From: Sminthopsis crassicaudata
Taxonomy: Eukaryota
Reading direction: 5' to 3'
NCBI RefSeq assembly: GCF_048593235.1
Contig: NC_133623.1
Span: forward strand, 23,242,211 to 23,306,210
Length of the DNA stretch: 64,000 nucleotides
Each line of letters opens with the position of its first letter. The first letter of the stretch is position 1. A program made the position numbers and the translations under genes. This document shows, piece by piece, positions 1 to 64,000 of the stretch. The notes under the pieces were generated by a model. The model saw only the letters and a program-made list of their open reading frames with translations. It was not told the origin of the DNA and did not search any database.

Positions 1-225
1 TTAACACTGACCATCAGTACAGTCAACTAAACTAGATCAGCGCTTCTTAAACTGTTTCTACTCTCAGGCCCTTTTTGCCCAAGAAACTTACATGGATCCC
101 AGGTATAGAAGTATATAAAATAAGAAGAAGAAACCATGATTTTGTGATCCCCACATTCAGTGACAAGACCTCATATGGGTTTGTGTTCTTTGCTTTGGTC
201 TAGAGTATTCTTGTAATTTTTCATT

Positions 226-300
226 CAGCGTGGTAGAGTAGAAAGAGCACTGGATTTTGCTTGTCAGGACTTGGGTTCAAATGTCACCTCTGTTCCATCG
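226..300 (+). mobile_element. MIR/CORE-SINE fragment
   Basis: gtggtagagtagaaagagcactggat...ggacttgggttcaaat: tRNA-derived head with B-box-like gggttcaaat, as in CORE SINEs. Confidence 0.7.
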
Positions 301-559
301 AGGATGTTAAGACTTGATAGCTTCTGAGGTTCTTTCTCTCTCTGTATCAGAGATCCTCATATCTCTCGAATCTCCATCAGGATTCTTTTTTTCCTTCCTT
401 CTCCCTTCATCCCCAGTCAGAGTTAGTGGGCACTCTGTTCTACTTCTGATGCTTTTTTCACTTGGTATTAATTTATAAGGGTCTTTCCAGATTTCCTTGT
501 ATTCCTTACATCTGTTGGGCTTCATTATGGAAGACTGTTCCATTCCATGAATGTACTAC

Positions 560-985
560 AATTTATTTAACGTATCTCCTGTTGTTAGACAATTAAGTTG
601 CCTATTTTTTGAAATTACATATAATGTTTCCAAATAATATTTTTATTGTTTTTAATAATATTTAAAGGTGCTATCCCCCAATGGAAATATTGAATAAAAG
701 GATATGGTTATTTTTATAACTTTTCTGCACATGGTTAGGTCACTCTCCAAAAAGAGGCTATACATTTGTAATTCCACTAATAATGAGTGGTTCCACCTTT
801 GTCCCCATAACACTGCCTGTAATGAGTTTCATTGTTTTTTATTCTTTTCACCAATTTGATGAGTGCAAAGTTTTGCTTTGTAGTTATTTTAATTGTCATC
901 TTTTTGATTATTAGTCAGGATGAGCATTTTTAATTGATTAGTAGCAGTTTGTTTTCTTCTTTGGAAAAAATGTCTGTTCAGATCT
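560..985 (-). mobile_element. Old L1 fragment (ORF2 3' region)
   Basis: Degenerate antisense L1 3' ORF2 motifs (ttttcaccaatttgatgag, gatgagcatttt, tgtctgttcagatcttttgaccatt). Confidence 0.65.
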
Positions 986-1439
986 TTTGACCATTAACTG
1001 TGGCAGAATGAGAATTATAGAACACCCTTCTGTGTTGTTGTTCTTCAGTTATGTCTCTTGGTCCCTTTCATCAAAAGCAACCATTTCGGTAACACAGCAG
1101 GGCTTGACTGGACTAATTAATCAGTTCTGTTAAACAGTCAGCTTAAATTGGGTTTTATCCTGGGGTCTGGGTCATTTCAAAGTTTTGCCAAGTTCCTCTA
1201 GAATCTTCCCTTGAATTGAATGATGAAGATTGGAATTTGATGAAGCACAGATGTTAGCTTCTGGGTTTTGATTATTGAATCAGTGATTTCACTCAGATAT
1301 GGACTTCAGATCATTGCAGGGTACATGGTGAGAGTGCTCTAAAAAGAATTCAGAGCCTTTTTAGAATGGGAGTAACTTCAGCATTACAATATCCTGACTT
1401 CATTCTAATCAGACTTTTGTGAGAGGCAACATTGGAGAG

Positions 1440-1650
1440 TTGTGACTGAGAGCTGTCTTCAGAGCTTAGGAAGACCTGGGTGCAAGTCTTGCCCCTGATA
1501 CAGCCTGGCTTTGTTACCTTGGCAAAGGCATTTGATCTCTTAGTGCTCTAGGTAACGCTCTTCCACTTTCAGGTTCAGGGAAGGGGCTAATCTAATCTGG
1601 GTGGAGAGTTTCTCCATTTGGGCGTTTCTTGTGCCAGTAAGATCCCAGGA
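1440..1650 (+). mobile_element. CORE-SINE (MIR3/marsupial type)
   Basis: ggaagacctgggtgcaagtc head, accttggcaa core, MIR3-like tail; family name from memory. Confidence 0.55.
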
Positions 1651-2010
1651 TATGTGACAAGGTCAGGTGTTAGTAAGAAACAAGTTGCCATTTGCCCTCA
1701 GATCTGGCACATGCAGATCTATTATAGAACCATCAATACTGGTGACCAGATGACTCAACCTTTCAAAGAAGCATATTTTTAGGGATCCACTTGCGGAATA
1801 TTGTTACCTTAATGGCTGAGGAATATTTTGGCAAATTCTTGCCCTTCTGTAATCACAAAAGTTCACAAACAAGCCTGGACACACCATTTCCACATCACTG
1901 ATAAATTTGGACCATATTGGAAATAACTCCATTTACTAAGATATGTCATGAACTAAGAAGGTGCTGTGAAAAGCATGCTGCCTTTGACTTACTATTAGGA
2001 TGGTTTTTTC

Positions 2011-2013
<3 letters not shown>

Positions 2014-2076
<63 letters not shown>

Positions 2077-2283
2077 TGTTTTGTCTCGTTCTCTATCTTT
2101 CATTTTGTATCTCACTGTCTTTATCTATCTGTCTCTGTGTATGTTTGTCTGTCTCTCTGTGTGTATCTCTTTTTGTCTATTTCTGTCTCACTGTGTCTTT
2201 CTGCCTCTGTCTCTCACTGCTTTCTCTGTTTCTTTCTCTCGCTCTTTGTCTGTCTCTCACTGTCCCTCTGTGTTTTTCCTCTG

Positions 2284-2355
<72 letters not shown>

Positions 2356-2610
2356 TGTTTTGTCTCTTTCTCTATCTTTCATTTTGTGTCTCACTGTCTT
2401 TATCTATCTGTCTCTGTGTATGTTTGTCTGTCTGTGTGTATCTCTCTCTTTTTGTCTATTTCTGTCTCACTGTGTCTTTCTGCCTCTGTCTCTCACTGCT
2501 TTCTCTGTTTCTTTCTCTGGCTCTTTGTCTGTCTCTCACTGTCCCTCTGTGTTTTTCCTCTGTGTTTCTGTGTCTTGGTCTCGGTCTCTGTCTCTTTCTC
2601 TTTCTCTCTG
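2014..2610. repeat. (CT)n-anchored pyrimidine-rich tandem duplication, period about 279 bp
   Basis: (CT)n at 2014-2074 and 2289-2351, each followed by a near-identical approx 215-bp CT/GT-rich unit (2075-2290 vs 2354-2569). Confidence 0.95.
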
Positions 2611-5288
2611 AGCTCTTTGGTGTAAGAGAACTTGCATTGTTATAATACTGTAACCTTTTCAGTGCAGCATGCCTTCCATAATACCTTTTTGTTCACGGCA
2701 CATCTTAATAAATGAAGTTCTGCATGTGCCAAATCTAAGGGTAAAATCTAATGGGGAGGTAATGTGCAAACAGTATGTATAAGCAAGGTATAGACAGGAG
2801 GAATTAGAATGACTGGAGGTGTCTGCCATTATTAGTATAAATGTCATTTGTCATTTCTTGCCAAAACACAGACCTCAACTTCTGTAAAATTTACTTCCTC
2901 CAGGGTATATTCTCAGGTACCAGCATAGTTTTTCTCCATGTAGCTCTCCTGCCCAACTCCTGTTATAATGACTTGTCTATAAATATCCCCGCTGATTAAA
3001 TGTTTGGTTATTAAGTCCTTTTGTGACTGTGTTCCTTGAGGACAGGACCTATGTCCATCTTTAGTCTGTAACTCAACTACTTTTTGCAGTTCTGTACTCA
3101 TATCCTTATAGCTTCCTGCCAGCCTGCTTGCCCTGTAGCCCCTGAATTGACAGGCTCCCTCAGATGATACCAACCTGCAAAAGCTCGCTGTCCCATTAGA
3201 AAACTTTTCTTATTTTCCCCACCAGAATGGAAAGGGATGCAGGTGGAACAACTGGGCCTGGGTCACTGGAACTTTTCATCACTGGGTCCTCTCATTATAT
3301 TTAGCCCAATTGTTCTCTTTTAAAGGTGATGTTGTCTTTTGACCTCAGGTTCAAATCAGCAATTAACTGCTTGTGGTAGCAGCAGAGAAGGTCTAAGAGT
3401 AGCATTTTTGGAGAGAACAGCAGGAAGGGAATTCAGTATGGCAGCTTCAGGCACAGAGGATGAAAAGTCAACCCCAAAACCCAAAGTTAGTTCTTCATTT
3501 TGTCAATCGATCCAAATGCTCCTTCTCGTTGTTGGAAAAGGAGTGTATAAATATTTCCTCAGTCTGATGAAGAGAAGTTAGGAGAGTATGGATATGAAGC
3601 AGGAGATCCTGGATTTTCCCCCTCCCCAGCCCACGTCCTCCTCTCTAAAACGAGGGGGACCTTCCAGCTCTGGCATCCTGTTGTGCACTTTGGGAGGTCC
3701 AGTGGGCGTGCAAGGGCTGGCCGAGATTCAGAGTTCACTTTCATCTCAGGATATTTTTCAACTCCTCCAGGACTTTTTCAGCACATGTATTATTCACTTG
3801 ATTCCTTTGAGGCTTCCAAAGGAGAAGAGACATTTCCATTGTTATTTTTTCCCCTGCCTTTTCTTAAGTGACACATTATTCTGGTCTGTGGTCTTTGTTA
3901 GAAAGCATGAGAAGGTTGTGAAAGGATGGTTCTGTCAGTAAAGGGGACTACCAGTAGACTTCTCTGACGACATGAAGTTTTCTGGAGCTGTGTGTATGTA
4001 TGTGCTGGGAAGTCTGGGTATACTTCCTTTACTGAACATTATTGCCACTGCCTCATGGGTGGTGATGCTGTGCCTGTATGAGGGGCAGAGTTCAAACTTT
4101 GGAGAAGAGAATTTTCTTCTGATTTGCCAGCTTTAAGAGAGTACACATATGGTTTCAGGTTCTCTTCAGGGAGAGGCCTCTAGATGGGGAAGAAACCAGC
4201 ATGAAGTGAAGGGGGCGCCTCAAGTTGGACTCTGGCTCTCAGCGTAGAGACTTCAGGGAATTTCCCCGTGGGTGAAATTGAGGACCCTCTGGGTAGAGCC
4301 CATATGTCTTAGTCCCTGCAGAAAAGCTCATTTACACTATGAATTGTTTGATATAGTCTCATCTATACAACTTCTCTGATTTATGTTTGTTAATAGATTG
4401 AATAAATGAGTTGATTTGCTATTCACCATTTGTCTTTCTGTAACTAGCATTTGCTGGGGAAAAGGATCCAGTATTTGGATATGGTTTGGGGTAGCCTGTA
4501 AAGGGATTGTGACCAGGAAAAGCAACTTGAAGCTAAAAATCAGTTCCCCATGACCAATAAGATGAGTAGATAGATATGATAGCTTGATATCCCCTCTCTG
4601 AAGAGAGCAGAGGGGGCTGACTTCTTGGACTCAAGCTTTTGTTCCAGGCAACGATTCAGAGTTTCCCCTGGAGAGAAATGGGTAAGATGCTAGGTAGATA
4701 TTCCCTCTTCTCTGGAAACTGAATTGAGAAAAACAACTGTGGACATACACATAATCTACATGTTATACACATACTTTATTCTAGGATATTTTAGCTATTA
4801 TATATTCTAACTAGGTAGATCTTACACAGATGGATTTTAAAGAGATTCTTGTATTAAGTCTCCAGATTTAATTCAGATATTTATAAAAATTAAGTACATT
4901 GATATAAAGGCATTTAATCACAGCTTTCTGATTTTGTAGGAAAATTAACTAGATTAATGGTTACTTGTAGTTATAAAGAATTTATTAGAATTTCTTCTGA
5001 AATCTTCAAAATGTCACTTTAAAATCAGCAGAAAAAGGTTGTTACATAAGTTCAGTTAATTATCCATGTAATTATCCATGCAAGATCACAGTTAATGCAT
5101 TAAATATTTTCTTTGGGCAAATTAGAAAATTATATAAGAAAGAAGCCAAAAAGCAATTGGAGATGCGTGACTGGAGCTCAGGAGAGACAGTGGGGCTGGA
5201 TATGTAGATTCAAGAGTCATTTGCTTCCAGATGATTAAACTCACTTGATGAAGTCCCTGAGTAAAGGAGCCTAAAGACAGAAGAGAAG

Positions 5289-5357
5289 GGCCAGCTAGAT
5301 AGTGCAGGGGATAGAGCAGCAGCCCTGGAGTCAGGAGGACCCGAGTACAAATGCAAC
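5289..5357 (+). mobile_element. WSINE1-like SINE 5' part, cut by assembly gap
   Basis: gggccagctagatagtgcaggggatagagcagcagccctggagtcaggaggacccgagt matches the complete copy at 13939. Confidence 0.8.
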
Positions 5358-5525
5358 NNNNNNNNNNNNNNNNNNNNNNNNNNNNNNNNNNNNNNNNNNN
5401 NNNNNNNNNNNNNNNNNNNNNNNNNNNNNNNNNNNNNNNNNNNNNNNNNNNNNNNNNNNNNNNNNNNNNNNNNNNNNNNNNNNNNNNNNNNNNNNNNNNN
5501 NNNNNNNNNNNNNNNNNNNNNNNNN
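5358..5525. other. Assembly gap (N run)
   Basis: Run of N. Confidence 1.
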
Positions 5526-5529
5526 ATAG

Positions 5530-7135
5530 AATTGAAGGGCATTGGAAAAACCCTCCTGTAAAAGGTGGGATTTTAACTGGGCCTTGAAGGAAGCCAGGAG
5601 ATGGAGATAAAGAAGGAAGAGCATTCCAGATCTAGGATGTAGCTAATGACAAATGCTTGGAGATGGAAATTGAAAGAACAAGAAGGCCAGTGTCACTGGC
5701 CCACAGAATACATGGGGTGGGGGGAGGGGGAGGTGATCTATCAGGTATTAAAAAACTGGAAAGGTGGAAAGGGCAGATTTTTGAATGACTGAACACCAAA
5801 TAGGATGTTTGATTCTGGAGGTGATAGGGATCCACTGAAGTTAATTGGAGGAGAGGTTATTGAGACCAACACAATCAGACCTGTATGTCAGGATGATCTC
5901 TTTGACAGCTGAGGAGAACATGTCCTGCCATAGAAAGAGATTTTTGGCAGGTAAACCAGTGAGTAGGCTATCACAGTAGTCCATGTGTGAGGTAATGACA
6001 ACCTCCACCAGGCTGGGGATGGTATCAGAGAAGGAAGGGAGCAAGTGAGATGCAATGAAGTTAAAATCGATAGGCCTTGGCAACACATTGGGTATGGAGG
6101 GGGTGAGAAACAGTGAGGTCTTAAAGATGACACCTGTGTTGCAAGTGGGGTGACTGGGACGATGATGGTACCCTCAATGGGAATAGAGGAGTTCGGTGGT
6201 GGGGAGGGCTTGGGGATAACGATAATGATTTCAGTTTTGGCTAGATTGAGTTTAAGATGATTACTAGACATCTACTTGACGATGCCTAGTAGCTAGTTTG
6301 ACATGTGAATCTGGAGGCTAGGAGAGAGGTTGGATCTGAAAATCATCAACCCAGAAGGGATGATTGAATCCATGTGAATCAATTAGAGAAGTACAAAAGT
6401 ATTGCCTTATCACAGTTGAGGTCATGTAAAATAAATTTGCAATGAACTCATGTCTAATGAGGGTTTTTTATGCTTAGAAGGGAATTAGGTAGCAGGGAAG
6501 AGGCCAGAGAAAGAGAAAGGGAGAAATTGCACATCAGAGGGAGGGTTGGGGTGACTGTGATCAAGGGAACAGTCTGCTCAGAAGATTAATGGTTACTTGT
6601 AGGTAAATGTAAAAGGGTTAGCCTTGGCAAGGAGAAGGATGAACTTATCATCGACATGAGTAAAGGAGGAGGGAATGAGGATTATGACATATAAACAATA
6701 AGAAAAGAGGGAGCTCATGGAGAATGGCCTCGATTTTCTTGCTTAAGGATAGATCAAGTTCTTCACCTGAGCAATTGGAGGAGGAGATAGCGTGGGAGGC
6801 TTGAAGAGAGAAGAGGGGGTTTTCGACAGCCTTGTGGAGGAGTGGGATGGGAATCAATTAGGGTAAAAGGAGCAATGGTATTGTCTTGCTATGGAAAAGG
6901 TCTAGATAAAATTAGTTAACAGAATTTTGTTGTAGTATCCCAGTTGCAATTTCCTCCAGCTCCATACAGAGGGATGAGTGGGAGAAGCAAAGGAAACAGA
7001 TGGTGTGTAAGCAAGAAGTTCAGCATCCAGTAATAGAGTCTCATATAATTAATGTGGAAAACGAGCAGGAGATATGGGCTAGAAGAGAATATGATCAAGT
7101 AGATTTGGAACTGTTTTAATGGCTGGACTTGGAGT
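5530..7135 (-). mobile_element. L2 LINE relic (ORF2 C-terminal part, 3' end and upstream fragments)
   Basis: ORF 5888-6271 reads MSSNHLKLNLAKTEIII..PKPSPPP...EGTIIVPVT and the adjacent frame HMDYCDSLLTGLP, both typical of L2 ORF2; degenerate L2-like sequence continues to about 7135. Confidence 0.85.
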
Positions 7136-7900
7136 TAGTGTTAATGACTCAGGGTCAGCTTGGAAGGAGGTGAGGTATCTCCTTGGCCCCTTGACCACTT
7201 CATGTTTTTATTAGGACTTGGGGAAAGACCGAGAAAGCATTCATGGCAACTCTGCAGACAACCTCTGTCCAGGAGCAATGGCTAACATGCTGGGTGAAAG
7301 TCCCATGTGTTCCCAACACGTTGGCTTTCTTGTGATTTTCCCAATCACTTGAATCCCAGGTCTCTGTGTGTGTGTGCACCAGTCCTCCTTGCTTGACATG
7401 CCTTTCCCTCTCACTTCTGCCTTAGAAAACCCTTGCTTTTTGTTTTTAAGATTCTACCTTTTTACATCAAGCCTTTCCTGCTTCCCCCACCCAGACCCTA
7501 TTAATGACCTCCCTCCCTAAATTACCTTGTATTTGTTTTACCTTTATTTTGCAAAGCCAGTGAATGAATGAATGAATGAATGAATGAATGAAAAGATATT
7601 TATCAAGTGCCTGCTATCTGTCAGGCACTGTGCTTGGCACTGCAAATCAGAGATTGCTACCTTACTGGTGATTTCATTGATATAGGAAACTTTCTCTAGC
7701 AGTGCTGCTTAGCACCCTCTCTGGATTTTAGAGTTGTCTAAAGATTGTGGCCTTTAAAATCACATGGCTCCCTGTGACACATTATATAGGAAGTGAGGCT
7801 TGAATTCAATTCTTCCTTTTCAGTTCATTCCAAGCCAATGATTTTTTTGTTCTCAGAACTGCTAGAGTATTTTGTGATCCTCATTTGCTTTATATATGTC

Positions 7901-7902
<2 letters not shown>

Positions 7903-7946
<44 letters not shown>
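7903..7946. repeat. (TG)n microsatellite
   Basis: Direct inspection. Confidence 0.98.
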
Positions 7947-7947
<1 letters not shown>

Positions 7948-10900
7948 ATTATCACCCCCTAAGCCAAGAAAAGTGCTTGGTACATAGTGGAACACCAGCA
8001 AGCAGTAGACTAAGTATGTCATCATAAAAACCCTGCTGAACAGTTAAGAGGCAGATGTTTGGAACATAGGGTCACTGAGTGGTGAATATTTTATTCTAGA
8101 AACTTCTTAATGATGTACAACTTTATGGGCAGACAGCCAGAAAGACAAGAGGAAAAAGTGCTTTTTAAATGTTGATTTTGGTAGCCCTATTCATGCGTAA
8201 GTGTGGATAAGGAACATCTGTGAATTTTCACTGACTTATATAGCTCCTAGTCAGGGGGTGTTAGAACTCAAGCAGAAGTTGAGTAGGTAGAGATTTTTCT
8301 CAACATTTTGCATTTGATGAATAAATGTTATTTTGGTTTTATTTAAATAAGAGTTTGAAGTAACAGTATAAGAGATAATAAAGAAATGCGTATAATTATG
8401 GAAAACTTGGTTTTAATAATGTGAATCTTAATATACCTTCTTGAATTCTGGGATCATTGACTCAGATTTAGAGCAAAGAGAAATGTCAGAGGTTGTTTAG
8501 TCTAATCTCTTTATTTTGCATGAATGGGCATAAAAGACTTTATACAAGGGGTACAAATACAGCCACAAAGAAAATCCTTGCCCTCATTGATACTTACATT
8601 GTAATGGGGGAAATGACACAGGAAGGGGAGAGATGGCCAAAGAGGAGCGGTTTGATTGTCAAGTTACAGGAGTTGTGAGTGGGGCCATGGGTATAGGCAC
8701 GTCCCATTCAGGAGCAATGTCAAAATTGATTTGGTTGTGGCTTGTGGTTCCAGAACTGGAGGGAGGGCCAGGAAAGTAAAGCTTTGTGTTGGGATTGAGG
8801 AAGTAGTATGAGATCAGAGAGTGAAGTAAAACATGGGTGAGGGTGTTAGGTGAGCAGCAGTCCTTTGGAGAATAGGGAAGACTTGAAAATGAAAATCACT
8901 CCAATGACTATGGAGAGCAACATGGTCAAAGGATCATAGATCTGGAGCTAGACCTCAGACATCTTGCAGTCTGTCTGATGCAGGGCCATCAAGCCCCTGT
9001 CCAATATGGAAGCAATTGGCTCCAGTGGGCAACACAACTAATATGGAAAGATGCTTCTTGGGAAGGAGAAGAGAAATCCAAATGTATTTGCTAAGCTCCT
9101 ACTATGTGTCAGGTGTTGTGCATACAAAGACAACATTGACAAATGGCCCAGTCTTGGCCCGGATGGGAATATGTACTTGTTGAAGAAAAGCTTGTTTCAG
9201 CCTTGTTAAGGTCCAAGACATCCTGTTCATATTACTGTGTTCTCTCAGAAGAAATAACAGGGCGAGTAACTTCCCAATGCCAATGTGTATACTTTGGAGA
9301 GCTGTGTCAATGGGAGCCAGTCAGCAATGTAGACAGGAATGTAACTGGTCAAGGAATTGATAACTTTGAACTTGTGGTATGAAAAATTGGGGCCTCACTT
9401 GCTTAGACACTTCTTTTCAGTTGCTAGATTTACCTTTAAAGAAAAAAAACTGTACCTTTTTAGAAAGTCAGAAATCTCAATTAAAAAAAAGAAAAACAAG
9501 TGAAGAAATTGAGGTAGGCTGGAGCCAGGAAGAGATTTTCTCAAGATCACAAAGTAGGTAAATAGAAGAGGTTATTGAACCTGGGTACAAATGCCTCCTT
9601 TTTTACCAATTGTGGTTTTGAACAAAAATGAATGTAGCACTCACTTCTTTTAAGTGTATTACCCCAACTTGCCATTAGCACTGGTGAGTGGCTACTGCCT
9701 TACGGGTGGCTACTCCTTTGTAGCTCAGGAGCCCCTCACAAGTGTACTTACCTTTCATAATAAGCCAGTGGACAGTATTTTGCTCAAAAAAAAAAGGCAT
9801 TTACTGAGAGGATCTCATAAGCGCAATAGCTATCAAACATCACCCTCCTAAATCTGGGATTGCCCTCTTCCATAGTTACGTTTGGATGAGTGGGCACATG
9901 CGTAAGACTACATCGGCGGTCAGGTGCATGTGTAGGGAACACATGTGGTCAGGGCAGCTCCCAGGTCTCGAAGCATAGGACTCCAATGTTCTTCTAGAGT
10001 CCTCAGGAAGCATCTCTGTTAGGGCAGACACTTCAGGTGTGCTTATCTCTACAACTCTACTCTAAATTGCCAGGGCTAGATGTCACAGCTTTTTTGCTGC
10101 TGAAGGTTTTGTTGCTACACATTGCTTCTTCCCTTGAGTGACTGCCCCTCTGGATGTGTGTCAGTCTGAAGGCACAACTGTGCCTCATACTCTCTGGGAC
10201 TGAATCTCCAACTGCTCCTTCTCGGTGAATGGCATGGTTGATGGGGGGGAGAGAGAATCCTTCCCTTTCCCCCAAGTGGTAAAGAGCCAGGTTCTTCCCT
10301 AACTGTTGACACCTATCTTAACTCTCCTGAACTAGTGAACTCTACATCTTGACTCTCCAATTATCTACAAGACTTGGCTATTGAAAGTCTCCAGAGCCTG
10401 TAGCCAATTTTAAATATAGGTAGATAGAGCATTTATTTAGTCCTTACAGTATGCCTAAGTACTGTACCCATTAAGAATACAGATACAATCAAGAAAGATG
10501 ATCCATTACCTCAGGGAGTTCACTTACTTTCCATGGGGGAAGACAACATGTAAATGGGTACTGAAAATTTGTTGGGGGGAGGAAGGCTGAAGGTCTCCCC
10601 TACAAATAAATGAAGAAAAGTTGGTAGAAACCAGAGAGAGGTGAGAATGGGATATTTTCGCCTCTGTTGATCAGGTTTTCTTTCATTCCATCAGGAAAAG
10701 GCCTTCACACTTTGTTAAAGTTTTCTAGGTGTACAAGTTTCATTAACACAGTGCTACCTCATCACCTGTGATCACATCCCTTGACTACACTGAACTGCGT
10801 GAAGGCAACCGAATCTCCATTTTTTTCCCGTTTAATGACGCTGGAATTTGGGACTAATTCAAGGAAGCCATTTTGAAAGTTTGAAAGATCAAAGCATATT

Positions 10901-12251
10901 CAAATCAAAGAGAGAACATGAAAGAAAAAGCTCCCGCTTTCTGCAAAGACTATAGTCTTAGAACCAAAAGATTGAGATTGAGATTCACTCCAAGAAAAAT
11001 ACCTTTTACTGTGAAGAACCGTGGCATACTAAATAGTAAGTTAGTGAGAAAGAAAGTTCCTGGGCATTTAGGCCTTCAGATCCCCTATTCAGACCTTGAA
11101 CTTCTTCACCTTCACTTTACTTATCTCTTCACTTAGCGCCTTGCCCTAGTCTTCTTTTTCATCCCTTGGACTCAGAGAGAAGGAAGGAGACAGCTTTGTA
11201 CCTCAGAGGATAAAGCTTCTGTTGTCACAACCCACAGCCTAGAAGTGCAGTCCAGAAACTGCAGCTGGAAGTGGGGCCTGCAAAATATGGTAGAATTAGG
11301 TTGTGGAGAGTAGATTCATGAAGATAAACTTTGGAAATATACTTCGTCTGCAGTGAGATAGGGGCTAGTGGTAGTTGTGCTTTGTCAAGTGACTCTATCC
11401 TTGAAGTCATGAAGACATAATTTATATGGTTGATTACTAATACCTGGAATGGGCTTGGTTAAGGAATTCTATGTTTTATTTGGAAATGGACTGTGTTATT
11501 CCCAGGGATTTGAGCCAAATGAAATACTGGATTAATTCAGGTTTGGTTTGGAGAATATTTTGATGTTTGATTTTGGTTCCATAATTTTATAAAATACAAG
11601 GTTTAATTCAGATTAAAGCTAATTGACTAGATTGGTACCTTAAAAAACCATGCACTTAGTACTGTTCATGGCCTAGAAAAATATAATTAGTGGTGTGGCT
11701 TCATTAGGGGTCAGATTCAGTTCAACAAACATCAATAAAACCCTTGCTTTTTGTGTGCTGTGTTTACGTACCACATAAACAACATCCCTGGCCTTAATGA
11801 GCTTCCATTCCTTTGGGGGACACAAGTAATATGGTGAGGATGGAAGAGAGCATTCACAACTGGGAGGAATCAGGAAAGACTTCCAATGGGAAGTCTCACA
11901 ATTGAGCTTTGAAGGCAGCAAGGATTTCAAAAGTGGGCAGGAAGCATGTTGACATCTTTGGCCAGGAAGATAGCTTGTATTTGAGAGACAGTCATTCTCC
12001 AGGGTTTGGGTCATTCCAGGATTCTGGTTTTTGGTTCTCCACACAGATTGTTCTGATTCATTCTAGAAGTTCAGCACACTTTAGCCCTTCAAAGAAATCC
12101 ATTTATATTTAACTTGTATTTGTTTTGTTTAATATTTAACTGTCTAGAACCTTGTTTGATGGCAAGATCATATATAATGTCTAAAAAGCCAGAGTTGTTG
12201 AGCTATACCCTGAATGTACCTGAAGAAAGTTCCCTTAGAAAGAGCTGCCCT

Positions 12252-12859
12252 AAAGAACTGAAAATTGAGTGGATGCCCATCAGTTGAGGAGTGGTTGAAT
12301 AAGTTATAGTATATGAATAAAATGAGATATTATTGTTCTATAAGAACCGAGCAGCAGGGTGATTTCAGAGAGGCCAGGAGAGACTTATACGAACTGATGC
12401 TAAGTGAAGTGAGTAGAATCAAGAGAACATGGTACACAGTAACAAGAAGATTATGTGATGATCAACTCTGATGGACTTTCAACAATGAGGTGATTCAGGC
12501 CAATTCTAATAGTCTTGGGATGGAGAGAGTCCTTCTGCATCCAGAGAAAGGACTATGGGAACTGAGTGTGGATCACAACATAGTATTTTTTACCTTTTTT
12601 ATTGTTGTTGTTTGCTTGCTTGTTTTATTTCTTTCTCATTTTCCCCCTTTTGATCGTTTTTTTCTTGCACAGCATTTTAAATATGGAAATATGTTTAGAA
12701 GGTTTGCATATGTTTAATCTATGTTGGATTGTTTTCTCTCTAGGGGAGGGGTTAGGGTGAGGGAAGGAGAAAAATTTGGAACACAGAGTTTTATGTTGAA
12801 AATTATCTTTGCATATATTCTGAAAGATAGAAAGTTATTATTATAACGACAATAACAAA
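12252..12859 (+). mobile_element. 5'-truncated L1 3' end with TSD
   Basis: ORF2 C-terminal motifs (gaactgatgctaagtgaagtgagtagaa), G-rich 3' UTR, A tail; 13-bp TSD aaagagctgccct (12239-12251) / aaagagttgccct (12860-12872). Confidence 0.9.
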
Positions 12860-13144
12860 AAAGAGTTGCCCTTCCAGTCCTCTACCTGAAAACAGAGAAG
12901 ATTCCATTCATGTGAGAAAGAGAGAGCAGTAGGATAGTTCCAGGGGACCCAAGAAGGAGCCATGCCAAGCAGAGGCTGGCTTCCTGAAAAATAAAAAAAG
13001 ACTAAGAGCAGTGGAATTCAAAACATCCAGATGAATCATCAGATTCTGGGTAACTTAATAACAAGGTGAAATAATAGCTTATTTAAACATGGACCGTCAG
13101 CTGACAGAGGGAACCAGATTAGCTGGTTAAGACACAACTCACTG

Positions 13145-13874
13145 NNNNNNNNNNNNNNNNNNNNNNNNNNNNNNNNNNNNNNNNNNNNNNNNNNNNNNNN
13201 NNNNNNNNNNNNNNNNNNNNNNNNNNNNNNNNNNNNNNNNNNNNNNNNNNNNNNNNNNNNNNNNNNNNNNNNNNNNNNNNNNNNNNNNNNNNNNNNNNNN
13301 NNNNNNNNNNNNNNNNNNNNNNNNNNNNNNNNNNNNNNNNNNNNNNNNNNNNNNNNNNNNNNNNNNNNNNNNNNNNNNNNNNNNNNNNNNNNNNNNNNNN
13401 NNNNNNNNNNNNNNNNNNNNNNNNNNNNNNNNNNNNNNNNNNNNNNNNNNNNNNNNNNNNNNNNNNNNNNNNNNNNNNNNNNNNNNNNNNNNNNNNNNNN
13501 NNNNNNNNNNNNNNNNNNNNNNNNNNNNNNNNNNNNNNNNNNNNNNNNNNNNNNNNNNNNNNNNNNNNNNNNNNNNNNNNNNNNNNNNNNNNNNNNNNNN
13601 NNNNNNNNNNNNNNNNNNNNNNNNNNNNNNNNNNNNNNNNNNNNNNNNNNNNNNNNNNNNNNNNNNNNNNNNNNNNNNNNNNNNNNNNNNNNNNNNNNNN
13701 NNNNNNNNNNNNNNNNNNNNNNNNNNNNNNNNNNNNNNNNNNNNNNNNNNNNNNNNNNNNNNNNNNNNNNNNNNNNNNNNNNNNNNNNNNNNNNNNNNNN
13801 NNNNNNNNNNNNNNNNNNNNNNNNNNNNNNNNNNNNNNNNNNNNNNNNNNNNNNNNNNNNNNNNNNNNNNNNNN
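13145..13874. other. Assembly gap (N run)
   Basis: Run of N. Confidence 1.
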
Positions 13875-13938
13875 CTATCTGCTTCACCACTACGTTTAAA
13901 AAGTGAATTAAGAAACCTGCATTTAAAAAGCCTATCTT

Positions 13939-14086
13939 GGGGGCAGCTAGGTGGCGCAGTGGATAGAGCACCAGCCCAGAATTCAGGAGGACCCGAGTTC
14001 AAATCTGATCTCAGACACTTAACATGTCCTAGCTGTGTGACCCTGGGCAAGTCACTTAACGCCTGCCTCAGGGGAAAAAAAAAAAA
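13939..14086 (+). mobile_element. WSINE1-like SINE, full length, young
   Basis: ggggcagctaggtggcgcagtggatagagcacc (A box), gagttcaaatc (B box), CORE gctgtgtgaccctgggcaagtcacttaac, A tail; cctatctt repeated on both flanks (TSD core). Confidence 0.92.
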
Positions 14087-17000
14087 CAACACCTATCTTC
14101 TTTTATATATTGGGGAGCATGACCACTCCCCAGGGCTGTTTTCTAGGCCTGAAGCTGTCCTTAGCAATGCTTCAAAGGGGAGCCTCTGAGTGAAACAGAA
14201 GCAGCTAGTAGAATTAGAGGGCTAGAAGGTGGTAAAAATGCATTTTGAAGTAAAGTATCCCTTCCAACTATACGCTGGTCAGAACCAAAGGTTAGCTGTG
14301 AATCCTTCTCCTCCTCCAAAACTCTCCACAACCACGAGTTCAAATCTACCTTCAGAACTTATTACCTGTGTGACCTCCCTTAGCCTCATTTTATTGATGT
14401 GGAAAATTTCCATCTAAGTAAATGAGGATAATAGAACTTCCTTTACATGGTCTGAGGTGATAGGTGTGAAGTGCTTTGCAAACCTGAAAGGGCTATCTAC
14501 AAGGTAGCTATTATTATTGTTGTGGCTCTTATTATCCACCTGACTTCTGGGCTATTCACTCAGCCACCACAGTCCTCTTTTCTTCCTAGAAATGCTTGCA
14601 GTTGCCTTTTGGTTTTTTCATACCACAGTTATTTTCTGATTGCTCTCCTGGAATCCTTCGATCTTTTTACCCATAGTTAAACAAATAAACTGACATCATT
14701 CAATAATAAAATGATCAGCAAATATTTCTTAGAGATGGGTCAGATTTCACATGGGGAAGCACAGGGCATTACTTATAGTTAACTATCAAATGAAACCAAA
14801 TGCTTTTCTTAAGTACCATGCTAACTGCCTTCAACATCATCTGTCCTTTCTAGCCATCTGATATTAAAATGCTAATTATGTCACATGAATTCATTGGTAT
14901 GCATTTCTAAAGCCTTAAAAAGCAACCGATAATTGAAATAGTGATCTGCAGTAACAAATGCTAATTCTTTTAATTGATTGAAGGTAATTCGTGAAAATTG
15001 TGGTGCATTAACCTAGCCATGTAGAAATGATGACATCATGAACATGAGCCCTGCCAGATGGAATTATGAAAGCAGAATAACAATTGAATGATTTCATTCT
15101 TATGATCTCATTTCATATTTCACACTTCCGATTCATCTGTACCCACTCCCCAGGTATGTAGAGAAAGTGAATGTGGGAGAAGCACTTGGAAAGCTCTCAG
15201 TCTGTCTGAGTCTAGATTTGGAGGTTTCTCTTCAAATTCCACTGCAGACTGGAAGCGGCTTCCTGCTCAGCCCCTGGAAAGTCGCCTGGGTTGGAAGACT
15301 GTGTTCGGTGTGGACACACCACTAGCAAGATCACAGAAGGAAATTGGGGTACCCTTAACTAATATTTTTCTGGAGAAAAAAAAAAACAAGACTACTCACT
15401 GAACATGGTTAAAGAGTAAGTGATCCTTCCCCTAAATCCCTCCAGTCCCCTGTGAATATGCTGGACCAGGCAGTAGAAAAATTGCTAGACCTAGAATCAG
15501 AAGCCTTGAGTTCAAGTGCTGCCTTTAGCCTTAACTGTTTGATCTTGGGTAAGACTTTTAGCCTGTTTGGGGCCTCAGCTTCCTCATCTAAAGATGGGGG
15601 TTAGGCGAGATGATCTCTAATGTCCTTTCCAAGTCAAAATCTGAGATCTTCAAATGCCCACTCACCTTCTAACAGGCACTCGAGTCTTTTGGCCCTGCCC
15701 TCTCCCTGTCCTGCCCTTTTCAGAATGGAATCTCAGCTGGCGCTTCTATACCACCACTGCAGGAAGCTGAGTGTTCCCTAAGGTCCTTCAGAAGCCTCTC
15801 CCTAGTGTTTTTCTGGCTGCCTGCCCAGAAGAAGCCCCCCCGCCCCGGGCCACCCTCAGGGGGGCCAGCCTGTAAAACAAAGCAGGAGCTGTACCTCCGC
15901 TTTGGTATCTCACCATCTGCAAGGGAGCTGGGTGCTGGGAGCCAGGCTACAGGGTGACTGTGACCATCTGAAATGACTGCTGGGACAGAAACCTGGGCCT
16001 CAACTTCCTGGGGTTTTCCTTTTTGGAACTAGGCCATTGTCCTTTCTTTTTCTTGAAATTTCCACGCAGTGGCTGGGAGCAGCAAACAACACCCCAAAAA
16101 GAAGGTGAAAAGAAGCTCTCGCGACCCCACCATCATGTGATAGGCAGAGAAAACAGCCCGCCTGGTTATTTTGGCAAAAAGCAACTGGCTGTGCGCTCTT
16201 GGAAAGAAATGGACACAATCAAAATACACAGAAATGACACAGTCTATATATGGCTAGGCCAACACACCCAATACACTCTGTGGTCACTGGTTCCAGTAAG
16301 GCAAGGCTCAGGGACAGCTATTGTGGGTCTGAAACGTGAGAAAGATAGGGCAGGCCACAACCCCTTAAATACTCCTTTCCTGCAAGTGAAATTGAAGCTT
16401 TTGCAGGAGAAGGGTGCCTCTTTGTCTGATTAATGAGGCTTTCCCCCATGTAGCCATCCAAAGTCTCTCTCCCATTAGACCCCACTTCTAAACTCTGGCT
16501 TTGTTTCATGCAATAAAAGCTTTAATATTGTTTTCCCCAACACCGGAAGCTGTAAAGACATGGCTTATATTCATGAAGGCAGCACCTTGCTTTTGAAAGT
16601 GCTTAGCCTAGTTTCTGGCCCACTGCCACGCAGACAATGGAGCCATGGGTAGGAGGCAGAGGGAAAGGCTGCTGAGGCTGGGCCCAGACATGATAACATA
16701 TGTGGCTCTGGATTGCCCACATGAGAGGATTCCGGCCTTATCGCATCTGCTGATTCCTGCTAAGGTACAGTAGTAGAGGAAGGTGAGCCCCTGTGAGGGT
16801 ATAATGGGACCTGAAATAGATAATGGCAACACAGAACTCACTGATTTTTTTAGGAGTCAGGAGGCAGAATTTCCAAGTCATTCCTTCATCTGTAGAGTCA
16901 GAAGGAACAGGAAGACATTTGCTTTCATCTGGGGCCACCTCTGACCAGTTGATTCTGCTCTCTTTTTGACTGGCCAGGCATGCTTTATATTAAGAACAAA

Positions 17001-17619
17001 GCCTTCACAGCACTTGTTTCACTTTCCTTTCATTTAGCACCCCAAAATGACAGAGGAATGGCGGGTATCCCCCTGTGGTCCTCTCAAGATTCCCATCATT
17101 GTACTACTTTGTTATGTTAAATTACCTTCCTTTCCCCTCATGCTCACCCCACCCCACTGAACTTTTAAGACCACAGAAAAGATTAGATGACTCTTCGTCT
17201 CAGATAGGTTATTGAAGATGATTGACAATAATCGATAGCCCTCCGAAATTGAGGGCTGGAGGTGAGGTGGAGACTGAAGAGAAATACCATTACACATTTC
17301 CAAGTGGTTTGATTAGCTGGGATGAGGCATTTCTGTTTATGCTATAATTCACTCTGCCAGCTGTCTCCAAACTGCAGAATGGGAGGATTAATAAAGGGCA
17401 TCATTGAGTGCTTTTTCTGACAAAATAAACAGAAGTTCCTAGAAATCATCACGTCTGTATATCTTTGAGCAATATTGTCTACTTTTCATTAAAATTGCCC
17501 CATTGCACATGATGAAATAAGCATAAGGAGACTCTGTGCCGATACCTACGGTCACCAGATACAAGGCTGACTGTCGCATTTATCTACTCACATTTATGTT
17601 CAACTTTATTCCAAGAAGC

Positions 17620-17624
<5 letters not shown>

Positions 17625-17667
<43 letters not shown>
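17625..17667. repeat. (TG)n microsatellite with degenerate TG/TA extension
   Basis: Direct inspection. Confidence 0.97.
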
Positions 17668-17676
<9 letters not shown>

Positions 17677-18244
17677 ATATGAGTGTGTGTGCAGGTGTAT
17701 ACAAGCGTATATGTGTAATGCACATGCATGCTTGTGCAAGTATATGTGAATGTGTTTGTTTCCTGGAATATGCCACCCATGGGACTCTTAAAATGTGTGT
17801 GACAGACCTACTCTACTAAATATGGGCTGTGTCCTGCTCCATGATTTGCCTACTAGATTTCTCCCCCTAGTGGCAACAAAACGGAGAGTGTGTGGACCTG
17901 AAGTTGAGGCATGAGGGACAGATGAGACCTGGAGCATGGAAATAGATAAGACAAGTGTCCCCCCCTTCATCTATTCAAGAAATCTTACTTAGGGGTCTAT
18001 TACATGCAAAGCACTATGATGGACTTTGGGAAGGAAGAGACTTTAGAGAGAATACAGTCCACACTTTGGGTCTCAGTTTCTTCATCTAGAAAATGAAAAA
18101 GTTGAACCTTATGGCCTCTCCAACCTCTCAAACTCTGAGCCTAGAAGAAAGAATTTGGGGCTTAGAGTCAGTAGAGTTCTATATGTGACCCTGCAACTCT
18201 CCTAGGCCCTAGTCTTGCATCACCACCTAATTATCAGATATTTT

Positions 18245-18790
18245 GAATTGGATGTACCCTAGGACAACATGTCCAAAGCAGAACTCATTATCTACCTCTG
18301 AAATGGATCTTTCTTCCAAACTTCCCAATTTCTGGTCGACCTACCACAATTCTCCTCACCATTCTTCCTCACCTCCAGATCCCATCAGTTGTCAAATCTT
18401 GTGGATTATAACCTTCAAAGCGCCTTTCAATACATCCCTTGCTCTCTATTTAGGTGACCACCATACTTCAGGTTCTCATCATGCTTGATATCCCATTCTT
18501 CCTTCACACAGTTGCCAAAATGACTTTCCTAAAGTACTGGTCTGATTATGTGACTCTCCTATTCAATAAACTCCATGGCTCCTTATTACCTCTAGGACTA
18601 AATAAAAAGTCTTTGGTTTGGTATTCCCCTCCTCCATATCCTGAACTCACTCTATCTTTGCAGCTTCATTAGCCTTCCCTTCACTCATTCCACAATCCTT
18701 CCAGACTGATATTCTTGTTGTTCCTTATGTCTGATATTCCATCTCTTATGCCTTCTCTCATTGTCTTTTCCACATCATCAATGCATAATA
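18245..18790 (+). mobile_element. L2 3' region relic
   Basis: aacatgtccaaagcagaactcattatc, ctccatggctccttattacctctagga and ctgatattcttgttgttcct are L2 3' motifs. Confidence 0.75.
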
Positions 18791-19039
18791 TGTGTTTTCA
18801 TCCTTGTTGGTTGTTTGGTCATTAATTTAGATAGGTTTTGTAATTTCTTTAGTGAAGTCCAAAGCACATCATTCTCATGGGAAAGCTACTAGTACTTCTG
18901 CTTATTATTATTATTATTATTATTATTACTACTCCACTTTTTCCTCCTCCTGCTTCTCCTCCTCTTCCTCCTACTACCTCCTAACATTTATATAGTGCTT
19001 ACTATTTGTCAGACTCTGCTAATTCGTTGTACCTTACAC

Positions 19040-19223
19040 TAGAAGAACTGGGTTCAAATTCAACCTCAGATACTAACTGTAAGGCCCTGGGCAAGTAACT
19101 TAACATGTTTGCCTTAATGCACTAGAGAAGAAAATAGCAAACTATTCTTGTATCTTTACCAAGAAAACCCCATGGACATTATGGTCCATGGAGTCACAGA
19201 GACACAGGCAAGACTGAACAACT
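19040..19223 (+). mobile_element. MAR1-type SINE (CORE plus RTE-derived tail)
   Basis: ctgggttcaaat head; gagaagaaaatagcaaactattcttgtatctttaccaagaaaacccc...ggagtcacagag...gactgaacaac tail. Confidence 0.85.
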
Positions 19224-22014
19224 TTCCAACTCTAGATCAAGCACTTTATTCCCCTGCACCAGTTAGTGGCCTTTCAAACCATTGGCAGTCTATCCAAAGC
19301 TGGCTACCATACTGAGACAATTTCTCTTTTTCTGGTGTTATACATAATTGAAGGTCTATTTTACCTTAATAAAGGTACATAAAGTAAGCTAGTCAGTGAA
19401 AAGACCATTACCCCTTCCCTTTCGGCCCTGTAGGTCCAAGAAATAAGTTTGGGGTTTTGGTCTACTTTGTCTTTTATAGTTCTAGGAGAAGGAGGTAAAG
19501 TCCCCTGACTCAGGAACTTGTGCATAGGGACCTAGGAGGCCTGAATTCAGGCTAGAAGTCATAACCAGTCCAGTAGGGAAACCATAAAAATCTAGCATCT
19601 TGGGACAAACTTGGGGATTTGGGGACGGGACCAGTGATGTTTAGGAACTGAGTTATGAACCTAATCCCTTTCCTCCCCCATAAACTGAGGGATTACCATC
19701 TCAGCGAAGTATTAGGGAAGAATGTTATGTTTGTCCTTGTTATACCTTTGAATTAAATATTCCTTTGTAAAAAAAGAACCTTATGGATGCTTAAAACTGG
19801 GTGAAGATACTCAATAATACCTTTAGTCAGTGGCAGAGATGAGAGAGCCCTTCAGCCTCCCAAGGGCAAAGGAGAATCATTGAAGAGCTTCATGAATTTC
19901 ATGAAAAAATTCATGAAATATTTCTTCCACTCAATAGTGAGGCCCAAGAATCCCTGTTGCACTTGGAGAAGGATCACACAGGATGAGGAGGCATGGAGTC
20001 CTGTCAGTGTATATTGGGGAAAGGAGAGAGTAACGGTGAGTGCAGGCATCTACTAAAGTATTTGGTGCTGTTTGCTTGAGGGAGCAATGAATTCTTTGGA
20101 CTTATCTTTTCTGATGGTAAAGTTGAAGTTCCATTTTCTTTTGAAAGTATAGGTATGAACCAATAGGTATGACCAATTGGACAGCTAAATATAAAACAGA
20201 GTTGACTTTAGGTCTTCCAAGGCTGGCAGTCAAATTGTGACATCAGAAAAACCACCAGTGTTCATGTATCCTTAGAGCATTTGGAAACAAAATTGAATTG
20301 CTAATGTATGACCATTAATGCTTTGTCTCTTGGTTCTCCAGGCTCTCAGGCTCCACTGGATGTTCTTGGCCTGGTCACTTCCCTCTATAGACTTCTTTCA
20401 TCATCTGTGATGTAAGGAAATGGACTTAGAAGGTCCTTTGCAGTACGGTTATCTTAAATGTTGAATAGGGTCATCCAAATCAGCAAGGAGCACGTCTGGC
20501 TGGCAGGAAGGCAGGGCAACGATAATTTGGCCTCAAGCTATTTCTGGTGGCAAACTGAAAAGCCCATGCCATTCCACCACTCTATTAGCCTATGTGGTCA
20601 TAATGCCTCACATAAACAGCAAGTGAGTACCGCCCAGTGTTTTATATTCATTCTCTTTCTGGTTCCTCAAAAGTCCTGGGAGGCAGAGACACCAAACTAA
20701 ATAGAAACGGGGGCCGCTAAACTGTACATAAAGATCCTTTTGGGTGCATATTAACTTAGTCACATTATCTATGCTCTGTTGGACTTTGACTTATTTTGTT
20801 AAATGTTTCCCAGTAGGGTTTTAATCTGGATCAATAGCACTCAGGCAATGCAGTCTGGGAGGGCCGTGTATCTATCACCCCTGTTCTGAGGGATATAGGA
20901 CAAGTATTTTTGTCTTTCCAAGAGGCAAAGTAACAGAGTGCTGGATTACAATTGGAGAGTCTGGTTTCACATCCTACTTTACTGATTACTACCTGTGTTC
21001 CCTTAGAGAAGTCAGATGGCCCTCTTTGAGTATTTGTTCTGTCACGTGTAAAATAAAAGAGTTGTATTAGTTGCCTTTTAAAGGTCCCATACAGCTTGAC
21101 CTGTATGATGGTGATGATGTCCTAGCATATCCAGCATCAAATTTAAGCTCCTCTGTCATTTCAAGCTCTTCACAACTTGGCTCTTCCCCCCTTTCCAGGT
21201 CCATAAACTCTCAGCACACTTGCCAGGCCAGCCATACTGTGCTACCTTTCCTTCGGCCTTTGCACAGGTAGCCTGCCTCCCTGAGAAGAAAATGTTGTCC
21301 TTCCTTGCCACCACCTCAGAATCCCTGCTTTCTTTTAAGACTCAAGAGCTAGCTTATACAGGAACTATTAGCCCTCTCAGCAGCTGCCAGGGCTCTTTTG
21401 TGTCGTGATTATAATGAAGAAGGCTATGCCAGTGAGAAAGAGAAAAAGGCAAAGGATGAGAAGAAAATCCCAGAAAGGGGTTCCCCCAAGGTGAAGAAGT
21501 CATCTGTAGAGGAGGCCAGTGGGGATCCCCTGAGAGAGTCTGAAGTGGGAGCACTGATCGCCACAAAGAGGGCATGAACGTGAGTGACTGAGAGGGGCCG
21601 CGCCCACATCTGCCCTGCCAGCTAGCTGTGGACTTGCCATAGTGTCATTCCTCGTGTGCTTTGTATTGGGCCTATCTGTTACTCCAAACTTGGTGTATTC
21701 AAGGCATGTCTATCTCCCCATATACATAGTACTTGAGTCTCCCCATTTGGTTCCGGCCACCTTGACCGGATGACTTTATCATCCCCAGCATGACACCTGC
21801 TGATACCTTGTAAGAGACTGACTGATTGCTATGACCAGTCCAGGGTCACACAAGAGGGATGCGATGGAGCCTCAGAGCCTTGCCTGGAAGCCAGGGCTTG
21901 AGACTTAATGTCCCTCTTACTGTGCTTCATGAGAAATACAGGACAGAAACCTGACAGGAACGGCCAGGGAGCCAGCCAGCAGATGCAGGACTTGGATTTC
22001 TCCCCTGCACATAC

Positions 22015-22154
22015 AGAAGCATCGGCCTGCTTTCCGGCCTGCCCCGGGTCTTTGTCCACAGTGCTCATTTCTCCCATTACTTCGACAGTCTTCAGATTAT
22101 CGTCATTGTCCTTGGGCATGGTAATTTCAAGGATTTTCTTTCCGTCTTTTGTGG
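22015..22154 (-). CDS. Candidate internal coding exon, product unknown (TKDGKKILEITMPKDNDDNLKTVEVMGEMSTVDKDPGQAGKQADAS)
   Basis: Acceptor ttttatcctccatag, donor tct|gtatgt, 140 nt, one open frame, local CpG retention; no homology recognised. Confidence 0.3.
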
Positions 22155-25100
22155 CTATGGAGGATAAAATCATTTGCATTCATTACCTGGTTTTGAGCTT
22201 GTGAGGTCCTCTGCCCTAACTACCTGGTGTTCAGTGCAGCCTTCACAAAATTCCCTATTATGGAATCCGGTCTGCTTGTGAACTTTCCCCCTCATTTTCT
22301 ACCTTGGCCATTAAAACAACAAATGACCCTTCCAGTTCCCTTAGCTTCATTAAGCTGCCATTCAGGCCTAGCCTTCTCTTTGATGCCTTACCACTTGGGG
22401 ACGGGCTCCTCTCCCCCTTGACTACTTTGTACAATTCTCCTTTCCCATCCACAGGCCTTTCAAAACCTCCTCACTGTATAATGATTCCTGGACAGTGGGC
22501 CTAACTGTCGGCTCTACATTCATTTACCTCCCAATACTTTGTTTCCCTTCGGTCTTTCTCAGGCTTCATAGTGGACTTCCTGTCAAGGGCCAAACATAAA
22601 TTTGCTAACTAAGGCCCAGATTTCCTTCCAGCGTATTCATTAAAACCCCGGTCAAAGGATTTCAGGTCGTGGTTGCTGGGTTTTGTTTTGTTGGTGCCCT
22701 TCCCTAAGTACCAATCTCATAATTTGTCTTTTCTCTATACTGAGCCAATCCTTAAGTTAAGGCAACAAAAGCCTCCTCAAAATGCTTCCACTCATGATTC
22801 TCCTGTTTATTTTTTAGTTAACACAAAGAATTTTGGGTCTGAAAAGAACTTCAGAGACCATTTAGCCTTTGATGAGAATAGTAGATGGGAAAACTGAGAT
22901 CCAGAGAGGCTCTCTCATAGAACAAATTCAATTCCATTGTACAGACAAGTATTGAGCATCTACTATGAGTAGGGCACTGTGCTGCGGAAGGAGGCAAACA
23001 CACAGACGCATATGCACACACACATACATAAACAGCCTGTCTTCCTTGACTGTATTCCTACTGGCAATTTTCATTCATGGTAATGGTGGGGTTGGCATCC
23101 GGGTCTACTGACCCCCTCCCCCCCAGGTTAGCCCTTTTCCTTGGCGGCCACACCTTCTGCTTCCCCAAAGGAATTTCGATTGTAAGCTCCTCAGGTCCGG
23201 GACCAAGAATGATTTAATCTTTGTATGGCCCACAGCAGAAGCCTAAGGCCCTGCACAAAGTAAATTCTTAATAAATGTGGGCTGAATGGAATTGTGTCCA
23301 GCACAGGTGGGTTCCTAATTAAGCTCTAACTAGCTTCTGAGTTTGCTAGGTTGCAAGCTGTAAATCTCTTCTCTGCCCTTTAATCTCTGTGAGAGGGATG
23401 GATGCTAAAGTCTTCCTCTTTCCAAATTGCTTTCTGCTTCCTGGCTTTGCAAAACATTGTCTTTAATCTTCTCTCTAATGATCTAGGTATTCTTGGGGAA
23501 AAGTGACCTTTTTCCTTGAGTCTATTATAATAAATGCTAAGAGAGTCACAGGGGACTTTTGTCTTTAACATCTTAGTAAATGTTAAAATGTTTTGCCTCT
23601 GTCCATGTTTGCACAGCGAACAAATAATTTTCCCCCTTAATAAAGAAAGGGGACTTACCTAAGATCACACAGCCTTGTAGTGACAGAATTGAGCCCAGTT
23701 CCAGTATTCTCTCCAGTTTTTAAGGCTATTTCTTAAATGATATCCGTAACTGCAAGGACAAAGAAGAGTATAGAATGATAGAACTCAAACCTTCCTTCAT
23801 CCTGAAATTCTTGCCTTCAAAGATGGAACTGAGGGTCCAGCTGTCTCTTTAGTGACATTGATGTATCTGACAAAGCAGGTCGAGCCCCGTTATAAGTCAG
23901 CTTTCCCTTTACAAATGATAACTTACCTTCATATCCCACTTTATTGATGCCAAAGCCTTTGCATTTAGGATCTTAGTTCTGCTAAGTGAGATGCAGATCT
24001 GCAGTTTGTGATGGTAAATCAATCACAGGGAGTTGCCTGAGACACATGGAGGTTAAGTAGCTTGCCAAAATTATACAGCTAGGAAGAGGCAGAAGTGGGA
24101 TTCAAAGCTAACTCTTCTAGACTCCAAGCTATGCCTTAGCCACATAGCTACTTTATATTAGTAATACTAGTGAACAACTGGCATCTAGAGAGTGCTTTAA
24201 GTTTTGTGAAGTGTTTTCCAAATATTATCTCATAGGATCCTCATGATAACGCTGGGAGAGAGATGTTTATCATTATTTCTATTTTATAGATAAGAAACAA
24301 AATAATGCTGACGGATAGTTAGATGACTTGCCCAGGATCACACAGCTAATAAATGTCTGAGCTCTACCAACCAAACCACTCAGGAGCCTCAGTACTAATT
24401 CCATTTTGTTGATAAGGAAGCCAAGGCTCAAAAAAGTTGTACTTCACCCAAGGTCACATGGCTAGGAAATGGCAGTCTTGGGACTGGAAAAGAGGACTTC
24501 TCATGCCTTCTCTAGCATGTTGATTCCCATTCAGACCATCTTGTAGGCATTTTAATTAAATAGGATTTCAGTCCAACCCTACCATGTGTCATTTTTACCT
24601 AGAGGATAAAAACAAAACAGGCAAATAGAGGTGAAAATATTTGGAGTGACCCTATCTGTCCCCATGTTTGAGTTTTTCTAAACAATTATGTAAAAGCAGC
24701 TATGGGGCAGGGGATGGGGGACTGGGGGACTGAGGATGTTTTAAAAACTTTTTTTTTTAATGGAGAAAATGCAAAGCAAAAAATACTGATATTTTTGATA
24801 GGGAGAATGAATGAGGTGAAGCTGTCATTATCACTTTGAAAGAAGTATGAATCATAGAAAATTGAGAAAAAATGTAAAAAAGGTGAAATTTTTTAGAAGA
24901 TTGGTTCTAGAATCATTGCCAGATCAAAGATGTCCATCCAATTTTGATTGTCTAAAAGGGACTACAACATCTGCCATTTTTAATAACCAGAGAAGCCTGC
25001 TTATCTCTCTCTCTCTCTGCTTATGGCATTTTCATCCATATTGAGTTTATCTTTAAAGACCCAACCAAATGGGTCTCATGAGATATTTCTCATTGCTATC

Positions 25101-25980
25101 ATGATAACAGATGGACAGCTCAAGTATTGCACTGGTACCATCAGAATATTAAAAGGGGGCCTTAAGCAAGGCCCCCTGTATGTTGGCTGGATCCTCTGTG
25201 GAGGATTTATGATAGGTCAGGGATAAGAATCACACAGGATGAGAAAGCATTGATGAGTTGTTGTTTTCATGGTTGGCGGGAGGACCCACATCCATTTTAC
25301 TGAAGTATATCATGTTACTTTACTTATCGGACTATATTTCTAGTGCTTTCAAAAATGCTCAAAAGAAGAATGGATTCAATTTGAAGATCCCCTCTCCTAG
25401 AATGCTCTCTCCCTTTCAATCACATCTATCCACTTCCTTCTCAGCCTTCAAGGTCTAGCTCAGATACCATCTTCTCCCCAATTTCTGTCCCAAAGCTAGA
25501 TGTGGTATCTCCCTCCTTTGAACTCTCATGGCACTTTGGCTACTTAGCACAAATGCCTTATATTGGGTTTGATTTTTGCTTCTTAGAATCCCCTGTCTGC
25601 TTCAAGGCTCGACTCAAGCACCATGTCTTATCTGATGACCTTCTTGATGCTCTCTTCCTCTCTCCCTCTAGTAATTGGTACTTTCTCCTTCCTCAGATGA
25701 TCTCATGTTTACTTAACAATGTATACATTATGTTCCTGGTAGTCTATAAGCTCCTTAACTGCAGAGCGTATTTTGATTTTGTCCATTTTGCTGTTTTCTA
25801 TTTTGGGGCTTTTTACATAATACACACTTTAAAGATGTGAATAAAATTGAACATAAATCTTCCTTACTAGACTGAAAGCTCCTGAAGCACAGGGGCTATG
25901 TTTTAATCATCTTTTTATTTGTCAAATATTAGATTCTCAATCAAAATTTAAGGAATGAATAAAAGATTAGAAATTATCTT

Positions 25981-28900
25981 TTTTTGACTGTTAACTTTAA
26001 ATTCTTTTTAAAATTTATTATTATTATAGCTTTTTATTTACAAGATATATGCATGGGTAATTTTACAGCACTGACATTTGTCAAGCCTTTTGTTCCAATT
26101 TTTCCCCTCCTTCCCCTCCATCTCCTCCCCCAGATGGCACGTTGACCAATACATGCTACATATGTTAAAGTATAAATTAAATACAATATATGTATACATG
26201 TCCAAACAGTTATTTTGCTGTACAAAGAGAATCAGACTTTGAAATACCGTACCATTAGCCTGTGAAGAAAATCAGAAATGCAGGCAGACAAAAATAGAGG
26301 GACTGGGAATTCTATGTAGTGGTTCCTAGTCACCTCCCAATGTTCTTTCCCTGGGTGTAGCCGGTTCAGTTCATTACTGCTCTATTGGAACTGATTTGGT
26401 TCATCTCATTGTTGAAGAGGGCCACATCCATTGGAATTGATCATCATATAATATTATTCAAGTGTATAATGATCTCCTGGCCCTACTCATTTCACTCAGA
26501 ATCAGGTCATGTAAATCTCTCCAGGCCTCTCTGAAATCCTCCTGCTGGTTGTTTCTCATAGAAAAATAATATTCCATAACATTCATATAGCATAACTTAT
26601 TGCCATTCTCCACTTGATGGGCATCCACTCAGTTTCTAGTTTCTGGCCAGTACAAAGAGGGCTGCCACAAACATTCTTTCACATACAGGTCCCTTTCCAT
26701 CCTTTAAGATCTCTTTGGGATATAAGTCCAGTAGTAACACTGCTGGATCAAAGGGTATGCACAGTTTGATAACTTTTTGAGCATAGTTCCAAATCATTCT
26801 CCAGAATGGCTGGATGTATTCACAGTTCTACCAACAATGTATCCATGTCCCTGTTTTCCCACATCCCCTCCAACATTGCGCATTATCTTTCCCTTTCATT
26901 CTAGTCAATCTGACAGGTGTGTAGTGGTATCTCAGAGTTGTCTTAATTTGCATTTCTCTGATTTTTTTACATTTTAAAATTAATTTTATAATTTTAACTT
27001 TGTTTTGACAGTACATATGCATGGGTAATTTTTTACAACATTATCCTTTCACTCACATCTATTCTGAATTTTCCCTCCTTCCCTCCACCCCCTCCCTTAG
27101 ATGGCAGGCAGTCCCATACATGTTAAATGTGTTATACTATATCCTAGATACAATATATGTGTGTAGAACCAAATTTCTTGTTGCACAGGAAGAATTGGAT
27201 TCAGCAGGCAAAAATAACCTGGGAAGAAAAACAAAAATGCAAACAGTTTACACTCATCTCCCAGTGTTCCTTCCATGAGTGTAGCTGATTCTGTCCATCA
27301 ATTGGAACTCAATTAGATCCTCTCTTTGTGGAAGATATCCATTTCTCTCAGAATATGTCCTCATACAGTATTGTTGTTGAAGTATATAATGATCTCCTGC
27401 TTCTGCTCATATCACTCAGCATCAGTTCATGTAAGTCTCTTCAATCCTCTCTGTATTCATCCTGCTGGTCATTTCTTTTTTTTTTCTTTTTTTTTTTAAA
27501 TTTTTATAATTATAAATTTTTTTGACAATATCTATGCATGAGTAATTTTTTTATAACATTATCCCTTGTATTCATTTTTCCAAATTTTCCCCTCCCTCCC
27601 TCTACTCCTTCCCCTAGATGACAGGTAATCCCATACATTTTACATGTGTTACAGTATAACCTAGATACAATATATGTGTGTAAATACCATTTTCTTGTTG
27701 CACATTAAGTATTAGATTCTTTAGGTGTAAGTAACCTGGGTAGATAGACAGTAGTGCTAACAGTTTACATTCAATTCCCAGTGTTCCTTCTCTGGGTGTA
27801 GTTGTTTCTGTCCATCATTGATCAGCTGGAAGTGAGTTGGATCTTCTTTATGTTGAAGATTTCCACTTCCATCAGAATACATCTCCATACAGTATTGTTG
27901 TTGAAGTGTATAGTGATCTTCTGGTTCTGCTCATTTCACTCAGCATCAGTTCCTGTAAGTCTCTCCAAACCTTTCTGAATTCATCCTGCTGGTCATTTCT
28001 TACAGAGCAATAATATTCCATAACCTTCATATACCATAATTTACCCAACCATTCTCCAATTGATGGACATCCATTCATCTTCCAGTTTCTAGCCACTACG
28101 AAAAGGGCTGCCACAAACATTTTGGCACATACAGGTCCCTTTCCCCTCTTTAGTATTTCTTTGGGGTATAAGCCCAGTAGTAGCACTGCTGGATCAAAGG
28201 GTATGCACAGTTTGATAACTTTTTGGGCATAGTTCCAAATTGCTCTCCAGAATGGCCGGATTCTTTCACAACTCCACCAACAATGTATTAGTGTCCCAGT
28301 TTTCCCACATCCCCTCCAACATTCATCATTATTTGTTCTTGTCATCTTAGCCAATGTTACAGGTGGGCAGTGGTATCTCAGAGTTGTCTTAATTTGCAAT
28401 TCTTTGATCAGTAGTGATTTGGAACACTCTTTCATATGAGTAGATATAGTTTCAATTTCATTATCTGAGAATTGTCTGTTCCTATCCTTTGACCATTTAT
28501 TAATTGGAGAATAGCTTGATTTCTTATATATTTGAGTCAATTCTCTATATATATTTTGGAAATGAGGCCTTTATCAGAACCTTTGACTGTAAAAATGTTT
28601 TCCCAGTTTATTGCTTCCCTTCTAATCTTATCTGCATTAGTTTTGTTTGTACAAAAACTTTTCAATTTGACATAATCAAATTTTTCTATTTTGTGATCAA
28701 TAATGATCTCTGGTTCTTCTTTAGTCATAAATTCATTTCTCTTCCACAGGTCTGAGAGGTAAACTATCCTATGTTCCTCTAATTTATTTATAATCTCATT
28801 CTTTATGCCTAGATCATGAACCCATTTTGACTTTATCTTGGTGTATGGTGTTAAGTGTAGGTCAATGCCTAGTTTCTGCCATACTGATTTCCAATTTTCC

Positions 28901-30286
28901 CAGCAATTTTTGCCAAACATTGAGTTCTTATCCCAAAAGCTGGGGTCTTTGGGTTTGTCAAACACGAGATTATTAGAGTTATTGACTGCTTTGTCCTTTG
29001 AACCTAACTTATTCCACTGATCAACTGGTCTATTTCTTAGCCAATACCAAATGGTTTTGGTGACTGCTGCTTTATAATATAATTTTAGATCTGGTATAGC
29101 TAAGCCACCTTCATTTGATTTTTTTTTTATTAATTCCCTTGAAATTCTTGACCTTTTGTTTTTCCATATGAACTTTGTTGTAATTTTTTCTAGGTCATTA
29201 AAATAGGTTTTTGGGAGTCTGATTGGTATAGTGCTAAATAAATAGATTAGTTTAGGTAGAATTGTCATTTTTATTTTATTTGCTCGCCCTATCCAAGAGC
29301 ATTTAATATTTTTCCAATTGGTTAGATCAGACATAATTTGTGTGGAAAGTGTTTTGTGGTTTTGCTTATATAGTGTCTGATTTTCCCTTGGCAGATAGAT
29401 TCCTAAATATTTTATACTATCGGTAGTTACTTAAAATGGAATTTCTCTTTGTAACTCTAACTGTTGGATTTTGTTGGTGATATATAAGAATGCTGATGAC
29501 ATATGCGGGTTTATTTTGTATCCTGCAACTTTGCTAAAGGTGTGAATTATTTCTAATAGCTTTTTAGTAGAATCTCTGGGATTCTCTAAATATATCTTCA
29601 TATTATCAGCAAAGGGTGATAATTTGGTTTCCTCATTACCTACCCTAATTCCTTTAATCTCTTTCTCAACTCTTATTGCCAAAGCTAGCATTTCTAATAC
29701 AACATTGAATAGTAATGGTGATAGTGGACCACCTTGTTTCACTCCTGATCTTACTATCTTACTGGGAATGGTTGCAGTTTATCCCCATTACATATGATGC
29801 TTACTGATGGTTTTAAATAGATGCTACTGATTATTTAAGGAAAAGTCCATTTATTACTATACTCTCAAGTGTTTTTAATAGGAATAGATGTTGGATTTTA
29901 TCAAATGCGTTTTCTGCATCTATTGAGATGATCATATGGTTTTTGTTAATTTGGTTATTAAATGGCCAATTATACTGATAGTTTTCCTAATATTAAACCA
30001 GCCCTGCATTGCTAGTATAAATCCTACTTGATCATGGTGTAGTATCCCGGGGATGATTTTTTGTAGTCTTTTTGCTAATATCTTATTTAAGATTTTAGCA
30101 TCAATGTTCATTAGGGAGATTGGTCCATAATTTTCTTTCTCTGTTTTTGTCCTAGCTGGTTTAGGTATCAGTAACATGTCTGTGTCATAAAAGGAATTTG
30201 GTAGGACTCCTTCATTCCCTATTTTTTCAAATAGTTTATATAGCATTGGGGCTAATTGTTCTTTACATGTTTGGTAGAATTCATAT
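25981..30286 (-). mobile_element. Composite 5'-truncated L1: three nested 3' ends (about 26004-26961, 26962-27477, 27478-28500) on an ORF2 body
   Basis: ORF2 fragments in the track (RT, C-terminal domain); perfect 16-bp TSD gattagaaattatctt at 25965-25980 and 30287-30302, ending in an L1 endonuclease-type TCTT/AA site. Confidence 0.95.
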
Positions 30287-30849
30287 GATTAGAAATTATC
30301 TTAACAAATCAACACAGTACCAGATTATAATTACTGAGCTGACCTACGTATTTCTTTTTCTGTTAGGGCTTCTAAGAAATGGTTCCTAAATTCATTCTTT
30401 TATTGGAAAATTTGATTTCATGTAATACTGACCTTATGTTCCCCATGTGGAGAAATACCCATTGTGAATATTCTCTTTCCATCAGTAAGAAGGAACTTAT
30501 CTGCAGCTAAGAATCTTAGAGAATTGTCTGGGGCAACTGTCAAAGATAGGCCTGAAACCCCGGATGGTCTTCTGGGCTCCATACCACAACACCGCCACAC
30601 AGATTTTACTTAGTAGCTACGGATCAGTAAGGAAAAATGCAAATAGAAGTGCCTGTTAGTATACCGGTGTTATTGTCAGCAGTTCTGTCTTTGCCAGTGT
30701 AGGATGTGCTTGGCACCACAATGAATCAGTCCTAGGCCTTCCTGGCCAGCACTAGGTCCAGAGGCAGCCGAGTGTAGGGGAAAGAACCCGAGGATTTGCA
30801 GTGACAGAATCATAGGCCTAAAGCTGGAAGATACAGAAAATCATCTGGT

Positions 30850-31015
30850 GGGATTCTTCCCTTACTCTGGGGAGACATTTCAGGGAGTCCCTGAACTTGT
30901 AGGGAGGGAAAAAAACAATCACATTTTAATTTCCACTAATTTCACATTTTTTTCATTTTTTAAAAAAAATTCTCTGAGAAGGAGTCTGTGATATGAAAAA
31001 AAGGTTAAGCATGTT
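30850..31015. mobile_element. Probable hAT-type MITE remnant
   Basis: ctctgagaaggagtctgtgatatgaaaaaaaggttaag end shared with the element at 52750-52925; family not assigned. Confidence 0.5.
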
Positions 31016-33723
31016 TGATCTGGTCCAAGGTACTGATTTTGCAAAAGAAGAATCTGGGGCCCAGAGGCAGGAAGAGATTTGCCATGGCTTACCAGAGTAA
31101 GTAGCAGAGGTTGGACAGCTCAGGTGCCCTGCCCTAGTCCTTTGAGTCCTAATATGATACTGTTGCCATGACTCTCAACTGACTATCCACTCTGAAGACC
31201 TGGATTTGAAGTGACTTGCCCATTTCCTAACATATCACCTTAGGGCCTTAGGTTTCCTCTTTTGGAAAATGGGAGGGCAGTTGATCCCTAAAGTTCCTTC
31301 CCTAAATGCTAGGAATAAATGCAGTAGGATGTTCCATTGTTTTTCTTCACTCCAGCTGTGGCCTAGCAGTGCCTTTGGGCTTCTGAGCTTCTTCCTAGTC
31401 AGTGCTGGAGTTTGCTTCTACCAGAATGAGGTGTCATATGTTCTTTATGCAGGTTCTTCACCTTAGTTTCCTCCCCAGGATGCATTCCTAAGTCTTCTGG
31501 ACTTTCTCTAACATATCCTAGAAAGTACCCTCTGCTCCAACTGACTGGTTCATCCCAGAACCTCCATTTTGAGGTGGTTGCCCAGAACCATGCCATGCCT
31601 TCATTTTGCTCTGGGCTGTAGTCCTCACTGTGCTGCCTTTTCCATGATGCCCCTGTACTGGACGCCTTCATCTTCCTTTTATTCTTCCTTTACTATCTTC
31701 CTCTATTGCAATGGTACTTCTTTGGGGAAGGAAGTATCTTTCTGCTGGTGTTTATATACCCAGCACTTAGTACCATGCCTGGTACATAACAAGCATTTAA
31801 TAAATGTCTAATGATTCCGTTCATTCCTTTATTGGTGCTATGAATAATGGGTATTTTGAATTAAAGTCTTCAAGGGAAGGTAAAGACTCTCAGGAGAAAA
31901 GGCTGGTTGCTTGGCCTGTATTCTTCTTAAATTGTTATCCAAATTACTTGTCAGCCTGAGTGTGTACAGGAGCGCAAATAACTCTTTGGGGGAGGGGGAG
32001 CCAAATGAGACTGATTCATTCCCAAGGCGTTTCTGGGTAGGGCCAAGAGCCAGAAAGATTTTCTGAGAAAACTTTTCTCCTCACTGCCACCCCCATCACG
32101 GCATTTTCAGCCCACTTCACACCTACCTGGGATCAAGGCATAACATTTACCTGCTGGATTTTCTGCCTTCTGCCTGCCTGCTCTTTAGGGGTCCTGGCCC
32201 TGGCCCTGGCCCAGGCTCTTGGCCTGCTAGCTCCTTCCCATCCTGGCCCTCTCCTGAGATCTCTAAACTTTGCCTTGTTGCTTTTTCTCTGTCTGGGTTC
32301 CCCACTGTGGCAGTCTTGGCACCAATACTGAGAAGTTCATTTTTTAAAGAAATGGGGTAAGAATGCAAAGAGTCCCAAATGAAAGTTCTCATGGAAGAAA
32401 ACAAATGCTGTATTTTCCCATGAGGCCCTATGTGCCCATGGCTCATGGTTTCATTTTTGTTTGTTTTTTGGAGAATTTTTTTTCTCATTAGGGAACTGAA
32501 GGCCAGCTCCCCCCAAAAGGAGAAATGCTGAAGTTCCCTGGGGTATCTGTACTACTGGGGAGGACAGATGAGCTTGGACAGCATAGAGACCTCTATCACC
32601 TGGAGCAGTGAGTAGCGCCCAAGGCAGGCCCAGCCAGGAGCTACACCAGAATTCCAAGGAGGGCCACTGAGTGGCAGAGAGCAGATAGCAGATGCCAGCA
32701 GAAGTCTTCAGGTAGCAAAACACCAGGGCATGTCGGAAGCAAGACTTCAACAGCTCCATTCTAATGGTAAAGACTCTATCCTGCTGAAGGCATGCATTTT
32801 TCAAGCAAAGAAACTCATTTATCCCAAGCAATAACAAAACAGAAAGCAGAGAAAGATCTAGGGCAGGAGGTCTTAGGCAACAGAGGTGAAAGGGCTCTCC
32901 CCGCTGGGAGTAAGGCCACAGTGTAACCGAGAGAGAAGGAGTCCCAGACCTCATCTGTATTGTGATTTTAAAGAAAAAGTTCAGATTCGCTCCTACTAAT
33001 CAATCCTTCTTAAATCACCTTCATTCTCCTGTCCCATCTCTCTGTCTCTCTCCTCCCAATGCTTACTTACTTAAACCTTCTCCGACATACTTTAAACACT
33101 TCCAAACCAATAACTCTTCTGACTAGATGCTTCATTTAAACTATTAATTACTTTCATAAGTTAATCTCTCTTGTCCCTTTTCTTTAATCACCCTTTTTTT
33201 AACTTTAAACTTTAAGATTCATAACCCATAATGATAACAAATTACCCAATGTTTCAGAAGCAAACCAAATAGTTTTTTTTCTTTCTTCTGCCTGAGTGCT
33301 TCAAGGCCACTAGTAAGAAGCTTCCCAGGTGGTATTAAGCAGATAAGATTGTATTGCCTTTATTCCTCTTTAGCAGAGCAGACTTTGAAAATCTGCTTTT
33401 CAGAGAAAACTTTCCCACCAGTTTAAAATAGTCAAGTTTTTTTTGTTTTAGTTACAAATTGGTACAACAGGTTAAAAAGTTTAAAATCACAAACAATTTT
33501 TAAGACCAATACATTTTGAACCACTCTGACAGAATTACTATTCTGAATGAATTCCAATTTCCACAATTCAGCCTGATAGTTTTCTAAGCCTGTAACACAG
33601 AGGCTGAATTCTTATCTCTTATGAGCTTGCTAACTTTTAACACAGAACAAAAAATTCAAAGCAGACAAACATACACAGACAGACAGAGAGTTCTATTTTT
33701 CTTAAAGAGAGGCATTTATACAG

Positions 33724-33744
33724 CGAATCCTGCCCACTACGCCA
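33724..33744 (-). promoter_or_regulatory. Primer-binding site complementary to tRNA-Ser 3' end
   Basis: Minus strand TGGCGTAGTGGGCAGGATTCG vs complement of the vertebrate tRNA-Ser 3' end TGGCGTAGTCGGCAGGATTCG (20/21; tRNA sequence recalled from memory). Confidence 0.9.
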
Positions 33745-33749
33745 ATTTA

Positions 33750-34377
33750 TGTATTACGATTTTAAAGAAAAGTTCGGATTCGCTCCTATAAATGACGCTC
33801 TCAAGCTCAGTTAAAAAGTAAAAGTAAAAAGTTTTAATCAAACAAGACAAGGTACAGACAATTTAAACTTACATAAAAAACAAATAAGAATAACTAATGC
33901 AACAACAACAATGATTAGTATAGCAGATAGAGGAAGAGAATACATCACCAATTCAAGGGAACCTAAAAAACTCAAATGGCTGGGAGTCCCGTTTCAGCCT
34001 CAATCAACTTGAATTGTGTAAAGATTTTTCCGGGCGAAGCGTCCTCCCCACGGATGAGACTCAACTATGGCTTATAACACGGGCTTTTTATATGTTTTCA
34101 GACAAAGAAGGCTCCTGGCCAAAACTTATCTATATATTCATGTTGATTCACTCCAAACTCTTGAAGCTTGACATGTTTCCTTATCAATTGCATATGCACA
34201 GGGAGGAAGCCACCCAACCCTAAGCATAAGCACGTCCAAGAATGGCTAGTTCCTGGTATCTGTTGTCAAGGACATACAGAGTTTATGGAATGGTCAAGTT
34301 CCTATAATTTAGAAGCTCAGGCCTGTTAGATTTGAGTGAGCTTATAATTCTAATATGAACTCTTAATTTCTTATTCA
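33750..34377 (-). mobile_element. 5' LTR (628 bp)
   Basis: Minus strand TGaataag...taataCA; TATA-like catataaaaagc near 34083-34094; ATTAAA near 33833-33838; followed after 5 nt by the PBS. Confidence 0.85.
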
Positions 34378-35199
34378 TCATCCAAGGGGAAATTGCCCAC
34401 AGTCTCTAGTGTAGCCAACTGGGGATGGGAACATGATGGAGACGTCCGCTCCTCTGATGGTGGCTTCTTCCCACAGTCTTCCTCTCCCTTCAGCATCCTG
34501 AAGTGGAATTAGCTTTGCATTGTTCATCTTCTCTTTCCAAGCTGGAACTCAGAAGAGCCCCGAGCTACTACAAAGTCCCACAAAGATTGAAGCATTCTGG
34601 GCACACATCTTTGTCAGAGGAACTCAATTCCTAAATGACTGAATGGAAAGAGACTGAAAGTGGAGTGATTTGGCAACAAAGCAGTAACCAAGGATTTGAC
34701 TACTGGTTGATTTTTTTTTTTTTGTATCAGAGGGTATCGCTGGCACCAGCCTATGGGACATTTTTCTCCCCTGCCTGCTCTATGTGGTGGGCAGTGGCAG
34801 CATTCTGGTCTTCAGGAGATTTCCTCCCTTTTTGGTCCTTTAAACACCTCATCGGCTCCTTGGGCATTCTTTCTCCTGGAGCTGCACCCCAGCAAAGATG
34901 AGTCTCCCCCTTCTCCCCAATGCTACTTGCCTCACAGTTACTTTGCTGTTTGGAAACATTGTTAAGATTGTTTTCTGTTATTTTGCTACTCATTTCTCTC
35001 ATCGTTCAATATTTTACTGATTCAGTGTTTTTCTAGCATGGTTCTGTAAGTAACTAATAAATACCTAGACCTGAGCTGATTTCAGATGCTCCCAGTTTGA
35101 CAAGCAAAAAAGCCTGAAAGGTAAAATGCCATTACCAATCTCAGTTCTTTAGCAATTAACTATGTCACAGAAGTCACTGAATTGATTCTATCATTTGAC

Positions 35200-35375
35200 C
35201 AAGAGATTTTGCTTCTGGGACAATATCCCAAGGTGGTTACTAACATCAAGAAAAGACCCATGTGTACATGCTGATAGCAATATTATTCATCATAACCCAA
35301 AAAAGCTAGAAACAAAATTTGTCATCATGGAAGATGGGCTGAACAAATTATGACATCTGAGAGGGCCTAAACCCG
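35200..35375 (+). mobile_element. Old L1 ORF2 C-terminal fragment
   Basis: Degenerate cttctgggacaatatcccaag...atagcaatattattcatcata...gctgaacaaattatg. Confidence 0.55.
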
Positions 35376-35409
35376 TGTTTTTGTTAGTTTGAGCAACTCA
35401 TAATCACAG

Positions 35410-35620
35410 CTCATGAGCTAGCCTTGATTTCAGAGGATGAAGAGATAGAGATGTTCTCAATAAGATGCTCCAAATCAAATTAAACTGCATTTTGATTTTT
35501 GGTGACTTCAGTTCAAAGGTGGGAAATGATGAGGTTGAGAAGTATAAGAGAACATATGGTTCAGGGATAACTAACAATTGACATATTAGTACCATACTAT
35601 CAAAGTAAAACAAGATAACT
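35410..35620 (+). mobile_element. RTE LINE endonuclease fragment
   Basis: Translates DEEIEMF...FGDFSSKVG...KYKRTYGSG, matching the GDFNAKVG motif of RTE AP-like endonucleases. Confidence 0.7.
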
Positions 35621-38049
35621 TTCTCTTCTGTTCCTCAACAAATAATGTTTTCTGGGAATATACTCTGTAAAGGGGGCTATTTGGATATTGGGTACTGTTT
35701 GTTATGTTGAAAAAAAATAGGAACCAATAAAAATGTTTAAAGGCTTAGAATTTGCTTCTGTCTGAGCCGGTGGAACCAAATGAGGTGTACTGTGAAGGTT
35801 TATCTGATATTAAGAATGATGTATTTGTCATTAAGTTTACCTATTTTAACATTTTGGGGGGTGATTGAGAGTATCTTTTTTTGTTTTGTTTTGTTTTTTG
35901 AACAGTGGGAAGTTATTGACCACATTTTGTTCTTAGAGCCTAGGCTACCATAACAGTAGTTTTTTGTGTGCAGTATAGCCCTGGCTAATAAGCCAGGCAA
36001 ATTGGATTCTAGGCACTGTATTGTATAATTGTGTGTTGGGATTGACAGCTTTCATGGGTACTCATTCATGGTGGAGCCAGTACTTGGAGGTGAAAATTCA
36101 TCGAGGATTGTTGGTTTTGAGGGAGTCTACAGACTGTGATGGAAAAAAACATTGAAAGTACATTATATAATGCTATGGATTCCCAAGGGAGATGTAAACT
36201 ACTGGGAAAGGAGCACAAGTAAGATGATGGAGTGGCTGCATTGTTTGAGCTAACAGAAATTGGGGGCCCTTCCCAGATCTCTAGGCAGGCACCTGAAAAG
36301 GAGATGCTTGGACATTAGTCACCAAACCCTCCACTGCTGACTAGGAGTTGATGAGCAAATTTAAATCCTTCTGGTGAGATCAGAATGAGCTATGTACAGT
36401 CTGTGTGGTAGAGGGTGGGATAAGTTGCCTCCCTCAGCATCTAGTGACATCTTGTCAACGTCAGTGGCACAACAGCAGCCAGGAGGCCCATTGATCAGCT
36501 TTCCAAAGTCCACCACAACAGCCAGCTGGGGAATTATGGAACGTTATAGCCATTTCTGAGGGGGCAGGCCTGGTGCTGAATGTCTGTTTCCTTCCCTCCT
36601 CCCTCCCTCCCCCCACTGGCAGAGGCACTCTGTTTAAATTCCCTCTGTTCTTTGCTCTTACAAGAGTCTCTCCCAGGGCTGGGGGAAAAACAAAAAAATA
36701 CAATACTATCTCTTTGAAAGTACATTTCCCAGGAGTTTATACAGTCTAGTTCTGAAAGCTTCCTTTCTCTGCCTGCAGAAGAATCCAGCTCTTAAAGCCT
36801 GCCGCATTGTCTTTAGTTTCTTTAGTATTCCTTTTTGTCTCTCTTAAATGCCTTATCGGTAAAGTGCTGTTCCTTTCCTGGGTCTATTAGCACAGTGGTA
36901 AAGAGCTGAACACACAGACCTGGACTAACTTGAGATGTTTCCCGTTTTCAACTAGGTAGGGAATTGAGGCTGGTTGTTTAAGAACAGTTCTCCCCCACCC
37001 CATTCACAATGTGGCAGTGACCAGATAGATAAATTGCCATGACAAGTTCCCACTGCTGGAACCATGAAAGAGGGGTGGGATGGGTGGGGAACTGCTGGCC
37101 TAAAAATAGAAGCAGAGGCCTTTGGGATTACTTGGTCTTGCCCCTTCATTTTCCAGATGGGGATGAAAACAGAAGAGGGCTGACCAGTTTTATGCTGGAG
37201 GTAGTGACTGCATCAGGGTGAAAGGCCAGATCTTTTGACTCCCAGCCTTCTGCTCCTTCAAGTATGTCACATGGAACTTAGTGAGGTAGCAGAAGACATG
37301 TGAAGAATGTTGGAAAGTCACTATTAATATGGTAAGACCAAAGAGTCATAGATTACATTTTACTCCCCCATTTTACATATGAGGAAACTGCACGATAGCT
37401 CACTGTGGTATAGAGGTAGCCTGGCTTCTCACAGGCTAAACTATTGGAGTCCAGGCTCTAGCAAGGCCTGCCAAACTGGAAAGGTTTCAAATACAGGACA
37501 ATCTGTAGCCCTGGGCCAGTCAGGCTGAGTGCAAAAAGGCTCATCTTCACATTGGTTACAAATGTTGACTTTTTCATCTATGGCAACTTTTCAAGACAAT
37601 CTCCTACTAAATTTTAGGAGAGCTGCGACATGGTAGGTATGCCCACCCCAGCGATATCATAGGTCTTTGAAATATTGACCTATTAATAGTATGATCAAAT
37701 GTGCTGTGTCATTTGGAATAATAATAATAGTTATTTGTCTAGTGTTTAGGCACCACTTGGCTGGGACATGTGGAGCTGGTGACCTGCACCACTCCCTCTT
37801 CTCTTCTCAGCCATTGAGGTTTGTGTGCCAGATTTATTGTGAGAGGAGCCTTGTTCAAATTAGGGGGATTTGGCTTTCTATTTTCATATTTCTTGGTTCA
37901 CTAATAACCACCCCTCTCTCTCTTGGAAACTTGTTAATTCTTGAAAGTCCAAGCTGTTGTTGTTTAGTCATTTTCCAGTTATTTCTAATGCTTTCTGACC
38001 CCATTTGGAGTTTTCTTGGCAAAGCTTCCAGAGGGGTTTGTCATTTCCT

Positions 38050-38205
38050 TCTCCAGCACATTTTATAGATGAGAAAACTGAGGCAAACAGGGTGAAGGGA
38101 ACTGGCCAGGGTCACATAGCTAGGAAAATAACTGAACTCAGGAAAAGGGAGTCTTCCTGACTCCAGGCCAGGTGCTCCATCCACTGCAGTGCCACTTAGC
38201 TGCTC
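38050..38205 (-). mobile_element. MAR1/MIR-type SINE
   Basis: gatgagaaaactgaggcaaacagggtgaag...ggtcacatagctagg...tcctgactccagg is the antisense CORE SINE. Confidence 0.8.
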
Positions 38206-39294
38206 CAGCCCAAACAAAGGAAGGGAAGTAAAAAAGATGCTCAGTTTATATTATGAATAAAGAAACGATACCAACCATGGAAGAATCACAAGGTACCTTA
38301 ACAGAATTAGCGGGATTAACATCTAACCACGGTTGCAATCAATTGAGAAGCTCGGATTTTAAGTCTCATCAGATCAGATTGTAGTGGTATAATACTGCTA
38401 ATTATTCACTTCCCATTTTGCCTCTGCACCCTCCAGTCCATAGCCAAGTGGCTGCCCTTGTGGATATCCCCTCCTGCTTCCATCTAGCACCACTGAGGAA
38501 AGCATTGAGGACTCCCCTGGATCTTCTAAATTCAGCAGATCCTTAGGACCTCTCAAAGTATTCTTGCCTATAGTACTGAACAAACAGAAAAGGCCAAATA
38601 GAACAGAGAAGGGGCTTCCATGATATTGAGGTCAAGAGGGAAGATCCTTTCCCACCCCCTCATGCTAGTCACATTTCATCACATGGAGCACCACTGCCAA
38701 AAGAGCACCAGTCAGAAATTGCCAGTTCTTTTCAAAGGTCCATTGAGTCATTGGCTTGTCTGGCTCACCATCCAATTTAATAGAGTCTTTGTCATCTACT
38801 TTGCAACCCCTTGAGACAACGTGCAATCCCCATAATCCCTATAAGCAATCCCCACCCCACCCCTCCAGTTAGAATCAATTTTGAGAAGAACCAGATGGAG
38901 CATTGTCTGTCCCAAACCACATTATATTTGAATAAAAGGAACATTGATATTGGGACATTTCCCTTTTGGGGGGGATCCCCCACTTATTAGTTACAGGCTA
39001 AGTAAGTCACTCAATTTCACAGGTCAGCTGTTAGCTATATACCATGCTAGGTACTATGGATACAAAGTCAAAAATTAAAACAGTCCCTCCCTTCAAAGAG
39101 TTTCCAGTCTTCTGTGTAGAAATGACTTGAACAGAGATAATTAAATACAAAAATGCATAGGAAGTAAATACAAAGTAATTGGGAGGGGGAAGAAGAGCTT
39201 TGGAAATTAGGGATCTTAGTAGAGGACTTACATAAGAAGTGCTGTGAGGCTATGGGATATTCACACGCCCTGGTGTGAGGGCTCACTGAGGTAT

Positions 39295-51889: not shown

Positions 51890-52749
51890 AATAATACATG
51901 TAAAAATACATGTGAAAAAATACATAAGATGACCAAGTACCTAGAAGGGGGATAAAAGAGGTGTAATGTAATTTGGGGCCTCTCCAATATGTTCATACAT
52001 AGATAGAAAACCATAGAAAACCACAAATTAACATTATATTTGTGCCTTTACTGAACTTTTATTTATTTTAGTGAACATCTGATAATGACATTTTAACCTG
52101 GTTAGCATTCAGGAGCTTGGAAGGATGACTGAGGCCCTTCTAGGCCAGTTTGACACTCTGGCTCTTAACAGCAGAGGTTCTTCCTCGTATCATTGTGGTA
52201 TAGTGAGGTGCTCTCCAGCAAGGTGCTCTGTACTCTTACTCTCCCCACTCCTCCCCCCCCTCCAACCAAAACTCTACCTTCCCCTTGAGAGTGACTATTT
52301 CTCTACTCTCTCCTTCAGCTCCTCCCTTCTGGAAGACACATAAAAAGACCTCATTTGGAGTCAGTATCTTGAAAAGTTTAAGGTGGGAATATAGGAGAAC
52401 TGTTATTTCTAAATATAAAAGACATCATAAAAGGGAAAGTCTAGAGAAGTCTTTGCCTTAATGGTGGCCCAGCTAGATAGAGATTCTCAGGTATTTCTTA
52501 CGCAGCCACTGGCTCAGGGGATCTTTCTGTGCCTTGGGAAGTTATAAAATGAAATCAATCATTCCCCTTTCCATCTCTGTATTCTCAGCCAGCATATTGG
52601 TGGCCAAATCTTCAGATTTATTTTGTTTCTCCACAGTGCAGTCCCCACTCACCTCCTTTCAACTTCTCCCAATAAATATGCCCAGATTAGCATTGCCTCT
52701 AGTCAACAATTTTTCACAATTGCCAGTTTGAGATAAAGTAAATATTTAA

Positions 52750-52925
52750 AATGGGAGTTTTTAATGTGAGGTCCATGAACTTGTTTTTAAAAAATATTTT
52801 GTGAACTGTATTTCAATATAATTATAATCCTATGTGTTGTTGTTTTTTATACATTAAAAACATTTTAAGGAGATTCTATCGGCCAAAGGGTTGCATGACA
52901 CAAAAAAGTGAAGAATGCTTAGTTT
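52750..52925. mobile_element. Probable hAT-type MITE remnant
   Basis: ggtccatgaacttgtttt...aactgtatttcaatataat...catgacacaaaaaagtgaag, resembling a common marsupial non-autonomous DNA element; family from memory. Confidence 0.55.
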
Positions 52926-53512
52926 AAACAAAGAAAGATAGATATAAGAAACTGACATTACCCCCAATCCCCAAAAGTATTAGTTTCCTGACCTATCAGG
53001 AGAGAGTTCATGGTATAGAGAGTCCATGGTACAACTTCTATTTGTAGGAGGTTCCTTCAGCTCCCAGAGGCTTCTCAGCTTCCTCTTCCCACAGTCCCTT
53101 TAGGATGACAGGGGATATTTTGCCAGAGATCTTACCATTCATAGGTTCAGAGCAAACCCTGAAGGGTTCAATGAAGATTTTTGCTTCTCCAGCAGGAAGT
53201 TTATCTCCAATGTCCTAAATTTGGCAATGCCAAAGTAGCATTTCACTCAAAAAATTAGTTTCACTTTGCCTGTATTTCCTAGCTATATGGCAATGTCTTT
53301 TTTGGGGAACTTCCCCAGTTTGGGATATGCTAATGTTTTCTCACTTGTTCCTTTAGGCTGCCATTTGGAGTCAATGTCTTGAAAAGTTTGTGGTGGGGAT
53401 ATTAGGAGGGCTGTTGTTTCTAGTTATGAGAACTTGTACAAAAATCTCTAGTAGTCTTAACTGTCCTAAAACCAATAGAACTAGAATATTTCAGATTCCT
53501 AACTAGGAATAG

Positions 53513-54140
53513 GATAGCTAGTGATGCAGTACACAGATCATTGGGTGTGGAGTCAGAAAGACTCTTCTTTTTTAGCTTCAATCTGGTCTCAGACACTTCC
53601 TAGCTGTGTGACCCTGAGCAAGTCACTTTACCCTGTTTTCCTCAGTTTCCTCATCTGTCAAATGAGCTGAAAAAGGAAATGGCAAACCACTTCCCTTGTC
53701 CACACATCTAACAAAATTATTTTTCTGAAAAACATAGACCTTAAAATGTCATCTGTCTACTCAGACATCTTCATTGGCTCCCTGTTGTCTCTTGATTAAA
53801 ATACAAATTTCTCAGCATGGCACTTAAAGGTCTGTGCAGTCTAACCCCACCATTTAGCCAACCTAGTGACTTCCACCCAACTGGAGATGGGGATGCCTCA
53901 GTCTAAAAAGAGCAGCTTGGTGGTGCAGTGAGATACTCCTCTTCCTGAGTTGAAATCTGGCCTCAGACACTTCTTAGCTATGTGACCCTGGACAAGTCAC
54001 TTCACCCTGTTTGCCTCAGTTTGCTCATCTTTAAAATGAGATGGAGAAAGAAATGGCAAACCACTTCAGTCCCTCTGCCAAGAAAACCCCAAATGGGGTC
54101 ATCAAAAGTGTGAGAAGACTGAAATGATTAAACAACAATA
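53513..54140 (+). mobile_element. Two MAR1-type SINEs (about 53513-53695 and 53905-54140)
   Basis: Each has tcagacacttc..tagct.tgtgaccct..gcaagtcactt CORE and aaatggcaaaccact tail. Confidence 0.85.
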
Positions 54141-55789
54141 ACAGTCTAGCTCCCGCCCTCTTTCCCAGTTTTTCAGTCCAACTGTCTGGCACTATGTTCG
54201 CCATAAAAGACATTGCCATCCTTGTAGGACTGGTCCCCCATGTGTGGAATGCAGCCCTTCCTTGAAATTTCCTAGAATCTTCCCATTGCCTTCAAAGCCT
54301 AGCTCAGATGCCACTTCCCACACGAATCTACTCCCAACCCCCTGAGCAGTTGCTAGGCATCTCTACCTCTTGAAATCAGCATCCAATAATTTGGAGACAG
54401 CATTTTCTTGTTCACCTTTTGTCTCCCTATCCCCCACCTCTGCTCAAAGGTGGGAATCGCTTTGTCTCTCTATACCCTAGCACAGTGTTTGGCACAGGGT
54501 TGGCACTTCGTAAATAGATTGACTGAAATTTTGCAGAACAGGAAGTGAGCAACTTTGGGATAGAGTGATTTGTTCAAGGCCACACATAGTCAAAGTTGTG
54601 GGAGCAGGCCTTCAGACTGGACGCACCCAAATCTCCTGGCTCCCAGCCCGGCATTTTTGTTTGTTTTTCTTTGTTTTTGCCTGCTGCTCCATTTTGCCTT
54701 CTCAGAAGAGGGCAAAATGGTCCCTGAGCCTTGTATACAGCCTTCTACATCAGCCACTGTAAGCATCATTTAATGAACCCCAGCAGAAATCACAATCTTC
54801 TCCTCCCTGGTTTGCATTAGGAATCTTATTCAGAAATAATGGGTCAAAGATGAATCTCTGAGCTGTAATAAGACGGATTGGGTGGAATTGTGGGGAGGAA
54901 GTAAGGGAGGCATTTTTTTTCTATAACCCTAGAAGAGGTCAGTGAATTAACATATTATATGCATCAAATGCTGACTCCAGGCGCAGAGTTTGATAATATA
55001 GCTTATATACAGAATATCTTACCATATGCAAATGCTAAAAGCTTCTGGTCAGACATGATTTATTTTTCTCTTGGAATATATTTGTCACGCCCCCTTCACT
55101 TCCTCATGCAAAGTAGAATAATGCCAGTAATTTCAATGCCTGGTAACAATGGCTCCATGTAGTATATTATCTGTGAAGTAAAAATGATATTACTGACCCC
55201 ACCCCCACCCCAGACCCACTGTGAGGAATAAGTGGTTAAAAGGGATTGAAAAGCATATTGTGAATATAAAGTCTTCAATCAATGTAAATGCATGTGTCTG
55301 TGTGAGTGGCGTGGATGTGGCTTATTCATTTATTTCAGACTTAGAGGGATAATGCACAGGGTCTGATACAAGGTACGAACTTCATAAATGCTTGTTGATT
55401 GATTCCTCATCAGGTGGGTTCACAGATGTAGTTTTCTCTTGTCACCTGTAATGCCAAGGGTACTGGATTGGTAACGATGAGACAGGTTCTAATTCTGACC
55501 ATGTCACTAACTTGCTGCATGACAACAAGCATTTCTTAAGCACTTACAAAGTGCTGATGTGAATAGGAATAGGGGCTTCCCCAGTAAGCTCTCAAGTGGA
55601 ACTTTTCTCCTCTCCTCTCCCCTCTTTTCCTCTCCTCTTCTGCCTTTTCCTCTCCTCTCCTCTCCTCTTTTCTTCTTTCCTTTCCTTTTCTTTCTTCTTT
55701 TCTTTTTCTGTCCACATAGGGTCTCATACCCTTATCTGTGCATGTTCTGCCTAAAGGAATGTAAATTTTACTGACTGAAACCTCCCAAA

Positions 55790-56250
55790 GTATCTTGGGA
55801 TTTACCTGGGAGGATCAGGCCTTAAGCCCAAATCACTCTGGCTCTCATTGACTAACCAAATAGGTTTTAGTCTCACTTGGTCATTGTTTGGATCCTGATT
55901 GACTCAGAATGTAAAAAACAGTTGTTTCTGTTTTGCCCAGAAATCTTGAGGATCTTTGCCTCCCAGATTGATATTTTTTGACTAGGTAAAAAGGCCATTT
56001 TTGCCTCATTTCTTACCTAGCCTTAATCTCTGATTGGGTGTTACCTTGATTGAACCTATCAAAGACCTCAGCTCAAAAAGGCCAAGGTTTCCCACTGCAC
56101 CAGGGCCAACTCCAGTCATCCTGAGCTTTATTTTGCCACTGGACCCAGATGGTTTTGGAAGACTAAGTGAGGTCAGTGACTTTGCACAGCCTTCCTTCTC
56201 TTCCTGATGCCATGTCTCTCTTCAAGAACAAAAGACAAATGACAATAAGA
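55790..56250 (+). mobile_element. RTE-associated marsupial SINE (WALLSI/RTESINE type)
   Basis: aaaggccaaggtttcccactgca...ttgccactggacccagatgg...gactttgcacagcc...ctcttcaagaacaaaagacaaa tail. Confidence 0.65.
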
Positions 56251-56599
56251 TGTTAGGTACTGGGTATACAGAGACAAAATTAAAAAACAAAACAAAACAA
56301 TGCATAATGGTAGTTTTTACATAATGGTTAGAGGGCCAACCTTCTAGTCAGAAAGAGCACCTCTGACGGTGGCTGTATGATCCTGGGAAAGTTGCTTAAT
56401 CTTGTCACCTCTCCAAGATTATCAATCACAGAACAGGTGCTGACATGCATTAGAGATACTGCTCTTTCCACACATAGAAGTTCCAAACCAATGAAATCAT
56501 CACTCTCCTTTAACAAACAAAAGCAAAAAACTAAAAACAAGATCCTGAGGGATAGACAATGGAGATAGCTATTTACAAATTCTTCTGCCATTCTAGTGG

Positions 56600-57200
56600 A
56601 CTGGGTAGAGGCAGATAAAAGATGAAAATTGTTTTATTCATGATAATTTGAAGGAGAGAGTACTAACCACTAGGGGCATCAGAGAAGTCTTCCTGTCAGA
56701 GGAGGCGTAGGAGCTGGACACTGAAGAAAGCTAGGATTATAAGATGTAGAGTCTACGTGGGAATGTGTCCAGCATGGGGAAACAGACTGGATAAAGGGAT
56801 AGAATGCTGAGTTTGGACAATAGCAAGTCAGCTGTTTTGGCTGGAATGTGGGATGTGTGAAGGATAGTCTTGCGCATTAGGTCTGATGAGGTAGGGATGG
56901 GCAGGGCTTTATGCAGGGCTTTAAATGCCTACCAAAAGAGTTTGTGTTTCATCTTCGTACCAATAGGTAACTCATGAAGGTTCCTTAGTAGGGTAATGAT
57001 GTGGTCAGACTTGTGTTGTAGATTATTTAGGCATCTTCATGGTGGACCGATTGGAGAAGCAAGAGATGGAGCGCAGGCATTCAATTATGAAGCTATACAA
57101 GGGAGATATGAAGAGAACCAGAACTAGGGAGATAACTGTGATAACTGTGTGAATGGGAGGAAAAAGAGGATGCATGACTGGGAGGGGTACTATACAAGTG
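56600..57200 (-). mobile_element. L2 3' relic
   Basis: Same degenerate motifs as 5560-6000 (gggctttaaatgcc, gtagggtaatgatgtggtcagac). Confidence 0.65.
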
Positions 57201-57281
57201 TAACTGAGAAGATTTGGGCATTGATTAGAAACACTTCCTTTGTCTTGGTTTCAGTTTTCTTCTTGGTTAAGAAGATAATCT

Positions 57282-57393
57282 CAGCACCTGAAGTCTGGAG
57301 GACTTGAGTTCAAATCTGGTTTCAGACACTTAATTCCTCGCCCGTGTGACCCTGGCAAGTCACTTAACCCCAATTGCCTCAGGGGAAAAAAAA
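57282..57393 (+). mobile_element. 5'-truncated WSINE1-like SINE with TSD
   Basis: 10-bp TSD aagataatct at 57272-57281 and 57394-57403; CORE and ggggaaaaa tail. Confidence 0.9.
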
Positions 57394-57719
57394 AAGATAA
57401 TCTTTAGAGATTACCTTTAAATAGAACAAAAGAGGCCTATTAGGCTCAAGAGGTTTAGATAAGCATGTGCAAGAAAAAGAAACAATATTTCAAAGATTGT
57501 ATGATCTCATATGGACATTTTCTCATTTTGTATGATTCTTTTCTGTTTACTTCTAAAATTCTAAAATAGAACATTCACTCACCCTAAGTCTTTTAATTCT
57601 CTTTCCTCCTTCCCTCCCTTCTTCTCTTTCTTTCCTTCATTCCTTCCTTCCTTCCTTCCTGCCTGCCTGCCTGCCTGCCTACTCACCCAGACTACTAATA
57701 AGCCCAATTCATCTCTTTC

Positions 57720-58246
57720 CCTTTTTAAAAAATAAAGCTTTTTATTTTCAAAACATATGCATGGATAATTTGACAAGATTGACCCTTGCATAGCCTTGTG
57801 TTTTAGATTTTCTCCCCCTTCTCCCCATCCCTTCCCTTAGATAGCAAGCAATTCAATATATGTTAAACATGTTAAATATATGTTAAATCCATTATGTATA
57901 ATCATAATTATTCAATTCTCTTGCTGCACAAGAGAAATCAGATAAAAAAGAAAGTAAACGAGCAAACAACTTGCAAAGAGTGAGAATGCTAGTTGTGCTC
58001 TACACTCAGTTCCCACAGGCCTCTCTCTGGGTGTAGATGGCTCTCTTCATCACAAGATCATTGGAACTGGCATCAGTCTTCTCCTTGTTGGAAACAGCCA
58101 TGTCCATCAGAATTGATCATCATATAATATTGATGTTGTGTATAATGATCTCCTGGTTCTGTTCATTTCACTTAGCATCAGTTCCTGTAAGTCTCTCCAG
58201 ACCTTTCTGAAATCATCCTGCTGATCTTTTCTTATAGAACAGTAAT
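57720..58246 (-). mobile_element. Older-subfamily L1 3' end
   Basis: Antisense 3' UTR (aaacatatgcatggataatt) and ORF2 end; agcccaattc repeated at 57701-57710 and 58248-58257. Confidence 0.85.
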
Positions 58247-58518
58247 GAGCCCAATTCTAGTATTGAGCAGCATGGAAAGTTTTACCAGATCCTTTTCTCC
58301 AGTGTGAGCTGGGTGCCTCCTCTGTAGCCAACCTGATGAGCCTCAGCTTTTAGGGGCTCACCATGTGACTGCTGCAGTTACTGCGGACACTTGATTTTCT
58401 TTAGCCCCACTGCAGCTCAGAACACTTAAACTCTAGAAATCCATTAGCTTCAGCCTCCCCAGCAGATGAGGCAATAGCATGTACCACCACACCTGGCTTT
58501 TATATTTCCTGGATATTA

Positions 58519-59894
58519 GGTGGAGCCAAGATAGTAGAGGAAGGCAGCAATTCAGCTGAACTCTCAGAACATTTTGCTCCAAATGATATTAAAATAATGC
58601 ATAAAATCAAATTTTGGAGTGGCAGAGCCAACAAAAGGTTAGTGAGAGACACTTTTCCACCCTTAGAAAGTCAACAGGAGAGGTCTGTTAACAGCAGCAT
58701 GGGGATTGTCCCAGAGCCTGCCTGGCAGCAGCACCAGCCATGAGTCTTCAAGGCAATGGGGAGAGTGTCAGCAATAGCAGCTGAAGTAAGAAAAGAAGAA
58801 GCAATCATGATACCAGATAAAGCAAAAACAAAAATAGATGATTAAAAGCAATAATCTGGGAAACTAGATTTTGTTAAAATATACCATAAACAATGAAGTA
58901 ATATCAAAAATTTTTACAGCAAGTTTTTCTGACAAATGCCTTATTTTTTAAAAATCTATAAGGAACTGAGTCAAATTTGTAAAAATAAAAGCCATTTTCC
59001 AATTGATAAATGGTCAAAGGATGTGAATAGGCAGTTTTTAGAAGAAGTAATCAAAGTTATCTCTAGTCATATGAAAAAATTTTCAGAAATGCTTAGAAAA
59101 ATGCAAATTAAAATAACTGAAGTACCACTTCATACTTCTCAGAAATGAGAAATACTGGAGGAGGTGAGGAAAAATAGCTACACTAATGAACTTTTGGAAG
59201 AGTTGTGACTTGTAACCATTCTGGAGAACAATTTGAACTATACCAAAGGGCTAAAAACGTTGCAAGCTCTTGGACTCAGCAATACTACTACTAAGTCTTT
59301 ACTCCCAAGAGGTCAGAAGAAAATGAAAAGGCTCTTTTCATACAGAAATATTTATAGCAGTTCTTTATGTGATGTCAAAAATTGGAAATCAAGGGGATGC
59401 TTGTCAATTGGGGAATGCCTGGACAAGTTGTGATATGATTGTGATGGAGTAATGTCATGCTATTAGAAATAGCAAGGGGGTTGGTTTCAGAAAAAACATG
59501 AGAAGACCTAGATGAACCAATATAAAGGGAAGTGAGTAGAACCAGTACATCATTATACATAGTTAACAGAGATATTGTAATAATGAACAACTTTGAAAAA
59601 CTTAGCTGCTCTGGATAATACGATGATCCAAGACGTTTTCAAAGGACTCATGATGGAAAATGTTTCCTGTCTCCAGAGAGATAACTGATGAGCTCTTAGT
59701 GCAAATTGAATTATGATTTTCTCTTATTTTTCTTGCTTTTTGTAATATAGCTAATATGGAAATCTTTAGCATGATTTCATGTGTATAATTAATTGATGTA
59801 ATATTGTTTACCTTCCAGTGGATGTGGAGAGATTGGAGAGAAATTGGAACTTAAAATTAAAAAAAAAAGGTTAGAAATAAAGAAAAATTAAAAA
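58519..59894 (+). mobile_element. Internally deleted L1: 5' UTR joined to ORF2 3' end and 3' UTR
   Basis: Starts ggtggagccaagat (L1 5' terminus); ORF2 C-terminal peptide KIYKELSQICKNKSHFPIDKWSKD from about 58940; A tail; 17-bp TSD with 2 mismatches (58502-58518, 59895-59911). Confidence 0.8.
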
Positions 59895-59949
59895 ATATTT
59901 CTTGAATATTAAAAATTGTTAATATTATAGGTTCCTTTTTCAAGATACA

Positions 59950-60130
59950 CATTGGATACATGTACCTCTTTTCCTAGTTATATGTGTCTCCAGTGGCCTC
60001 TTTTAAGTCACTTAGCACATGCAAGTCATCATTAGTTATATATCTTAGGCACCTTATGGCTGTCATATATCTCCATTGGCCTCTGGGTCACCTGCAATTC
60101 TGATTGTTCTGAGATCATACTGTGATATGA
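59950..60130 (-). mobile_element. RTE LINE 3' fragment
   Basis: Minus strand aattgcaggtgacccagaggccaatggag resembles the RTE segment at 63600-63660. Confidence 0.55.
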
Positions 60131-60919
60131 TTCACAGTCGTATGACATAACTCTGAATGTGAATGGGATGAGCTCACTTATAAAAGTAGTGGATAGTAGA
60201 ATGGCATCCCTGGGAGAATAGGAGAGTGTTGCAAGTTAGGGGCAAGCCTGGAAATTAAGTTAAAAGTGGTCTACAGTTTCCCAAATGTAGTCCATCACTA
60301 CTCTTCTCCACCTGTTTTCTTTTGAGCATACCTTACTATGTACCTGTAGTTCTTACAGACCAACCAAAGAGATGTAAGACCCCATTGCATGGCAGCATCT
60401 GAGTATTCTGCATTCTTCATCTATGTTGTAACATGAAACCTTGAATAAGCAAAAAGAAAGCTAGAATTTAGTGATGGAAACATGATAAGGGAGCATCACA
60501 TCTTCCATGGAGCCCCACTGAGCTCTTAACTTTTTACAACCTGAGTGCTTAAGAAGTTATTTTCCAAGAGAATTGTTTCAAACATTCTGTTGCAGATTTG
60601 ACAAGAAGAGTCTAGGCAGAAAATGTTAAAGCTAGGTTAAGATCGTAGAAACCAGTAGGTGACTCTATAATAAATCTAACCGCTTCTGTCTCTACTTTCC
60701 AAGTCCCTTTGGGTTTGGGGTTTACAAGACTATGAGTCTAGAGAAGAGATATGAGTCTTATTCTTAAAGGCAGAGGCTAGTATGTTCCTGTCCTAATTAC
60801 ATGGGATACAGAAAAAGAGATGTGACATGGGTACAGAGGGTAACAGTTGGAACAAGTACAAGTTAAATGGATTGAATATAATTTTCACAAGTGTAATGAT
60901 GTAAGAGCATTTGGCAGTG

Positions 60920-61607
60920 CTGAGCACCCACTCCCCCTAGATACTTGCCCCTCTCTGGCTTATCATAGCACTCTTCTCCTGGTTTGCTGGCCCTGCCTTC
61001 ACAGTCTTTTTTTTTTTTTTTTTTTTTTTTTTACTGATTCATCATCCATAGATGTCATGCTTACTCACTGCAGATGTGTCCCAAGGCTCTGTACTGGTCC
61101 TTCTCTTTTATCTCTATACCTTGCTAGTGATCTTTGTAAGCTTCTATGGGTTCAGTTAGCATTTCTTAGCAGATGATTCTCAGACCATTATATCTATTCT
61201 CCTTACTGAGCTTCAGTTCTGATACTAGCCAGTGGACACTTCTAATGATGTATAATAATGATAATGTATATTACTTTGAAGTTTGCAAAGCACTTTCCAT
61301 ATGTAATCTCATTTGTTCCTTACGACAATGCTATGAGATAGGTGCTATTATTATCCACATTTTCTATGTGAGGAAACTGAGGCTGAGAAAGGTTAGGTAA
61401 CTTGCTCATGGTCACATGACTAGTGAATATCTGAGGCAGGATTTAAACTCAGATCTTCCTTACTCAGTTCAGTCCTTAGTTCAGTGCCTTAACGTGTTCA
61501 AAACAGAACTTATTATTTCTTCTCTCTCTCCCTTCACCGATCTCTCTCCCAGATTTTCCTATTACAGTTAGAGTGTGCCACCATCCTTTCAGTGGTCCAA
61601 GTTCACG

Positions 61608-61664
<57 letters not shown>

Positions 61665-62420
61665 AGAAAAGTAAGAAATCAAATAGGAGGGCTGAGAAAA
61701 AGTATTCTGGGAGTTGGGGGAAACAAAGTACTTGCATGGGATCACAAGAATGGTATCATTCTTAACTGCTTTCACCCTACATGTCCATTCAGTTGCCATA
61801 TCTATTCCTACCACATTACTCAATCTTTCAGTCCTCTCCTCTCAGTTTACATTGGTACCCCCCTAATTCAGGTCTTTAACACTTTCCCACATGGATTATC
61901 ACAGTGCTTTTTATTTGGCTTCCCTATCTCAAACCTGCTTCCTACTTCCAACTGTGCCCTGCTCTAATCCATCTTCCATAGAGCCATGTAGCGAATGATT
62001 TTCTCCCTAAGCTCAGATCTTATCTCATCACCTCCAAACTCCAGTGACTTCCTCTTAGCTTTAGGATCAAATATAACTTCCTCTATTTAACATTTAAATT
62101 TCTTCACACCATGGCTTCTTTCCATGTTTCCAGTCTTCTTTCATACTATTTATATCTATGCATTCTATGGTCCAGCCATGCTTACTTCTTTGTTGTTCCT
62201 CACGAGGCACTCCTTCCTCATCTCCACCTCTTTGAGTCCCTTGTTTCCTTTAAAATCCAGCTTATGGCCTACCCTCCACGTGACAGTGTTTCTTAGTTCC
62301 CTCAACTACTAGTATGTCCCTCTCCAAACTACTTTGTATTCATTTTCTGTGGATTTTATTTTATATATACAACTGTGGATGTGCTTTTGTCTAAAGCGGT
62401 GCTCATTAGATACTTAATAA
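60920..62420 (+). mobile_element. L2 relic interrupted by a MIR (about 61250-61480) and (CA)n (61609-61657)
   Basis: L2 ORF2 and 3' motifs (ctctaatccatcttccat, ttcctaagctcagatct, tttcttagcagatgattctcaga). Confidence 0.75.
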
Positions 62421-62479
62421 ATACTTGTTGATTTGTTGGCATATGGTCCCAGCAATAGACTTAGTCTTCTTTCCAGCAG

Positions 62480-63017
62480 TCAGTTTTTCACCATCTAGGA
62501 CAGTAGAATCATCATGCTTGGGCTCCAATATTACAACCCTAAATATGTTCATAAAGGGAGTAGAAATGATACTAAAGAGAATAAATATGGGGAAAGTGGT
62601 TGGATTACATCAAGTGGACGGAGAGGAGGACCATACTAGAAGTAACACAATGGTGGGGGCACAGATTAATAGATTTACAAGATTTTCTGACGAGTGGGAA
62701 GATATCAAGGGACAAATACAATCTTGAAGCTCATTATTATTATCAAACAAAGGCAACTGAAAGAATGTCAACGATGGCCACTTTCTTAGCTGTGTGCAGT
62801 TCTTATGGGAATCATCTACATAGTCATCAAAGGCATCTTCAGTGAAGGCATTAGGGCAAACAAATACGATCTTTACAATTATATTAGTGGCTGGAAGATG
62901 GAGAAGATGCAAGGTCCCACTCTGCTTAATTTTGCTTATAACTATTTATGATTTTACCATTAAACTTCTTTTGAATAGATGGAGCAAAAACATCATCTTG
63001 AGGGTCTTCTTCTAAAA

Positions 63018-63085
<68 letters not shown>

Positions 63086-63790
63086 GATATCTCTCTTTTC
63101 TATGCTGACTTGGTTCAAGGACTCTTTAATAAAAAATAGTTGATGAGGCATCCATGCCTCCCCAAGGGTGCATAGCATTGTGTTGCAGGAGATCCATGTT
63201 GAGGAAGGATTCTCTGTGAATAGTGACGCCCTTCAGATTTTCCTGCTTATAAACAACATTGGTCTGGTTCTATCAAGTCCAAGACATTGCAGAGTATCCT
63301 AGGAGAAATTGGTAACCACTCAAAAGTTTGGCCTACTTGGAAGACTATTGCCCAGATTGTTACATGTAGTTAGTTGGACATCCTACAGAGTTTGTACCTT
63401 TAGTATCTTTATAGGGGACAAACAATACAAATGCATTCAGTGGCCCAGAATTAAATGTAAAGAAAAGAACAGGCTGGATTTGTTTCAGGAAACTTTGAGG
63501 GCACTCTAATAATCCTGAACTTTTCCTACAAACTAAGGCCCATGTTCTTTAGTACCAAGACTCTGATAGTGTTTTAAGGTTATGAGTCATGGACACTAGG
63601 GTCTCCAAAAAGCTAAAAATGAGTGACATTCAGAGGGCAGTGGAAAAGCACATAGTGGTTGAGAGCAGACTTAAACTTATAGCCATTAAAGAACTTGGAA
63701 GACAAACTAGAGTAATAGATGTCATCAGGGAAATTTGTAAAAGTAGATGATTTGATCATGTGGTCTGGGCAAGAAAGAAAAGTTGTACTT
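62480..63790 (+). mobile_element. Degraded RTE LINE (probable endonuclease fragment, RT fragment, 3' region), split by (CT)n at 63020-63081
   Basis: 63235-63340 translates QIFLLINNI.LVLSSPR.LQSILGEIGNHSK.FGL, a decayed LLFADDIVL RT segment; 63490-63760 resembles the RTE C-terminus; endonuclease assignment of 62480-63000 is weaker. Confidence 0.65.
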
Positions 63791-64000
63791 CACTAGTAAA
63801 TTTGTGATGTCAGGAAAAAGCAAGGAAGATTCCTGCCATATGGGGTGGGGGAGGGGTACACTCTTGAGAATATGGACAATAAACAAACAAGATATAGAAT
63901 AATATATGAACTATGAATTGCATTGTTGATGGAGATATCTAAATCGATTAGACCAGAGATCCATTTGAATGAAACTTTGGGAAATTCTTTACAAAGCTGT

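What the first reader, a model, noticed from the sequence alone, without database searches (positions are those of the whole stretch)
32951..34382. 1.4-kb asymmetric LTR element: full 5' LTR, Ser PBS, non-coding leader and a 45-bp 3' LTR stub within an intact 5-bp TSD
Seen (minus strand): TG-LTR(628 bp)-CA, taaat, PBS-Ser, about 720 bp of non-coding internal sequence with a tgtctgtctgtgt leader-like tract and a purine-rich stretch (33026-33058), then only the U5-terminal approx 45 bp (tgtattgtgattttaaagaaaaagttcagattcgctcc vs tgtattacgattttaaagaaaagttcggattcgctcc, about 36/40) and TSD tcatc. Established: solo LTRs and two-LTR deleted elements are the usual decay products; 5-bp TSDs and Ser primers occur in class III (HERV-S-like) ERVs; integrase needs only the terminal att sites. 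Inference: either a post-integration deletion, or a minimal non-autonomous element that integrated in this form, possibly from an uncatalogued marsupial family.
Basis: partly seen in the sequence, partly recalled or inferred. Interest (0 to 1): 0.7.

Follow-up and report, generated by a model that had tools for sequence, protein, structure and literature searches.

The report
Deleted copy of cross-class hybrid retrovirus
This is a one-off broken copy of an inherited retrovirus that likely lost its middle after insertion, not a mobile mini-element; the interest lies in its family, a hybrid of two unrelated retrovirus classes that spread to many sites in this genome.

Summary
The anatomy is real: 628-bp LTR, primer site, about 730 bp internal, 40-bp LTR stub, 5-bp duplication. 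It is not a mobile mini-element. The stub junction occurs once in 3.24 Gb, and 0 of 29 leader-bearing relatives have it. It sits on a 9-of-11 microhomology (chance about 0.2%) and removes 3,437 bp against the closest two-LTR relative. The element lacks the 3' U3 needed to copy itself. The source family is more interesting. Its LTR, primer site, gag start and env half come from a class III provirus (foamy-like RT, dUTPase after integrase, predicted foamy/F-type Env; 3 copies). Its leader and pol remnants come from a likely class I element. The hybrid junction has 96 matches at 22-28 separate places, and 8 of 14 scored two-LTR copies have distinct perfect 5-bp duplications. The closest analogue is recKoRV. 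Ten paper searches found no description; Dfam and Repbase could not be checked. The scan had not noted this before.

The parts
34378..34382 (-). 5' copy of the 5-bp target-site duplication
   Evidence: sequence
33750..34377 (-). complete 5' LTR, 628 bp, shared with the class III parent and with many solo LTRs
   Evidence: 3.2-6.6% from ten near solo LTRs
33833..33838 (-). likely poly(A) signal ATTAAA in the LTR; absent from the stub
   Evidence: function inferred
33745..33749 (-). 5-nt spacer between LTR and primer site, the family norm
33727..33744 (-). primer-binding site, tRNA-Ser type (identity recalled), shared with the class III parent
33694..33715 (-). first codons of class III gag, ending in the tract shared with the class I leader (5' hybrid junction)
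32996..33693 (-). leader derived from a different element family with other LTRs, another primer site and 4-bp duplications (likely class I)
   Evidence: 83-91% matches to L042 and L047
33026..33058 (-). purine-rich stretch; ordinary leader sequence, not next to a 3' LTR in intact relatives
32985..32995 (-). deletion junction on an 11-nt imperfect repeat (9 of 11) between leader and U5
32956..32995 (-). last 40 bp of the 3' LTR
32951..32955 (-). 3' copy of the 5-bp target-site duplication
   Evidence: sequence

Best explanation
[quoted passage not shown] Shown: the junction is unique, lies on a 9-of-11 repeat, and relatives of 3.9-6.7 kb keep the missing part. Inferred: a normal hybrid provirus integrated (5-bp duplication, class III-type integrase); later a break was repaired by microhomology-mediated end joining, removing the rest of the leader, the pol remnants, the env half, U3, R and most of U5. 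It would be unable to copy itself, since its RNA would lack a 3' U3 and R. The hybrid family likely arose once, by two template switches between a class III and a class I RNA, and was likely spread by class III enzymes supplied in trans.
For: Junction: 1 match genome-wide at up to 1 mismatch. At up to 3 mismatches there are 6 matches: self, 4 undeleted leader variants and 1 unrelated. Of 29 relatives, 28 continue into leader, 1 breaks into unrelated DNA, 0 have the stub. Deletion is 3,437 bp against L078. Random breakpoints reach 9 of 11 in 0.16-0.20% of 100,000 draws in each of 3 relatives. The stub begins 44 nt after the ATTAAA. Hybrid: three class III proviruses share LTR, primer site and gag start and then diverge; a 14-nt tract is identical between parent gag start and donor leader; 96 matches to the hybrid junction against 3 to the parent; one shared 3' junction in 28 of 37 loci; 8 of 14 scorable copies have distinct perfect 5-bp duplications; donors have 4-bp duplications in 3 of 4.
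Against: No undeleted allele or orthologue of this locus was seen, so timing after integration is not shown. One search scored only 40 of 571 candidates, of which 29 others were fetched. Contigs cross the junction by only 19-24 letters, one run may be the assembly's source, and X9 and X11 stop short. The repeat is imperfect. Class I status of the donor rests on weak hits: RT piece to MLV RT at E about 1e-4, MLVIN_C above cut-off in 1 of 3 pieces hit; the donor integrase core matched foamy integrase best. 6 of 14 hybrid copies lack a perfect duplication. 63 of the 96 matches lie in four clusters that look like segmental or tandem duplications.
Confidence: 0.72

Rival explanations
1. One-off deletion made during reverse transcription: after the second strand jump, the plus strand skipped from the leader to U5 at the short repeat, and the product integrated with both ends intact.
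For: Same microhomology; both att ends and the duplication are intact; the family's own junction shows short-repeat switching; all 5 informative runs carry the deleted form.
Against: It needs a full-length minus strand to supply U3 and then repair towards the deleted strand (from general knowledge of reverse transcription). Deletions with short repeats at junctions also arise in integrated constructs without RT (10.64898/2026.10.12.758617, abstract).
Confidence: 0.22
2. A mobile minimal element that transposes in this asymmetric form.
For: Both integrase ends, a primer site and a leader are present.
Against: One copy only; none of 37 hybrid loci or 29 leader loci shows the stub; no U3, R or poly(A) signal at the 3' end; the purine stretch is ordinary leader.
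Confidence: 0.03
3. Assembly collapse of a longer provirus.
For: The region is repetitive, and no contig spans the whole element.
Against: Contigs of 5 runs from 3 studies carry flank, stub and leader in one piece with no difference.
Confidence: 0.03

Closest known systems
recKoRV (KoRV x PhER recombinants; PMC6112702, passages)
   Same: Ends of one retrovirus around the inside of an unrelated non-coding retroelement; microhomology at breakpoints; several loci with duplications; relies on the integrase that fits the LTRs.
   Different: There the helper is a gammaretrovirus under 50,000 years old. Here the ends are class III, the inside is likely class I, LTR pairs differ by 0.56-8.1% (12 pairs), and one pair of junctions dominates.
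XtERV-S (PMC8278194, passages)
   Same: Class III gag-pol, Ser primer, dUTPase after integrase, YIDD, 5-bp duplication, deleted derivative copies.
   Different: XtERV-S has a gamma-type TM and a purine tract. The parent here has a predicted foamy/F-type Env, no clear purine tract before the 3' LTR, and gag starting 11 nt after the primer site.
ERV-S / HERV-S
   Same: Class III, Ser primer (recalled), env present, 5-bp duplication.
   Different: ERV-S lacks an identifiable dUTPase (PMC8278194, passage); the parent here has one.
ERV-L
   Same: Class III pol, dUTPase after integrase, 5-bp duplication (PMC8278194, passages).
   Different: ERV-L has no env; its Leu primer is recalled.
Foamy virus and lokiretrovirus Env (PMC12390576, PMC7947760, passages)
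   Same: Retroviral Env resembling paramyxo- and pneumovirus F.
   Different: Resemblance here is from predicted models of relatives only (best Z 6.5, rmsd 7.4, 211 aligned); no Pfam or PDB sequence hit.
Internally deleted proviruses with short repeats at the junction
   Same: Describes this locus itself.
   Different: [quoted passage not shown]

Membership tests
Mobile minimal non-autonomous LTR element | several loci share the junction with different duplications | tested here: not met
Mobile minimal non-autonomous LTR element | 3' U3 and R plus a plus-strand primer, to rebuild both LTRs | tested here: not met
   stub is the last 40 bp only
Class III ERV (parent; source of LTR, primer site, gag start) | RT closer to spumavirus than to gamma or beta RT | tested here: met
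   best E 1e-31 for peptidase A9/RT entries (foamy virus; name recalled) against 5e-20 for MLV-type; similarity ranking, no tree
Class III ERV (parent; source of LTR, primer site, gag start) | 5-bp target-site duplication | tested here: met
   19 of 29 LTR loci perfect; 8 of 14 hybrids
Class III ERV (parent; source of LTR, primer site, gag start) | placement in a pol phylogeny with named references | not tested
   the 120 listed relatives (of 217) bore no ERV family names
ERV-S / HERV-S | tRNA-Ser primer site | tested here: inconclusive
   site conserved in the family; match to tRNA-Ser recalled, no host tRNA compared
ERV-S / HERV-S | no dUTPase | tested here: not met
   PF00692 above cut-off after integrase in 3 of 3 parents
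ERV-L | dUTPase after integrase | tested here: met
ERV-L | no env | tested here: not met
   env-like frames with a basic cleavage-like site and hydrophobic C-terminal stretch before the 3' LTR
XtERV-S type | gamma-type (class I) TM subunit | tested here: inconclusive
   no Pfam env family hit; fold searches point to foamy Env and F proteins at modest scores
Class I ERV (donor of leader and pol remnants) | MLV-like RT and integrase C-terminus | tested here: inconclusive
   for; against; fragments only
Class I ERV (donor of leader and pol remnants) | 4-bp duplication, own LTR and primer site | tested here: met
   3 of 4 donors with 4-bp duplication, no LTR similarity to the window for 2 of 2 tested; Pro-type primer site, identity recalled
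recKoRV-type recombinant (works like) | helper LTRs around an unrelated inside, microhomology, several independent insertions | tested here: met
recKoRV-type recombinant (works like) | co-packaging and mobilisation by the helper shown | not testable with these tools
   inferred from duplication length only
Catalogued Dfam or Repbase family | match to a library entry | not testable with these tools
   neither library is held

The most novel reading that the evidence does not exclude
The locus exposes an undescribed marsupial class III retrovirus lineage (Ser primer, dUTPase, foamy/F-type envelope, relatives from sharks to New World monkeys) that captured the inside of a class I element and drove this cross-class hybrid to dozens of insertions, the latest about one million years ago.
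Probability: 0.45. Interest if true: 0.62.

Novelty: new variant of a known kind. Interest (0 to 1): 0.4.

Why it matters
The asymmetric element itself is ordinary decay. Its family matters more. Recombination between class III and class I viruses is described as unusual (PMC10536682, passages), and here such a hybrid far outnumbers its parent (96 against 3 matches). It raises a testable question: which virus's packaging signal and enzymes moved an RNA with class III ends and a class I leader. The parent also extends marsupial ERV diversity beyond the eight class I and II clades of PMC11334065 (passages), and suggests that non-foamy class III viruses of mammals carried a foamy/F-type envelope until recently.

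Tried and rejected
Purine stretch as a polypurine tract: rejected. Coding inside the element: no stop-free frame over 70 aa within it apart from ones running into the flank, and no Pfam hit for the two pieces scanned. Second junction copies: the 5 non-self matches at 3 mismatches were undeleted leaders or chance. Parent gag in hybrids or donors: no tblastn hit in 12 hybrids and 3 donors. Naming the env by sequence: no Pfam hit, 2 weak irrelevant PDB hits. The full-length Env model was poor (pLDDT 60, pTM 0.37); VIA-align gave F proteins only Z 4.7-5.3 with high rmsd, under a helical non-viral top hit at Z 7.2. Atlas features gave fusion-glycoprotein clusters at 0.83, a lead only. Runs X9 and X11 stop before the junction and say nothing. 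Expression was not assessed: the runs are contigs and their RNA label is a guess. Papers: searches listed no description of this element, hybrid or parent; term look-ups in PMC12690878, 10.64898/2026.01.13.699032 and PMC10152393 gave nothing relevant. No supplements were opened; those of PMC11334065 could hold unclassified loci. No host gene was identified around the element (not a full annotation).

Full report
Observation. The minus strand reads: GATGA, a 628-bp LTR (34377-33750), TAAAT, an 18-nt primer site (33744-33727), 731 bp of internal DNA, the last 40 bp of the LTR (32995-32956) and GATGA again. The stub matches the LTR end at 36 of 40. The family makes 5-bp duplications: 19 of 29 other LTR loci have a perfect one, 4 have 4 of 5, 4 are provirus ends and 2 could not be scored (these were the top loci of 40 scored from 952 candidates). 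Contigs of 5 of 8 runs, from 3 studies, join flank, stub and leader without a difference, though only 19-24 letters past the junction. In run X14, another organism, a 5,820-nt contig follows the flank (32 differences and 4 gaps over 452 bases) and leaves the window at 32952, the insertion point. That is likely an empty site; its other half was not seen.

Is it a mobile family? No. A search with the 155 bases across the junction scored 40 of 571 candidates. Of the 29 other loci fetched, 28 continue into more leader, 1 breaks into unrelated DNA and none has the stub. A junction pattern matches once genome-wide at up to 1 mismatch. At up to 3 mismatches it adds four undeleted leader variants and one chance match. 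From established retroviral replication, the U3 of the left LTR is copied from the right end of the RNA. The stub starts 44 nt after the ATTAAA signal and holds no U3 or R, so an RNA from this locus would not rebuild a full left LTR. The purine-rich stretch is leader, 2.9 kb from the 3' LTR in L078.

How it arose. Against the closest two-LTR relative (L078, 4,849 bp, 93% identical) 3,437 bp are missing; other relatives reach 6.7 kb. Leader and U5 agree at 9 of 11 bases at the join; random breakpoint pairs do so in 0.16-0.20% of draws. Repair of a break in the integrated provirus is the simplest route (inferred, 0.72). A skip during plus-strand synthesis gives the same product (0.22). The LTR differs by 3.2-4.7% from its five nearest solo LTRs: about 7-11 million years at the mammalian rate used in PMC7947760 (passage), a rough upper figure.

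What was deleted from. A search with the family's 3' frame led to three proviruses of 7.6-8.4 kb with the same LTR and primer site (L113, L114, L118). They hold gag, protease, RT, RNase H, integrase, dUTPase and an env-like gene; each is interrupted by stops or frame changes. The RT is closest to foamy-virus entries in the PDB (E 1e-31 against 5e-20 for MLV type). Nearest database proteins are from possum (80%) and koala (82%), then mole-rat, New World monkeys, seahorse, shark and frogs, none with an ERV name among the 120 of 217 listed; a marsupial host is inferred from this. The env piece has 51 relatives at E up to 0.001, led by a koala protein at 71%, with echidna, marmoset, amphibian and shark proteins among the ten looked up. 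A model of the koala protein (pLDDT 60) gave paramyxo- and pneumovirus F as top Foldseek hits (E 4.5e-6, TM about 0.2) but weak VIA scores. A model of a 306-aa relative (pLDDT 79) had foamy-virus Env first of 48,161 chains (Z 6.5, rmsd 7.4, 211 aligned), and every listed Foldseek row was an F protein or foamy Env (best E 9e-4). Foamy Env is known to resemble F (PMC12390576, passages). So a foamy/F-type envelope is likely, not proven.

The hybrid. The window follows these parents through the primer site and the first gag codons, then switches to the leader of other elements (L042, L043, L045, L047) that have unrelated LTRs, another primer site and 4-bp duplications in 3 of 4. Parent and donor share 14 identical bases at the switch. 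Full hybrids continue through degenerate RT, RNase H and integrase pieces, hold no parent gag (0 of 12), and return to the 3' half of the class III env. The donor is likely class I: RT piece hits MLV RT only, weakly; MLVIN_C passes its cut-off in one piece; the integrase core hit foamy integrase best, so the assignment is not firm. A likeness to the HERV-I group is recalled, not tested. The 5' hybrid junction has 96 matches against 3 for the parent, at 22-28 separate places once clusters are merged. Of 37 hybrid loci read, 28 show the same 3' junction; 14 could be scored at both ends: 8 have perfect and different 5-bp duplications, 3 have 4 of 5, 2 have 3 of 5, 1 has 1 of 5; 12 LTR pairs differ by 0.56-8.1%. 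A single origin and repeated integration by class III enzymes in trans are inferred.

Comparison. The locus is an ordinary internally deleted provirus. The family works like recKoRV (PMC6112702, passages). The parent fits neither ERV-L (no env) nor ERV-S (no dUTPase) nor, probably, XtERV-S (gamma-type TM) as set out in PMC8278194 (passages). A survey of marsupial ERVs placed its eight clades in classes I and II (PMC11334065, passages). Ten searches listed no description; most subscription papers, supplements, Dfam and Repbase were not seen. PMC13524379 (passages) says a study of vertebrate ERV envelopes is to come. Earlier notes of this scan did not bear on it.

Verdict. Observation confirmed; mobile mini-element refuted; one-off deletion. 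Interest 0.4, carried by the hybrid family and its parent. New variant of a known kind.

Noticed in passing
L113, L114, L118, L033, L034, L078, L123 just before the 3' LTR: No clear polypurine tract; the env frame runs to the LTR and its stop is the LTR's first TGA. In the parent, gag starts 11 nt after the primer site.
   Followed up: partly
P0001, P0052, P0054 (koala), P0005 (marmoset): Annotated 601-630 aa proteins of this envelope type, named only 'uncharacterized'; candidates for recent or co-opted env genes.
   Followed up: partly
L039, L040 (from about 5200 in L040): The hybrid env is joined to a beta-type pol piece (RVT_thumb, Integrase_Zn, IN_DBD_C above cut-off) with an L1 further in.
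   Followed up: no
L036-L038: Leader and 3' half of the hybrid without the 5' LTR, with a truncated 3' LTR, between L1-like repeats.
   Followed up: no
G000:C3:362.65-362.96 Mb: 23 hybrid junctions in a tandem array of about 13.4-kb period; further clusters on C6 (18), C5 (12) and C3 (8).
   Followed up: no
L005 / L041: Another hybrid copy breaks 7 nt before the end of the same leader tract and goes on into unrelated DNA.
   Followed up: no
L063 / L081: Full LTR plus the 5-nt spacer, then unrelated DNA with no primer site and no duplication.
   Followed up: partly
L114: One class III provirus lies inside a short-period tandem repeat on both sides.
   Followed up: no
P0056: A member of the koala env cluster is labelled as a Bacteroidales genome-bin protein, likely host DNA in a metagenome.
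   Followed up: no
window 27875-29430 and 42975-46174, minus strand: Frames that read like L1 ORF2 pieces (likeness recalled).
   Followed up: no
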